Shown here piece after piece: positions 1-64,000 of a stretch of DNA of 64,000 nt. Source of the stretch: Ostreococcus lucimarinus (taxonomy: Eukaryota). The translations under genes and the position numbers were made by a program. Each line of letters begins with the position of its first letter. The first letter of the stretch is position 1. The notes beneath the pieces are model-generated. The model was not told the DNA's origin, searched no databases, and worked only from the letters and a program-made list of their open reading frames with translations. The DNA is taken from NCBI GenBank assembly GCA_000092065.1, contig CP000589.1; one strand, given 5' to 3'.

Positions 1-433
1 CAGCACGTACGCGTTTCGCTTCGTCCGCCGCGCCGTCACCCTCACCTCGCTCGTCTCCCGCGCGCTTCCCAGCGCGCACCACGCCGCGCACGCCGTCGCC
101 GCGACCGCCATCCCCGCGATCGCCCCTCCCGGCGGTCCCAGCGCCGCCGTCGTCGTCGCCGCGCCTCGCCGTCCCGTCGTCGTCGCGCCTCCTCGCGTCC
201 ACGTCGTCCCGCGCGCCATCGTCCCGCCCCGTCGTCCCCGCGCCGTCGTCGCGCGCCGACGCGGACGCGAGGACGTCACCGGCGTCGCCCGCGCCGCGCG
301 CGCGCGCATCCGTCGTCGCGCGCCGCGCTCTGGCGCGCGGCCGCGCGTGCGACGGTCGCACACTGTTTGCGCACACAGCGGTCGGTCGGACGACCCTCGA
401 CGGCCCCCGTCCGACCGACCGCGATCCGAGCGT

Positions 434-1597
434 ATGCGCGAACAGTGCGCGATGTCATTTCGACGACGGCGCGCGCGATTCGAACGTCCCGCGCGCCGCG
501 CCACACGGCGACGCGCGATGGGCGATCGCGACGCGAAGCGCCAGCGCGGCGCGCGGCGTCCGCGCGCGCAGTCCGACGACATGGACGACCTGCTCGGCGC
601 CGCGGGCGTGGACGCGCGCGACGACGGACGCGAGGACGACGACGACCGGGGACGCGCGATCGACGGCGACGACGACGACGACGACGACGGGACGCGCGAG
701 GCGAGCGATGGACGACGAGCGGAAGAAGACGCGAGCGGGAGCGATTCTCGCGCGAAGGGGGCGCGGGACGGCGGCGAAAGCGGCGAGACGCGACGGGAGG
801 ACGACGACGAGGGGGGACGCGATCCGGGGCGCGAAGACGACGACGACGACGACGAAGACGTGATGGACGCGGAGTGCGGGGAGGAGGAGGAGGGAAGCGA
901 TGGCGACGCGCGCGAGGAGGACCAGGGGAATAAGACGAACGCGAGGAAGCGAGGGCGGAAACCGAAGGCGGCGAACGAGGAGGGCGCGCGCGGAGACGCG
1001 GACGCGGAGGCGAGCCTGCCGAAACGGACCGAGGTGACCATCACGGGGAACGCGCGAACGAAGGCGGAGTTGATCGGGATGAAGGGCGTAGTGAAGAAAT
1101 CGTTGCCGTCGGGTGGGTGGCATCGGTTGGTGTTGGAAAATGGGCGCGAAGTGCGCGTGCGAAGAAGCGCGTTGACGGCGTCGGAGACGGGGCGCGGAGA
1201 CGAGGAGGGCGAACAGGGCGAAGACGACGACGACGAGGACGACGAGGATGAGGACGACGGCGACGATAAAGACAACATGGCGACTAGAGCTCGACGACCG
1301 ACGCGCGTTCCTGGAAACGGACCTCCGAGCCAGGCGGCGGCGGCGGCGATGAAGCGCCTGCAAGAACGTCGCCGAAGCGCGCGTCCGAACTGTCAATCGA
1401 ACTTCGAGCGTCTGACGCTTTCAACTTTACAAAAGTACAAGAAAGCGTACGAAATGGAAGCCAACCCGGAGACGGACGGCGATAAGAATGCGCTCGTGCA
1501 CGAGGTCGGCAAGCACTTCATGCAGCAAAAGCTCGACGAACAAAAAGTGTTGCAAGCGTTCATGTGCGCCGTGGCGGACACGACGCAGATTGGATAA
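434..1597 (+). CDS. SAP30-like Sin3/HDAC-complex subunit (acidic low-complexity N-half, SAP30-type Sin3-binding C-terminus)
   Basis: ORF 347..1597 starts with GTG; the first in-frame ATG is at 434 (others at 452 and 518). The C-terminal ~60 aa (ERLTLSTLQKYKKAYEMEANPE..LVHEVGKHFMQQKLDEQKVLQAFMCAV) fit the SAP30 Sin3-binding-domain pattern. The rest is D/E/R-rich. Confidence 0.55.
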   Translation: MREQCAMSFRRRRARFERPARRATRRRAMGDRDAKRQRGARRPRAQSDDMDDLLGAAGVDARDDGREDDDDRGRAIDGDDDDDDDGTREASDGRRAEEDASGSDSRAKGARDGGESGETRREDDDEGGRDPGREDDDDDDEDVMDAECGEEEEGSDGDAREEDQGNKTNARKRGRKPKAANEEGARGDADAEASLPKRTEVTITGNARTKAELIGMKGVVKKSLPSGGWHRLVLENGREVRVRRSALTASETGRGDEEGEQGEDDDDEDDEDEDDGDDKDNMATRARRPTRVPGNGPPSQAAAAAMKRLQERRRSARPNCQSNFERLTLSTLQKYKKAYEMEANPETDGDKNALVHEVGKHFMQQKLDEQKVLQAFMCAVADTTQIG

Positions 1598-1638
1598 TAA
1601 AATTTTAATCATCGAGTCTAGCGGTTTTTCACATTCTT

Positions 1639-2376
1639 CTAAATCCTAAGGTCGGAAGGCACCACGCCGCTCTTGAGAGCGTTCTCCAACCGACTCACTT
1701 CTTCGAGGGTCTCCGCGTTGGCAATCGCCACCTTGAGCGCCGTGAGTTGTTCCGGCGTCGGCCCGCTCGGTTTAGCGTCCTTCTTCGTCTCATCCTTTGT
1801 CTCCTCCAACCCATCGCCCGGGGTAAACGTCTTCGCCCGCTGCGCCGCGCCATCATCCGCCCCGAACGTCTTCTCCGCCTCCTCGCGTTCGCTCGCGCGC
1901 ACCTTTTGAAAATCCAGCGTCTTCAACGCCTTGCACTTGTAAATCACGTACAACCGATAGTTCTCCTTCGCGCACACCGGATTCCCACACAACGTCAGCA
2001 TCTTCAACTTCTTCAGCGAACCCAACCCATCGCAATCTCCCAAGTTCCGCAGCGCGTTATTCGTCAGCGTCAGCGTCGTCAGCGCCGGCGTCGCCCTCGC
2101 CAGTTCCTCCCCGTTCACCCTCGCGATTCGATTATTCCCGAACATCAGCGTCTTACACCGCGGCATCGACGGCAAATTCTCCAGCCTCACGACGTCGTTC
2201 CCCGTGAAATCGTACGCGTCGTACTGATCCCGCGCCGTCGCCAAGTTTTCCAGTCGCCCAATCCTCCGCCCCCGCAGGTCGATTTCGTGCTCGCCGAGCG
2301 GGTTATACCGTCGATCGGCGTCCGCGATGACGTCCGCGGTCAGCCGGTCGCTCGCGGCGTTCGCGTCGGCGTGCAT
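1639..2376 (-). CDS. U2 snRNP A' (leucine-rich-repeat splicing protein)
   Basis: Collinear with U2A': IDLRGRRIGRLENL, FTGNDVVRLENLP, LMFGNNRIARV, LTLTNNAL, LCGNPVC, YRLYVIYKCKALKTLDFQKV. The ORF-track start 2487 is GTG; the first ATG is at 2376 (cat at 2374-2376 on the + strand). Confidence 0.85.
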   Translation of the reverse strand: MHADANAASDRLTADVIADADRRYNPLGEHEIDLRGRRIGRLENLATARDQYDAYDFTGNDVVRLENLPSMPRCKTLMFGNNRIARVNGEELARATPALTTLTLTNNALRNLGDCDGLGSLKKLKMLTLCGNPVCAKENYRLYVIYKCKALKTLDFQKVRASEREEAEKTFGADDGAAQRAKTFTPGDGLEETKDETKKDAKPSGPTPEQLTALKVAIANAETLEEVSRLENALKSGVVPSDLRI

Positions 2377-2594
2377 CGCGCGCGCCTCCGCGCGTTCCTC
2401 GCGCGCCGCGCGCGGAGTGCCGACGCCGCGCGTCGATCGGGGCGACGCCGCGCCGTCGTCGCGACCGACCCCGTCGTGTCGAGTCACGACTCGCCGCGAT
2501 CGACAGACCCCCTCGCGTTCGAATCACGACCCGTCGAACGGCGATCGGGGACATTCGGCATTCGTCGCCCCGCGGCACGCGCGCGCGCGGCGCG

Positions 2595-4109
2595 ATGGCG
2601 ACGACGCGACGGTCGAGCGCGGCGAGGCGCGCCGCGGCGGCGCGCGTCGCGAACGACCGCGACGACGACCGCGACGACGACGACGACGAGGACGCGATGA
2701 CACGCGCGGAGGCGACGGAATCGACGGAAATGGAAGACGATTGCGACTTCGTGCGCGAACTCCCGGGCGCGTCGGGAGGGCTCGAGGAGGCGACGCTGGC
2801 GGCGATGCGGGGCGTGTCGCTGGGAGACGCGTGCGCGGCGGCGGGCGTGAGGACGCTGGCGCGAGAGACGCGAGATGGGGACGCGGTGATCGATCGAGAC
2901 GCGGCGGCGGCGACGACGGAGCGGGCGCTGGACGCGGCGATGCGGGAAAAGGCGCTGGTGCTGGAGAGATACGAGGGAAGGACGCACTCGGTGAAGGCGA
3001 AGGAGGGAAGCGTGCAGGGGGCGTTTCAAAGGGCGGTGTTCGCGAAAAAGTTGCACGAGAGGATCACGACGCGCGTGCGGGAGGAGGTGCGAAGACGAGC
3101 GGAGAGCGATTTGAGAACGGCGAGACGAGCGGCGCAGGAGAGACAGTTGAGTGGGAGGCGAGACGCGAAGGCGGCGATGGACGCGAAACGAGAGGCGCCG
3201 CATAAACCGTGGTTCTTGTTGGAGACGCCGAAGGATGAGCAAATGCGATTGCGAAAGGCGGCGATGGTGGACGCGGCGAACGCCGAGGCGGGCGCGGACG
3301 CGGGCGCGGACGCGTCGTCGTCGTCGTGGACGATGCCGGGGAACGTGACGATCGAGCCCGTGCCAGATACCACGGATGAATCGGTGCTAGGTGCGGTGAG
3401 GATGTGCATTTACATGGTCCAGTCGCATCCGAGACCGATTCAGAAGGTTTTGGACTACCTCTTTGGGTACTCGCCCGCGGTGGACGGCGAAGACTTGGAA
3501 GAAATCGACGCGTACTCCAAAGGGCTCCCAGTGTCGCGCGGTCGAATGCCGGCAGATTTGGCGTACTCGTACGCGGCGAATCTCGACAAAACTCTCGGCG
3601 AACGAGACAAAGTGGCGCTCAAGGCGCTCATCAAGGATGTCAAGGAGGAGTGGTCGTCGCACATCAAAGCCGGGTTCGACGCGGTGAAGGAGCTCGAATC
3701 CACCCCGCTCGACTCCGCAGAGGACATTCGCGTGCAGAATCGCGACAGTTGGCTCCGCGCTATGTTCCCAACCCTCGATTGGCCGACGAGAAACGAGAAA
3801 AATTATAAGTTCATGGAGCATTTGCGCGAGCAACAAGCCTTGGACGCTCGCACCGCAGTCTCGACGTCGCGACCAGTTCCCTTGGCTCTCAGTCGCGCCA
3901 ATCGCGCCAAGCAAGCGCAAGAACAAATTCAAACTTATGATCTGGGTGGCTCAAAGATTCACTACAGCAAAGATGGCGTCCCGATCATTGCTCCCGATGG
4001 TTTCTTCCCCAAGGCGAACACCGCGCCTTCGAAACGCGCCGAGACCGCACGCATCCGTCTCGCCGCCTCCGACGCCGAACGAAGGCTCGCCGAGCGGCGA
4101 CGACTATAG
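2595..4109 (+). CDS. hypothetical conserved-looking protein (504 aa), family not recognised
   Basis: ATG-initiated ORF. The C-terminal ~300 aa have ordinary, non-repetitive composition (VRMCIYMVQSHPRPIQKVLDYLFGYSP, WLRAMFPTLDWPTRNEKNYKFMEHLREQQ). Head-to-head with the U2A' gene across 218 bp. Confidence 0.6.
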   Translation: MATTRRSSAARRAAAARVANDRDDDRDDDDDEDAMTRAEATESTEMEDDCDFVRELPGASGGLEEATLAAMRGVSLGDACAAAGVRTLARETRDGDAVIDRDAAAATTERALDAAMREKALVLERYEGRTHSVKAKEGSVQGAFQRAVFAKKLHERITTRVREEVRRRAESDLRTARRAAQERQLSGRRDAKAAMDAKREAPHKPWFLLETPKDEQMRLRKAAMVDAANAEAGADAGADASSSSWTMPGNVTIEPVPDTTDESVLGAVRMCIYMVQSHPRPIQKVLDYLFGYSPAVDGEDLEEIDAYSKGLPVSRGRMPADLAYSYAANLDKTLGERDKVALKALIKDVKEEWSSHIKAGFDAVKELESTPLDSAEDIRVQNRDSWLRAMFPTLDWPTRNEKNYKFMEHLREQQALDARTAVSTSRPVPLALSRANRAKQAQEQIQTYDLGGSKIHYSKDGVPIIAPDGFFPKANTAPSKRAETARIRLAASDAERRLAERRRL

Positions 4110-4240
4110 AACACCAAAGTCGATAGCACTAGTCCATCATTGGCCCCTCCTAGCGTTTTAGAAACGAAATTATTCTCTCGACGCTCCTTCGTCGCGTCCC
4201 TCGCTTCGCCCTCACATTGCGCCTCGAGGCGCTCGCCGCC

Positions 4241-5413
4241 ATGATTTACTTCGAGCGCCAAACCTCGCGCCTGTGCGGAGTGCACGCCATAAACGCTCTC
4301 CTCCAAGGTCCCTTCTTTAGCGCCAGCGACCTCGCCGCGATAGCCCGCGCTTTGGACGACGAAGAGCGTTCGTTACTCGACCAATCTTCGCTCCGTCGCT
4401 CGAGCGGTTCGCACGCCGAGCGTTCCGAGAACGTTGGAGACGACGGTAACTTCAGCATACAAGTGTTGTGCAAAGCTTTGGACGTGTTCGGGCTCAGCGC
4501 GCGGTACGCGTCCGCGGATGAAGAGCGCGGGACGGACTCCGCGAAGGAGCTCGCGTTCGTCTGCAATTTATCCGAGCACTGGTTCGCGCTGCGGCGGCTG
4601 GGCGACGCCTGGTGGGACTTGAATTCCATGCACGCCGCGCCGAAAAAAATCGGAACGTTCTATTTGGACGCGTTTTTGAATCAGTTGACCGCGGAAGGGT
4701 ATTCGATCTTCGTGGTGCGGGATTTAGCCGCGGCGGCGTTGCCGGAGATGCTCGGGCAAAACGGCGAATACGGCGAGTGGTTGACGGAGGAGGAATGTCT
4801 GCGGTTGACGAGCGAAGCGGAGACAGCGCAAGCATCGGGACGTGCGCGACTTGCAGCTGAAAGTGCGATGAAGACGCTGAGCGATGGGCCGTCGCGGTTG
4901 GTGGTGGATGGTGGCGTCGCGAGCGACGTCGTCGACTTGACGGCGGATAGAGAGTTGCAAGCCGCTCTGGAGGCGAGCATGGAGGATTACGGCAAGCTTG
5001 ACGCATCGGGTACCGATACCGACGCCGATCTCAAAGCGGTTCTGGCGGCGAGCTTAGAAGAGATCGAAGGTGGCGATGCGTCCATCGAAGCCGCGATCGC
5101 CGCGAGCTTGCGAGACGAAGAGGCGAAGATGGACGTCGACGTCGCGCGATTCGCCGAAGAGCCCGACGCGGGCGACGGAATCGTGTCGCTCGCGTTTCGA
5201 CTTCCCGACGGTGACCGCATCGCTCGTCGCTTCGCGTGCGCGAGCTCGATCGCAGACGTTGAAAAGTGGCTCGAAGTCGCCAAGCGTTTGGACATGCGCA
5301 GCAACTGTCTCGCGCTCGCGTTTCCGCCGCGCGCGCTCGCGGACGCCTCGACGTCCATTCGAGACGCCGGCATCACCGATCGCGAAGTTCTCGCCGTTCG
5401 TCCACGACCGTGA
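4241..5413 (+). CDS. Josephin-domain deubiquitinase (ataxin-3-like) with three UIMs and a C-terminal UBX-like domain
   Basis: The ORF-track start 4217 is TTG; ATG at 4241. Josephin motifs: QTSRLCGVHAINALLQ (Cys) and EHWFALRRLGDAWWDLNS (His/Asn). UIMs: ELQAALEASMED, DLKAVLAASLEE, IEAAIAASLRDEE. UBX-like tail: VSLAFRLPDGDRIARRF..LALAFPPRAL..AGITDREVLAV. Confidence 0.8.
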   Translation: MIYFERQTSRLCGVHAINALLQGPFFSASDLAAIARALDDEERSLLDQSSLRRSSGSHAERSENVGDDGNFSIQVLCKALDVFGLSARYASADEERGTDSAKELAFVCNLSEHWFALRRLGDAWWDLNSMHAAPKKIGTFYLDAFLNQLTAEGYSIFVVRDLAAAALPEMLGQNGEYGEWLTEEECLRLTSEAETAQASGRARLAAESAMKTLSDGPSRLVVDGGVASDVVDLTADRELQAALEASMEDYGKLDASGTDTDADLKAVLAASLEEIEGGDASIEAAIAASLRDEEAKMDVDVARFAEEPDAGDGIVSLAFRLPDGDRIARRFACASSIADVEKWLEVAKRLDMRSNCLALAFPPRALADASTSIRDAGITDREVLAVRPRP

Positions 5414-5518
5414 ATTCAACAAATAGTCCCATTCTTTTCAAGTTTCCAAAAACGTTCTCGCGTCTTGTCTTCGCGTCGCTCGCGCGTAGTCCTCACAACG
5501 CGACTGGGGCGCATCGTC

Positions 5519-5939
5519 ATGGGCGCCACCGCCCTCACTGCCGTGTTCGGCGCCGTCTCTGGCGTCGGCTGCGCGGCGTTCGCGAACGGCTTGCGCAAGC
5601 TCCCACCGTTTTCACGTGCGTTGCTCCCCTCGCGCGTCGCGTCGCCGCGCCGAACGCGTCGCGACGCGATCGATCTAGGGTTGGATGTCGCGCACTCGCG
5701 ACGCGACGCCACCGCCTGACGCGCGAATCTCGCGCCGCGCGATCGGACACTGACGAAGTGTTGTTTGTTTACGTCACGCAGAACCCTGGAAGCACGCCGT
5801 GGCGGCGGGCGTCGGTGCGGCGGCGTTAATGTACAACGCGGATTTGGAAACGTCGCTCAAGGAGGACGTGGAGCGCTTGCGGGCGACGCGCGCCGAGCAG
5901 AACGCGGAGTACATGGCGGAGATACGGGCGAAGCGATAA
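5519..5939 (+). CDS. two-exon gene for an 84-aa Gly/Ala-zipper two-TM protein (possibly MICOS Mic10-like; unverified)
   Basis: Exons 5519..5615 and 5782..5939. The 166-nt intron runs from 5616 GTGCGT, through a CTGAC branch site, to ACGCAG 5781. The phase-1 junction restores the frame: MGATALTAVFGAVSGVGCAAFANGLRKLPPFS-Q-PWKHAVAAGVGAAALMYNADLETSLKEDVERLRATRAEQNAEYMAEIRAKR*. The ORF track shows only exon 1, read through into the intron (5465..5719). Confidence 0.5.
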
Positions 5940-6067
5940 TAGGGAGTTGTGATGATACAGAATGTACAATATATATTCATAAATACGAAGTCTCGATATT
6001 ACCGCGGATGGCGCGCCGTCGGCGCTGAGCGGCGCTTCTCGTAGTTGACTACACCGGTGTACACTTG

Positions 6068-7716
6068 CTAATAGCCAGCCAAGTCCATCAAATTAATTTC
6101 GCTTTGGCAGTGACGCATCTGCTTCGTGCGTCTTAAGCCACTGGGGAGAGGTAAGGTCTCTGGGATCGTGGGTGGATGCAGCGCCGGCGCGCCCGAGTCG
6201 CGAAGAATCTCGTATCGCATCGACTGAACATCCAACTTATCGTCATGCGACGCGTCAGAGTTCGACAAACGATCATCTGAGATGCGCCGTTTAGAGTTTT
6301 GTTGATGTAGCTGCTGATCGTCGAGCGTTGTGTGCTTCATCGGTGCGAAAGATAGGGGCTTTGCGTTGTCCTCATCCTCAACCAACGCCGACAAGTCTGG
6401 ACAGCTTTGAAATGACTTTAGCGCTGAAGTCTTCTCATCCGGATTAGCCTTAACGAAACGACCCTTCACGCGAACGCGCGCGTCTGCGAGCGTTTTACGG
6501 CATTCATAGCGCACCACTTTCTTCAACCCCATCAATCGACGCTCGCGCTTGGCGCGATATCTGTCGAGCTGCGCTTGGCGCTCCTTGCTCACCACGCGTC
6601 GAGGGATGCCGAAGAGATCGCTCGACATCGGCATCATTATGGGTGGAAAAGCCCCGGGTGGATAGGAACCTACCGTCTCTGCGGGCCCACGCTGCGCCGC
6701 GGGCAGTCCCAATCCAAGAGGCGACGGTCGCGGAGTGAAATTATCTCTCGCGCTCTTCGAGACGTACGCCTTGGCGGCGGCTTGATTCGGGCTCACCGCT
6801 TGAATCTGATCCGCCACCGCCTCCAGAGCGGCGGAAATAGACGCCGCATCGCCATCGAATAAAAGCGCCGACTCTGTTTCGGGCATCTCCAGCAAAGAAG
6901 CCAACGGATCGTCGTCCAAATCGAAAATCATCGTGTCGCTATTACTCGACATTCGCGGCGCCCTTGGACTCGTATCCTCTTCTCCGTTCTCACCTAAATT
7001 CAAAAACACGCCCACATCCCACGCACTGATCGTCGCGTCCATGCTCGACGTCGAATCGTGCGTCGTCGTCTTCGCATCGTCCCTCTTAAACAAACTGAAA
7101 CTCTTCTCCCTCAAACTCTCGCTCGTCCCGCGTCCTCGTCCGTCCTCGTCCTCGCGCCTCGCGCTCGCCGTCGCGCTCGCCGCCGCTTTCCAATCCCCGC
7201 ACTCCTTCGCCTCACTCAATCCCGCCTCGAGCGTTCGTTTATACCACTCATCCACCGTGATCCTCTCGTGTCTCGCCGCGACCTACGGCGTTCAACCGCG
7301 TCCCGATCGTCAGTCCGTCGCGTCGTCGTCTCGCGCGCCCAGTCGACATCGCTCGTTCGCGCGCGCGTTCGTTTCGCGAATATCCGCGCGCGCGCGCACC
7401 GCGTTCGCCCCGTGCACGCGCGCGTCGCACGTCGCGCACAGGAACGCCTCTGCGCCGAATCGAAGCGCGATCGCGGGCGTAAAAAATCAGTCCCAATCCT
7501 CGTCGCGCGCGTCTCTCGTCGCGCGCGTCGCGCGTCTCTCGTCTCTCGTCTCTCGTCGTCGTCGTCCATCCGCGTCAGCGCGCATCGTGTCGCCGCGCGC
7601 GCGTCCATCCGCGTCTTTTTCGCGCGTTCGCGACGCGTCTCTCGTCGCGCGCGCGCACCGTCGGCGAGACAAAATATATCGGCGTCGCGCGCGCGACACG
7701 CCGCGCACGCGGGCAT
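6068..7716 (-). CDS. CONSTANS-like transcription regulator (one B-box + CCT motif), three exons
   Basis: Exons 7716..7659, 7449..7400 and 7282..6068. Introns are 7658..7450 (GTGCGCG..GCGCAG) and 7399..7283 (GTGCGCG..CTGAC..CCGTAG). The joined B-box is CAACRARDADIFCLADEAFLCATCDARVHGANAVAARHER. The CCT motif is RYRAKRERRLMGLKKVVRYECRKTLADARVRVKGRFVK. Frame is kept: 58+50+1215 nt = 441 codons. Confidence 0.8.
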
Positions 7717-7911
7717 CGCGACGGCCGCGGCGTCGTGTCGCGCGCGCGATGGCGCGATGGCGCGCGTCACCGTCACACGGAGACACGCGGATCAACGACT
7801 TTGTCGAGACTCGGATAAACACACGGATCTGTGGACATCGATCGTCGACGCCGCGCCGCGCCGCGCGACTCGACGACGCGACGCGACGCGACGCGATTCG
7901 GGACGCGTCGA

Positions 7912-9198
7912 ATGTCGTCGCGCGTCGTCGCGCGTCCGACGGTCGCGCGCGACGCGCGGCGCGCGCGCGCGGGCGCGATGGATGGGCGACGAAGGCTGCC
8001 GACGACGACGCGGGGACGACGCGAGCGGACGCGCGCGGGCGCGGGCGCGCCCGGAATCGACGAGATGCTCGACGGACGCGAGCGGAAGTATTACATGGTC
8101 GGAGGCAAGGGCGGGGTCGGGAAGACGTCGCTGTCGAGCTCGCTCGCGGTGAAGTTCGCGAGCGCCGGGCACGAGACGCTGGTGGTGAGCACGGACCCGG
8201 CGCACTCGCTGAGCGATTCGTTGGCGCAGAACGTCAGGGGAGGGCAGCCGGTGGAGGTGAACGATACGGATGGGATGCTGTACGCGCTGGAGATCGATCC
8301 GGAGAGCGCGAAGGCGGAGTTTACGCAATTCGCGCGGGCGACGGACATGAGCGGGGGGGCGAGAGATTTTATGAGCTCGGTCGGTTTGGGCGGGTTCGCG
8401 GACTCGATCGCGGATTTGAAGCTCGGGGAGCTCTTAGACACGCCGCCGCCGGGGTTGGACGAGGCGATCGCGATCGCCAAGGTGTTGCAGTTTACGAAGG
8501 ATGAGAAATTTAGCAAGTTTACGCGCATCGTCTTCGACACGGCGCCGACGGGGCACACGCTGCGGTTGCTGTCGCTTCCGGATTTCCTCGACGCGTCGAT
8601 CGGGAAGATCGTGCGATTACGTCAAAAGCTCACGAGCGCGACGGATGCGGTGAAGGGGATCTTCGGCGTGGGTGAGGACAAGCAGGACGACGCGGTGGAG
8701 AAGCTCGAAAAGCTCAAGGCGCAAGTCAAGGAAGTGCGCACGCTGTTTCGAAACAAAGACACCACCGAATTCATCATCGTCACCATCCCCACGGTGCTAG
8801 GCGTGAGCGAATCGGGCCGCTTGTTACAAAGCCTTCGCGACGAGGACGTGCCGTGCAAGCGGTTAATCGTCAACCAAGTGCTCAAGGTGAACGTCGACGA
8901 CTTTAAAGCCACCGCCGCCGAGGCGCGAGACGCCCAAGACGCCCTCGTCGCGCGATTATCCGGCGACGACGCGGAGGCGTTACAAAAGTACGTCGATTTG
9001 AACGCCAAAGCCTTGAAAGCGGCGCAGGCCGCGGTGACGTTTTGCAGCGTCAAGGAAAAAGACCAGACGCGCGCGTTGCAAATGTGCGAAGAAGACGCGG
9101 GATTAAACTCTCTCAATCGCACCGACGCGCCGCTGTTTGACATGGAAATTCGCGGCGTTCCGGCGTTGAAATTCTTCGGCGACCAAGTGTGGCGATAG
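7912..9198 (+). CDS. GET3: ArsA/GET3-family ATPase with organellar transit-peptide-like N-terminus
   Basis: The ORF-track start 7831 is GTG; ATG at 7912. Motifs: P-loop MVGGKGGVGKTSLSSSLA, STDPAHSLSD, FDTAPTGHTLRLL. The N-terminal ~60 aa are R/S/T/A-rich. Confidence 0.85.
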   Translation: MSSRVVARPTVARDARRARAGAMDGRRRLPTTTRGRRERTRAGAGAPGIDEMLDGRERKYYMVGGKGGVGKTSLSSSLAVKFASAGHETLVVSTDPAHSLSDSLAQNVRGGQPVEVNDTDGMLYALEIDPESAKAEFTQFARATDMSGGARDFMSSVGLGGFADSIADLKLGELLDTPPPGLDEAIAIAKVLQFTKDEKFSKFTRIVFDTAPTGHTLRLLSLPDFLDASIGKIVRLRQKLTSATDAVKGIFGVGEDKQDDAVEKLEKLKAQVKEVRTLFRNKDTTEFIIVTIPTVLGVSESGRLLQSLRDEDVPCKRLIVNQVLKVNVDDFKATAAEARDAQDALVARLSGDDAEALQKYVDLNAKALKAAQAAVTFCSVKEKDQTRALQMCEEDAGLNSLNRTDAPLFDMEIRGVPALKFFGDQVWR

Positions 9199-9332
9199 TT
9201 AGTCTCGTCGCGCGTCGAGATCGCGCGCGCTGTCATTATTACGCTTTCAATTTGTTTCGTCTCGCCGCCTCGCCGTCGCGCCTCGACCGCACTTTCGCGC
9301 GCCCCGTCTCGACTCCCACCGCGCGCGTCGCC

Positions 9333-10192
9333 ATGAATCAGGCGGACGTGGACAAACAGATCAACCAGGTCCGTCGCGTCTCCCGTCGTCGCGCCTCGAC
9401 GACGTCGCCATCGCGCGCGGCCACCGCTCGTCGATCTCGCGACGGAAACCGAGCGCGCGAAACGCGTCCACGCGCGACGACTGACGGCTCCGTCGCGCCC
9501 GCGCGACGCACGCGCAGATGGTGCAGTTCATCAAGCAAGAGGCGAACGAGAAGGCGCGCGAGATCGCCATCGCGACCGAGGAGGAGTTTAACATCGAAAA
9601 GCTCTCCATGGTGGATGGGGAAAAGATCAAAATAGCGAAGGAGTACGAACGAAAAGAAACCACCGTGGACACGGCGAAGAAGATCGAGGCGTCGACGGGG
9701 CGAAACGCGATGCGGTTGAAGGTGCTGAGCGCGCGGGCGCAGGCGATGGAGACGGTGGTGGAGGAAGCGCGCGCGAAACTGGCGGAGACGAGCGCGGACG
9801 CCGGACGATACCGGACGCTGATGACGGCGTTGATCGTGCAAGGGGCGCGAAAACTCGGCGATGCGAGCGTGCGCGTGCGATGCCGGGAGTGCGATGCGGC
9901 GGTGGCGCGCGAGGCGGTGGCGGCGGCGGCGGCGGAGATGCCCGGGACGACGGTGACGTTGGACGAGTCGTCGAGTCTGCCGGCGGCGCCCGCGTGTTCG
10001 GGCGGCGTCGAAGTCGCGAACTCGACGGGTAAGATCGTGTGCGATAACACCCTGGACGCACGCTTGCGTATCGCGTACGAAAACGGTACCCCGGCGATTC
10101 GGGCGAAGATTTTCGGCGAGTCGAGCGCCGACGCCTCCGCGCGCGAGCGCGCCGCGGTTCCCGCCTCCGCGCCCAATTTAATCGCTCTTTAA
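9333..10192 (+). CDS. VHA-E: V-type H+-ATPase subunit E, two exons
   Basis: Exon 1 is 9333..9368 (MNQADVDKQINQ). The intron is 9369..9517 (GTCCGT..CTGAC..CGCAG, 149 nt, phase 0). Exon 2 is 9518..10192 (MVQFIKQEANEKAREIAIATEEEFNIEKL..NTLDARLRIAYENGTPAIRAKIFG). The joined N-terminus matches the conserved subunit-E start. Confidence 0.9.
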
Positions 10193-10274
10193 CCCCTCGC
10201 CCCTCGCGCGCGCCGCGCGCCGCGATCTCTACACGCATCTCTAGCCATTGTTACAATCCTATCGAATCGAATCA

Positions 10275-10610
10275 CTACTTGAACGTCGTCGGCGCCTTGG
10301 CCAACCTTCCGCTCGCCGTCGTTCTGATTTGCTCCGCCTCCGCCGCCAACTCCTCCACCACCTGCGAGCTCGCGCTGCTCACGCTGAACGTCCGCTCCTC
10401 CGTCTTGAACGGTTTCACCCTCTTCTGCGCCTGCTGTTTGCTCTGCGCCAGCGCCAGTTCGAACCCTCTGAGGACGTTTCCTCCCGAGCTGTGATCGGTG
10501 AGCAGCGACGTCTCGAGGTCGTACACCTGACGCTCGATCTCCGCCGCGTCGGCCTCGATCTTGGCGCGGCGCTGCTTGAGGTGCGTCATCGTCGCGTTCT
10601 TTTCGCTCAT
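10275..10610 (-). CDS. EAF6: Eaf6/MEAF6-like NuA4 histone acetyltransferase complex subunit
   Basis: IERQVYDLETSLLTDHSSGGNVLRGFE..KPFKTEERTFSVSSASS fits the Eaf6 family pattern. ATG at 10610 (alternative ATG at 10676); the ORF-track start 10739 is GTG. Confidence 0.7.
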   Translation of the reverse strand: MSEKNATMTHLKQRRAKIEADAAEIERQVYDLETSLLTDHSSGGNVLRGFELALAQSKQQAQKRVKPFKTEERTFSVSSASSQVVEELAAEAEQIRTTASGRLAKAPTTFK

Positions 10611-10772
10611 CGCTCGTCGCGTCGCGCGGGCGAGGCGGGCGAGGTGTGCGGAACGCGAATGAATTCGGTTCGGCATGCATTCATTCTCACGCGCAGCGCG
10701 GCGACTCGGCGAGACGGCGGCGGCGCGGCTACGCGCCACGCGTGGACCCGGCGTTGGACGTCTGAGAGGACG

Positions 10773-12305
10773 CTAAGGACCCGGACGCGCGAGTAACACC
10801 CCGACCAAGGCTTCGTGGTAATCGACGCTCGCGGGGGAGGACTTTAAGCGCTCGGGGAGGGCGTCGGCGAGCGCGCGCTGCGCGGCGACGACGGAGACGC
10901 CGACGGGCGGCGGGAGCGGCGGACCACGGCGAGGGGAATCGCACAGACCCAGACGCTGGCGCAGGGCGAGATTTTCAGCCTGCGCGCGCGCGTGCGCGTC
11001 CACCATGTCGGAGGGGTGCCGCGAAGGGAACACGCAGTCGGCGTGGTCGTTTTCAAATTTGACGTTGACGCACACGGCGCGAGGGATTTGAGCGTCGCGA
11101 ACGCACACCAAGCCGTCGCTGGGCTCGCCGTAGCGATTGTCGATGTAGCGCGCGGATGGAAACAAACCGGCCGCGGCGGATTTCGTCGCCGTGGCGAAGG
11201 ACACCACGGGATAGTGACTCGGAATGGGGTGCGCGGCGAGAAAAGCGCGACGTTCGCGATACGTCAAGTCGCGAATAGGCTCGAGCAATCGAGCGCCGTC
11301 GCCTTTGGGCGCGCTCACCAAAATTTCAAGAAGCGAAGCGACGGGGTCCGCCAACGGCGCGCTGAGTAAATCGGTCGCGATGGGTGACCCTCCGAACGGG
11401 CTTTGCACCGCGATTAAACCGCGCACGAGCTTTCGTAGTCTGTCGTCGTGCAACGCGAGCGCCGCGCCTCCGTCGACGCCGCCCTTCGAGTGTCCAATGA
11501 TCACGACACGTTTCCCAGTCTCGGCGTGAATATCTTCAATCTCGCGCGCCAGTGCCTTTGCGTTCGTTACGACCGCGCCTTCGCCATCGACCAAACGCGA
11601 GATGCGACACTGCGCTCCGCGGTCTCGGAACGCCTGCTCAACGTCGGCGTAGTATCGCGGATAGTACGATCCAAACAAACCTGGCACGAGCAGATAAAAG
11701 TACTCCGCACCCGTCGCGAGCACGCTCCCAGGACGCGCTAAAACTCCTTCCAAAGCTTCCTCGAACGCCGATTCGCCGTCGATCGTCGTTTCCGCCGCCT
11801 CGTCGTCCAACCATCCGACGTCGCCTCGACTCGCCGCCGTGCTCGCGAGCGCGTTCGACATCTGCCGCATCAAATCCGCCGGCACCTCCGTCCAAGACGC
11901 TCGCGCGTCGACGAACGCTCTCGCTGCCTCGCGCGCCGCGCGTAGTCTCGCGACGCTGTCGCCCGCGGCGGCGTCGAGCCACTCCGCCGCCGCCGCCGCC
12001 GCCGGCAAGTCGCGCGCGCGTCGCAGCGCCGCGAGCGCCTCGCCCAGCGCCTCCGCGTCGACGAACGCGCCGCTGTCGACGAATGGAAACCGCGACCTCG
12101 CCGGTGGCGCCGCGACGTCCGTAGCTTCCGTCGCGTCCGTCGCGTCGTCGTTTCCGTCGTCATCGTTCTCGAGCGTGTCTTCGCCAAGTTTCGACGACGA
12201 CGACGTCGCGACGTCGCGTCGCGCGGCCGCGCGCGACGAACGAGCGCGTTGCGGTACGTTCGCTCGGACTGGTGCGAGGCGCGCGCGCGCGAGGGCGAGG
12301 CGCAT
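10773..12305 (-). CDS. lipase-like alpha/beta hydrolase with transit-peptide-like N-terminus
   Basis: Nucleophile elbow VVIIGHSKGGVDG preceded by LLVPGLFGSYYPRYY. The track ORF extends to 12728, but its first 141 codons have no ATG and overlap the upstream gene's 3' end in another frame. The first ATG is at 12305 (MRLALARARLAPV). Confidence 0.7.
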   Translation of the reverse strand: MRLALARARLAPVRANVPQRARSSRAAARRDVATSSSSKLGEDTLENDDDGNDDATDATEATDVAAPPARSRFPFVDSGAFVDAEALGEALAALRRARDLPAAAAAAEWLDAAAGDSVARLRAAREAARAFVDARASWTEVPADLMRQMSNALASTAASRGDVGWLDDEAAETTIDGESAFEEALEGVLARPGSVLATGAEYFYLLVPGLFGSYYPRYYADVEQAFRDRGAQCRISRLVDGEGAVVTNAKALAREIEDIHAETGKRVVIIGHSKGGVDGGAALALHDDRLRKLVRGLIAVQSPFGGSPIATDLLSAPLADPVASLLEILVSAPKGDGARLLEPIRDLTYRERRAFLAAHPIPSHYPVVSFATATKSAAAGLFPSARYIDNRYGEPSDGLVCVRDAQIPRAVCVNVKFENDHADCVFPSRHPSDMVDAHARAQAENLALRQRLGLCDSPRRGPPLPPPVGVSVVAAQRALADALPERLKSSPASVDYHEALVGVLLARPGP

Positions 12306-12351
12306 GAGGACGACGGACGCGATGTGACGACGCGACGCGACAGTTACTCCG

Positions 12352-14688
12352 TTACACGCGAAAGGACTTTGCGATCGCCTCGATCGCCTCGATGGCGCTA
12401 GATTCCACCCGGTCGTTGTGTGCGATCGATTGCTTGAGGGCACGGATGATATCGCGCGCGGGCGCGACGGCGGGCGGCGCGGCGCGGAGCCAGTCGGCGG
12501 GGAGGACGTCGACGACGGCTTGAAGCGACGCCGCGCACGCGGCTGGATCCACGAGCTGTAAACGCACGTAAGGGATGACTTGGGCGCCGATGATGCCGTC
12601 GGCGACGATGCGCTGAAGCGCGGCGCGGTCGACAATATCTTCAAACGCGAATGCGCTTCGAACGAGATCCAAAGCGAGTCGGAATTGAGCTTGGGCGTGA
12701 CGTGCGGCGTTTGGCGCGCACGTGGCAACTATTGGCGAATACGTCGGTACCGCGCATTCCTCTGCGCATCGCTTCAGTCGACGTTGTAACGCGATGACAA
12801 TCTCCTTTGCCTCTTCGTTCGCGCTCGGTTCGACGTAGACGAAGATATCCTTGAGCGTAGACGCCAGAGCGCGCGATTGCGCCGGATCTCGCGGTTCCCA
12901 CCACTCTTCCACAGCCTCCGATGCGATCGGTAAAACGACGTGCTGCACCATGTTGGGCAACAAATTCGCATCTTCGTCACCTTCGTCGATTTTTCCATCA
13001 ATCACGCCGTAGTCGAACAGTTGTCCGTACCAAGACATTGCGTCCAACGCGCCTGGCGCAGTTTTCCCAGCGAGCGGAAACAACGGAGACCATCCAATCA
13101 GTTCCAATCGCACGAAAGGAGCGAAGAGATTAGGGACGGAGACCGACATATACGTGCTCTTATACGAACCAAGGTGCGTGCGCTTCCATTCCTCGGCGTG
13201 CCTTTTCACCGCGCTGAGCGTCGAGAACTCTTCTGACGCGTCCTTGAGCATCGAGCTCGCCGCGTCTCTGGCGTCCGCCCAATCTTTGTGAAGCAATCCG
13301 ACCTCGCGTTCGTCCTCAGCGACCGCCATTGCCGTGTCGCTCGACTCACGTCGCTTTGATCGCGCCTTGACTTTTTCCCGCATCGCGATGTTCAAGTCTC
13401 TGCCCATGTCGTCCAACTTTTCACCGTGCAAACCTTTGGCGTTGAACACGGCGTCCCGAATAGCCGTCACCGCAGTCGCCTTCGCCTCGGTCTGCGAACC
13501 GCTGCGTTGTAACACTGCGTTCACCGCTTCCGCCGCGGCTTCCGCTTCGATCGCGCTCTCCTCGAACTCGGCATTCATCGCCTGCGTCAGCGCTTGCGCT
13601 CGTTCCGCGTGGAATTTTCTATAATGCTCCTCGAGCTCGTCTAAGATGAGCTTCTTTTCGTGCAGCATGGCGCACGCGTCTCTAAAGTAATCGCGCAACT
13701 TTTGAGTGAACACGTATCGCTCACTCGCATCCTTGAGCTCCTTCTCGTAAAACGCCAAAGCCTCTTGACTCTTCACCGCGTTTTCGTCGGCGCGAGTCGC
13801 CTCCCTTCTCGCCGTCTCGCTCGACGACTCCGCTGCCTCCAACGCGCGTTTCAAACTTTCGAACGCTTCCATACCACCTCGTTCGATCGAAACCCCAGTA
13901 CCCGCCCGCTCCATCGTCGCTCGCGCGTCCCGAGCGCTTCGACGCATCTCCGGCTCGTCCCTGAACACGCGTTGCAACTGCGCGCGCTCAAACTCATCGT
14001 CGTCGCTCCCCGGCAAGATATCACCCTCCACGTACCCCGCATACCTATCTCGCGCACCACCGTCTCGCACGCTCTTAAACGCCACGCGCTCTCGGCGTCC
14101 GCCGCTAGAATCTAAGTCGACGTAATCCGCCGCCGTCGATTTCGCCCTCGCCGCCTCCCGCTTCGCCTTCGCCTCCGCGATCGTCTTCGCGTCCGGAATC
14201 ACCGTTCCCACCCCCCCCGCCGTCTCGCGCGCCGGCGGCGGCGGCGTCCACGCCTCCGCGCTCGTCCCTCCGAAGACGTCGCTCGCCGACCGTCCCGCCG
14301 TCCCGCTCGCCGCCGCGCCCCCCCTGTCCTCCGGTCGATCTCGCAGCGTCGCCTGCTCGCGCCGCAGCGCCGCCAGCGCCGCCGCGTCGTACGTTCGCGT
14401 CTCCCCCGTCGTCGTCGTCGTCGTCCCTCGTCGCGCGTCCATCGCCGCGACGCCTCGTCGTCTCGTCGCCTTCGCCGCGCGCGCGTCGCCGCCGCCGCCG
14501 CCGTCGTCCTCGTCGTCGTCGCGCGGCGCGTCGTCCTCGAACGACAGCAGCGCGCGCGCGCTCGACGCTTTCTTTCGCGCGCGCGGCGTCGTCGTCGCCG
14601 GCGTCGCGTCGTCGCCGTCGCGCGTCGCGTCGCCGTCGCGCGTTCGATTCGCCGACGACGATTTCGTCGCGCGACGACGGAACGCCAT
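12352..14688 (-). CDS. GC-rich-sequence DNA-binding factor-like (GCFC/PAXBP1/NTR2-type) protein
   Basis: The C-terminal half is collinear with the GCFC domain (YKSTYMSVSVPNLFAPFVRLELIGWSPLF, MSWYGQLFDYG, LLPNMVQHVVLPI, WWEPRDPAQS). The track start 14844 is GTG; the first ATG is at 14688 (MAFRRRATK). Confidence 0.75.
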   Translation of the reverse strand: MAFRRRATKSSSANRTRDGDATRDGDDATPATTTPRARKKASSARALLSFEDDAPRDDDEDDGGGGGDARAAKATRRRGVAAMDARRGTTTTTTGETRTYDAAALAALRREQATLRDRPEDRGGAAASGTAGRSASDVFGGTSAEAWTPPPPARETAGGVGTVIPDAKTIAEAKAKREAARAKSTAADYVDLDSSGGRRERVAFKSVRDGGARDRYAGYVEGDILPGSDDDEFERAQLQRVFRDEPEMRRSARDARATMERAGTGVSIERGGMEAFESLKRALEAAESSSETARREATRADENAVKSQEALAFYEKELKDASERYVFTQKLRDYFRDACAMLHEKKLILDELEEHYRKFHAERAQALTQAMNAEFEESAIEAEAAAEAVNAVLQRSGSQTEAKATAVTAIRDAVFNAKGLHGEKLDDMGRDLNIAMREKVKARSKRRESSDTAMAVAEDEREVGLLHKDWADARDAASSMLKDASEEFSTLSAVKRHAEEWKRTHLGSYKSTYMSVSVPNLFAPFVRLELIGWSPLFPLAGKTAPGALDAMSWYGQLFDYGVIDGKIDEGDEDANLLPNMVQHVVLPIASEAVEEWWEPRDPAQSRALASTLKDIFVYVEPSANEEAKEIVIALQRRLKRCAEECAVPTYSPIVATCAPNAARHAQAQFRLALDLVRSAFAFEDIVDRAALQRIVADGIIGAQVIPYVRLQLVDPAACAASLQAVVDVLPADWLRAAPPAVAPARDIIRALKQSIAHNDRVESSAIEAIEAIAKSFRV

Positions 14689-14804
14689 CGCGACGCGCGC
14701 GCGCGACGACGGCGCGAAAACGACGGAATCGGCGTCGCGCGTCGCGTCGCGAGAGCGCGTCGCGCGCGCGCGTGTGGCGCGTTCATGAATGAATCGATGC
14801 GTCG
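14689..14804. promoter_or_regulatory. 116-bp bidirectional promoter region between head-to-head genes
   Basis: Inferred only from the divergent ATGs at 14688 (-) and 14805 (+). The region contains out-of-frame ATGs at 14785 and 14789. Confidence 0.4.
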
Positions 14805-17800
14805 ATGGCGCGCGCGCGTTCGACGAAACGGCGTCGCCGCACACCGACGCGCGCGCGCGGCGTCGCGCGCATGGAGCGCTCGAGCGCGCCGTCGCGCGCC
14901 GTCGCGTCGACGCGCGCGCGCTCGCGCGCGTCGAGCGCGTCGAGCGACGTCGACGCGTCGCGCGCGGTGTCGAACGCGCTCGCGCGTTTGAAAACGCTCG
15001 CGACGACGACGACGGCGCGGGAATCGCGCGCGCGCGGCGCGGACGTCGCGCGCGCGATCGTGGACGCGTTCGAGGCGCTGGCGCGCGCGGAGGCGCGCGG
15101 AGGACGACGGGCGGAGGGAGACGCGGTGGAGGCGGCGCGACGCGCGGCGCTCGGACGCGCGGCGGACGACGACGAGGGGAGGGAATCGGACGGCGAAAGC
15201 GAGCGCGACGCGCGCGCGGTGGACGCGCTGTATGGATTGCGGCGGGCGGTGCACGCGGAGGGGTGTTCGGGGGACGTGCGGGTGAATTGCGCGCGCGTGG
15301 TGGAGGCGTTCGCGCGCGAGCCGGCGTCGACGACGACGGAGGCTCGGTGGCGCGCGCTCGTGGATTGCGTGCCGAACACGCCGAGGTCGGGACGCGAGAT
15401 CGTGGCGATGGCGTCGCCGAACGCGCGCGTGGGCGTCGGATCGCGGGATTGGGCGTTGAGCGTCGGCGCGGCGTTGGCGACGGCGGCTCGATGGAACGAC
15501 GTCGCGGCGACGGAATTGTTTGAACTCATCGACGATAAGATTCAGGGAGGCGCGGGCGAGCGCGTGGTTGGGTTGACGCTGCTTCACGCCGCGCTCGCCG
15601 TCGATGGTTTAGTCGCGAGCGATGATTTAGTCGTCGCCGTGCACAAGGCGTTGACGGCGGTGAGCGGCGCGCCGGTGGAGAATGGATTCGCGTGCGCGAG
15701 CGTCGGCATGCGTTGCGTGTGCGCGGCGGCGAGGAACCTTTCCATGGGCGACGTCAGGACGTTACGAAGCGCGTGGCTCGAGCCGAGACTGCGTGCTCAA
15801 GGATTTACCTGGCACAGCGCGCAAAGCGACGAGTCGCGCGCGACGCTTTCGCTCATTGAATATTTAAAAATCCCGCGAGACGAGCGGCTCGGCGCGACGG
15901 CGATGTCGGCGTTTTTGATAGCTGATTTGGATCTCGTCGGTTACGTCGACGCCGAGGAGTTCAAACGCAAAGTCGTGCACGGGTCGGTCGATCTGGATAG
16001 TCCGGCGTTTCGCGCGCTCGCGGCGAGCGAACGCGCCGTCGGACGAACCGTCGCGGCGGCAATCATCGCCACGCAAATGAATCTCATTCACACGCTTTAC
16101 GTCGCACCTGGTCAAGAAGATGACGCGGACGAGTTACGGATGAAAGTAGCTACTGAGGGTGGAAGGATTCTGTGCGGTAAAGCTCTCGATTTACTTCGAC
16201 TGGAGCGCGCGAATACGGCGAGTTTGACAGAGAACGCGCAGATGAAGGTTGAGGAGCTGACCACGGATGCTCAACCGAGCACGTTCTTCGGGGTTTTGAG
16301 CTACGCACTGACGACGAACGTGATCGATATCGATGAAAATGAGCGCGCAAAGCTCGTTTCGTGGTGCTGCGACAAATTGAGTGAAAAATTCGTCACCGCG
16401 ACGGATGCTTCGATGCGCGCGATGATCACCTCTGGCTGCTTGAGCGCTCTCTTACGCCTCGCCGAGACATCGGAGAACGCAGCGATGGCGGACGCATGTA
16501 TGCAGTGCGTTTCGGTGCTCATCGATCTGATATTGGTACCTAGCACACTGTACGACTTTGTCGAAATCATAGCCTTCAAAACACCGTCGTTGGATTTACT
16601 CGGCGTTGAGAGCAAGTCAGAGGACGACAAACGAGCGACTTACGTGGTGGCGGCGCTGAATTGGTCGGTGTCTCGTATTCGAGCCTCATCGACGGTTGCA
16701 CAAGCCGACAAATCACTCAACTTATTCAGAAGATTATTTGTCTTGCTCCCGGAAACGGAGCACACGACTTGGTTGGAATATTTCACTGACGCGTACGCGA
16801 GCGCCGCGTTGTGGGCGGGCTGCGTCGAAAAAGAAGTCGCGGTGGATACTGACCGCGTGCTCGCAGATGACGCGGCGCGCAAGTGTGTAGAGTCGTTCGA
16901 AGCTGATATCTCACGCGAGACATCGAAAAAGACGCCAGAGTGGTTGGGAAATCTTCAAACGCGCGCGAGATGGTTGAATGAAGCGTTTGCTGCGCTCGGC
17001 GAAGACGCCTACCTTAGAGCACACTTCACCGCAGACCTCGCCGCAATCGTGTCAAAGTCTGTGGATGTCGGACTCCAAGGTTCGACCGACCCGAAAGTCA
17101 ATGCATCGTACTGGCCATATGAAAGCAAGCGTCCACTCATCGTCCCTCGCGCGCCGCTGGGACCGGGTGGTATTTTGGCGACGTCGGCTGCGACGTTTGA
17201 TCTCATCGCCAAGCAGCTTGAATCGCAATTTCTCGCGATCGAGACGAGTTTGCAGAAATCACTGATGGAACACACTGGTCTAATTCACATGATGACCACG
17301 GTAACATCAGCCGTCGCCGCCGCTGGCGTCGCCATCAAGACACCGGGCGGCGCGAGCGCGGGGCGCGTCGCCGCCGCCGCCGCGCGAGCGCTCGTCCTAG
17401 TGGCGCAATCCATCACGCATCTGCACGTCACTGTTAACTGCAGTGAGATGCAATTGAGAAACGAAGAACGGGAGCTCCTGTTGCTCACCAAACAGTTACT
17501 CGAAGCGTCCAACGTTATGGAGCAAAGGAAGACGCTTGAAGCCGCGCCGGGGGTGCATCGCCGTCGCTACGCCGCGGCCCGCGCGGCGTTGGCTCGCGCC
17601 CTCAGTCTCACCGATGCCTCCTCCGAAGACATCAAATTCGAGCTCAACAAAATTCGCAAGCGTCGACACTCAAAGCGCTGGACGGAAAAGCACCAGCGTC
17701 CACCGACCGCGCCGCGTCCCGCCTCCGCCGTCAACTTCACCGCTCGCGAAGCCGAGCCCGACGACTTCGTCGACGAGGACGGCGTCTCCATACTCGAAGC

Positions 17801-17894
17801 CTTCGAGCCGAGCACGGACGAGGAATCCGACAGCGGCGATAACGACGACGACGCCTTCGTCGTGCGCGGGATGCAGGACTTCGACGAACCATAG
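14805..17894 (+). CDS. large helical-repeat (HEAT/ARM-like) protein, 1029 aa, family not recognised
   Basis: ATG at 14805 (alternative at 14871). Long non-repetitive helical-looking sequence with an acidic C-terminus (DEESDSGDNDDDAFVVRGMQDFDEP). Confidence 0.65.
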   Translation: MARARSTKRRRRTPTRARGVARMERSSAPSRAVASTRARSRASSASSDVDASRAVSNALARLKTLATTTTARESRARGADVARAIVDAFEALARAEARGGRRAEGDAVEAARRAALGRAADDDEGRESDGESERDARAVDALYGLRRAVHAEGCSGDVRVNCARVVEAFAREPASTTTEARWRALVDCVPNTPRSGREIVAMASPNARVGVGSRDWALSVGAALATAARWNDVAATELFELIDDKIQGGAGERVVGLTLLHAALAVDGLVASDDLVVAVHKALTAVSGAPVENGFACASVGMRCVCAAARNLSMGDVRTLRSAWLEPRLRAQGFTWHSAQSDESRATLSLIEYLKIPRDERLGATAMSAFLIADLDLVGYVDAEEFKRKVVHGSVDLDSPAFRALAASERAVGRTVAAAIIATQMNLIHTLYVAPGQEDDADELRMKVATEGGRILCGKALDLLRLERANTASLTENAQMKVEELTTDAQPSTFFGVLSYALTTNVIDIDENERAKLVSWCCDKLSEKFVTATDASMRAMITSGCLSALLRLAETSENAAMADACMQCVSVLIDLILVPSTLYDFVEIIAFKTPSLDLLGVESKSEDDKRATYVVAALNWSVSRIRASSTVAQADKSLNLFRRLFVLLPETEHTTWLEYFTDAYASAALWAGCVEKEVAVDTDRVLADDAARKCVESFEADISRETSKKTPEWLGNLQTRARWLNEAFAALGEDAYLRAHFTADLAAIVSKSVDVGLQGSTDPKVNASYWPYESKRPLIVPRAPLGPGGILATSAATFDLIAKQLESQFLAIETSLQKSLMEHTGLIHMMTTVTSAVAAAGVAIKTPGGASAGRVAAAAARALVLVAQSITHLHVTVNCSEMQLRNEERELLLLTKQLLEASNVMEQRKTLEAAPGVHRRRYAAARAALARALSLTDASSEDIKFELNKIRKRRHSKRWTEKHQRPPTAPRPASAVNFTAREAEPDDFVDEDGVSILEAFEPSTDEESDSGDNDDDAFVVRGMQDFDEP

Positions 17895-17959
17895 CTTAAA
17901 TTGTATTATACGCCCGCGCGTCCCGACCGACGCCCCTCCGCCTCGCCTCACAACCGCCC

Positions 17960-18922
17960 ATGCCCTTCACCTCCCCGCCCCTCCAGCGCGCCTTCGCCGC
18001 CGTCGTGTACGTCAGCGAGGGTCGTCGCACCGCCGTCCTCGACGTCATCGAGCGCGTCGCGCGCGAGGCGACCGCGCCTCGTCGTCCCGTCGCGCTGGTG
18101 AACGTCTTCAGGGACGCCGAGTACAACAGGACTGGGTTCACCCTCGCCGGCCGCGACGTCGATGACGTCCGACGAGCCGCGCTCGACGTCGCCCAGGTGT
18201 CTCTGCGCGAGGTGGACATGCGCGCGCACGACGCCACGCACCCGAGAGTGGGCGTGGTGGACCACGTGAGTTGTCACGCGTTGGCGGGCGAACGCGCCGG
18301 CGCGGCGAAACTCGCGAAATCCATCGGTGAAGGCTTGGGAACGCTGGGCGTGCCGGTAAAATTATACGGAGACGCGGCGAGCGATGGGATCGGGCTGGAT
18401 GAGATTCGGCGACGGAGTGGGTACTTTAGCGGCGCCGCGGGCGGGCGGTGGACGGGGGAGTTCGCCGTCGAGCGCGGGTTCGCGTTCGATTACGGCCCGA
18501 GCGACGTGCCCGAGCGCGAGGGGTTCGGCATGGTGGGCGCGGTGCCTTGGGTGTGTAACTATAACGTCCCTCTGGCGTTCACGTTCGCGGATGAGGGTTT
18601 GGATGCGGAGACGAGGATGACGCGCGCGATGGCGTTTGGACGCGCCGTGGCCAAGCGCGTATCGGCGCGCGGCGGCGGTCTACCCTCGGTGCAATCCATG
18701 GCGTTGCCACACGGCGGAAAAGTCGAGGTGGCGTGTAATTTATTAGACGTCGACGCGTCGTCCACGGCGGACGTGCAGCGCGCGACGGCGGCGGCGGTGG
18801 CGGAGACGGACGCGCTCAAAATTCTAGGCGCCGGCGCGTCGGCGATGGTGGAAGACGGTTACGTCACCAATCAAACCCCAGAGAGCATCATCCGCGCCAT
18901 CGATGCGATCGACGCGCGTTAG
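17960..18922 (+). CDS. formiminotransferase-domain (FTCD N-terminal-like) protein
   Basis: ATG at 17960. Motifs: VVYVSEGRR, NVFRDAEYNRTGFTLAG, HDATHPRVGVVDHVSCH. Confidence 0.7.
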   Translation: MPFTSPPLQRAFAAVVYVSEGRRTAVLDVIERVAREATAPRRPVALVNVFRDAEYNRTGFTLAGRDVDDVRRAALDVAQVSLREVDMRAHDATHPRVGVVDHVSCHALAGERAGAAKLAKSIGEGLGTLGVPVKLYGDAASDGIGLDEIRRRSGYFSGAAGGRWTGEFAVERGFAFDYGPSDVPEREGFGMVGAVPWVCNYNVPLAFTFADEGLDAETRMTRAMAFGRAVAKRVSARGGGLPSVQSMALPHGGKVEVACNLLDVDASSTADVQRATAAAVAETDALKILGAGASAMVEDGYVTNQTPESIIRAIDAIDAR

Positions 18923-19040
18923 TTCGCCCCGCGTTCGCTTTAATGCATTCATCTCATTCGCGCGACGCTTCGGCGCGTTCCATCGGCGCGCGCGTCTCGG
19001 ACGCCTCGACTCGTCCTCACACCTCGACGCGCCGGTCGAC

Positions 19041-20039
19041 ATGCCCGACGCCGAATTGGACGATCGCGACTGCCTCACGCGCTTCGCCGCGCACCACCGC
19101 GACGTGTTCAACAAGGAGATTTTGTCCAAGATGAAGACGCCGCGTCGCGCGTGCCCGTGCGGGCGCGCGAACGAAGTGCCCAGTTGCAGAATTCACTACG
19201 CCGTTTTGCGGTGCGTGAACCGCACGTTCAGGAAGTTGCTGCCGCCGTACGAGGAGGTGATGGCGAAGAAGAACGAACTGCTCGTGTGGGATCGCGTCAC
19301 GGGTAGACCAGGGGTTTCGAAAAGCGAATTACAACGTTACGTCTGCATGCACGCCGCGCCGAAATTGATGGAAAAGACGATTCGCGCGCGCGACGAGGCG
19401 GGCGACAGGCTGTGGTGGGCGGTGAAAGAAACACTCGATGATATGGCCGCAGGTCGAGATAACCCTAAGTATGAGTGCGAGGTGTGCGGGAAGTTCGTAT
19501 GCGTCTTCTGTGGCGCGGCTTGTGCGTGTCCAGAATGCAACGACGTGCGAACGTGCCGAGAATGTGCCGAGACGTATGAAAACTTTACGTTCTGCAAGTC
19601 TTGCAAAATCGCGTACTGCAACGATGGCGATGAGTACGACGATGAAAGTAATTGTGACAAAGACATAGTATACTGCTCAGAATGCGATAGATTCCGTTGC
19701 TCGGACGATTGTCAGAACGACCTGATGTTCTGCGAAATATGTTCCGACGCGGACCCATTTTGCTTGGACTGCACATGGCGCCATCATGTCAATTGTGACG
19801 GGTGCGGTGGACATCTCATGTGTGAAGGACACAACGAGGTCGATGAATATCTAACATACGTGGGCGACGACGACGATCAACCAGAAGGGTACTGGTATCT
19901 GTGCGATAGTTGTCTGAATCCACGCCCGTGGAAGCCGCCGATCGAGAAACCTCCACGAAAGGCGCCGATCAAGAAACCGAGAAGCCCAAGCGTTTCGCCT
20001 CGCATGTCGTTCTCAAGCTGCACGGACGACATCGACTGA
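19041..20039 (+). CDS. CxxC-rich zinc-ribbon-array protein with F-box-like N-terminal segment
   Basis: The upstream ATG 18903 overlaps the previous gene, so ATG 19041 is the more likely start. There are ten CxxC pairs between nt 19470 and 19915 (CEVC, CVFC, CPEC, CREC, CKSC, CSEC, CEIC, CLDC, CDGC, CDSC). The N-terminal segment is YAVLRCVNRTFRKLLPP and the tail is Pro/Lys-rich. Confidence 0.6.
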   Translation: MPDAELDDRDCLTRFAAHHRDVFNKEILSKMKTPRRACPCGRANEVPSCRIHYAVLRCVNRTFRKLLPPYEEVMAKKNELLVWDRVTGRPGVSKSELQRYVCMHAAPKLMEKTIRARDEAGDRLWWAVKETLDDMAAGRDNPKYECEVCGKFVCVFCGAACACPECNDVRTCRECAETYENFTFCKSCKIAYCNDGDEYDDESNCDKDIVYCSECDRFRCSDDCQNDLMFCEICSDADPFCLDCTWRHHVNCDGCGGHLMCEGHNEVDEYLTYVGDDDDQPEGYWYLCDSCLNPRPWKPPIEKPPRKAPIKKPRSPSVSPRMSFSSCTDDID

Positions 20040-20089
20040 AGGTGAATATGGAACTATCATCACGATTCAACGACGTAGCATTACAATTT

Positions 20090-20824
20090 TCATTGAAAGC
20101 ATTCGACTAACTCGCAACCGAGGATTTGCCACCCGAGCGACTCTCGAATCCTACGCAACCGCTTACTCTGCTCGCCCAAATCGCTCACGGGCGTCATGAA
20201 AGGATAGACATACTTCACATCCATCGCGAACGAGCGATACAACACCAACGGCCCATTGCCTTCGTCGCCACTCCAGTTTCTATCGCTCACCGGCTCGTTC
20301 TTCACCCAAAATTCGACGACGTCGTCGCCGAGTTTGCCCGGCACGGAAAATCCAACGAACGAGCCCTCCGCCCGATCCTCTCGCATAATTAATTTAGAGT
20401 TCTCCACCGATTCCAACGTCGCGTCCACGAGCGCGTTCGCGGCGTCCTTCGCGTCGCGAAACGTATTCGGCGCCGTCCAAGGCGACGCGTACTTGTCGCT
20501 CTCGCGCGACGACGTGCTCACGCAGTTGTGTTCGCGCGGACAGCCACGCACGCGCCCCGGAGGCTGTAAACCGAGCTCAAGCTCGCCCTCGGGCTCCATG
20601 ATCGTGCGCGCGTTCGTTTGCGCGCGCGCTGTGGGCGCGAACGCCGTCGCGACGAGCGCAGCGCTGGAAAACAAGATGGATCTTCTGTCGCGACGTGCGA
20701 GCGTCGATGGCGTCGACGCCGACGATGTGACCGGCGATGTGACGGACGACGAAGCGCGCGTCGAGTTTTGTATCGCGCGTAGTGCGCGGTCGCATCCGGG
20801 GACGGTCGCGAGTTGGGCGCGCAT
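20090..20824 (-). CDS. DUF1499-type thylakoid-lumen protein with twin-arginine signal
   Basis: ATG at 20824. An S/T-rich transit region is followed by ARRDRRSILFSSAALVATAFAPTARA. The mature part contains GCPREHNCVSTSS..KYASPW. Confidence 0.7.
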   Translation of the reverse strand: MRAQLATVPGCDRALRAIQNSTRASSSVTSPVTSSASTPSTLARRDRRSILFSSAALVATAFAPTARAQTNARTIMEPEGELELGLQPPGRVRGCPREHNCVSTSSRESDKYASPWTAPNTFRDAKDAANALVDATLESVENSKLIMREDRAEGSFVGFSVPGKLGDDVVEFWVKNEPVSDRNWSGDEGNGPLVLYRSFAMDVKYVYPFMTPVSDLGEQSKRLRRIRESLGWQILGCELVECFQ

Positions 20825-20893
20825 GGCGAGTGTCGCTGTGAGGGGTGGCGGCGAATTTGTTTCTTACACTGTACAGTACACTGTTTCATCGCT

Positions 20894-23800
20894 TCATTCG
20901 TTGTCGCGGGGATCCACGAGCTCGTACGATGCGTCCGCCTCTTCGTTGAGCATGCGATCGATTTCATCGAGACGCTCGGCGAGCGTTTCGTCTCCATCTT
21001 CGTCGCCCATCGGCGCCGACGGTTTTCCATCGAAATCGCATCCAGTATACGAGTCATTCAACCGGCAGTAATCGATGAGACTCCTCCAGTGCACGTCGTG
21101 GCTCAAGATGTGAGGATTACCCACGATGATCAAGAGTGACATTGCGCGCGTCACGGCAACGTTGAATCGCTTTGGATTCGCCATGAAACCGAGGCGATGG
21201 CGAGCGTCAAACTTCAAATGGGCAGTGTCGCTGCGAACGGTTGATAAGATGACTACGCTAAACTCTTGTCCTTGCAAGAGTTCAGTCGAACCCACGGTGA
21301 CTCCAGAAATCTTTTTCGCTTCGAGGTGTTTCATCATCTTCAGTTTTTGCTTGTGATACGGTGTACAGATGGCGATGTCTTTGGCTGTCAAACCCGTGTT
21401 CTTTCGGTCCAAAATTTTCGTGATCCACGAGCTCACTCGAAGTATCTCGTCGGGATTAAACCAAGATGGCGAATTCGCCTCTCGGAGTTCTTCGCCCATG
21501 ACACCGTCGAAAACGACTGGAAACGATGGATTCGGAAGCTCTTCCCATCCCTTGAAAATGTTCGTCCGCATGGGATCGGCGCAACATTCCAGCCTGTCAA
21601 AGTAGAATAACTTCGACGGAATTTCGATGATGCACGCGTGCGAGCGATAATTTTTCGTGAGCATGCACACTTTACTTGGCTCAAACGTACCGTCCGCGCG
21701 AACGCTATACGGAGTCTCAGTGTACGGCGCCGGAGGTAAGCACAGACGCTCGAGCATACTGACTTCCAAAGCTCTCGATTCCTTGGCTTGCACCAGCGGT
21801 CCCAGCTGTCGGGCGTCGCCGGCCAGAACCAGACGCCCTTTTTTTGGCTCTAATACGCTGACGATGGCGGTGAGAAGTTCGGGCTCCGATGCATGACCTG
21901 CTTCATCGATGATGACATTTTCAAAGCGACGCTCCGGCGATAAAATGAACACTTTCCTCGCTTTCCCTTTTCCGTACTCACCAGAGTCTCGAAACGTCCG
22001 CGTGAGTCTCTGCGCCGTAATCGGTGTCATGGCAACCACTCGAGCTCGCATGAATCTCTCAACAGTCGGCGGACAAAAAACGTTTGCAGTACTATCGTAG
22101 TTTGAGACGTCTAAGAGCTTCGATGGCACCTGATCGGGCATTCGAGAGAAATTGTAGACGCGATACGCTTCGCTCTTTGGAACGCCACCGTGCTCGATGA
22201 CGCGTGAGATGAACAAGTCACACGCCGCGTTACTTGGAGCCATCAACAAGACTCTTCCGCCAGTTTTATACATCTGCGCCGCTATCTCCACGACAGTAGT
22301 CGTCTTACCAGTACCAGGAGGTCCAAAAATGATGAATGGAGATTGTGAACGCGGCGCCATCGCGTTCGCAACTGCGAGCTTTTGTTCCTCGTTTAAGCGC
22401 CGATTCAACATTTTCAGATCTGATCTGCCAGTCGCGTCTACGTCGAGATCGTCGCCAAACTTTGGAAGCAAAAATGACTCATACGACGAAGATTTCAGAG
22501 AGTCTTTAATCGCGCCATGCATGAGTTCTATCGCGGTGCGCGACACTTCAAACGACACGTCAGCCTTGACCCCATTGATGTATGCTTTCGTGAAACCAGG
22601 ATGGAATCGGCACACGATGTGCTCAGCTTCCACGAATTCAACTTTCCCTCGAAATGAGCTTTTAGCCGTGGACAAATCGACGATGATCGAGTCGCCACGA
22701 AGCACCGATGGACGAGCTTCAGCGAGGCCTGGGACGAAAAGTCTATACATGGCTTTGGAATTGGTCTGCGAGAGCGCGACGTTGTGCATATCGTACAATC
22801 TCACGTTTTTGGTCGCCTGCACTTCTTCCATCATGAGCAGCTGACGAAAGAACTGAGCGTAATTCGTCTTCGAGAGATACTTTTGTCCGGTTTCTAGCAT
22901 TTCAGTAACAGAAGATGCCTGTGGTTCCTCGCCGTCGAGCGCTTTCCGAATGTCAGCCATGGGAACGGAAAGCGGAGCCGGCCAGAAGAACTTTGTCTTC
23001 GCGTTTAAAACCTCTTTCGAAGGGCCTGGATCGACGACTTTCTTCGACCCCTTCACCAAACTCGAATTTTTCTGCTGTTTCGGATACGCGAACGCGCTCG
23101 TCGGCCCGAGCGCGATTCGTTCCGCGCTCTCCTGCGCGCTTTCCCTCGCTCGAAGACGCAGCACGAGCACCGAGAGCGTAATCTCGCCCGACTCGACGTC
23201 GTCTTGATACGTTCGATACGAGAAGACGAGTGAAACGTCGTGCACCCCCGCCTTCAAATCCTTCGCCCAATCATCTCTCAAACACACGGCGTTCTCCACC
23301 TCCAGCATTCCTCCCTCCTTCACCTCTCCCTCGAACGTTTTCAGCGTCGGCTCCTCCAACACGCGATCGCCCAAATCGTCTCGGGCGAGCCCGAACGCGC
23401 CGAACAAAACCGTCACCTTCTCCCCCGCATCGATCGGCAATTTCAGCACCACCGACGCGCTTTTCAAATCCGACGCCGACGAGATCTTTCGCGGCACCAG
23501 CGTCTCCTTCGGCGTCGCCTCCGCGCCCGCCTCCGCGCTTCGTCGAAACGTCGCCGCTCGATGTTTCGCGCCGCGCTCGTGCTCCTCTCGTCCGCACGCC
23601 GGCACGTCCACGTCGCACACGTCGCATCGATACGCCCCTAACAGCGCGTCTCGCGCGTCTCTCGCGTTCGAGCGGTGCGCCCTCGTGCGCTCGTGCTCGA
23701 ACCGCGCGCGCGCGGGCATCGACGCATCGCACGCGACGCATCGCCAGGTCAACGAGTCGCGCGTCCGCAGCTTGGCGCGATGCCGCGCGCCGCGCTCGTG

Positions 23801-23938
23801 CGTCGGCATCAAGCGCGCGGGAACGTCGCAATCGCACACTTCGCATCGCGTCGGCGCGCGCGCGCCGTCGACGGGCATGACGCGCGCGCGCGGCGCGATG
23901 TGACGAGTCTCGGAGATCGACGCGACGAGGGGTGCCAT
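20894..23938 (-). CDS. MOV10/SDE3/Armitage-like SF1 RNA helicase with three N-terminal C2H2 zinc fingers
   Basis: Helicase motifs: IIFGPPGTGKTTT, VIIDEAGHASEPE, LVLAGDARQLGP, LTKNYRSH, ICTPYHKQ, GQEFSVVILSTVRS, NVAVTRA. Three C-x2-C-x11-H-x5-H fingers lie at nt 23561-23845. The track start 24067 is GTG; the first ATG is at 23938. Confidence 0.85.
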   Translation of the reverse strand: MAPLVASISETRHIAPRARVMPVDGARAPTRCEVCDCDVPARLMPTHERGARHRAKLRTRDSLTWRCVACDASMPARARFEHERTRAHRSNARDARDALLGAYRCDVCDVDVPACGREEHERGAKHRAATFRRSAEAGAEATPKETLVPRKISSASDLKSASVVLKLPIDAGEKVTVLFGAFGLARDDLGDRVLEEPTLKTFEGEVKEGGMLEVENAVCLRDDWAKDLKAGVHDVSLVFSYRTYQDDVESGEITLSVLVLRLRARESAQESAERIALGPTSAFAYPKQQKNSSLVKGSKKVVDPGPSKEVLNAKTKFFWPAPLSVPMADIRKALDGEEPQASSVTEMLETGQKYLSKTNYAQFFRQLLMMEEVQATKNVRLYDMHNVALSQTNSKAMYRLFVPGLAEARPSVLRGDSIIVDLSTAKSSFRGKVEFVEAEHIVCRFHPGFTKAYINGVKADVSFEVSRTAIELMHGAIKDSLKSSSYESFLLPKFGDDLDVDATGRSDLKMLNRRLNEEQKLAVANAMAPRSQSPFIIFGPPGTGKTTTVVEIAAQMYKTGGRVLLMAPSNAACDLFISRVIEHGGVPKSEAYRVYNFSRMPDQVPSKLLDVSNYDSTANVFCPPTVERFMRARVVAMTPITAQRLTRTFRDSGEYGKGKARKVFILSPERRFENVIIDEAGHASEPELLTAIVSVLEPKKGRLVLAGDARQLGPLVQAKESRALEVSMLERLCLPPAPYTETPYSVRADGTFEPSKVCMLTKNYRSHACIIEIPSKLFYFDRLECCADPMRTNIFKGWEELPNPSFPVVFDGVMGEELREANSPSWFNPDEILRVSSWITKILDRKNTGLTAKDIAICTPYHKQKLKMMKHLEAKKISGVTVGSTELLQGQEFSVVILSTVRSDTAHLKFDARHRLGFMANPKRFNVAVTRAMSLLIIVGNPHILSHDVHWRSLIDYCRLNDSYTGCDFDGKPSAPMGDEDGDETLAERLDEIDRMLNEEADASYELVDPRDNE

Positions 23939-24022
23939 GTTTTTTTGACGCGACGGGACTGGACGCGTCGACGCGACGAGGGGTGCCGTGGTTTTTCGAC
24001 GACGCGACGGGACTGGACGCGC
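23918..24022. repeat. tandem duplication, 2 x ~51-54 bp, spanning the helicase start codon
   Basis: Copy 1 is cgacgcgacgaggggtgccatgtttttttgacgcgacgggactggacgcg. Copy 2 is cgacgcgacgaggggtgccgtggtttttcgacgacgcgacgggactggacgcg. Only copy 1 carries the ATG (catggcacc on the minus strand). Confidence 0.8.
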
Positions 24023-24038
24023 GCGTCGAGACGAGCGC

Positions 24039-24176
24039 GGGAGAGAAGAGAAAATTGCGTCGATCACACGAAGGAAGCGCGCGCGCGCCGGGTGCTCGAG
24101 ACGCGAGCGAAGCGACGCGCGCTCAACCGAGGGCGGTTAAACCGCTGGTGCCGAGCGTCTCGAGCTTTTCGAACGC
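24039..24176. repeat. direct repeat copy A (138 bp), partner of 27355..27463
   Basis: 24056-24087 equals 27370-27401 (32/32 nt) and 24115-24176 equals 27402-27463 (62/62 nt). Copy A has a 27-nt insert (24088-24114). The left ends are degenerate (gggagagaagagaaaat versus gggagaagagaagag). Confidence 0.9.
24123..24176 (-). pseudogene. orphan duplicate of the last 17 codons plus stop of the APX gene
   Basis: The minus strand reads gcg ttc gaa aag ctc gag acg ctc ggc acc agc ggt tta acc gcc ctc ggt tga (AFEKLETLGTSGLTALG*). This is identical to APX 27410-27463, but here it lies 3.3 kb from any peroxidase body. Confidence 0.8.
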
Positions 24177-24249
24177 TTTTCGAACGATGGTAGATTTCCC
24201 GGTACGAGCCAGACCCTTGACGTAAAACACGACGTCCCAACCGTCATGA

Positions 24250-26874
24250 TTAAGAAAACGCGAGTAGATTTTCAACGGTCACACGGCGCGTCTTGACAAT
24301 CGCCAACAACTCAACTGAAGCGATGGACACCAAAAGGAAGAAAAACGCGGCGTTACCACCCGCTTGAGACAAAACTTGAAGCGGAGGTAGCTTGTACTTC
24401 CGTGTACACGAGTATGGGAAATTTTCTTTAGTCCAGGCACACATTCGATCGCGACCGATTTCATCAAAAATTGTGCGGAACGTGTTCAAGACGAGCGCGT
24501 CATTTCGATCCATCACTGCCGTATAGCTCACCGCGATGCCGCCCGCTTTATATTCATCTGTTGTGAGTATCAAGGAGCCATGTACTGTTCCGCTGATGTG
24601 GTTGGTAAAATTGGTTTGCTGATTTTGAAAAAAGGTGTCGAAAGTAGCGTTCACCGTGCCCATCATATTTGCGTAGTACTTGTATGAAGGACCAAATCTG
24701 CCCCACGGACGGAGGTAAGCCGATGGCTGCCGCCCATAATCCGCGTCACTATAGCTCAATATCCCTTGGCCAGGTCCAAATGAAGGCGTGGACTGCTCAA
24801 GCTCGCTTAAACCCGAGTTCGTCAGCGATGGTTCTTCGATTTTGGCTAAACATTCATCGTATGTCCAATTCTTGCCATACCAGATAGCGTCCTTCAATGG
24901 ACGACACGTGAAACCTTCCTTTTCGAGGACATTTTCTACCACCGTTTCCGTAAACTCCTGAGTCGCGTAAAACTGCAGGAGCAACGCAAATACAATCAAA
25001 GAGGCTGCCCCGAGAACAAAGCACACTAAAAGTGTGCGTATAGGTGACATGACGAGGTCCAGATCGGTCACTCGGAACCACTTGTCCTCCATCGGTAAAC
25101 GTGCCTTCCAGCCCAGAGGATTGCTCGCGGGGAGGCGCTTGATTATGATGGCCACTATCCACATGAGGCTTGCGGCGATGAACTGAGCGTTACCATATGA
25201 GAGAGAGAGGCGCGTGAGTGTATCGGGCGGGCCTGACTTTTTGCACTCGTACGGCGAGTTTTCCTTCGTGAAAAGGCACACCTCGTCGCCTGCGACATCC
25301 ATCATGGCTTTCCACACCTCGACTGCATCCGCCTTGAGTGCGTCTGTCCATGAGTTGGAAGGTGCATTGATTAGAATACGAGTCGACTGGGGTTTTCCTC
25401 CAACGAGAAACGAAGCCGGATCTTCCCAGTGATCGAGATCGGTCGTCGCGCTGTATTGAGTCAGCGTAGCGTTTGGGCGTTCTTTGCCCCAAAACGCTTG
25501 CGATGAAACGCCTTCTTTGGATGCATTAAACGGAACATATTTCGCTTTGATTGGGACCGGATTCGGCATGTTCAATGGATCGCCCTGCCAGGATTCGAAA
25601 TTAATATTATCCACCGTGATGTCCTGTAAAGCAGCCTTGCAGTCGTCGAACGTATATCGCACACCGTAACCGAGGTTGTCTGTCGTCAACGGCGTGCAGT
25701 TGTATCCAGGCATTGCCCAAGAACCTGTGATTTGAATATCGGTGATGTACTGCGAAGTCGACGAAAAGTACTGGTAAAACCATGCAAACGTTCCTACACC
25801 GACGGCACAGATGGTAAGCGAAAAGAAACCAACGACCAGCGTGTTCGACACGAATTCGAGCGGCTCCTCGTCGTAAAATTCGGGAGGAAAAGATAACTTT
25901 TCAATCCAGGTTTTCTCATTGGTAGCCTTTGGAGCTTTGCGGAAAAAGCCTATGAAGGTGGGTAAAGTAGCAAGGAACACGGTGATCACGAGCCCAGCAT
26001 TATTATTCGACAGACCAATCATTTCTAAAGCAGTCATTCTTTTCGACTTCAAACACTTGTACGGCAAGTTGTGCTTGGTGAATTCGCACACGTCGCCTCC
26101 ATTGACGTATTCAATCGTCTTGCTGAACAACTGCAAGAAATGAGCCGCGCTGGTGTTAAAAGTCTCGCAATCGCCGACGATTCCATTGGTGCTGCCACCT
26201 CCGGAACGCCTGATTTGGCCCGCGTTGCACGTCGCGCCAGACGGGTTTGGGTACTGCCTGCAGTCGCCGTTGTTTACAACTTGATTGATGTATGTTTCAA
26301 TTTCTGGCGTACGTGATTCCGGAAGCTTTGGCCAAATACCTCGATGGGCTTGAACACTACCGAACGGATTGTAATACACCGAATTCTTCACCGAGCAGTT
26401 ATAGGGTATAGTGCCCCCGTTACTATAGTCAGTACGTGTCAGGTAACCTCCAGCGGCGATAGCCTCTGCATTGGCGATATCAAAGCCAATTGCACTCTCT
26501 GTCAATGGCACTATCTTCGTTAAACACTCTTCGTACGTATAGTTTAACCCGTAAAATTCATCCGGGCTCAACGGCGCGCAGTCGTAGCCAGCGATCGCCG
26601 TGGAGTCGCTGATGATCGTATCCGTCACCCAGCGCGCTTCGTCCGCGTAGTAAAACAACGACCCGATGAATGCCAAGGTAGCGAGCGTGTGCATCGTCAC
26701 CGCCCCGCCGTAGGCCATCCACACTGGTCCTTTGAATTCGAGATACCGCTCGCGCGCCCAATAAATTTCAGGTACTGGAAGTCTTCGTATGAATCGCTCG
26801 ACGGAGCCCCTCGCCTTGCGCGCGCGCTGCTTGATCGACGAGGGCGCCGGGGCCGATGCCGACGCGTGCGTCAT
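24250..26874 (-). CDS. six-TM membrane glycoprotein made of three tandem TM-Cys-ectodomain-TM modules; family not recognised
   Basis: The track start 26904 is TTG; ATG at 26874 (MTHASASAP). Modules span about nt 26793-25939, 25938-25138 and 25137-24253. First shared motif: GYDCAPLSPDEFYGLNYTYEECLTKI / GYNCTPLTTDNLGYGVRYTFDDCKAAL / GFTCRPLKDAIWYGKNWTYDECLAKI. Second shared motif: GDVCEFTKHNLPYKC / DEVCLFTKENSPYEC / DRMCAWTKENFPYSC. Each module is flanked by hydrophobic helices, and there are many N-x-S/T sites. Confidence 0.75.
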   Translation of the reverse strand: MTHASASAPAPSSIKQRARKARGSVERFIRRLPVPEIYWARERYLEFKGPVWMAYGGAVTMHTLATLAFIGSLFYYADEARWVTDTIISDSTAIAGYDCAPLSPDEFYGLNYTYEECLTKIVPLTESAIGFDIANAEAIAAGGYLTRTDYSNGGTIPYNCSVKNSVYYNPFGSVQAHRGIWPKLPESRTPEIETYINQVVNNGDCRQYPNPSGATCNAGQIRRSGGGSTNGIVGDCETFNTSAAHFLQLFSKTIEYVNGGDVCEFTKHNLPYKCLKSKRMTALEMIGLSNNNAGLVITVFLATLPTFIGFFRKAPKATNEKTWIEKLSFPPEFYDEEPLEFVSNTLVVGFFSLTICAVGVGTFAWFYQYFSSTSQYITDIQITGSWAMPGYNCTPLTTDNLGYGVRYTFDDCKAALQDITVDNINFESWQGDPLNMPNPVPIKAKYVPFNASKEGVSSQAFWGKERPNATLTQYSATTDLDHWEDPASFLVGGKPQSTRILINAPSNSWTDALKADAVEVWKAMMDVAGDEVCLFTKENSPYECKKSGPPDTLTRLSLSYGNAQFIAASLMWIVAIIIKRLPASNPLGWKARLPMEDKWFRVTDLDLVMSPIRTLLVCFVLGAASLIVFALLLQFYATQEFTETVVENVLEKEGFTCRPLKDAIWYGKNWTYDECLAKIEEPSLTNSGLSELEQSTPSFGPGQGILSYSDADYGRQPSAYLRPWGRFGPSYKYYANMMGTVNATFDTFFQNQQTNFTNHISGTVHGSLILTTDEYKAGGIAVSYTAVMDRNDALVLNTFRTIFDEIGRDRMCAWTKENFPYSCTRKYKLPPLQVLSQAGGNAAFFFLLVSIASVELLAIVKTRRVTVENLLAFS

Positions 26875-27354
26875 GATGAACGACGGGCTTCCGCGCGCGG
26901 GCAATTTTGCGATGACCGTGCTCTCCGATCTGACGTGTCGACGTAATTACCCTAACGACTCCTCACTCGGTCCCCCCTAATTGAATGCGAATGGAGAGGA
27001 AGTGACTAACATATAATGTGGTTTTTAGAGGTATCATATCAGTATCGAGCCCTGGCTCAAGGGCACGCTGGACTGAGTTACCGTGCGCAATGATACATTA
27101 ATTGCATTACTAGGGATTTCGAAAATAATGTATGAGGGTAAAATAGTGAATTTAATTAACCTAGAGACGTCTTGTCGCGCCGGCGCGCGCCACTTCGCGC
27201 CGCGCGCGCGTCCGGGCGGCGCGGAGTCAACCGATGTTTCCGTGTATCGTGATATCCGACCGTTTAAGTTTGAATTCCACGCGTGGGTGTTGACGGAAGA
27301 CGACCGTTGGAGCTCGATGGGCACGTTAACTTTTGGGCCAGATTCTGTCGCGAC

Positions 27355-27463
27355 GGGAGAAGAGAAGAGTGCGTCGATCACACGAAGGAAGCGCGCGCGC
27401 GACGCGCGCTCAACCGAGGGCGGTTAAACCGCTGGTGCCGAGCGTCTCGAGCTTTTCGAACGC
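27355..27463. repeat. direct repeat copy B (109 bp), partner of 24039..24176; overlaps the genuine APX 3' end
   Basis: See copy A. Copy B contains the true APX stop (27410-27412), the last 17 codons and about 55 nt of 3' flank. Confidence 0.9.
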
Positions 27464-28477
27464 GGCGGCGAAGTCTTCGAAGAAAACCTTCTGACTCTTG
27501 GCGTAGACGTCGACGTACTTCTTGAAGTCGGCGTCTTCGATGAGCGCGATGTCGCTCGGAAGCATCATCAAGTTGCCGCTCGGGTCTTTGTATTGGAACT
27601 TTTTGGCGTCCGGATTCGGCTCCCACTTCAAGCCTTTGAGGAGGACGAAGTAGGAGTTGTTGAACAGCAACGGCGTCCCGCTCCACGGTCCGACGTAACC
27701 GGACGCGTCGGCGTGACAACGACCGAGGGCGTGGGCGCCGCTCAACGCGACGATTTCTCGATCGTCGAAACCCATGCGGTAGAAGACGTCGCGCAAGCCT
27801 TGCCTCGTCTTCGGTCCAGGGCCGTCGCCCTTGTCGGCGTCGGGCAAGCGCCCGTCGGGGGTGACCGCCTCGGGATCCATCTCGTCGACGCGACCGTACG
27901 AAAACTTCAACTTCGGCCCGCCCATCTCTTCGATCGCCACGACGCCGACGAACGCGATGAGATCGGCCCACGATACGTCCGGGTGCCGCTTCTTGATCGG
28001 CTCGAGCTTCGCGATCGCCTTATCCAGTCCCGCGTTCCCGCCGTGCGCGAGTTCCTCTTTAAACCGAATCGTCCCGCCGCCGCTCCCACCAGTCTTGCCC
28101 ATCCGGTCGTACGTCCCGGACGAGTGCCACGCGAGTCGCACGAGCGTCGGCCCGAAGTCCGCGTCGGCGCGCGTCAGCTCGACCGCGTCCCGTCGAACCG
28201 ACGCGAAGCGTTCCTCCGCCGTCGCCGCGCGCGCGGGCGCGACGTCGAACGCCGCGAAGAGCGCCGGCGCGAGCGCGATCGACGCGAGCGCGCGTCGTCG
28301 CGGCGTCGATGAATCGGATGGCGATTCGTCCGAAACGACGTTTCGGACGACCGTCGCGCGCGGACGCGGACGCGTCGCCGCGCGCGTCGCGCGAGCGCGC
28401 GTCGAAGCCGACCCGATCGCCGCGCCGAGCTTCGCGCGCGCCGTCGTCGTCGTCGTCGTCGTCGTCGTCGCGCGCAT
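27410..28477 (-). CDS. APX: class I haem peroxidase (ascorbate peroxidase-like) with chloroplast transit plus Tat-type lumenal signal
   Basis: Distal site LVRLAWHSSGTYD; proximal site IVALSGAHALGRCH; also GPWSGTPLLFNNSYF. The first ATG is at 28477 (MRATTTTTTTTTARAKLG), followed by PRRRALASIALAPALFAAFDVAPARA. The track start 28672 is GTG. Confidence 0.85.
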   Translation of the reverse strand: MRATTTTTTTTTARAKLGAAIGSASTRARATRAATRPRPRATVVRNVVSDESPSDSSTPRRRALASIALAPALFAAFDVAPARAATAEERFASVRRDAVELTRADADFGPTLVRLAWHSSGTYDRMGKTGGSGGGTIRFKEELAHGGNAGLDKAIAKLEPIKKRHPDVSWADLIAFVGVVAIEEMGGPKLKFSYGRVDEMDPEAVTPDGRLPDADKGDGPGPKTRQGLRDVFYRMGFDDREIVALSGAHALGRCHADASGYVGPWSGTPLLFNNSYFVLLKGLKWEPNPDAKKFQYKDPSGNLMMLPSDIALIEDADFKKYVDVYAKSQKVFFEDFAAAFEKLETLGTSGLTALG

Positions 28478-28534
28478 GATTAAAACGTGCGAAAAAGTGC
28501 GGTTGTGTCGTAACCGTCCGCCGAATTCCGCAGA
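28478..28534. promoter_or_regulatory. 57-bp spacer between divergent ATGs (APX and metallophosphoesterase)
   Basis: ATG at 28477 (-) and ATG at 28535 (+). Shared promoter function is inferred from the arrangement only. An alternative + start lies at 28622. Confidence 0.35.
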
Positions 28535-29701
28535 ATGTCGCGCACCGCGCGCGCGCCATCGACGCGCGTCGCGCGCGTCCCGACGACGAGAGCGTCGACA
28601 TCGCGCGCGCGCGCGTCGGCGATGCGCGACGTCGCGGGCGTGTACGCCGTCAGTGACGTGCACGTCGATCACGAGAAAAACGCCGCGTGGGTGCGCGCAC
28701 TTCGACGTCGCGATGACGTGGACGTCGCGTGCGTGTGCGGAGACGTGAGCGACGATTTAGACGCGCTCGAGGAGACGCTCGAGGGATTCAAGCGCGCGGC
28801 GTTCGCGGAGGTGTTTTATACGTTCGGAAACCACGAGCTGTGGTTGGGCGAAGCCGACGAGACGCGCGGGACGAAGGATTCCAAGGCGAAGATCGAAGAA
28901 GTGTTCGCGATGTGCGCGAGAATAGGGGTGCGGACGTCGCCGATGAAGGTTTGCGATGGGCTTTGGATCGCACCGGTGCACTCGTACCATCATAAGGCGT
29001 TCGACACCGAGCCCGAGGTCGCAGAAGCGGTGCCGCCGGTGGAGCGCGTCATGAACGATTTTCGGTTCTCGAAGTGGCCCGATGGGATGGACGATCGCGA
29101 TTCCGACGACGTCGCGCGATATTGCGATTCACTGAACGATGGCGCGGCGTGGGAGACGTTCTTGCGATCGATCGAGCGGGGCGATAGGGTCGTTAGCTTC
29201 TCCCACTTTCTTCCTCGACTCGAGCTGTTGCCGGAGAAACGCATGCTTTTTTATCCGAAACTCGCGCAAGCGAGCGGTTCGGTTCATCTGCGCAAACGCG
29301 TGGAAGAAATTAAGTCACGCATTAACGATGGTGATATGACGCACGTGTTTGGGCACACGCATTTCGGTTGGAATACGCAAATCGACGGAGTCAGATACGT
29401 CCAGGCGTCGTTGGCGACACCGAAGGAGTGGCAAAAACGCCCGCGTAGTTTAATCATAGGCAACTGGACGAACGCACAACCCGAACCTATGTGCGTATAC
29501 ACGAAAGCGCGTTCGCTGGGGGTCGTCGACGACGCGAAGGCGATGTGGAGCGAGTATTACGCGAAGAATCGTAGAACGCCGGAAGACGTCGAATTGGCGC
29601 CGCACGCGCGCGAGTTCGTTCAAAGGCGCTGGGGCGATCGTCGATTAGAGTCGAACGGCGCTGATGCGCCGTTACCAGGCGCGACGGGTCGGGTCAAGTA
29701 G
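28535..29701 (+). CDS. calcineurin-like metallophosphoesterase
   Basis: Motifs in order: VYAVSDVHVDHE, VCGDVSDD, TFGNHELW, SFSHFLP, VFGHTHFGW. Confidence 0.75.
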   Translation: MSRTARAPSTRVARVPTTRASTSRARASAMRDVAGVYAVSDVHVDHEKNAAWVRALRRRDDVDVACVCGDVSDDLDALEETLEGFKRAAFAEVFYTFGNHELWLGEADETRGTKDSKAKIEEVFAMCARIGVRTSPMKVCDGLWIAPVHSYHHKAFDTEPEVAEAVPPVERVMNDFRFSKWPDGMDDRDSDDVARYCDSLNDGAAWETFLRSIERGDRVVSFSHFLPRLELLPEKRMLFYPKLAQASGSVHLRKRVEEIKSRINDGDMTHVFGHTHFGWNTQIDGVRYVQASLATPKEWQKRPRSLIIGNWTNAQPEPMCVYTKARSLGVVDDAKAMWSEYYAKNRRTPEDVELAPHAREFVQRRWGDRRLESNGADAPLPGATGRVK

Positions 29702-29806
29702 TTTAGCATATAGCATATAGCGTTGGATGATATTTATACGTGATGTCGGTCTCGAAAATGAACAAGACGTGAAATAATGGGCGGTGGTTGGTGCTTTGGA
29801 GGGATT

Positions 29807-30556
29807 TTACGCTACGACGCGCGCCTCGCCGCCTAACAATCGTCGATGGTTGAGAACGATGTGTAGGAAATACCCAGCGAGCACGAGATTGAGCGCAGTA
29901 CACAGCGTTTGCACGCTGCGCGTCTTAAACGTCATCACAAACATCCAAAACGCGGGAATCGACGCCGCGAGCTTCTTGTCGAGCGTGTGCACGGTGTCCA
30001 TGTCGTGAAAATACAGCAACATCACCCCAAGCAGCGCGGTCGTCAAGTACACGCCCCCACTTCCCGTTTCTTCCTTGCCTTTTGAAAACTTTCCCTGTGC
30101 AAAATTCGCCGCCCGTTCGCGCTTGAGCTCGTCGCGAGTCGCGTTCAACTGCTCCCTCAACCGTTCCCGAATCTGTTCCTCTTCCTTTAATTTCGCGCAC
30201 GCCGCGATGAATTTCTCTCGTTCGATCTCCGACATCTTTCGAAACGCCTCAATCTTCTCGCTCGACGACCGCGAATACTCGCGAAATATCTCGCCGTCGT
30301 CTTTGATTTCCGCCGCGCACGCCGCCGCCAGGCTCGGCTTCAACGCCAGCGCGTACAACCCGCGCAACAGCGCCCGCACGTCCGTGCCGCGAGACATCGT
30401 CAATTCGCGCAGCATCGCGCTCGCGAGCTGCATCGGCAGCGCCGCGAACGCCGCCGCGTGCGCGACGACGCCGAGCGGAAGGACGAACAATGCCAGCGTA
30501 ATCGTTGTGCTCAGCTCTTTCGCGCGTCCGAGCGCGCGCGTCGCCGCGTCCGTCAT
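29807..30556 (-). CDS. hypothetical membrane protein with central coiled coil
   Basis: ATG at 30556. Hydrophobic N- and C-terminal segments (ITLALFVLPLGVVAHAAAFAAL; VYLTTALLGVMLLYF; IPAFWMFVMTF) flank a K/E/R-rich helix. Confidence 0.55.
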   Translation of the reverse strand: MTDAATRALGRAKELSTTITLALFVLPLGVVAHAAAFAALPMQLASAMLRELTMSRGTDVRALLRGLYALALKPSLAAACAAEIKDDGEIFREYSRSSSEKIEAFRKMSEIEREKFIAACAKLKEEEQIRERLREQLNATRDELKRERAANFAQGKFSKGKEETGSGGVYLTTALLGVMLLYFHDMDTVHTLDKKLAASIPAFWMFVMTFKTRSVQTLCTALNLVLAGYFLHIVLNHRRLLGGEARVVA

Positions 30557-30726
30557 CGTTCGAGCGCGCTCGATTCGTGCGATCGGTGTCCTTCGTCCTT
30601 CGCGCGCGTCTCGGCGCCCGTTCGCGGCGCGCGACGCGCGTCGGGCGTCGACGCGCGTCGACGAGTAGCGCGACGGTTCAACGAGATCTGCATTCCCACG
30701 CGCGCGGGCGTCGCGGACGAGCGACG

Positions 30727-32070
30727 ATGGCGCGCGATGACGCGGGGCGGCGCAAAAGCGAGTCCACGTCCGATCGCGCGGGCGCGCTGGACGTCGGCGC
30801 GCGCGTGTGGGCGAAGGCGTCGTTCGATGAAAAACGACGGCTCGGGGAAATCGTCGACGTGCGTCGCGAGGACGGCGTCGCGGTGGCGTATTACGTGCAC
30901 TATAGCGAGTTGAATAAACGCCTGGACGCGTGGGTGCCAGTGGAGGACGTGGAGACGCGTAAGGAGGGCGAGGGCGAGGGTAAGGGCGAGGGCGGCGACG
31001 GTCGAGGCGGCGACGGCGACGGCGGCGGCGCGGGGAGCGCCGACGACGCGCTTGGGGCGCACGGTAGAGTGAACGGGAAGCAGCCGAAGACGTTGACGCG
31101 GAATTCTAAGCGGAGATATAATGAGATACACAACGTGGACGCGCCGGTGGAGGATTTGCCGCCCATGGATCAAATGTTTGAGCGCATGCACGAGGAGAAA
31201 ACAAAGGTGAAGAACGTGCACTCGATCGAGCTCGGGCGGCACGAGATGGACACGTGGTATTATTCTCCGTATCCGGATGACTTCGGAAAGTGTTCCAAGC
31301 TGTACTTGTGTCAGTATTGTTTCAAGTATATGCGAAAGGCGAAGACGTGCGTGCGGCACAAGGCGGAGTGCGAGATGAAGCATCCGCCGGGAAAGCGGGT
31401 TTATCGACATCCACAGGGCGAGGGCGAACCGTTGTTGAGCTTTTGGGAAATCGATGGCGCGCACTTCAAAATGTACTGCCAGAATTTGTGTTTGATGGCG
31501 AAACTATTCTTGGACCATAAGACGCTGTACTTTGATGTCGAACCGTTTATGTTTTACGTGCTCACTGAGTCAATGGATGGAGACGAAACGCACGATATCG
31601 TGGGTTACTTTAGCAAAGAAAAGGTTTCAGTGGACGATTACAACTTGGCGTGTATTTTGACGCTGCCGGCGTATCAACGCAAGGGATATGGCTCATTCTT
31701 AATATCGATGAGCTACGAGCTGAGTCGACGCCAAGGCGTGTACGGCACCCCCGAACGGCCGCTGTCTGATCTCGGACAAGTGAGTTATAGAAGCTATTGG
31801 AGTCGAGTCGTTTTGGACGTGCTCCACAAGCACAGAGGAAACCTCAGCGTGAAGGATCTGAGCTCGATGTTGATGTTTCGCGAGGCAGACATTGTCAGCG
31901 CGTTGCAGTCGCTCAATCTGGTCAAATACTGGAAAGGCCAGCACATCATCTCTTCTTCGCCAAAAATTGTGGAAGAACACTTGAGTAGTTTTGAAAAGAA
32001 ATCCGCTATAGCGGGTACGAGGCTCGAATTCAACCCGGAGTACTTGAATTGGACGGCGCCGCCGATGTAG
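30727..32070 (+). CDS. MYST-family histone acetyltransferase (Esa1/HAM/Tip60-type) with chromo-barrel
   Basis: Chromo-barrel: VGARVWAKASFDEKRRLGEIVDVRR..YYVHYSELNKRLDAWVP. MYST core: LYLCQYCFKYMRKAKTCVRHKAEC, FLDHKTLYFDVEPFMFYVL, ILTLPAYQRKGYGSFLISMSYELS. The in-frame ATG is at 30727. Confidence 0.9.
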   Translation: MARDDAGRRKSESTSDRAGALDVGARVWAKASFDEKRRLGEIVDVRREDGVAVAYYVHYSELNKRLDAWVPVEDVETRKEGEGEGKGEGGDGRGGDGDGGGAGSADDALGAHGRVNGKQPKTLTRNSKRRYNEIHNVDAPVEDLPPMDQMFERMHEEKTKVKNVHSIELGRHEMDTWYYSPYPDDFGKCSKLYLCQYCFKYMRKAKTCVRHKAECEMKHPPGKRVYRHPQGEGEPLLSFWEIDGAHFKMYCQNLCLMAKLFLDHKTLYFDVEPFMFYVLTESMDGDETHDIVGYFSKEKVSVDDYNLACILTLPAYQRKGYGSFLISMSYELSRRQGVYGTPERPLSDLGQVSYRSYWSRVVLDVLHKHRGNLSVKDLSSMLMFREADIVSALQSLNLVKYWKGQHIISSSPKIVEEHLSSFEKKSAIAGTRLEFNPEYLNWTAPPM

Positions 32071-32199
32071 CTTTTAAAAACAATACCGTGAAATGTGAGT
32101 TACAAAGACGAAATGCATTAATACAGAAAGAATTATTTTAGAATACTGCCAGACGCCAGACAAAGCACCGAGTGGTGTGCAGTGGGAACGAGAAGACAT

Positions 32200-33510
32200 C
32201 TACGATGAAATCTCGACCCGTCCCTGTCGTTGCAAGCGCCGAATGGCGCCATTTGAGACCACTGATCGAACGGCTTTGGTCGCCGACGCGGCGACCGCGG
32301 GAAGTGTGAGTGAGGATGGAGACACTCGAAGTCCGATTTTCAACGGCGACGAGTCCTCAACCGACTTCGCGCGCGTCAACTTGGCACCTCTCGGCATTGG
32401 TAGTTTCCATCTCGTGCGTAAAAGTTGCGCCTCGACGCCTTTGGCGATACTTTTTGTGACGCTATTTTGTGCATCGAGAGCTAACGACAGCGCCGACCTC
32501 CCGGTCTCCACGAGAAATCCTCCGAACGAAAGCACTTCGCGAACGATGGGGACGTTTTCGGAAGTTCCCGCCACGACGCCCGATCCCCACGTCACGAATC
32601 GTTTAGCCGGAACAAATGGCATGAAGCGAGTGCCCATGCCGAACATGAGCGTCGCGCTGGCGAATCGCCCCGCCTTGTTCCAATTTTCTACGTTCTCGAC
32701 GTCCGTCAAAGCCTTGGTTAACCACAGGTGATGCTCCCAAATTCGTCCCTTATTCTCCTCTAGTCTCTTCATGATGCCGTGCTTCACAAACTTACTGCTC
32801 ACCGCGGTTTCTCGCGTCAAGTAGTAGCACAAGTCGTTGAGGTAATGCCGGCAATCGTTCACGTGTAACTCGTACACCATGTCGCGAGCGTCGTTGAAAC
32901 CGCGAATATCGTCGAGCGACAAGTGTGTCGTCCCCACGAGATATGCTCCATCGGGTAACGAACGCACTTTGTGATCTCTAATCTCCCCCTGTACGCACGA
33001 CGACTTCCTTCGCGCTCTGTGCCTGCCCACGCGACCTCTCGTCATCGCGTACACCGTTTCCCGCGCGCCTTGTTCGCTCGATCTCAGCGTCTTCCCGCCC
33101 GCCAGCGCCAACCAACGATCGTGCACGTCTCCACCCACCGGTCCGAAATCAAACTGTCGCATCTCACCCGTTTTCAAATCTCTGTACACCAGCATGAAGT
33201 GCGCCACGCCCGCTGTCAACAGCGCCTCTCTCGCGCCTCGCGGCAACGCCGAGAATATCCCCTTCCCCCACTCTTGAAACGGTCGACTCACGCAGTACAC
33301 CTCCGCCTCCTTCGTCCCCGAGCGTTCGCGCGCTTCGAGTTCGTCATCGATCGCCTTATCTTTCTCGCTCGCGAATCCCAACCGCCGCGCCGTCGGTCGT
33401 CGTCGGTCGTCGCTCTTTCCCGAGAGACCCGCGCTCGTCGCGACTTTCCCTCGCCTCGCGCCGGGGAACAGCGGTTCGCGCGTCTCGCGCGTCGGCGACG
33501 CGTGCGTCAT
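32200..33510 (-). CDS. hypothetical protein with possible PPPDE/DeSI-like thiol-peptidase core
   Basis: The first ATG is at 33510 (the track start is GTG). His-region GVAHFMLVYRDLKTGEMRQFDFGP and Cys-region VYELHVNDCRHYLNDLCYYLT resemble the PPPDE H...C arrangement. This is unverified. Confidence 0.5.
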   Translation of the reverse strand: MTHASPTRETREPLFPGARRGKVATSAGLSGKSDDRRRPTARRLGFASEKDKAIDDELEARERSGTKEAEVYCVSRPFQEWGKGIFSALPRGAREALLTAGVAHFMLVYRDLKTGEMRQFDFGPVGGDVHDRWLALAGGKTLRSSEQGARETVYAMTRGRVGRHRARRKSSCVQGEIRDHKVRSLPDGAYLVGTTHLSLDDIRGFNDARDMVYELHVNDCRHYLNDLCYYLTRETAVSSKFVKHGIMKRLEENKGRIWEHHLWLTKALTDVENVENWNKAGRFASATLMFGMGTRFMPFVPAKRFVTWGSGVVAGTSENVPIVREVLSFGGFLVETGRSALSLALDAQNSVTKSIAKGVEAQLLRTRWKLPMPRGAKLTRAKSVEDSSPLKIGLRVSPSSLTLPAVAASATKAVRSVVSNGAIRRLQRQGRVEISS

Positions 33511-33836
33511 GATCGTCGCCTTCCCCGCGCCGGTTTCGCGCGCGGTCGCTCGCGCGTCGTCTCGCGCGCGCGCGCAAGATGCGTTGCGTCGGCTCGATCG
33601 ATCGCTTTCTGCGTCCAGGTCAACGCGCGTCGCGCCTCGGCGTCGCGGTCTTCGCCGCGCGCGCGCGCGGTCTTCGCCGCGCGCGGTCTTCGCCGCCGTC
33701 GCCTCGCCGCGCGTCCGTCGCCGCGCGTCGCGGTCTGCGACGCGCGCGTCGAAAGTTCTCGATGCGCCGCGACTCGTGGCTACGGTGCGATCTAAAATGA
33801 TTATTGATACACTATTGATTCCTAAAGCACAACGTA

Positions 33837-34469
33837 TCACGTCGCCGCGCGTTCGCGGCGGCGACGGTCGACGAGCGCGCGCGCGTCCTCGACGAGCGCG
33901 AAAGCGTCCGATGCGAATGCTTCCAACACCCGGTTCCGTCTGGCGGCTTCGTTCGCCTCTTCGGCGAGGGCGGCGCCTTCGGCCGCGTACTGTCTCAACA
34001 ACCCGTCCGCGTCGTCGCAGCGCCGCCTCAACAGCGCCTCCTCCGTGATCCGCGACGCGTCCTCGCCGCCGACTGGCGTCTCTACGGATTCCTCGCGCGC
34101 GCGCGGGGCGACCGCGCGCTCGAGCGAGCGCAACGCGTCGTCGCGTTCGCGCTCCGCGACGCGCGCTCGCTCTCCGAGCCGTCTCGTCTCAGCCTCGAAA
34201 GCCGCTCGAATCCCCGCCGTCGCGTCGGTGTTCGACGTCGACGTCGACGTCGTCGCGCGTTCGACGCGCGCGCGCAGCTCATCGATCGTTCGCGCGTCCT
34301 CCTCCGACTTTCGCTCGACTTGCTCGAGTCTCGATTTCATCGCGCCTAATTCTGCAGTCGCCGTTTCCGCGTACGCCATCGCCGCCGCCGTCGCGCGTCG
34401 CAGCGCACCGCGCAGACGCGCTATTTCTTCGTCTTTATCGTCGTCGCCGCGCGCCATCGCGCCCGCCAT
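33837..34469 (-). CDS. hypothetical coiled-coil protein
   Basis: Start chosen at ATG 34469 (MAGAMARGDDDKDEEIARLRG), because the upstream ATG 34697 would overlap the divergent neighbour. The sequence is heptad-like and E/R/A-rich. Confidence 0.45.
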   Translation of the reverse strand: MAGAMARGDDDKDEEIARLRGALRRATAAAMAYAETATAELGAMKSRLEQVERKSEEDARTIDELRARVERATTSTSTSNTDATAGIRAAFEAETRRLGERARVAERERDDALRSLERAVAPRAREESVETPVGGEDASRITEEALLRRRCDDADGLLRQYAAEGAALAEEANEAARRNRVLEAFASDAFALVEDARALVDRRRRERAAT

Positions 34470-34676
34470 CGCGCGTCGGTGTGCGGATAGAATTTTCGCG
34501 CCAAAAGCGTTGACATCTTCGCGGTGAACACGCGTCACATCGCGAACGAGATGCCGGGCGGTGCGGAGGACGCCGCGTGCGCCGCGACGCGCGTGCGCGG
34601 TGAACTTAACGCCTCGTGGCCGCGCGGAAGAACGCCCGCGAGCGGGTCGACGCCGCTCGTCGCGCTCGCGAAGAAT

Positions 34677-35975
34677 ATGTCCTCGGTGCTTCAACATTTT
34701 GAAGCGGTGAAGACGACGGATGCCGACGACGAGACGACGCAGGTGGCTTCGCTGCGCGCGTTTAGCGAGCGAGAGGTCGTGGTGGATGTGTACGATCGAT
34801 CGGGCGGGGCGACGCGAGCGGTGCGTGAGAAGTTGGGCGCGGTGGGCGGGACGCGGGTGCGGGAAGCCAGAGACGCGAGCGGCGACGGCGACGTCGGGTT
34901 GGTCGTCGTCGACGGGCAGGAAGAAGAGAGTTTCGAAGCGATCGGCAAAATTTTGAAGCAGTCAGGCGTGGCGTCGACGCGAGTGATCGTGCTCGTGTAT
35001 GGGGCGGCGGTGGGGACATTGGAGGAGGCGCGAGCGCGAGCGGCGCGAGAGACGCGAGCGCCGATTGAAAACGTCTTTGCGACGTTTGGGATTTTAGACG
35101 AGTCGACGAGCGAGCGGTTGGATTCGTTGTTGAAGAATCCTCCGCTAAGATCGACGTTGGAGACGTCCGCTGAAGTGAGAGTGTCTGTGCCAGAACCGGT
35201 GTCGGCGTTCGCCTTGGACGACGAAGACGAAGACGAAGACGAAGGTTTGACTTCGATCGCGTTGTCGGACGCGAAGGTCGAGCGTGAAGAATGGGAAACG
35301 ATCGTTCGTGAACACGCGGAGCGATGCTTCGAAGATGCCGTCGACGCCACTATGGAGCAGACGCGACAGTTTTGCTTGCGACGCGCGGAAAAGTTGGCTT
35401 TGCAGTACGAACCGCTGCGTAGTTCTTTATATCAACGGATTAGAGGCGAGCGTTCGAAGACAAAAATCGTGGAGCCGTCGATACAGGCTCGCGTGGCGCC
35501 GCCATCGCAATACGTCGAAGAAATGACGACGACACGTCCGTATAAATTGAATTCCGCGGCGTCGCAACCACTCGGTATCGATATGATCAAGCTTCAATCA
35601 GTGGCGATTTCTGGTGTCGAGCAAGGCGCCGTCGTTGCGTCGCAGGCGGCTGAAAAGGTTGGCTCGTTCCTCAACTGGATCGTAAGCGAGAATGAAGAGA
35701 GCGAGGACGAGCGTAGACGACGAGTTGAGCACGAGCGCGTCTGGCACGAAAGGCGCCAAAAGTTGTGGGATGCCGAGCGCGCGCAACGTGTGGAGACGCA
35801 AAACCGAGGCAAACACTCACCGACGGCGTCCTTCGTCGAAACGACGTCCAAGCTCGTAGACATCATAGACGGTTCGCTTGGCGGCGAATCTCAGCTCGAT
35901 CAAGCCAACGCGAGGATTCGCGCGCTCGAGGCTGCCCTCGCGCGATACGACCCGTCGCACGAGCTGTTGCGCTAA
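34677..35975 (+). CDS. hypothetical protein (432 aa), family not recognised
   Basis: ATG at 34677 (MSSVLQHFEAVKTTD); the track start 34524 is upstream and non-ATG. Non-repetitive sequence with an acidic stretch and a C-terminal coiled coil. Confidence 0.55.
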   Translation: MSSVLQHFEAVKTTDADDETTQVASLRAFSEREVVVDVYDRSGGATRAVREKLGAVGGTRVREARDASGDGDVGLVVVDGQEEESFEAIGKILKQSGVASTRVIVLVYGAAVGTLEEARARAARETRAPIENVFATFGILDESTSERLDSLLKNPPLRSTLETSAEVRVSVPEPVSAFALDDEDEDEDEGLTSIALSDAKVEREEWETIVREHAERCFEDAVDATMEQTRQFCLRRAEKLALQYEPLRSSLYQRIRGERSKTKIVEPSIQARVAPPSQYVEEMTTTRPYKLNSAASQPLGIDMIKLQSVAISGVEQGAVVASQAAEKVGSFLNWIVSENEESEDERRRRVEHERVWHERRQKLWDAERAQRVETQNRGKHSPTASFVETTSKLVDIIDGSLGGESQLDQANARIRALEAALARYDPSHELLR

Positions 35976-36011
35976 ACTAGTATTTGTATTTAACATCCGC
36001 CCGCTTTGCTA

Positions 36012-36683
36012 CTACGTGTCGTCATCCATCAACGCCCGCACCGCCTTCAACTCGCTCAACAACACGCGAAACTTCTCCTCACTCATCTCCATATCCAAGC
36101 GTCCATCATCTACCGTATCCAACGTCAATCGCACCCCCAAGCTGTCTCCCGGCGCTCGATTCTCGTCATCGCCGTCGCTGCTTCCAAACGTCACTCCCCA
36201 CCCTAAATCCCTCAGCCCATTCACTCGCACCGTGGCTCCGAGCGCGGCTCGCCGTAACCCATCTCTGTCTTTCCCATACGACTTACACATCGCCTCGGCG
36301 TGCTCTTTCGGCAATCCAAGCTGCTCGAGCTCCCGACCCAGCGTCGTTTCGTCGACGTCGAAGCGCGTGGCGTTCGCGATCGCGTATTCCAACGCTGCCA
36401 CCACCGCTTCCGCGTCCTCGGGCGTGATGGCGTCGTCGACAACTTTGCGGAACTTGGAGTAATCGACCTGCACGCGCGGCGTCTCCGCGGGTGCCGTCGC
36501 GTCGTTGTCGTCGGTCGATTTCAATGTCCCGAACGGTTGCGCATTCGACGCCGCTGACGCGCGAACGGCGACCAAGTGCGAGCACAACAGGCGGACGCGC
36601 ACGCTGGAAAGCTTGGAGACGGTGAAGATCTCGGCGAGGAACCAATCTGGGGCGTCGCGGTCGCCGAAGATTTTAAACTTCAT
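36012..36683 (-). CDS. COMMD4: COMM domain-containing protein 4
   Basis: The N-terminus MKFKIFGDRDAPDWFLAEIFTVSKLSSVRVRLLCSHL and the later LGLPKEHAEAMCKSYGK and EKFRVLLSELKAVRALM are collinear with animal COMMD4. Confidence 0.85.
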   Translation of the reverse strand: MKFKIFGDRDAPDWFLAEIFTVSKLSSVRVRLLCSHLVAVRASAASNAQPFGTLKSTDDNDATAPAETPRVQVDYSKFRKVVDDAITPEDAEAVVAALEYAIANATRFDVDETTLGRELEQLGLPKEHAEAMCKSYGKDRDGLRRAALGATVRVNGLRDLGWGVTFGSSDGDDENRAPGDSLGVRLTLDTVDDGRLDMEMSEEKFRVLLSELKAVRALMDDDT

Positions 36684-36727
36684 CGCGCCGACGAATGCGG
36701 GCGAGCGACGCGACGTTCACTACAAAG

Positions 36728-37903
36728 TTATGCTAATTTACCTTTTGAATCCTTCGAATCGACGTCGCCGATGGATTCTAAAATCTCACGCGTCTTTTCG
36801 AGCAAATCGTACATGTTCTCGCCCGCGTCCGCGCGGCGCGCGCGCTTGGGACCGATGACGTCGAGCGCGGCGTAGGCGAGCGTCGGGAAGAAACGCACGC
36901 AATACGTCAACGCCATGATGGGCTGTGGCGCCAAGACGAGCTCGTCGACGTCGGCGAGCGCAGAGCGTACGATGCGCGCGGCGACGTAATCGACGTTCAT
37001 GCGACCTTTCGTGGACGGCGGTCGCGCGGCCGTTCGCGAAATTGCCGTTTTTGACGCGCTCGGCGACGGCGTGGAATCCGCCATATTCTTGCGAAATATG
37101 ACGCGCTCTTGGCCGTTCATCCCCGTCGCGATCGGACCTGGGTACACACACACCACCTTCACGCCCGTGTTCGCGATTTCAGAGCGCAACGAGTTTAAAA
37201 ACGCAGCATACGCCGATTTCGCCGCGGCGTACACGGACTGGCCCGGCGCCGGAACTTTGCTCGCGACGCTACACACGCCGACAATCTTCGGCGCGATCGA
37301 GCCCGCCTTTCGCCGACGCGCCGCGGCGACCATTCGCTTCGCGACTTCCTTCGTCAGAGAAATCGCCCCGATCGCGTTTAATTGAAACAACGCCTTGTCC
37401 ACGTCTTCGTCGTCGCCCGCCAAAGCGCTGCACGCCTGCGACCCGCCCGCGGCGTTCACGAACACATCCACCGTCCCACCCGCCGCCTCGAACGCCCTCT
37501 CGCACGCTTCGCTCAGCTCGCTCCGCGTTCCGCACACGTCAAACACCACGCATTTCGCGCTCGCCGCTCCCAACCGCGCGCACTCCTCCGCGACTTCCGC
37601 GCACCGCTCGGCGCGTCGTCCCGACACCACCACCCTCGCCCCGAGTCTCGCGCACGCGCGCGCCGTCGCCTCTCCGAGCCCCTGCGACGCCCCCGTGATC
37701 CACACCGCGCGTCCTCGAAGCGCGCGCGCCGGTCCCCGTCGCGCCGTCGCCCGCGCGACGACCGCGCGCGCCAGCCACGCGAGCGCGAGCGCGAGCGCGA
37801 GCGCGACGCGACGCCGCGCGCGCGCGAGCGCGACGACCGCGACGACGGGCGCGAGCTCGCGCGCGATCGCCGCGCGACGTCCAGCGCGCGCGAACGCCGA
37901 CAT
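36728..37903 (-). CDS. short-chain dehydrogenase/reductase with N-terminal membrane anchor
   Basis: Motifs: VWITGASQGLG (TGxxxGxG), VNAAG, and the catalytic SVYAAAKSA (YxxxK). The N-terminus is hydrophobic (VALALALALAWLARAVVA). Confidence 0.85.
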   Translation of the reverse strand: MSAFARAGRRAAIARELAPVVAVVALARARRRVALALALALAWLARAVVARATARRGPARALRGRAVWITGASQGLGEATARACARLGARVVVSGRRAERCAEVAEECARLGAASAKCVVFDVCGTRSELSEACERAFEAAGGTVDVFVNAAGGSQACSALAGDDEDVDKALFQLNAIGAISLTKEVAKRMVAAARRRKAGSIAPKIVGVCSVASKVPAPGQSVYAAAKSAYAAFLNSLRSEIANTGVKVVCVYPGPIATGMNGQERVIFRKNMADSTPSPSASKTAISRTAARPPSTKGRMNVDYVAARIVRSALADVDELVLAPQPIMALTYCVRFFPTLAYAALDVIGPKRARRADAGENMYDLLEKTREILESIGDVDSKDSKGKLA

Positions 37904-38046
37904 CCCGCGTCGCGCGGTGCGGCTGGTCGGCGCGCGCGCGGCGAACGCGAGAGGCGAGAGGCGAAGCCGCGCGCGGTCGTTCGTGAGATTACGATCACAA
38001 GCCGTCGGACGACGAACGCGACGCGCGCGATGAAGATCGATCGCGC

Positions 38047-39129
38047 TTAATCGAGCTTAAAACCGGGGATCGGGGCGTACAAGAAGGGCTCGCGGGCGAG
38101 CGGCATGCCGAGGAGCGCGAAGACGCCGCCGGCGGCGGCGCCGACGAGAATGATCGTGACGCCCCATTGCACGCCCTTGCGCACGAATTGAGCGACGACC
38201 TCGGGATCGTTTTCGTTGGCGGTCGCGTTCGTCGTCGTGAGCTGACGCCGGACGTCGATACCGAGAAGCTTGCGCTCGGCGGCTCTCGCCGTTTGCTCGC
38301 TCGCTCGACTCGTCAACGCCAGGGCGTTAAATTCGATACCCTTCTCGGCGCGCATCGCGCGCAACACTCTAGCCACGCTCGCTCGCGTTTCGACGACGGC
38401 CCATTTTGCGATTTCGCTCTTCGAGCCAAACTTCTTCGACGCGTACGTCGCCCCCTCCAACGCGACGTACGCGAATTCCGCGCCGTCGCCGCCCTCGAGC
38501 GCGAACGCCCGCGCCCCCTCCTCGAAACACCGCAACTCTCGCTCGACGTACCCTTTCGCCCGACCGAGCGCATCGACGTCGCTCTTCTTCAAAACTTTCA
38601 AGTCGTCGCTCCCGAAGCACGCCTCACGATCGAACAACGCCTTCGTCTTCGCGCGTTCGCACCCGTCGCCTTCGCCGTCGGCGATCGCCTTCGCCGCGTT
38701 CGACAATCCCACCGCACCTTCGACCCGCACCTCCCGCCGCGTCACCCCTGGCACGTCCCAAACATCTGCACCGCCATCCGCCACGATCGCGTCGTGCGCG
38801 AACGTCAAGAACCTTCCCTTTCTCGTCCCCGCGCCGTCGCTCGAGCGTCGCGCCGCGAACCAAATCTTCTCCTCGTCCACCGTCGCCCGCACGACGTCGT
38901 CGCGCGCCGAGACGCCCTCCGCGACGAGTCCGAGCGACGCGCGCGCGATGACGGCGAGCTCATCGAGCGTGATCGCGCGCTTCATCGCGTCGTCGCCCGT
39001 CGAGAGCCATCCATCGGTCGTGGCGTCGAAAAACGTCCCGGCGGTCTCGCGCGTCGCGCGCGCGACGTCGCAGCGCGCGACGAGCGCGACGAGCGCGATC
39101 AGCGTCGCGGCGACGCGCGCGCGAGGCAT
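38047..39129 (-). CDS. type I membrane protein (signal peptide, lumenal domain, one TM, short tail)
   Basis: The first ATG is at 39129 (MPRARVAATLIALVALVARCDVARA). C-terminal TM VTIILVGAAAGGVFALLG plus tail MPLAREPFLYAPIPGFKLD. The upstream part of the track ORF (to 40170) has no ATG and is antisense to VPS18. Confidence 0.6.
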   Translation of the reverse strand: MPRARVAATLIALVALVARCDVARATRETAGTFFDATTDGWLSTGDDAMKRAITLDELAVIARASLGLVAEGVSARDDVVRATVDEEKIWFAARRSSDGAGTRKGRFLTFAHDAIVADGGADVWDVPGVTRREVRVEGAVGLSNAAKAIADGEGDGCERAKTKALFDREACFGSDDLKVLKKSDVDALGRAKGYVERELRCFEEGARAFALEGGDGAEFAYVALEGATYASKKFGSKSEIAKWAVVETRASVARVLRAMRAEKGIEFNALALTSRASEQTARAAERKLLGIDVRRQLTTTNATANENDPEVVAQFVRKGVQWGVTIILVGAAAGGVFALLGMPLAREPFLYAPIPGFKLD

Positions 39130-39217
39130 GGCGACGTTCGACCGACGCGCGCGCGCGGCGTCGCGGTTTGACGATAGATTCCGCGATTCACGACACTCAT
39201 CCGCGCGCGGTCGCGCG
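39130..39217. promoter_or_regulatory. 88-bp (or zero) spacer between head-to-head genes; overlapping CATG start codons at 39127-39130
   Basis: The minus-strand ATG occupies 39129-39127. An in-frame + strand ATG occupies 39128-39130, and the next + ATG is at 39218. Confidence 0.35.
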
Positions 39218-42200
39218 ATGTCGCGTCCGTTACCCGCGGGTGCGGCGCTGTTGGACGATCCAAACGCCAGGGCGTCGTTCGACGCGTTCGCGCGCCGCGA
39301 CGGGGTCGCGCGCGATGAAGAAACAGACGAAAACGCGCGCGATGTTGATTTGGATGCATCGGCGTCGCGGCCGAAATTCGCGGCGCTGAACGTCGGCGCG
39401 ACGTTGATGACGCCCGGAGTGGAGTCGGATGATGTGGACGATCGCTTAAAGGCGTTCGTGTTGGGTGGGGGTTCGAACGGGCGCGCAGTCGTGAGCGACG
39501 GCGGCGGCGGCGCGTTCGTCGGGCGGTTGGGCGACGGCGCGCGCGACGGCGTCGATGACGACGCGATCGCGCGGAAGATCTCGAGCGAAAACGCGGAAAC
39601 GTCGACGAGCTTGATCGTCGTGGACGATTGGTGCGGCGAACACTGCGTGATCGGGGTGATGGGTCGAGGCGACGGCGCCGGGGACGGGGCGCGATATTGG
39701 CGGCGAGGTTGGGCGGCGGCGCGGCCGCTCGCGGGTTTGCGTGGCGTGCACTGCACGTGCGCGACGTTCGTCAAGGGGAAAGACGGCGACAACGATGGGG
39801 CAAGGATCCTCTTGGGCTCGAGCGATGGGCGCGTGTTCGACGTGCGCGTGGACGCAGCGGACACGCGACGGTTTGAAAAATCGTGCGAAGTGGCGTTAGA
39901 GTTGCGAGACGGGAAAGCCATCACGGGAGTGTGCGCGACGAAAGATCGCGCGAGCGATGGTAGTGAAAGGTTCGGGGCACTGATTACGACGCCGTCGAAA
40001 TTGTACGCGTTCGTGGGGTCGTATTCATTAGAGTCCGTGCTCGCCATGGCACGCGCCCGACCGAGCGGTTTCGAGGCGGCGGTTGAGATGCCCGTGGAGA
40101 GCGATAGGAGTAAGCTGTGCGTGTGGCGAAAGCGGCGATCATCAACGCCTGATCGCATGGCGTGGCTCACCGGGGCTGGGGTTTATCGCGGGAAGCTGAA
40201 TTTCAAAGTCGACGACGCTTCAAGCGTGTTGGAGCAACACGGCGCGCTCCCCTTTCCAAAACTAGAAGACGACGAATCGGGGAACGACGCCCCGATTTCG
40301 CTTGCGATGACGGAGCATCACATTTTATTGCTATACTCGACGCGTTTGGTGGCCATGAATTCAATCACGGGAGATGTGGAAGGGACGATTAAACTACCCC
40401 TAGGTGGCGCGTCGACATTCGCTTTCACCGATCCTGCGACGTCTGTTCCGTACGCGGCGAACGCAGAGAATTTGCTACAAATCGTCGTTACAAACGAAGA
40501 TGCAAACATGTGGCGAGTGTACTGCGACCAAAATGATTACGACCAAGCGATTACGGCGTGCAAGTCTGATTTACAGCGGCAGTTCGTGTACACTGCTCGA
40601 GCAGAACGCGCGTTGAAATTGAAACGCTTCGACGAAGCCGCGACGGCGTTTGCCAACGCCGGCATCGCGCACGCAATCGAAACGATCGCAAAAACGTTCG
40701 TTGACTTGAACGCAAAAGACGCACTGTATGCGTACATGGAAGGGCGGTTACGCGGCTTACCGCAAGACGATGCGGCACGACGTTTGATCATCGCCATGTG
40801 GTTGCTTGAGGAGTACGTCAAGATTGCGAGCTTCTCTCGCAACGAGGCGAACGACTTCAAGGTTCGAGAGTTTTTGCGAGAAAATTTCGAGAGCCTGGAC
40901 GAACGGGAAGCGTTGCGAATTTTAAGCGAAGCTGGTCGTATCGATGACGAAATTTACTTTGCCGAACTGTGCGGTGATTACGACAGGGTATTGGATCATT
41001 TCATGCAAATCGGCGACGCGAGAAAAACTTTAGAAATCGCGGCTTCGCCTAAAGTACCGCGTTCAACGTTGAATCGAGTGTTGCCGACACTCATTAAGGC
41101 ACTGCCAAAAGACTCGATCGATTTCATGCTATCACGCCCGAAGACGGATGACGATGTGAAAATTATAGAGGCTTTGGCTCGCGACGATGCGTCCTACGCG
41201 GCGTCAGAGACGAGTGAATCGCTGGCTGCATACTTGACGAGATATTTAGAGTCCATCACGGCGAAACCGGACGGCGCAGCTCGCGGCGACGCCACGGTGC
41301 ACGATCTTCTGCTCGATGTGTACATCAAACAGCTAGAATCCTCACCCACCGTGGTGGCAACGTTGAACAAGTACATACTCGACGCCGTGGATGAAAGCAC
41401 TAATGCGCCGTACTACGACGTACATTATGCGATTCGTATGTGCGAAAAACATGGCGCACATCGAAGCGCTGTGTACGCATACTGTGTATCTCGGGATTTT
41501 GACATGGCCATGCACGTCGCGTTGACGACGCTTCAAGATGTGGAGTTGGCAAAAACCGTGACGAAAAAAGCCGCCGAGTCGAAATCAGATGATCCAAACG
41601 AAGACGAAATCACGCAGAAAAAACTGTGGATTGAGATTGCAAAGTGGTCGATTCGCAAGTCTGGTGCACTGGACAAGGCAATGGCATCGATGGACGAAGA
41701 CGAAAAGCGCACCGCGATTCGCAGCGCGCTGAGCTTTTTGAATGAAACCAACGGCGCGTTGCGTGTGGAGGACATTCTTCCTCTCCTTCCCGACTTCACC
41801 ATCATCGACGACGTGAAGGACTTGGTGCTGCAGTCTCTCACAGAGCATCGAACGGAGATCGAACAATTGAAAGAAGGCCTAGAAGAGATCACCGCCTTCA
41901 CGCAAGACGTCCAGGACGATATCGAGGAGATGGAACAGAAAACCATCGTCATCTCCAAGGATACGAAGTGCTTTGAATGCGGCAAGCCTGTGGTGCGTTT
42001 GCGTCTGATGGAGACGGCGGATGATCCAAACTTACTCGCCCCTTTCTATGTCTTTCCGTGCGAGATGGCGTATCACACTGAGTGCCTACTCCGACGCACG
42101 CTACCTCTCATGCTCATCGATCAACGCAAACGAGCGTTGGCGCTCATGCGTGCGCTCAAGGTGCCGCTCCCGCGACGGCTCAAGCCCGAGACAAAGTTTT

Positions 42201-42514
42201 GGGGCGCGCCGCCGAAATCTGCCACCGGTCTCACCACCGCCGAAGCCGTGAGTGAGCTCGAAGACATCTTATGCGCAGACTGCCCAGATTGTGGCGCGCA
42301 CGATTTACGTCTCATAAACCTCCCAATCTTGACACCAGAAGAGGAAGCCTTGGACGAGGAACTCGTGCGTTTGCTCCCGCCCGAGTGGTTCGAGCCCATG
42401 CACGCAGCCATCAACATGAACGACCCCGCGGAGACGTACCTGACCATGGAAGATTTCAAAAAAATAGATCTCGGCGAGGGATGGCCCGATCACGACTTCT
42501 TCCGCACGTTTTAG
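39218..42514 (+). CDS. VPS18: VPS18/Pep3-type HOPS/CORVET core subunit
   Basis: About 1100 aa with an N-terminal beta-rich region and a helical solenoid. The C-terminal RING-H2-like motif is CFECGKPV..FYVFPCEMAYHTECL. An alternative in-frame ATG lies at 39128. The track ORF start 38270 is an artefactual extension. Confidence 0.85.
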   Translation: MSRPLPAGAALLDDPNARASFDAFARRDGVARDEETDENARDVDLDASASRPKFAALNVGATLMTPGVESDDVDDRLKAFVLGGGSNGRAVVSDGGGGAFVGRLGDGARDGVDDDAIARKISSENAETSTSLIVVDDWCGEHCVIGVMGRGDGAGDGARYWRRGWAAARPLAGLRGVHCTCATFVKGKDGDNDGARILLGSSDGRVFDVRVDAADTRRFEKSCEVALELRDGKAITGVCATKDRASDGSERFGALITTPSKLYAFVGSYSLESVLAMARARPSGFEAAVEMPVESDRSKLCVWRKRRSSTPDRMAWLTGAGVYRGKLNFKVDDASSVLEQHGALPFPKLEDDESGNDAPISLAMTEHHILLLYSTRLVAMNSITGDVEGTIKLPLGGASTFAFTDPATSVPYAANAENLLQIVVTNEDANMWRVYCDQNDYDQAITACKSDLQRQFVYTARAERALKLKRFDEAATAFANAGIAHAIETIAKTFVDLNAKDALYAYMEGRLRGLPQDDAARRLIIAMWLLEEYVKIASFSRNEANDFKVREFLRENFESLDEREALRILSEAGRIDDEIYFAELCGDYDRVLDHFMQIGDARKTLEIAASPKVPRSTLNRVLPTLIKALPKDSIDFMLSRPKTDDDVKIIEALARDDASYAASETSESLAAYLTRYLESITAKPDGAARGDATVHDLLLDVYIKQLESSPTVVATLNKYILDAVDESTNAPYYDVHYAIRMCEKHGAHRSAVYAYCVSRDFDMAMHVALTTLQDVELAKTVTKKAAESKSDDPNEDEITQKKLWIEIAKWSIRKSGALDKAMASMDEDEKRTAIRSALSFLNETNGALRVEDILPLLPDFTIIDDVKDLVLQSLTEHRTEIEQLKEGLEEITAFTQDVQDDIEEMEQKTIVISKDTKCFECGKPVVRLRLMETADDPNLLAPFYVFPCEMAYHTECLLRRTLPLMLIDQRKRALALMRALKVPLPRRLKPETKFWGAPPKSATGLTTAEAVSELEDILCADCPDCGAHDLRLINLPILTPEEEALDEELVRLLPPEWFEPMHAAINMNDPAETYLTMEDFKKIDLGEGWPDHDFFRTF

Positions 42515-42598
42515 AATTTTAGACATCCATGTTGAAATCGACGGAGCCGTCGCTTATCCACAGCCCGTGCGCGCGCAGAGTCTCCACAGCGCGACGTG

Positions 42599-43876
42599 AT
42601 GCATCGCGCCCTCGCTCGAACTTCTCTGCGGGTATCGCGTCACGACTTAACGACATCAATCTCCAGTCCCGCGTCGCACGCGCGTCGTCGCGCGATGCCC
42701 GCGCTGTCGTCCCGAGCCGACGCCGACTCGAAATCTGTCCCCACCGGGTCGCGAGAGCCACACTTTCGGTTCGGTTTGCTCGCCGACATACAGTACTGCG
42801 ACGGCGACGACCGCAAAAACATCACCGGAACGCAAATGCGGAGGTACAGGAACACGCTGAACGTCGCGGAACGGGCGGTGGAGTATTTTAACACGCACGA
42901 GTGTGACTTTTTGGTGCACAACGGAGACATCACCGACCACCAGTGCGCGTTTGATTTCGCGAGCGATGATTTTAAGCCCATCGAGCGCGGAAGAGAGGAT
43001 TTAGGGGCGGTGATGCGGATATTGAGCCGAGCGAAGTGCGCGGAGTGGTTGTTCACGGTTGGGAATCACGAGCTGTATAATTTTACGCGAGAGGAGTTGC
43101 GCCAAGGCGTGGCGAGTCCTGGGAATTCGTTGAATTTGAAATGCTCGAACGCGGATGGGGAGTTTTATTACTCCTTCAAAGCCGGACCGGGATGGCGAGT
43201 GATGGTGCTGGATCCGTACGCGGTGAGTATTTATCGCAAAGGTCGCCAGCAAGGGCTGTGCGAGGAAGCGGTGGAGCTGTTGCGCAAGCACAACCCAAAC
43301 GTCGACTTGTTCGTCAAGGAAAATCCAGACGTGATAGAGACCGAACGCATGAGCGGGACTTTTCCGTACTTCAAAGACATCGAGGGGCTGGCTGGGCGAT
43401 GGGTGCCGTTTAACGGAGGATTGGGGAAAGAGCAAATCGCCTGGGCTCGCGAGACGATTCGCGCCGCGAGCGCCGCAGACGAAAAGGTATTAATCTTCTC
43501 TCACTTGCTCATCCACCCGCACTCCACGGCGAAAAGATCGGGCAAGACTTTGATGTGGGACTACGACGAAATTTTAGAAATTATCGAGGCCGAGGAAACG
43601 CGAGGGTGCGTGAAGTGCGTAGTCTCCGGCCACCAACACGAAGGCACAAAGTGGCAGTGCGAGAAAACGGGCGTGCATTACATCGGCATGGAGAGCCCGA
43701 TGCTAGCCATGGACGTGTCCCCGGGACCATTTGCCATCGTTGAAGTCTTCGATGATGAAATTGTATTCAAAGGGTACGGGCGAAACGAGGACTCGCTCTT
43801 ATTCCCTTTCGATCCAGAAGAACCACCGACGGAGCCGTTGTTGTGCAGTCTTCGTGTGAATTCGCATGATCCTTAG
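42599..43876 (+). CDS. Mn-dependent ADP-ribose/CDP-alcohol diphosphatase-like metallophosphoesterase
   Basis: Motifs: FRFGLLADIQYCDGDD, LVHNGDITD, FTVGNHELYNF, VVSGHQHEG, collinear with ADPRibase-Mn. The track start 42596 is GTG; ATG at 42599. Confidence 0.75.
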   Translation: MHRALARTSLRVSRHDLTTSISSPASHARRRAMPALSSRADADSKSVPTGSREPHFRFGLLADIQYCDGDDRKNITGTQMRRYRNTLNVAERAVEYFNTHECDFLVHNGDITDHQCAFDFASDDFKPIERGREDLGAVMRILSRAKCAEWLFTVGNHELYNFTREELRQGVASPGNSLNLKCSNADGEFYYSFKAGPGWRVMVLDPYAVSIYRKGRQQGLCEEAVELLRKHNPNVDLFVKENPDVIETERMSGTFPYFKDIEGLAGRWVPFNGGLGKEQIAWARETIRAASAADEKVLIFSHLLIHPHSTAKRSGKTLMWDYDEILEIIEAEETRGCVKCVVSGHQHEGTKWQCEKTGVHYIGMESPMLAMDVSPGPFAIVEVFDDEIVFKGYGRNEDSLLFPFDPEEPPTEPLLCSLRVNSHDP

Positions 43877-43945
43877 AGCGCCCATCACACCACGTGTTGT
43901 ATTACTTTTACAATCCTTGTTAGTCATATTCTGTCGCTTTGCGAT

Positions 43946-44023
43946 CGTCGCGCGCTTTCATCGGACGAAATCTCAGACGCAATGGCGTCTTTTGCGATTT
44001 CGTCGTCACGCGCGCGCGGACGT
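43946..44023 (-). promoter_or_regulatory. type-2 SECIS-like stem-loop in the MsrA 3'UTR
   Basis: Minus-strand RNA: CGCGCGCG-UGA-C-GACGAAAUC-GCAAA-AGACGC-CAUU-GCGUCU-GA-GAUUUCGUC-C-GAU-GAAA-GCGCGCG. It has a 9-bp helix II, an AAA bulge 12 nt after the UGA, a 6-bp helix III with a tetraloop, tandem G.A/A.G plus U.U quartet positions, and a GC-rich helix I. The 5' core is GUGA rather than the canonical AUGA. Confidence 0.5.
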
Positions 44024-44064
44024 CGCTGCGCGAAAACAAATCTACTACTTTGACGCGACGAAAA

Positions 44065-44673
44065 TCACCACCCGAAACGCGACACGCGCGGTTTATTGTA
44101 GTACTTTTGATGGTACTCTTCGGCATCCCACCACGGTGTCGCTAAAGAGACCTCCGGCGGGTAGATATCGGTGAAGAACTTTCGCTGCACTTGCTTCTCG
44201 CGCGCTTCCTTGGACGCCACCGCTTTTTCGTACTGCTCGGGCGTCTGCGCCCAAATAGCGCTCTTATACTGCGCTTTGCTTTCGTACGTGGGTTGATGCT
44301 CGCTCCAAAACTGTTCCAACAGCTTATCGAAGCTCGTCGTCGCCGCGTCGTACGCCACGTAATACCCCTCCGTGTGCCCGGTTCCTCCGGCACACACCGC
44401 TGAATACGTCGGGAAATCGCTCTCGCCTCCTGTGTACCCGACCCTGACGTTCTTCACGCCCTTGAGCGCGCTGAACGAGGCGTCGGGCCCCCAAAATCAC
44501 CCAGAGGCGAAGACGGCGAGTTGGCAATTTTCCGGGACGACGAAACCATCGCCGCGGTCGGTGCGCCGCGCGTCCTTGCTCGCGGGCATCGCGGCGAGCG
44601 CGCGGACGTTTCTTTTGTTCGCGGACGCGCGCGAGGGAGCGGCGACGCGCGCGGTCGCGACGGCAGCGCGCAT
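44065..44673 (-). CDS. MSRA: peptide methionine sulfoxide reductase A with in-frame TGA (predicted selenocysteine) at the catalytic position
   Basis: Track ORFs 44497..44934 and 44065..44457 are in the same frame, separated by TGA at 44499-44497. Read-through gives ..QLAVFASG-U-FWGPDASFSALKGVKNVRVGYTGGESDFPTYSAVCAGGTGHTE.., which is the MsrA GCFWG active site with U in place of C. Candidate starts are ATG 44673 (transit-like) or 44589. Confidence 0.75.
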
Positions 44674-44705
44674 CGGGACGCGCGTCCCGGTGTGACGTGG
44701 CCGCA

Positions 44706-44743
44706 CAGATTTCGACCGCGCGGGCGCGCGCGGTCGAAATCTG
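44706..44743. other. perfect 17-bp inverted repeat with 4-nt loop
   Basis: cagatttcgaccgcgcg ggcg cgcgcggtcgaaatctg. It lies 33 nt upstream of MsrA ATG 44673 and about 100 nt downstream of the stop of the upstream tandem gene. Confidence 0.85.
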
Positions 44744-44845
44744 AGGCGCACACCGGCGCGACGCGACGCGCGCGCGAGACGAAAGCTAGAGATATGATGA
44801 GTAAAAATATTAATCTCGCGCGCGACGACGACGGCGAGCGCGCGA

Positions 44846-45400
44846 TCAGCGCAGGATGACCAGAGACCAATCCGGGAACTTTGCGTTCCAGTATCGAACG
44901 CCCATCTGCGCGAGCGTTCGCGAGTTATCGTCAAACTTCTTCCCCGCGTACGCCAAGCGCACGAGCCCCGGCATGACTCCAGTTTTATCCGCGATGAGCT
45001 TTTTCACCTCGTTCACGCGCGTGGTGTCCGAGACGTCGATCCAGAACGGCCCTCCGTACTCGCAGTCGACGTGCAGCATGCTCGTGACGAGCAGACGCAG
45101 CGTCTTCGGCGGCTTTCTCATCGCCGCCACTTTCGCGTCGATGAAGCTCCCGAGCGGAATCCCTTTCGCCACGGCCTCGGCTTTATCCTTCAAGTATTCC
45201 TCGCGCGTCGGATCGTACATGGGCGTCCACTCCGAGCTCACCCCTCCCTCCCCGCGCGTCGCCGGCGCGTACCTCTCATCCTCCTCGTACCACGGGTACC
45301 CACCGTTCGGCGGGATCGTCGCCGTCGCCCCCGACCCCCCGGTCCCGGGCGCGTTGTTATACTTTGAAAACGCGAGGTCCGAGCTTCGATACGTCGGCAT
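44846..45400 (-). CDS. hypothetical protein with C-terminal ubiquitin-like fold
   Basis: ATG at 45400. The C-terminal ~85 aa (LRLLVTSML..FWIDVSDTTRVNEVKKLIADKTGVMPGLVRLAYAGKKFDDNSRTLAQMGV) follow the ubiquitin-fold pattern. Confidence 0.55.
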   Translation of the reverse strand: MPTYRSSDLAFSKYNNAPGTGGSGATATIPPNGGYPWYEEDERYAPATRGEGGVSSEWTPMYDPTREEYLKDKAEAVAKGIPLGSFIDAKVAAMRKPPKTLRLLVTSMLHVDCEYGGPFWIDVSDTTRVNEVKKLIADKTGVMPGLVRLAYAGKKFDDNSRTLAQMGVRYWNAKFPDWSLVILR

Positions 45401-45581
45401 CGCGTCCGTCCGCGTCGTCCTGTGCCGTTTTTCGCGGCCGTTTTTCTCGAGAGATCCAAACCGTTTTTTATCTGACGCGACCGCGCGAGGCGACGTCGCG
45501 CGAGTGGATAAGGCGCCTCACCGCGCCGCGCGCGCGCGCGACGCGCGCGGAGGCGCCGAAAAGCTAGGACCGCGCTCGAGA

Positions 45582-46628
45582 ATGACGCGCGCGTCGATCT
45601 GTCGCGCGGTGCCCGCGCGCGCCGCGCGCGCGGCGCCGCGCGCGCGCGCGAACGCGCGACGTGCGGGACGCATCGCGACGACGACGCGCGCGGCGTCGAC
45701 GACGGACTTCCCGAGCTTCTTCCCGCCCGAAGTGCGCGAACTCGAGGAACCGGCGGCGATCGCGATGGCGCGGCGGTGCCGATCGGTGTCGGTGGACGTC
45801 CCGGGGCGGGCGAAGGCGGTGCTGACGTCGTGCGCGGGCGACGCGGGGCCGGCGGGGAGCGACGCGGCGCCGTTCGTGCTGCTGCACGGATTCGATTCGT
45901 CGTGTTTGGAGTACAGAAGGTTGTTTCCGAAGCTCGCGGCGAAGGCGGAGACGTGGGCGGTCGATTTGTTGGGCTGGGGGTTCACGGACGCGCAGGATGG
46001 AGGGATCGGGGATTACTCGCCCGAGGCGAAGCGAGCGCACTTGTACGCGTTTTGGAAGGCGAACGTCGGGCGGCCGATGGTGCTGTGCGGTGCCTCGCTC
46101 GGGGGAGCCGCGGCGATAGATTTCGCGACGAATCATCCGGAGGCGGTCGAGAAGCTCGTGTTGATCGACGCGCAAGGTTTCATCGAAGGTCTCGGGCCGA
46201 TGGGCGCGTTGCCGCGGCCGGTGGCGAAGATGGGCGTGAACATTTTGCGCACGACGGCTTTGCGCAACGCGGCGAATCAAATGGCGTATTACGACAAAGC
46301 GACGTTCGCTACCGATGATGCGCTTCGCGTCGGGCGCTTGCACACGTTTGCGCCGCAGTGGTGCGACGCGACTTTGTCGTTCATGCAATCCGGCGGGTTC
46401 AAGGTGAGAAACTCCATCGCGAAGGTGCCGATGGAGACGCTCGTGTTGTGGGGTCGTGAAGACAAAATCTTGGAGCCCAGCTATGCTGAAAAGTTCATGA
46501 AGGAGCTACCGAACGCACGATTGGTGTGGGTCGAAAAGTGCGGGCACGTCGCGCACTTGGAGCAACCCGAGTTCATGTGCCAGACGCTTTGGGATTTCGC
46601 GGGAAAGACGAGCGCGGCGACGGCGTAG
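45582..46628 (+). CDS. alpha/beta-fold hydrolase (MhpC/pheophytinase-like) with transit-peptide-like N-terminus
   Basis: The in-frame ATG is at 45582 (MTRASICRAVPARAARA). Motifs: FVLLHGFDSS (HG), LCGASLGGAAA (GxSxG), CGHVAHLEQP (catalytic His). The upstream part of the track ORF is antisense to the previous gene. Confidence 0.8.
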   Translation: MTRASICRAVPARAARAAPRARANARRAGRIATTTRAASTTDFPSFFPPEVRELEEPAAIAMARRCRSVSVDVPGRAKAVLTSCAGDAGPAGSDAAPFVLLHGFDSSCLEYRRLFPKLAAKAETWAVDLLGWGFTDAQDGGIGDYSPEAKRAHLYAFWKANVGRPMVLCGASLGGAAAIDFATNHPEAVEKLVLIDAQGFIEGLGPMGALPRPVAKMGVNILRTTALRNAANQMAYYDKATFATDDALRVGRLHTFAPQWCDATLSFMQSGGFKVRNSIAKVPMETLVLWGREDKILEPSYAEKFMKELPNARLVWVEKCGHVAHLEQPEFMCQTLWDFAGKTSAATA

Positions 46629-46716
46629 AACTGAAATTTCCATAAATTGCGTTGAAATATATATTGCATCAGATCGTTAGTGCATAAACGCTTTTCTTAT
46701 TCGAATTAAAGTCGAA

Positions 46717-47838
46717 TTAAACGACTTGCAACGGCATCGTCGTTTGCGGCTCGCCGACGAGGATAAAGCTCACGGTGTATACCGGAGCGGCGCCGATCGG
46801 CACTTGCAGCGCGCCTCCAAACATCGACATTCCGGGCATTGCGTACATTTTCCCCAGGAAAACGCCCGGGTAAATCGGTCGCAACTCATCGCGGAAGTAC
46901 GTAAAGTCGTGATTGAACGAGCTGTAATCGACGACGACAGCGTTCGTGCCCGGCTGAAAGTTGGAAGAACTGATTTCGGCTCGGCCCGGGTAGAGTTCGA
47001 TTGGCTCCGCCAGTCGTGGGAAGACGCTGTTCAGTAAGGTGCCGTAATTCAACTGAATCAGATTCCTTACTGACGCAGGATCGATTTGATCAAAGACTTT
47101 GCCGCGCCAGCTGTCGAAATTGAATGTTCTACGAACGCCGTACGCGCGGGCGATCGCTTCGTACGTCCCGGTACCGAGGATACACCCCTCGTAGCGACCT
47201 CGAGGAATTTCTGTGCCGGAAAAGTCCGCGGCTTGCCAGTACGCGTCGTCCATCGCCGTGTCGTCGAGATTCGCGCGCAAGAAATCAGAGCCACACACAT
47301 CGTTTTCGACAAATTTACTCACGTTCAACGGGTTGTATCCAAACTGGCCGTCGTCATCGACGTACGAATATAGATTTTGGGCAAAGGTTGAGTTCCAGCT
47401 CGTCGGCGCGAGCGCCGCTCTCGCGCTTTCATCTGACTGGCGCTCGACCGTGGCTGTCAAATTGAACCGCAAGAGCTCAGAAAAGAAAAAAGTCGTGGCG
47501 CGATTCACCACGCGCTCGACGAACGTCGTCGGCCCGAAGAGGGTGTTATCGGTCGCAAAGTCCAGAAAGTAATCTAGCACGGGCGTCGACGTTTCCTCGC
47601 CGCTTTGTCGCGCGAGAATCCAATCCAACACTGGCGTCGCAGTTTCCTCACCGCTTTGTCGCGCGAGAATCCAATCCAACACTGGTGTACCGTCGCCCTG
47701 AGATCCCAAGAGCTTTCGTCGAGCGATCGCGCTGGTGTACTCCGAATCCGACGTCCGGTCGTCGAGCGTCCTCGCGCTCGCCGCTGTCGCGCAGCCCAGC
47801 GCCGCCAAAACCAGCAGCGCCGTCCCCGCCTTCTTCAT
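46717..47838 (-). CDS. secreted hypothetical protein with internal 17-aa tandem repeat
   Basis: Signal peptide MKKAGTALLVLAALGCATAASA from ATG 47838 (alternative ATG at 47892; the track start is TTG). The repeat is TPVLDWILARQSGEET(A/S) x2. The C-terminal region is conserved-looking (FRDELRPIYPGVFLGKMY). Confidence 0.65.
   Translation of the reverse strand: MKKAGTALLVLAALGCATAASARTLDDRTSDSEYTSAIARRKLLGSQGDGTPVLDWILARQSGEETATPVLDWILARQSGEETSTPVLDYFLDFATDNTLFGPTTFVERVVNRATTFFFSELLRFNLTATVERQSDESARAALAPTSWNSTFAQNLYSYVDDDGQFGYNPLNVSKFVENDVCGSDFLRANLDDTAMDDAYWQAADFSGTEIPRGRYEGCILGTGTYEAIARAYGVRRTFNFDSWRGKVFDQIDPASVRNLIQLNYGTLLNSVFPRLAEPIELYPGRAEISSSNFQPGTNAVVVDYSSFNHDFTYFRDELRPIYPGVFLGKMYAMPGMSMFGGALQVPIGAAPVYTVSFILVGEPQTTMPLQVV
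47584..47685. repeat. 2 x 51-bp tandem repeat inside the secreted-protein CDS
   Basis: 47584-47634 versus 47635-47685 differ at about 3 positions. A degenerate third unit lies upstream (TPVLDYFLD). Confidence 0.85.
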
Positions 47839-48071
47839 CGCACATCGCGCGCCCTTCACGAACCGCACGTTCACGAAGAATTTTCGCGTCATTTTCCGTC
47901 GCGTTCGTCTCGCGTTCGTCGTGCGCGTCGCGTAATGCCGCCGCCTCGAAACGCTCAATGTGACGGTTAAAATCCATTCGCCTCGAAACGCGCGACTTCG
48001 CGCCTCGAAACCATCGACGGTGGCGTCGCGCGTCCGAGTCGACGCGCGGCGCGCGAGCGCATTCGCACTCC

Positions 48072-49103
48072 ATGTCCGCGTCGCCCGCGTCGCTCGTCGC
48101 TCTCGCGCGTCGCGTCGCGCAGTGGCGCGCCGTCGACGATGACGCGCGTGGCGGCGGCGTCGTCGCGCGCGCGAATCCCAAGGCGTCGCGCCGCGCGCGC
48201 CAGCGGAGAGAACCGAACGAAAGCCACCCCAAACGCAAGTACACGATCGAGGAGCGTTTGAAGCACAAGGGCGTGGACGTCGAGCGGGCGCGGATGGGCG
48301 GCGCGCGGGACCGGGACGACGCCGGCGGCGGGGCGGCGTCGAGCGCGGCGGTTTCGACGAGTGGAGACGTCCCGAAGGGCGAAGACGTGTGCGAACGCGT
48401 GGCGGAGTTGGCGTTCAGGCAAGACGCCGAGGGGTGGCCGGCGCAAAAGACGGAGGCGTGGGCGTTCGCGCGGGCGAGCGCGTTGACGGCGAGCGACGTC
48501 GGGCGAGTGTTGAGCGGCGACGGCGCGAAAGTCTTGATGCGCAAACAGCGCACGCGAGCCGCGGAGCAGGCGTTAGAGCGCGACCGTGCGACTTCGGCTT
48601 TGGTGCGAGAGGTAACAGAGGCGCCGGTGGCGACGGGGTCGTCGAAAAAGGAAAGGAAAGGGAAGGGCGGAGGTACGTCTCCCGCGATTCGACACGGTAA
48701 CGAATTTGAATCCGAAGCCTTGGCGCACTACGAAGCCGTATTGGGGACAAAGTGCCTGGAATTCGGACTCAAAATACATGACGTGCACTACTGGCTCGGC
48801 GCTTCGCCCGATGGCGTGCATCCCAGCGGTCGCATCGTCGAGATAAAATGTCCGTACTCTCGACCAATCATCGCGCGTCGGCGCGCGATGGAGCACTATG
48901 CCCAAATTCAAACCTTGTTGGAAGTCTTCGACCTCGATTATTGCGACTTTGTGCAGTACAAGCCCGCGGGACGCGGCAAAGGCCGTTCGGGCGACCCTGA
49001 CGCTCCGGAATTCCTCTGCGAAACCATCGCTCGAGACGCCGAGTGGTGGTCGACGCACTTCGACGAGCTCCAAACTTTCGCCGCGAGCCTTCCTTCGCCC
49101 TAG
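48072..49103 (+). CDS. YqaJ-type (lambda-exonuclease-fold, PD-(D/E)XK) nuclease-domain protein
   Basis: ATG at 48072. Motifs: RASALTASDVGRVLS, IRHGNEFESEALAHYE, WLGASPDGVHPSGRIVEIKCPYS, YAQIQTLLEVFDLDYCDFVQY. Confidence 0.7.
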   Translation: MSASPASLVALARRVAQWRAVDDDARGGGVVARANPKASRRARQRREPNESHPKRKYTIEERLKHKGVDVERARMGGARDRDDAGGGAASSAAVSTSGDVPKGEDVCERVAELAFRQDAEGWPAQKTEAWAFARASALTASDVGRVLSGDGAKVLMRKQRTRAAEQALERDRATSALVREVTEAPVATGSSKKERKGKGGGTSPAIRHGNEFESEALAHYEAVLGTKCLEFGLKIHDVHYWLGASPDGVHPSGRIVEIKCPYSRPIIARRRAMEHYAQIQTLLEVFDLDYCDFVQYKPAGRGKGRSGDPDAPEFLCETIARDAEWWSTHFDELQTFAASLPSP

Positions 49104-49302
49104 CGCGCTGTGCACGCATGTAAACATTTATTGGTTTCTCGCCGCACTCCGGACGTCGAGCGCGCTCGTCGACGCGCGCGCATTCATCCGCGCGTCGTCG
49201 CGCGCGCAAAAATTTGAAATTTCCCACAGCTCGAGCCGTCCCGTCGTGCCCATCGCGCCGTCGCCAAACCGCGCCTCGCGCCCGGGGCGTCATCCGCTCG
49301 CC

Positions 49303-52300
49303 ATGGATTGGGCGTGTCTAAACGACGCCTCGCAACCCCCCGACGACGTCGAACGCCTCGCGCGTCGCACGGCGGAGGCGGAAGAGTCGCGATTGATTTC
49401 CTCGTACGAACACGCCGTGCGGAGAGCCGCGTCCGGAAACGCGCACGAAGCGATCGAGAGCCTGCGCGCGGTGCTCGCGCACGCGCTGACGAATCGCGAG
49501 GACGTCTCCGCGCGATTGCTCCGGGTGAAGTTTCTGTCGCTGAAAAATCTCGGGCGATTGCTGGATGAACGCGGGACGGCGGCGAGCGAAGACGACGAGG
49601 CGGCGCGAACGGATCGAGAGGAGGCGGTGCGGTGCTACGCGAGCGCGGTAGAGATAGACGACACGGATGCGTTGGTGTGGGGAAGATTGGGACGCGCGGC
49701 GGTGGCGGTGGGCTCGATGGCGGTGGCGAGGATGGCTTACGAGAGAGCGGTGAGCGCGAGCCCGCGGAATCAGCTGTTTTTGGAAGACTTGAGCGAAGTG
49801 TGCCTGAGCGCGGGGGATTTTGAAACAGCCAAGGCGTTGGCCGGGGCGGTGATGGAGATTGACCCTGGAAATGCGCGCGCGCGAGCGATGAAACGCGCGC
49901 CGGAGGCGCTGGAACCGACTCGGGCGATGAAGGTGGCGAGAGAAAGAGCGGCGTCGGCGGCGTCGACGAGGGATGAGGGAGAAATCGCGATTCGGTTGAG
50001 CGCGGACATGGACAAGAATTGGGGGGTGATAACCGCATTATTAGCGCGCCTCGGTGGTGCTCCGACTCCGGAATCGATCACGAGGAGCGGCAAAGCGAAG
50101 GATGCCGCTGAGCCCGAGACGCCCGCTGAGGCGGAGAATGCCGACGCACCGGCTACACCGACGCAGTCAAAAGAGGTGGACGTGGTGCCAGGATCGGCAA
50201 CGGCAGACGACGAGGATGTTTCGGAAGATGATGTGATTTCTTCTTCATTCGCAAAGTATATGCGCCACGTGCGAGACGTCCACATCCCGAGAGATGTGAT
50301 AGGGAGAAAGGTTCGATTCGTGTTTGATTCGCCGTCTTCGATGCCGATGGAATTAGGAACGACTGATGTCGTCGATCTGACGGACAAAGACGTTTTGACA
50401 CAACCATCTGTGGACACGCCATCTACATCCCAGCCGGTGAGCGAAGTGAGTGCAAGCCAAGCCAACAAAACGCCCTCCAAGGCGGCTGCAAAGGCCAAGG
50501 CGGCTGCAAAGGCGCAGAAAGATGTCGCTACAATTCGGAAATCGCGACGTCAACTGGAATTAGACGAGAAAAAAGCGCTCGAAGACGAAAAGATGCGCAT
50601 TATCGCCGAACAGGAAGCCATTCAAAAAGCGCTAGAAAAGGAGGAGAAGAGAAAAGCTGCCGAGGCAAAGGAATGGAAACCGGAATCGAACATCTCTCGC
50701 GCTCTGTTGAATTTGATAGGCGCTGAAGACCCAGTCGTGTCAGCGGTAAAAAAAGCAACTACCGACGTCGCGGGTGCCAGAGATCGTGCGAATACCATCA
50801 AAAAGCAACATCAGAGAGAATTGAAGGAGGCAGCTGCGAAGAGGGCGAAAGAGGAGCGTGAAATGAAGACGCATAAGCGAGTTTCTTCATTCGTTAACGC
50901 CATTGACGATGTGCATGCAGGCGCCGCGCACATCGCTTGGCGATTCTTATCTACAACAGCTGCTCGCTGGCGACCGGACACTGAAGATGATTGCTCGCCA
51001 CCTCCTTGGTCGATCATTTACCTGTATCACATCTTTGGCGTTGGACAGGGAGACGAGCTCGCGCCCGTGGCGCGAATATTGTTGTGCATCGCTGACACCG
51101 CAATTCTTGCGGCGCGCGAATGTGCGCTTGGACATCCGGGGCGCACGTACTTCAGAAACATGGCAGTCGGGTTGTTAGACGAGGTATCTTTAGTGATGAA
51201 CCGTGATCCGAAACAAGACTTTCACGCAGAGAGCCTGTTCTTACGTCATAAGCTTGTGGATCTAGATGGCGAAGATCGAAGTGTGAGCATGTTCTACCTT
51301 GAACGGGCGCAAGAAGTTGCTCCGGATGATGCAGATCTCCCGCCGGCACCTGCCTCAATCGAAGATGCCGCACCCGCACGTTTCAGTAAGCAGTCATTAC
51401 GTGCCGCGATGGACGCAATGAAGGTGAAGGAAGTTGTCATTGGCGCCGCGGCGAGATTTGCCAAGGGGCAGACTACCGAAGTAGTATCAACGTTGACACC
51501 TCTACTCTTACCCGATGAAGATCAGGAAGAATCGACCGATAATTTGGACGCGCTTTGCTTGACGCAATCAGAAAAGCAAAATGCACTTAAGGTGCTCGCG
51601 GCGGCGGCGAAAAGGCAAGGTCCATCGTGTGTCGTTATTCAGATAAAAGCTCTCAAGATGGCTTACGACTTGGACGTAACGAAACATCACTCGATGCTGA
51701 GACTCATCGCTGAGGCACTGGAATCCACCGACCGCGCACACACAAAGCAAGCGCTCGAAGTCGTTGAATCTATGGGATTAGCGGCGATCGCGGCGTCGCT
51801 GTTTGAGGCGCATTACACCGAGTTCGCGATGGCACCTGGAGTGAAGAAGAAAAACAAAGCTTCGCGTTATGCTGCCGCAAGCTTGGAGGCTTCAGCACTA
51901 CTAATCTCCGCTATCCAGCGAGCTTCAAAGCCAAAAGATTTGGAACTCATTGAGTTGCATGAGAAACTTCATGATCGCCTCGCGGACTGTCGATGCTGTT
52001 GCGGCGACTATCGGAAAGGAGTGTTTCTGAAGTCGTCTCTTGTCCAGTTGGCCAAATGCAGAAATCGTATTACAAAGGCGCGAGATCAACGACACGCTAC
52101 TGAACCCACAAAAAAGCGGACAACGAAAGTCACCATCGAAAACCGTAGCAAGGACACTTCCGATAAGGTGAAAAGGAAAAAGAAGGTGGATGCGGATGAT
52201 GAGGGTGAATTCCGCCGACGTGTGCGTCGTCAGCGTAGCAGCATCAGTAGCATCGAAGACGACGATAGAACACCGCAAGACAAGGCTGATCGTAAACTTC

Positions 52301-55300
52301 TAGATCGGTTGGATAAACTCATAATCCAGCTGTGTCACTGCGTGTATGGATTTACATTGGATCAGCCCACTCGGAATTGCCGAGAAGAATATGGCGCATG
52401 TACGACCACACTTCATATTTCGAACGAAATGGAAGCCGCCAACCTTTGGTTGGCCATTCAACCTTACGCCATGGTGAACAAGGAAAGTATTCCCAGCGCC
52501 GTCATTGAGGAGATCCGCAAGAAAATATCCGATCCACCGAAGACCGAGCAAGCTACACTTATCGAGAAGTACTTGTCCACAGGCTCAGACGACCTTGCGT
52601 GCTCGTCTATCGCAAACTTTGGAGAGATAACCGAGCAAGATCGACAGCTCGCTCGAGAGCTAATCAGCACGCCGACCGCAGATGAAGTCATCGTTGCTCG
52701 ACAAGGAGGCTCGACTCCGAAGAACGGCCCCAGCGCGCCGCCGACTCCGGTTGTCACTACAGACGTCATGCATTATCTCACGAGTACTCCAACTACAGAC
52801 CGTGCGCTTCGCACCGTTCAATCCGATGAGAAAATTTCGTTGTTTGCGAGCTTTTACAAAACTTTCTTGCAATTTTGTGCAGACATGGACGTTGTTGCGC
52901 TCGAAACATTGCTCGAGGACGAACAAACAGATTATGATCAACTTCATGCGTTGCTTGGAAGTGTTGCATCGTCGACTCCCACGGCGCAGCAATCTGCTGT
53001 GGCGGCCAAGAGCGAGGAGGTGACGAAGCTGTACAAGTTTGACGTCGAGTACAATCCCACGCGCCCGCAAAGTTGGATCGCGCTGGCCGATCACCTGGAT
53101 AACATCAAAGATATCGTTCTTAACGATGCCGCCAAAATCTTGGCAGTCGGCACCTTCCGCGCGTCTCCAATGTTGACAATGCTTCAGTCGACGCAGCTGG
53201 CGATTCGACGGGCGTTGATTGCGGCGGAAGAGGCTTTAACAATGACTCATTATCCTGGACACCCGGAGACGGAGTGGGTGCGGTCACAAATTTACGAGCG
53301 CCTCGGCCAAACTGCGTACGAGCTCGTACAGGATGCTCCACCAATATACGACTCTCGCAAGTTTGCTTTGGTCAAAACTACTCCTACGTACGCATCCACG
53401 CTTGCGTTGTGCAAACAAGCGTTCACGAAAGCTTCCGAAGCTTATCCCGACAATTGGATATACCCCCACTACCTGGCGAAGATCGCGAAAAAAGATGGCC
53501 AACCTTTATCACACGTTCTCGAAACCCACGCACAGGCGCTCGCGATAAAGCCGGGCTGTTTGGAAGCAATCTATCAAGTGACGAATATTCGTTTGCACAT
53601 GCTCTTGTCCATCGAGGTTAGCGGAAGAAAGAAGATGACTCCAGAGTCACAAGCAATCACGCTTTGCGTACTCAAGCAACCGTTTAACCCAGGAGACATG
53701 CAAAATAGTTGGATCGGTGCATATCGAGATTGCATCGTAGCGTTGCTCTTCATCAACAAGAATTATCCCAAGTTCCACAAGGCGAGCTATCGTCTTGCGT
53801 GGGCTCGCTTGAAAAAGTCTCCGGGAGAACTCGGGCACTGTCAAAAAGCTTTGGAGTACCTGAACCCTCTATTCAAAAGTCCTCGGACTGGAACGTTCAA
53901 GATTTTCATGACTGAAATCGATGACACAAATTTGGGCATCAAGACTCCCGTGGAGACGGTCGACGGAAATATTGCGTATGAGTGCGGTATCAGCGAATCT
54001 CGACGACGCTTCATAGCGAACGTTCGCCGTACGCTTCGCTTGTACTTGACGTTGCTTTACACAAACGAGGACATGGGTACACTTGCGGCGGTAGTTTCTT
54101 ACATCACGGACTATTCCAAAACCGCCACGAAAACGCGTCTGCCAATCATCGCGAACTCACAAGACGTGCGCTTCTTTGCTTTCGGACTTTTGTTGCGAGC
54201 CCTTGCGGCAAGGCTCTCGGTTGTGGGTCGAAGAATTCAAGAATCATTGCAGAAAGAACAAGCGTCCATGCTCGCTGGAAAAGAAGGCGCGAATACAGAA
54301 GCGGGTACGCCACAAGCGGCGTCGGTCGCATCGACCAAACTAGATGTGTACCTCGAACAAGCGTACAATGTTTGGTTTGACTTCGCGGTTCCCGCTCGAG
54401 GAAATATGTTGTCTTGGGAGCAAAATGTCGACGAGGCTTTCACACAACTTGAAGTCGAGGAAAGCCGCACCGACGAAGGCCCTGATCTCGTCAAGGAACC
54501 TTACAAGACGGCGTTCAGTAGCGCGAGCAAGTTCACGAAGTCATCACCAGAGATGAATTTCGAACAGTACGCTCTCGAGTGCATAACCGACTTGGAAGCC
54601 AAATCTGACTTGAATACGCTCGCCGCACGGCTATCCCTCTGTCAAAAACGTTTCAGGGAAATCGAACCTGAAGCCGACGCGCAAGTGAAAGAATCAGGCA
54701 TGAATCGTTTGAAGATTCTTGGTAACGCGTTGAAGGATGCGTTCATCAGATGCTCTGCGCCGACGATTGAACTCTTGGCAAAAGGGGAAATCAAGTTATG
54801 CCCGGGTGGTTTAGAAAACGTCGAAGAAGAGACCTCGAAGAAGGACAACGATGCTGTCGTCGACGAAGCGAAAGAAGGTACCGAGGCTGTGAATTCGCCG
54901 CAAAAGTCTACGCCAACCAACTTCACCGAAATCGTCCTCGTCACTGCGCGGCGTCTTCATGTGGTAACGAAGACAGAATCTACGGCACGACTGTACGAGT
55001 TCGCTGTCCAACGACGCAATTCATTGCAAGCTCTGATCGATGCGATTGATTCTGGTAGCACACCAACGGACATGGAAGACCCGAGCGTGCCTGTCGTCGC
55101 TAAACTTCACGCGGAAGTCACCAAGCTAACGGCAAAAATTGCCGAGCTGAAAACAAAGCACAGCAATTTGGTCGAAAGCGCGCTCGTCGCCGAAGGCCAG
55201 ACGACCGATCCAGAACAACTAAAGCTCGTCAAGGAAACGTACGAGGAGCTCACCACTACGATTGTTCGATGTGAGAAACTCAAGGCGGATCACGCCTGTG

Positions 55301-55571
55301 AAGTGGTCAATTACCGCAAAGAGACGAGCCAGCTCGCGGATGAAATGGGCAAGCGCGACATTGGCAACGCTGATTCGACAGAATACATCCTGCGCGTGAT
55401 GAGCGCCGTGCTCCAACGTGAAGTGACCGATATCGATGAAGCCGAACGCGAAGCCGAAATCGCCATCGGAGAGCTGAGAAGGTTGCGTTCGGACGTCGCG
55501 AAAACGAAACGCGCGAAAGTCAGTCGCGGTCGCTCAAAAAAATCCGCGGCGACAAACGCGACGGAAGCCGT

Positions 55572-55609
<38 letters not shown>

Positions 55610-55716
55610 TCGAACCTCGCCAAGAGCTCGAGCCCCCTCGGCCCGAGCCCGAGCCCACCTCTGACGTCACCATGCTCGTCGCCGACGCCGTCGCCGACGC
55701 CGTAGCCGACGTCTGA
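49303..55716 (+). CDS. giant TPR protein, CABIN1/HIR3-like (HIRA histone-chaperone complex subunit)
   Basis: The in-frame ATG is at 49303 (MDWACLNDAS); the track start 48898 overlaps the previous gene. N-terminal TPRs: YEHAVRRAASGNAHEAIESLRAVLAH..LLRVKFLSLKNLGRLL..AVRCYASAVEIDDTDALVWGRLGRAAV. About 2137 aa with a C-terminal (AD)n tract. Confidence 0.65.
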
Positions 55717-55758
55717 GGTCCCCGTTGTAAAAACATCCCCACTCGCCCACTCGGGCGC

Positions 55759-57840
55759 ATGCGAACGACCACCTCTCTGTTCGCGCAACGTTTGACCCTC
55801 ATCAGTGGCCTACGCGCGTTCACCACCACGCGCTCCGCGCCCCGTCGCGCGCTCCACGCGTCGTCGTCGTCGATCGTTTTCGCCGCGCGCGCGACCCCGG
55901 ACGCGAATCGCGACATGTTTCGCGACGGTCCCGACGCCGGTGGGCGCGGACAACCGCGCAAGCGCCCTCGAGGCGGTCGAGGCAACGGCGGCGCGCCCCG
56001 TCCGCGCAGCGATGGCGCTCGAACGCACGTGAACGATCGACTCGAGAAGCCGTGGGAAGGTCAGGACGACGCGCCGAGATCGAGCGCGCCGCCACCGCGA
56101 CCGAATTTGATGAAAAACACGCACGGAGGCGCGCTCGCGCAGGCGCAGATCGTGGAAGTCGCGACGGGGAACGCGCCGAGCACGACGGCGGCGTTCGCGA
56201 ACATGGGACTCACGGAGGCGTCGATGCGAGCGATTCACGAGGTGATGGGATTCACGCACGCGACGGCGGTGCAAGATTCGACGCTGCCGCACATCATGCG
56301 AGGATTGGATGTGCTCGCGCGCGCGAAGACGGGAAGCGGGAAAACGGTTGGATTTTTGTTGCCGGCGATCGAACGGTTGGCAAAACAAGGAGCGCCGCGA
56401 AAGGGGGACGTGTCGTGCCTGGTAATTTCGCCGACGAGAGAGTTGGCGTCGCAAATCGGCGAGGAGGCGAAGAGTTTGTTGACGTATCATCCGTTCAATT
56501 GCCAGGTTGTCTTCGGTGGGACGAACATTAACAGCGAACGAAAGCGATTGACGTCGCAAGGGGTTGAATTTTTGGTCGCTACTCCCGGACGGTTGATCGA
56601 TCACTTTGAGTCGAGCAACTTGGCGCGCGCGTGCCAAAACCTCGACGTCTTGGTGCTCGACGAGGCGGATCAGCTTCTCGACATGGGTTTCCGACCGAGC
56701 TTGGAAAAAATTTTGTCTTATTTGCCTACGCAGCGACAGACGTTGTTGTTCTCCGCCACGGTGCCGAAAACGGTGCATCAAATCGCTGCCAACGCTTTGC
56801 GACCGGGTCATCAGTACATCGACTGCGTCGGCGACGACGCACCGGCGACGAATTTGCAAGTTAAGCAATCGCTCATCGTCGCCTCGTTTCACGACCACTT
56901 GACGCTGATGACGCAAGCTATTGAAGAACATCAGGCGGAGGAACCAAATCACAAGATCATGGTATTCTTTCCCACCGCTCGTTCGACGCAACTCGCGTCA
57001 GAAATGTTCGAGGCGTGCGGCAAACCCGTCTTTGAGATTCACAGCCGCAAGTCTCAGGCTGTTCGTACGAAGGCGGCGGATAAGTTCCGCGAAGCCCGCG
57101 CGGCGGTCATGATGTCTTCTGATGTCACCGCACGCGGTATGGACTTTCCAGACGTGACGATGGTTATTCAAATCGGTGTTCCGTCTGCTCGCGAGCAATA
57201 CATTCATCGTCTTGGTCGAACCGGGCGCGCAGGCAAGACGGGCAAAGGCTTGCTCATGCTCGATCCCGCGGAGAAGTTTTTCCTCAACGGCGTTCGTGAC
57301 TTACCCATCGAAGTCTTAAACCCTGCGATTGATTCTCAAGTCGACCAGCGCGTGCGCAAGGCCATCAGCAGAATCAATCCGGATACCAAGGCGCAAGCAT
57401 ACAGCGCATGGTTGGGCTTTTACAACGGCTCGAGCGGAAAGATGAAGTGGAGCAAGGACGATTTGATCTTTGCAGCCAACAACTACGCCTTGGAGACCTT
57501 GCAGTGCGAAAGTTTGCCCGGTCTTTTGAAGAAGACTGTGGGTAAGATGGGTCTCAAGGGGTTCACCGCGAACTTGAACATTGTCTCCGAGTTGGGCGGC
57601 GGCGGCGGCGGCGGTCGCGGCGGCGGCGGCGGCGGTCGTGGCGGCGGTGGCGGCGGTCGCGGTGGCGGCGGCTTCGGTGGTGACCGCGGCAGTGGTGGAT
57701 TCGGCGGTGGTGGCGGTGGTCGCGGTGGTCGCGGCGGTGGTCGTGGTGGCGGCGGTGGTCGCGGCGGCGGTCGCGGCGGCGGACGCGGCGGTGGCGCCAA
57801 CGCGACGAGCATGAACTGGCAACAGCAAAGCTTCTATTGA
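55759..57840 (+). CDS. DEAD-box RNA helicase (Mss116/PMH-like) with mitochondrial presequence-like N-terminus and RGG tail
   Basis: Motifs: Q-motif FTHATAVQ, AKTGSGKT, PTRELA, TPGRL, VLDEADQLLD, SAT, HSRKSQAVR, ARGMDFP, HRLGRTGRAG. The N-terminus is MRTTTSLFAQRLTLISGLRAFTTTRS. Confidence 0.9.
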   Translation: MRTTTSLFAQRLTLISGLRAFTTTRSAPRRALHASSSSIVFAARATPDANRDMFRDGPDAGGRGQPRKRPRGGRGNGGAPRPRSDGARTHVNDRLEKPWEGQDDAPRSSAPPPRPNLMKNTHGGALAQAQIVEVATGNAPSTTAAFANMGLTEASMRAIHEVMGFTHATAVQDSTLPHIMRGLDVLARAKTGSGKTVGFLLPAIERLAKQGAPRKGDVSCLVISPTRELASQIGEEAKSLLTYHPFNCQVVFGGTNINSERKRLTSQGVEFLVATPGRLIDHFESSNLARACQNLDVLVLDEADQLLDMGFRPSLEKILSYLPTQRQTLLFSATVPKTVHQIAANALRPGHQYIDCVGDDAPATNLQVKQSLIVASFHDHLTLMTQAIEEHQAEEPNHKIMVFFPTARSTQLASEMFEACGKPVFEIHSRKSQAVRTKAADKFREARAAVMMSSDVTARGMDFPDVTMVIQIGVPSAREQYIHRLGRTGRAGKTGKGLLMLDPAEKFFLNGVRDLPIEVLNPAIDSQVDQRVRKAISRINPDTKAQAYSAWLGFYNGSSGKMKWSKDDLIFAANNYALETLQCESLPGLLKKTVGKMGLKGFTANLNIVSELGGGGGGGRGGGGGGRGGGGGGRGGGGFGGDRGSGGFGGGGGGRGGRGGGRGGGGGRGGGRGGGRGGGANATSMNWQQQSFY
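57595..57795 (+). repeat. GGC/GGT/CGC-rich coding microsatellite (Gly/Arg RGG tail)
   Basis: Encodes GGGGGGRGGGGGGRGGGGGGRGGGGFGGDRGSGGFGGGGGGRGGRGGGRGGGGGRGGGRGGGRGGG. Confidence 0.9.
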
Positions 57841-57958
57841 GCGCGGTGTCACCCTTTTTTCAAATAAATTCGCAGTAGATTACATTCTTTTATCCGTCGT
57901 GTGGACTAGAACCCTATTCGACTAGAACCGTGATTGTATCAAACGCCTACTCTCCTCT

Positions 57959-59419
57959 CTATTTCACGCACTTCTTTAGATGCCTCAGGACGTCGCCGAC
58001 CAAATACAGACTGCCAGTGACGAGGACGTTGACGCGCGCCGGCGCCACCTCTCGCGCTCGATGTCGAATGAGACTGAGCGCTTGATGAATGCTCGAAACC
58101 ACGACACCTCGAGTGTCTTGAGCTTTTTCTGCGAGCACGTTCGCACGTTTGACGATGATATCGTCCCACGTACGCGCACACCTGTCTTGCCAAGAGGTCG
58201 CCTTTGCGTCCCCGCACTTGTCTAACCCGCTCGTGGTGCTATCCGGCGGGCTAAAAATAGCGCGCTCTAACTGTACGTTTGAAGTCGTGTGGAAAACATC
58301 CGCGACCGGTTCGAGTAAATCCTCCGGTTTGCGATCATCCATGCAGTTGAAAAGCATGATGTTGTGCTCCGCCGTCACCGCTCGCGCGGTGCTCGTAAAC
58401 CATTCGGCGCTGTGGCGCATGGATTCGATGGTGTGCGCGCCGTCGAGATAAAACGTCAAGTTCATCACATCGGGATCGTGCATCACCTGCGATCGACCCG
58501 GCCACGTCGTCTTCTCTAACCCGACGCGAAAGCTCTCCGGTAACTCGTTTCGCGCGAACGAAGCCTCCATCTCCTCCGCCCACGGCTGGTTCGTGGCGTT
58601 CGCCCACTCCCGCACCAACTCCACGGCGACGGCGGCGTTGACGCGTTGGTGCGGTCCCGCCAACCCGACTTCGATCTCACTCCCGCCCTCATAGCTGTCT
58701 AAATCTCTCGCGACGACTAACGGCGAACCAACCTCGGCGGCGCGACGCTCGAGCGCGACCATCGCCTCGGGTTTTTGCGGCGCCGTAAACGTTCGCACGC
58801 CCGGCTTCATGATCCCCGCCTTCTCCGTCGCGATTTTCCCCAAAGTATCCCCTAAAATATCCACGTGATCCATCCCGAGCGACGTGATCCCGCACGCCGC
58901 CGGCGCGCGCACCACGTTCGTCGCGTCCAGGCGCCCCCCCAACCCCACCTCCAGCACGCACGCCTCCACCCCCGCGCTCGAGAAAATTCGCAGCCCCAAC
59001 AGCGTCAAAAACCTAAAGTACGCCGGCATCCCCAGATCTCCGCACCGCGCCGCGATCGCGTCCCGCGTCCACCAAAACTCCCTCGCGAACGTCTCCTCGT
59101 CCACCATCGCCCCGTCGATCCGAAATCGTTCTCGCACGTCCATCAAGTGCGGGCTCGTGAACGTCCCCACCCGCGTCCCGCTCGCCCTGAGCATCCCCTC
59201 CACCATCGCGCACGTCGATCCCTTCCCCTTCGTCCCCGCCACGTGCACCACGTCGAGCGCGTCGACGCGCCCTCGCAGGTCCAGCCTCGAGACGTACGTC
59301 TCCAGCTGCGCGAACTGCGCCTCCCACGTCACCGCGCCCGGGTCCGCGCGTTTTTTACCCGTGATCGTCTTCGCGAGCTCGCGCACCGCCGCGTCGTACG
59401 TGCGGTCGTCGTCGCGCAT
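57959..59419 (-). CDS. FPGS: folylpolyglutamate synthase / dihydrofolate synthase family
   Basis: Motifs: VVHVAGTKGKGSTCAMVEGML, FTSPHLMDVRERF, ITSLGMDHVDILGDTL. The first ATG is at 59419 (the track start 59740 is GTG). Confidence 0.85.
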   Translation of the reverse strand: MRDDDRTYDAAVRELAKTITGKKRADPGAVTWEAQFAQLETYVSRLDLRGRVDALDVVHVAGTKGKGSTCAMVEGMLRASGTRVGTFTSPHLMDVRERFRIDGAMVDEETFAREFWWTRDAIAARCGDLGMPAYFRFLTLLGLRIFSSAGVEACVLEVGLGGRLDATNVVRAPAACGITSLGMDHVDILGDTLGKIATEKAGIMKPGVRTFTAPQKPEAMVALERRAAEVGSPLVVARDLDSYEGGSEIEVGLAGPHQRVNAAVAVELVREWANATNQPWAEEMEASFARNELPESFRVGLEKTTWPGRSQVMHDPDVMNLTFYLDGAHTIESMRHSAEWFTSTARAVTAEHNIMLFNCMDDRKPEDLLEPVADVFHTTSNVQLERAIFSPPDSTTSGLDKCGDAKATSWQDRCARTWDDIIVKRANVLAEKAQDTRGVVVSSIHQALSLIRHRAREVAPARVNVLVTGSLYLVGDVLRHLKKCVK

Positions 59420-59814
59420 CGTCGTCGTCGTCGCGCGGGTCGTCGTCGTTCGATTCGTTTCGATGTTTCGTTTCGATTCGACGCGTTCGTCGCCTTCCGC
59501 GCGCGAGTTCGACGCCGTCGAATTCCGCGGATTATTTTTATCTCGCGATTCGCCGCGTCGGCGATCGCGGCGCGTTCGCGCGCGCGCGCGTCGCGCGATC
59601 GCGCGCGCGGCGCGCGGTCGAGGCGGCCTCGTCGTTTTATATAGCGAAAGTGTCGTATTTAAGGAGTCTCTCGTTCGCGTTGAGTCACGACCCGTCGAGA
59701 GAGTCGTAACACCCCCGCGATTGTGACGGCGCGCGCACACCGCGACGCGCGCGGTCGCGTCGCGCGCGCGTCGCCGCGGTCGCTCGGACTCGATTCCGAC
59801 GACGCGCGCGCGCG

Positions 59815-60855
59815 ATGGCGTCGCCCGCGCGACGGACGCGCGAGACGGACGACGCGACGGTGAACGCCATGGGTGGCGATCGAAACGTGTTCGCGTCGCG
59901 CGCGTGCGACGCGTGCCGCGCGCTCGGGTCGTTCATGGTGCTCGTCGTGCTGGCGATCGTCGGGCTGACGTACTACGCCACGGTGGTCGTCGTGTACGGA
60001 CCGTTGGCGGCGGAGGGGGGGGAGGACGCGGGCGTGGCGACGGGGGCGCTGTGCGCGTATCACGTCTTCGCGTTCATGCTGCTGTGGTCGTACTTTGCGT
60101 GCGTGCTGACGGCGCCGGGAGACGTGCCGAGGGGGTGGACGCCGGCGCCGGAGGATCCCGAGGAGGCGGCGTCGGAGGCGAAGAAGTCGAACAGCGAAAA
60201 GAGACGGCGGTTTTGTAAAAAGTGCGCGGCGTGGAAGCCGACGCGGACGCACCACTGCTCGGTGTGCAAACGATGCGTGTTGAAGATGGATCATCACTGC
60301 GTGTGGGTCGCGAATTGCGTGGGGGCGTATAACTATAAATTTTTTCTGCAGTTTTTGGCGTACACGTTCTTGGCGACGGTGCTGGATGCGATTTTACTGT
60401 TGAGCAATTTTATAGATTTCTTCAAAGACGTCGAGGAGAGTCAGGCTGCGGGAAGCCAAGGGGCGGACGCGAAGGTCGATCCGGCGGAAGGAACGGAGTT
60501 AGCGGTGGTGTTTGTGACGTTTATAGTCAACGTGGCGTTCTCGGCGTCGTTACTGGGCTTTTTAGTGATGCACGGTAACTTGATCCTGAGCAACATGACG
60601 ACGATCGAAATGTACGAAAAGAAAAAGACGCTTCCGTGGAAGTACGACTTGGGAAGGTTCAGAAACTTCAAGGAAGTGTTTGGAGAGAACGTTTTCATGT
60701 GGTTCCTCCCCGTGCATTCGAGCTCGCACTTGGAAAAGATGCGCGTGAACACGGGGATTTCAGACGGGGAATGTTTAGAAGGCGCCGCGTACGCCAGGGC
60801 GTGCGAAAGCGCGCAACGAGAGGCGACGATCGGGAATAGAAAAGGTCGAGCGTAG
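59815..60855 (+). CDS. DHHC-type protein S-acyltransferase
   Basis: CKKCAAWKPTRTHHCSVCKRCVLKMDHHCVWVANCVGAYNYKFF, with four flanking TM segments. ATG at 59815. Confidence 0.9.
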   Translation: MASPARRTRETDDATVNAMGGDRNVFASRACDACRALGSFMVLVVLAIVGLTYYATVVVVYGPLAAEGGEDAGVATGALCAYHVFAFMLLWSYFACVLTAPGDVPRGWTPAPEDPEEAASEAKKSNSEKRRRFCKKCAAWKPTRTHHCSVCKRCVLKMDHHCVWVANCVGAYNYKFFLQFLAYTFLATVLDAILLLSNFIDFFKDVEESQAAGSQGADAKVDPAEGTELAVVFVTFIVNVAFSASLLGFLVMHGNLILSNMTTIEMYEKKKTLPWKYDLGRFRNFKEVFGENVFMWFLPVHSSSHLEKMRVNTGISDGECLEGAAYARACESAQREATIGNRKGRA

Positions 60856-60999
60856 ATTTATTGGATGCAAGCATAGATTTGTCGAGCGCGCGTCGCGTCC
60901 ATGGAGATGTCGACGTCGCGAGCGATACAAGTGACTAGAAAGACGAAGCGCGGGACTATTGTGTAGTATACATGCACTCGCTACTGTCTGCGTCTTTCG

Positions 61000-61227
61000 C
61001 TACCCTCGCCTCGGTTTGCTCATGATTTCTTTCAACATCTGCCGCCTCGCCAGCTCTCTCGGCGCGTTCGCCGCCTCTATTTTCTTCTCCAGCGCCAACT
61101 TCTTCTCGCTCAAATTCTCCAACAACTCGTATCGCAGCTGCGGCATCGCTCGCGAGCGTCTATCGTAATTCTCAATCGCCGTCTTCGCGCTCGAACTGCG
61201 CGTCATCCGAAGCGCACGTCGACGCAT
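61000..61227 (-). CDS. small basic hypothetical protein (75 aa)
   Basis: ATG at 61227. Non-repetitive K/E/R helix (MPQLRYELLENLSEKKLALEKKIEAANAPRELARRQMLKEIM). Lies 27 nt downstream of the previous ORF's stop on the same strand. Confidence 0.35.
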   Translation of the reverse strand: MRRRALRMTRSSSAKTAIENYDRRSRAMPQLRYELLENLSEKKLALEKKIEAANAPRELARRQMLKEIMSKPRRG

Positions 61228-61254
61228 TCGTCAGTCACCCGCGCGCCTTCGTCG

Positions 61255-61620
61255 TTACGCGTCGCCGTCGAGTCCTCGCGCGCGCTCGCTCGGCTCGCAA
61301 CACCAATCGCACCTCATCGCCTTCACCGCCCGCTCGAGCGTCGGCAAATCGCTCGTCGCGCTCGCCTCGCTCTGTATCGCCGCGTTCAGCGTCGTCGTTC
61401 GCAGCACCTCCGCCGCGTCTCGCACGTTCGCCGCCGTCGCGTCGACGCACGCGCGCGCGAACCCATCGACGAAGTGCGTCCCGCGCTTCGCGATGAAACT
61501 CGCGACTTCGCCCCCCCCCGCGCCGTCGCCGCCGCCGACGAGCGCGTGCATCGCGCCCTGCGTCACCGTGTCGCTCACCGCGGACGCCGCGGTGGAGAGC
61601 GTGGACGAGAGCGCGTCCAT
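61255..61620 (-). CDS. hypothetical protein (121 aa from ATG 61620)
   Basis: MDALSSTLSTAASAVSDTVTQGAMHALVGGG..FIAKRGTHFVDGFARACVDATAANVRDAAEVL..; an alternative ATG lies at 61668. Coding status rests on composition only. Confidence 0.35.
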   Translation of the reverse strand: MDALSSTLSTAASAVSDTVTQGAMHALVGGGDGAGGGEVASFIAKRGTHFVDGFARACVDATAANVRDAAEVLRTTTLNAAIQSEASATSDLPTLERAVKAMRCDWCCEPSERARGLDGDA

Positions 61621-61688
61621 GGCGCGTCGCGATGTCGCGCGCGGGGCGCGACTCGACGCGCGCGGCATTTCGCCGCCGTCGGCGCGTC

Positions 61689-62429
61689 ATGCGCGCCGTC
61701 GTCTCGGCGCGCGCGCGAAGCGCGCGAAGCGCGCGCATCGAGGCGTCGACGAGCGGCGCGACGGCGCGAGGACTCGCGGCGCGCGCGCGCGGCGCGAGGA
61801 TTCGCGATCGGTGTGGAACGGTTTCGACGACCGTCGAACGACGCGCCGTCGCGCGCGCGCGCGGCGGACGCGAAAGCGACGGGACGGACTCGTTCGACGC
61901 GATGTTTCGCGATCTCGAGCGAGAGACGCGGTGGATGTTCGAGCGCGCGGCGCGCGAGTCGAGGGCGCTCGAGGGACGCCGGCGCGAGGCGCTCGAGCGG
62001 CGGCGAGCGGCGCCGCGCGACGCGGGAATCGGGGACGATTGGCGACGAGAGGAGCGCGGAGAAAAGCTTCTACCCGGAGGTGGGGTGCACAGGTATTACG
62101 TCAGCGAGCGGGTGACGACGTACGGAGGCGCGCCCGCGCGAGGCGCTCGCGTCGGCTCGGCGGTCGGCTCGAGCTCGGGGTTCCTCGCGACGTGCCTCGC
62201 GCTCGGCGTCGCGGCGACGTACGCGAGCCTGGGGAGAAAGTTTTTCAAAGGCTTCGACAGGACGTCGTACAAAGAGGACGCGAAACTCGGTCTCACAGCG
62301 CGCTGGCCGCTGTTGTACGCGTCTTCAAGCAGGTTTCGGGACGAGTTCGCCGCGGCGACGGCGGACCCACCGCGCGACGACGACGATCGCGGCGCGAAAA
62401 AAGACGTCGACGTCGACGTCGACGAGTAG
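61689..62429 (+). CDS. hypothetical protein with transit-peptide-like N-terminus and one TM segment
   Basis: Candidate starts at ATG 61689 or 61632. MRAVVSARARSARSARIEAS..SFDAMFRDLERETRWMFE..GFLATCLALGVAATYASLG..RWPLLYASSSRFRDEF. The competing frame 61493..62560 is an Arg-rich shadow ORF. Confidence 0.45.
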   Translation: MRAVVSARARSARSARIEASTSGATARGLAARARGARIRDRCGTVSTTVERRAVARARGGRESDGTDSFDAMFRDLERETRWMFERAARESRALEGRRREALERRRAAPRDAGIGDDWRREERGEKLLPGGGVHRYYVSERVTTYGGAPARGARVGSAVGSSSGFLATCLALGVAATYASLGRKFFKGFDRTSYKEDAKLGLTARWPLLYASSSRFRDEFAAATADPPRDDDDRGAKKDVDVDVDE

Positions 62430-62472
62430 CTCACGTAGCGTTCAGACGTGTCCATTTCAACACTTTGTGCGA

Positions 62473-62520
62473 TTCAAAAAACCATCCGGGCGTCGGTTCA
62501 AAAAACCATCCGCGCGTCGG
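62473..62520. repeat. 2 x 24-bp tandem repeat in the HAD-gene upstream region
   Basis: ttcaaaaaaccatccgggcgtcgg / ttcaaaaaaccatccgcgcgtcgg (23/24 identical), 115-160 bp upstream of ATG 62635. Confidence 0.85.
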
Positions 62521-62634
62521 TCGCCGCACAGTCAGCGTCGTCCGCGGAATATCTTTCTAGAAAGTCGACCCCGACCCCGGCAAACCTCCGCGCGCGCGCG
62601 CGCCGCCGGACGCGCGCGCGCGCGCACGAGCGCC

Positions 62635-64000
62635 ATGGACGCGACGTCGGCCACCGCGCGCGTCGCGACGCGCGCGCGCGGCATCGGCGTGCGAAACGCT
62701 GCGCGACCGGGTGTCCCCGCGCGCGCGCACCGCGCGACGCGTCGCGCGCGACGCGACGCGACGGCGAGAGCGTCGGAGCGCGCGGACGACGAACGCACCG
62801 CGGGACCCGACAGTCTGCGCACGCGGGCGCGAACGGCGGTGGACGCGGCGAACGCGGCGCTCGGGACGGGCTCCGCGGCGCGTTCGCGCGAGAGCGCGGC
62901 GGGACGACGGCGCTCGAGCGAGCCCGCGCGCGTCGAGGCGAACGATGGGGTGGAGTACGACGTTAAATTAATCGTCACTGATGTCGATGGAACGCTGTTG
63001 GACTCGAAGCAGCGGTTGAGCGAGAGGACGGCGGCGGCGCTGCGGGAAGCGGCGGAGTTGGGCGTGCGCACCGTCGTCGCCACGGGGAAGACCAGAGGGC
63101 CGTGGGCGCGCAAGCTGTACGACGAGCTCGGGCGGGATAACAAGAAGATGCCTGGGTTATTCATACAAGGTCTCATCACGTGCGACGGACTCGGGAAGAC
63201 GATCAAGAGTCGGACGCTGGATAAGGCGTACGTGAAGGATATTTTGCGCTTTGCGCAAGCGCGAGACTGCACGATTGTGGCGTTTTGCGACACTAAGATC
63301 GTGTGTTCGACGCGAAATGAGCTCACGGACAAAGTCTTAGACTACGGCGAGCCAGAACCGGTGGAGTGCGGAGATTTATTGGCCAAGAGCGATGAGTACG
63401 ACGTCAACAAGTTGTTACTCTTTTGCGACGACGCCGACGTGCAACGATACCGCCTCGAGGTGCGCGGAAGCTCGCTCTCCGACGCATGCGATGTTACCGT
63501 GGCCGTGTCCGGTATGTTAGAATTCTTACCGAAAGGTGCGAGCAAAGGCGCCGCTGTTCGCGAGCTGTGTGAGTCGTTGGAAATCGATTTAGCCAACGTC
63601 CTGGCGCTGGGCGACGGTGAAAACGACAAGGAAATGCTAACCTACGCGGGTGTCGGCGTCGCCGTCGGAAATGCGAGCGACGCCACGAAAGCGGTGGCGG
63701 ATATTGTTTTGGACGAAACGAACGATGATGACGCCGTGGCTGTGGCTATAGAAAGGTACGTGCTTCCGGTATTGAGACGCGAAGCCAAAGCCAAGGCGGA
63801 GGCAGAGGCGGAAGCAAAGCGCAAGCTGAAAGAAGAAGCTAAAGCCAAGGCCACAGCAAAGGTTCAGGCAGCGAAAGAAAAAGCGGAGTATCAAGTGCTT
63901 TTAAGACAAAAGACCGAAGACGAGCGCAGAGAGGCGGAAGCTGAGCTCGAGGCTGAGCTCGAGTTGAAGGTCGAAACTGAGGAAAAATTGCTCGGATTGG
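62635..64000 (+). CDS. Cof-type HAD-superfamily phosphatase with transit-peptide-like N-terminus and Lys/Ala/Glu-rich C-terminal extension (3' partial, runs off the window)
   Basis: Not in the ORF track because no stop is reached. Frame 1 is open from ATG 62635 to 64000. HAD motifs: IVTDVDGTLLD (motif I), VVATGK (motif II), LPKGASKG, LALGDGENDKEML..GVAVGNA (motifs III/IV). The tail is EAKAKAEAEAEAKRKLKEEAKAKATAK. Confidence 0.8.
   Translation, partial: MDATSATARVATRARGIGVRNAARPGVPARAHRATRRARRDATARASERADDERTAGPDSLRTRARTAVDAANAALGTGSAARSRESAAGRRRSSEPARVEANDGVEYDVKLIVTDVDGTLLDSKQRLSERTAAALREAAELGVRTVVATGKTRGPWARKLYDELGRDNKKMPGLFIQGLITCDGLGKTIKSRTLDKAYVKDILRFAQARDCTIVAFCDTKIVCSTRNELTDKVLDYGEPEPVECGDLLAKSDEYDVNKLLLFCDDADVQRYRLEVRGSSLSDACDVTVAVSGMLEFLPKGASKGAAVRELCESLEIDLANVLALGDGENDKEMLTYAGVGVAVGNASDATKAVADIVLDETNDDDAVAVAIERYVLPVLRREAKAKAEAEAEAKRKLKEEAKAKATAKVQAAKEKAEYQVLLRQKTEDERREAEAELEAELELKVETEEKLLGL

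Follow-up and report, generated by a model that had tools for sequence, protein, structure and literature searches.

A selenocysteine-containing MsrA gene of Ostreococcus lucimarinus, predicted to be decoded through a type II SECIS element in its 3' UTR

Introduction

A selenocysteine (Sec)-containing MsrA of Ostreococcus lucimarinus was already published in 2007 (Lobanov et al., Genome Biol 8:R198, Table 2 and Additional file 2; PMC2375036). MsrA is listed there among the 26 selenoproteins of O. tauri and the 29 of O. lucimarinus (Table 2; PMC2375036). Additional file 2 places the O. lucimarinus gene at Chr_9 [236068, 236619] and aligns Ostreococcus MsrA with the Sec-MsrA of Chlamydomonas reinhardtii (AAN32904). 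The O. lucimarinus row of this alignment reads MRAAVATARVAAP...SRASANK, followed by DGFVVPENCQLAVFASG[U]FWGPDA...WWDAEEYHQK (PMC2375036). A Sec tRNA and 75Se-labelled proteins were reported for O. tauri, the labelling being unassigned to MsrA, and nearly all SECIS elements of Ostreococcus were described as having a long apical mini-stem and, in front of the quartet, an unpaired G instead of A (PMC2375036). In later surveys MSRA was among the most widespread algal selenoproteins (PMC7539508; PMC6627142), and Sec machinery has been reported in Mamiellophyceae (PMC6627142).

The E. coli (1FF3) and bovine (1FVA) MsrA enzymes end in a C-terminal tail with recycling cysteines. In E. coli these are C198 and C206. 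Selenocysteine is found at the catalytic position in PDB entries 4LWJ-4LWM and 4U66, presumably the selenoprotein MsrA of Clostridium (Alkaliphilus) oremlandii, which we take to be of the 1-Cys type. Bacterial Sec decoding depends on a SelB-binding hairpin that lies right after the UGA, inside the coding region.

Here we describe an MsrA locus in a 64-kb stretch of O. lucimarinus CCE9901 DNA (the window), in which an earlier note made from the letters alone had pointed to an in-frame TGA. The published O. lucimarinus row was identical to the product of the window's gene, with the same MRAAVATARVAAP start; the two are the same gene and no substantive difference was found between them. The Sec-MsrA gene at 44065..44673 is real, well supported and already known, and its recovery here is an independent rediscovery.

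Results and discussion

One reading frame with a TGA at codon 59

The MsrA coding sequence runs without introns over 202 codons from the ATG at 44673..44671 to the stop TGA at 44067..44065, and has a TGA at codon 59 (Table 1). The earlier note had described one MsrA frame that a TGA splits into two same-frame ORFs, and translation confirmed this. The listed ORF 44497..44934 terminates at the TGA 44499..44497 and shares its frame with the listed ORF 44065..44457. The note had also stated that the codon between the two ORFs is TGA. A TGA is indeed there, but it is not the sole intervening codon: 13 further codons, FWGPDASFSALKG (44496..44458), open and conserved, separate it from the GTG at 44457, which the ORF lister had given to the second ORF as its start. 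The minus strand reads GCC TCT GGG TGA TTT TGG GGG CCC around codon 59. Translation of 44673..44062 contains ENCQLAVFASG*FWGPDASFSALKGVKNVRVGYTGG, which reproduces the stretch ENCQLAVFASG-TGA quoted earlier.

Two start codons, 44673 and 44589, had been put forward. All orthologues begin with MRA..., which makes the ATG at 44673 the common start, shared also with the sequence of Lobanov 2007. The ATG at 44589 was rejected, as it was conserved in the closest relative alone. The presequence that follows the start is poorly conserved: among codons -45 to -19 relative to the Sec codon, 19-25 of 27 showed amino-acid-changing differences in the four divergent orthologues whose upstream sequence is complete, in contrast to the 18 codons adjoining Sec. 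This N-terminal part is probably an organelle transit peptide.

Table 1. Positions of the MsrA gene and its predicted recoding signals in the window
Feature	Position	Strand	Basis or remark
MsrA selenoprotein CDS, complete	44065..44673	-	translation, Pfam, alignments to E. coli/bovine MsrA, Lobanov 2007 sequence
N-terminal presequence, ~40 residues, Ala/Arg/Ser/Thr-rich, poorly conserved	44554..44673	-	orthologue comparison
PMSR (MsrA) catalytic domain	44089..44517	-	residues 53-195; Pfam and structure alignments
UGA codon 59, predicted to be read as selenocysteine; catalytic nucleophile of GUFWG	44497..44499	-	alignment and invariance
Terminal stop UGA	44065..44067	-	orthologue comparison
Type II SECIS, 3' UTR	43945..44023	-	fold, covariation, Rfam
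SECIS helix I, GCGCGC/GCGCGC, 6 bp	44017-44012 / 43955-43950	-	
SECIS 5' core G-UGA-C	44009-44005	-	
SECIS helix II, 9 bp	44004-43996 / 43972-43964	-	
SECIS unpaired AAAA, beginning 12 nt after core A	43993-43990	-	
SECIS mini-stem AGACGC/GCGUCU, 5-6 bp	43990-43985 / 43980-43975	-	
SECIS 3' core C-GA-U	43963-43960	-	

The TGA lies at the catalytic position of MsrA

For the Pfam and structure searches a Cys was written in place of the TGA codon 59. The Pfam family PMSR (PF01625) matched at profile positions 2-147 of 153 and scored 133 bits, the cut-off being 23.7; since the match covers residues 53-195 of the product, it spans the TGA codon. Solved MsrA structures matched the 202-aa product at E = 6e-31, which places E. 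coli and bovine MsrA in the same fold family. In a gap-free stretch of the alignment codon 59 corresponded to Cys51 of E. coli MsrA. The motif G58-U59-F60-W61-G62 thereby has Sec in place of the nucleophilic Cys of GCFWG, as had been claimed from the sequence earlier. The other active-site positions also align one to one: F60, W61, Y90, E102 and Y136 are equivalent to F52, W53, Y82, E94 and Y134 of E. coli. We take Tyr82, Glu94 and Tyr134 of the E. coli enzyme to be the sulfoxide-binding residues.

Outside the active site the proteins differ. The E. coli and bovine enzymes have a six-residue insert before the QY(R/K)SAI motif that is missing in Ostreococcus. Their tail with recycling cysteines is also missing; the Ostreococcus protein ends in NKPRVSRFGW, seven residues past the PMSR domain, and no recycling Cys was found in the C-terminal tail of the 202-aa product. 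In total, C50, U59 and C94 are the only Cys or Sec residues of the product, C94 being equivalent to E. coli Cys86. Judged by its sequence, the locus product is an MsrA outside the E. coli/bovine multi-Cys subclass.

The entries presumed to be the C. oremlandii MsrA (4LWJ-4LWM, 4U66) matched the window's MsrA at about 1e-26, and both proteins have a catalytic Sec and no C-terminal recycling Cys. The Sec signals are of different types, namely an intracoding hairpin in bacteria and a kink-turn SECIS in the 3' UTR in Ostreococcus. The Chlamydomonas Sec-MsrA (AAN32904) likewise uses a catalytic Sec (ATFALG[U]FWHPEA) and has the signatures QYKSA(I/V)W and WWDAEEYHQK in common with Ostreococcus. A eukaryotic 3'-UTR SECIS with a mini-stem has been reported for it, as for Ostreococcus. 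Its N-terminus, however, is much shorter, and the base before the SECIS quartet is A in Chlamydomonas and G in Ostreococcus (PMC2375036).

Public annotation stops at the TGA

The earlier note had expected ORF-based annotation to cut the gene short, and the public records bear this out. In GenBank/RefSeq the gene is represented by XP_001419753.1, a 'predicted protein, partial' of 143 aa (44065-44496) that begins with FWGPDAS right after the TGA. Metagenome gene calls for this gene and its orthologues all have 97-144 aa, and one such fragment was found on 715 contigs. Because gene calls are truncated at the Sec codon, marine picoalgae are represented in the protein databases by hundreds of 'MsrA' fragments that lack their catalytic head. 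The practical value of the present analysis is thus in annotation, as the public protein records of this gene are still truncated. The locus can also serve as a clean positive control for scans that seek recoded stop codons.

The TGA is invariant and flanked by conserved coding sequence

The partial record also suits the view that the TGA is a nonsense mutation which has disabled the gene and made it a pseudogene, or that the reference genome was wrongly sequenced or assembled at this point. Conservation of the codon was therefore compared at three distances. The TGA was present at codon 59 in 8/8 independently assembled contigs of the same species, obtained from different sequencing runs and having 0-1 mismatch over 733 nt, so that the TGC or TGT which the earlier note had allowed for on resequencing was not what these assemblies contain. 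It was found at the same place in 6/6 divergent orthologues (71-97% protein identity in the C-terminal part), and also in two algal MsrA genes at a greater distance (47-50% identity). In the six orthologues the surrounding motif was P-x-x-C-x-L-A-V-F-A-x-G-*-F-W-G-P. The third codon positions beside the invariant TGA varied, with GGG or GGA before it and TTT or TTC after it. Where the flanking sequence suffices, the orthologues also kept the gene order hydrolase, ubiquitin-like, MsrA, metallophosphoesterase and Vps18.

The codons on both sides of the TGA changed in a similar way. In the 18 codons 5' of the TGA, synonymous-only changes numbered 6-9 and amino-acid changes 1-5 in five divergent orthologues. 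The 14 codons 3' of the TGA showed the same pattern in divergent orthologues, the changes being mostly synonymous. This pattern indicates purifying selection on the coding sequence of the two flanks. As change is mostly synonymous on both flanks, the frame appears to be translated across the TGA, and the upstream ORF belongs to the gene, as had been proposed.

A related contig (L010) could be taken to favour a pseudogene, since its MsrA copy carries frameshifts upstream. The identity of the TGA in eight independent assemblies and eight further divergent lineages, the purifying selection on both flanks, and the conserved, covarying SECIS downstream nevertheless all speak against a mutation or error, and we regard its probability as vanishingly small. 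The copy on L010 occupies positions 1-722; in its 3' part and SECIS it hardly differs from another contig (L003), and the frameshifts lie upstream of residue ~60. These most likely reflect errors of assembly or of long reads and not a pseudogene.

It could also be argued that translation ends at the UGA or starts beyond it. The products would then be a short peptide from the N-terminus, an MsrA fragment of ~130-143 aa that has lost its catalytic residue, or both, and ORF callers and GenBank give just such models. Such a fragment would, however, be without the nucleophile and the FW pocket. Furthermore, conservation as protein with mostly synonymous changes extends over the 13 codons from the TGA to the GTG and over the 18 codons before the TGA, the orthologues share no ATG downstream of the TGA, and a SECIS would be purposeless. 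Termination or restart at this codon is thus very improbable, and uninterrupted translation through codon 59 is the reading followed below.

A type II SECIS element is predicted in the 3' UTR

Eukaryotic SECIS elements are defined by a non-Watson-Crick UGA/GA quartet, a helix II of ~9-12 bp and a helix I, and further by an unpaired AA 11-12 nt after the core. All of these features are present in the predicted hairpin downstream of the MsrA stop (Table 1). The 101-nt stretch 43930..44030 had a minimum free energy of -49.5 kcal/mol (z = -4.15), and 0/200 shuffled sequences folded as well. An equivalent hairpin was found 32-76 nt after the stop in every orthologue, with differing helix sequences. 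In a MAFFT alignment of seven orthologues UGAC, AA and GA alone were invariant. The RNAalifold consensus of the same seven contained helix I, helix II and the mini-stem, 17/18 pairs being kept through two-sided changes. The distance from the Sec-UGA to the SECIS core is 491 nt; the SECIS lies 55-56 nt past the terminal UGA, 55 nt being the distance to its core.

The Rfam family SECIS_1 gave the best hit when the 116-nt 3' UTR was scanned alone, matching over its full length with 26.6 bits (E = 0.0011), which is less than the gathering score of 35. No Rfam match was obtained in the whole window at gathering scores, and no SECIS was reported in a scan of 1.2 kb at E <= 10. The element is of the described Ostreococcus type, with G 44009 before the UGA and a mini-stem of 5-6 bp. 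The weak SECIS_1 score is attributed to the G-type core and long mini-stem, which differ from the mostly animal model. A model built from seven MsrA 3'-UTR hairpins, the window's own hairpin among them, scored 87 bits at 43945..44023, its sole strong match in the window. This seven-sequence alignment with its compensatory changes could seed a Mamiellophyceae-specific SECIS model, which would be useful because the Rfam model misses such elements at its default threshold. One orthologue (L002, 3443-3447) has A-UGA instead of G-UGA before the quartet; according to the literature, A is found there in just one SECIS per Ostreococcus genome.

The terminal codon of the gene is also UGA. Read-through at this position was rejected: two orthologues have TAA instead and the extension peptides are unconserved, and therefore the terminal UGA is a true stop.

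Read-through of codon 59 by a near-cognate or suppressor tRNA, which would insert Cys, Trp or Arg instead of Sec, is a different matter, since the inserted residue is not identifiable from sequence alone. Cys is inserted at Sec codons in animals under selenium limitation. A conserved and covarying SECIS is, however, specific to Sec decoding, and for Ostreococcus a selenoproteome, a Sec tRNA and 75Se-labelled proteins are documented (PMC2375036), which leaves only a very slight chance for another residue. The claim that this is a genuine selenoprotein, made in the earlier note, is upheld by the invariance of the TGA, the coding conservation on its two flanks and the covarying 3'-UTR SECIS. We are highly confident in predicting that the O. 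lucimarinus CCE9901 gene encodes a Sec-MsrA whose UGA codon 59 is recoded to Sec via a type II SECIS in the 3' UTR.

Proposed decoding and catalysis

According to the proposed mechanism a single-exon mRNA would be translated from the ATG at 44673 to the stop at 44067..44065, and UGA codon 59 would be recoded to Sec because of the type II SECIS in the 3' UTR (43945..44023). By the established eukaryotic pathway, SBP2 would bind the kink-turn core of the SECIS and recruit eEFSec with Sec-tRNA(Sec), and the ribosome would insert Sec at codon 59. Following the chemistry of the MsrA family, Sec59 would replace the nucleophilic Cys and attack Met-S-sulfoxide, whereby a selenenic acid would form, and a thiol reductant would regenerate Sec59. 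We thus infer both the incorporation of selenium and the enzyme activity of this MsrA from the gene and its relatives.

Cys50 (44524-44526) is located nine residues before Sec59. The window's MsrA, its six closest orthologues and the O. tauri sequence as published all have this cysteine; Chlamydomonas, the E. coli and bovine enzymes and the two algal Sec-MsrAs at a greater distance lack it. Cys50 might act as a resolving cysteine peculiar to this lineage and form a selenenylsulfide with Sec59. If true, these picoalgal enzymes would be regenerated by a route of their own, unlike that of the C-terminal-Cys type and that of the 1-Cys bacterial Sec-MsrA. The idea is unlikely, because by analogy with known MsrA structures Cys50 occupies the distal end of strand beta-1, probably at too great a distance from the active site.

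Neighbouring genes and scans of the whole window

The ubiquitin-like gene directly upstream of MsrA (44846..45400, minus strand) was identical to O. lucimarinus XP_001419754.1, and a second ORF of the window to the O. lucimarinus CCE9901 protein XP_001419526.1. Downstream, the stop codon of a convergent metallophosphoesterase gene (42596..43876, plus strand) and the 3' end of the MsrA SECIS are only 69 nt apart. With a gap of this size (43876-43945) the 3' UTRs of the two genes would abut, nearly touch or overlap as antisense. ORFs that overlap the MsrA locus, whether in another frame or on the opposite strand, had no Pfam match.

In the 64-kb window no tRNA genes were found, and none of the components of the Sec machinery (tRNA-Sec, eEFSec, SBP2, SecS, PSTK, SPS). 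The seven-hairpin model and a SECIS descriptor gave no second SECIS or selenoprotein in the 64 kb. Three further SECIS candidates were rejected. The additional matches of the seven-hairpin model were all weak; the one at 61147-61252 (minus strand) scored 18 bits and had no SECIS fold (z = 0.31). Of the two descriptor candidates, that at 25953-26014 (plus strand) lies antisense to a long ORF and depends on G-U pairs for its stem, and that at 6396-6468 (minus strand; z = 0.23) lies within the coding region of a CCT-motif protein. The ORF concerned (6068-7255, minus strand) contains a CCT-motif-like stretch, RYRAKRERR...VRYECRKTLADARVRVKGRFVK, and is CONSTANS/TOC1-like; the descriptor match in it is due to chance.

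Between the ubiquitin-like stop (44846) and the MsrA ATG (44673), at 44706-44743, two 17-bp arms (CAGATTTCGACCGCGCG / CGCGCGGTCGAAATCTG) form a perfect inverted repeat around a 4-nt loop. Its only similarity in the 1.2-kb Rfam scan was a weak one to unrelated sRNA/miRNA models. The palindrome was rejected as a part of the recoding system, as it lies upstream of the ATG, has one copy in the window and is absent at L001, the closest orthologous locus. It may act as a 3'-end/terminator hairpin or as a promoter element. At L001 a long (GTC)n microsatellite (590-625), which the window lacks, was seen upstream of the MsrA orthologue. In 4-kb bins the G+C content of the window ranged from 0.53 to 0.67 and was low at 20-28 kb, 40-44 kb and 52-56 kb.
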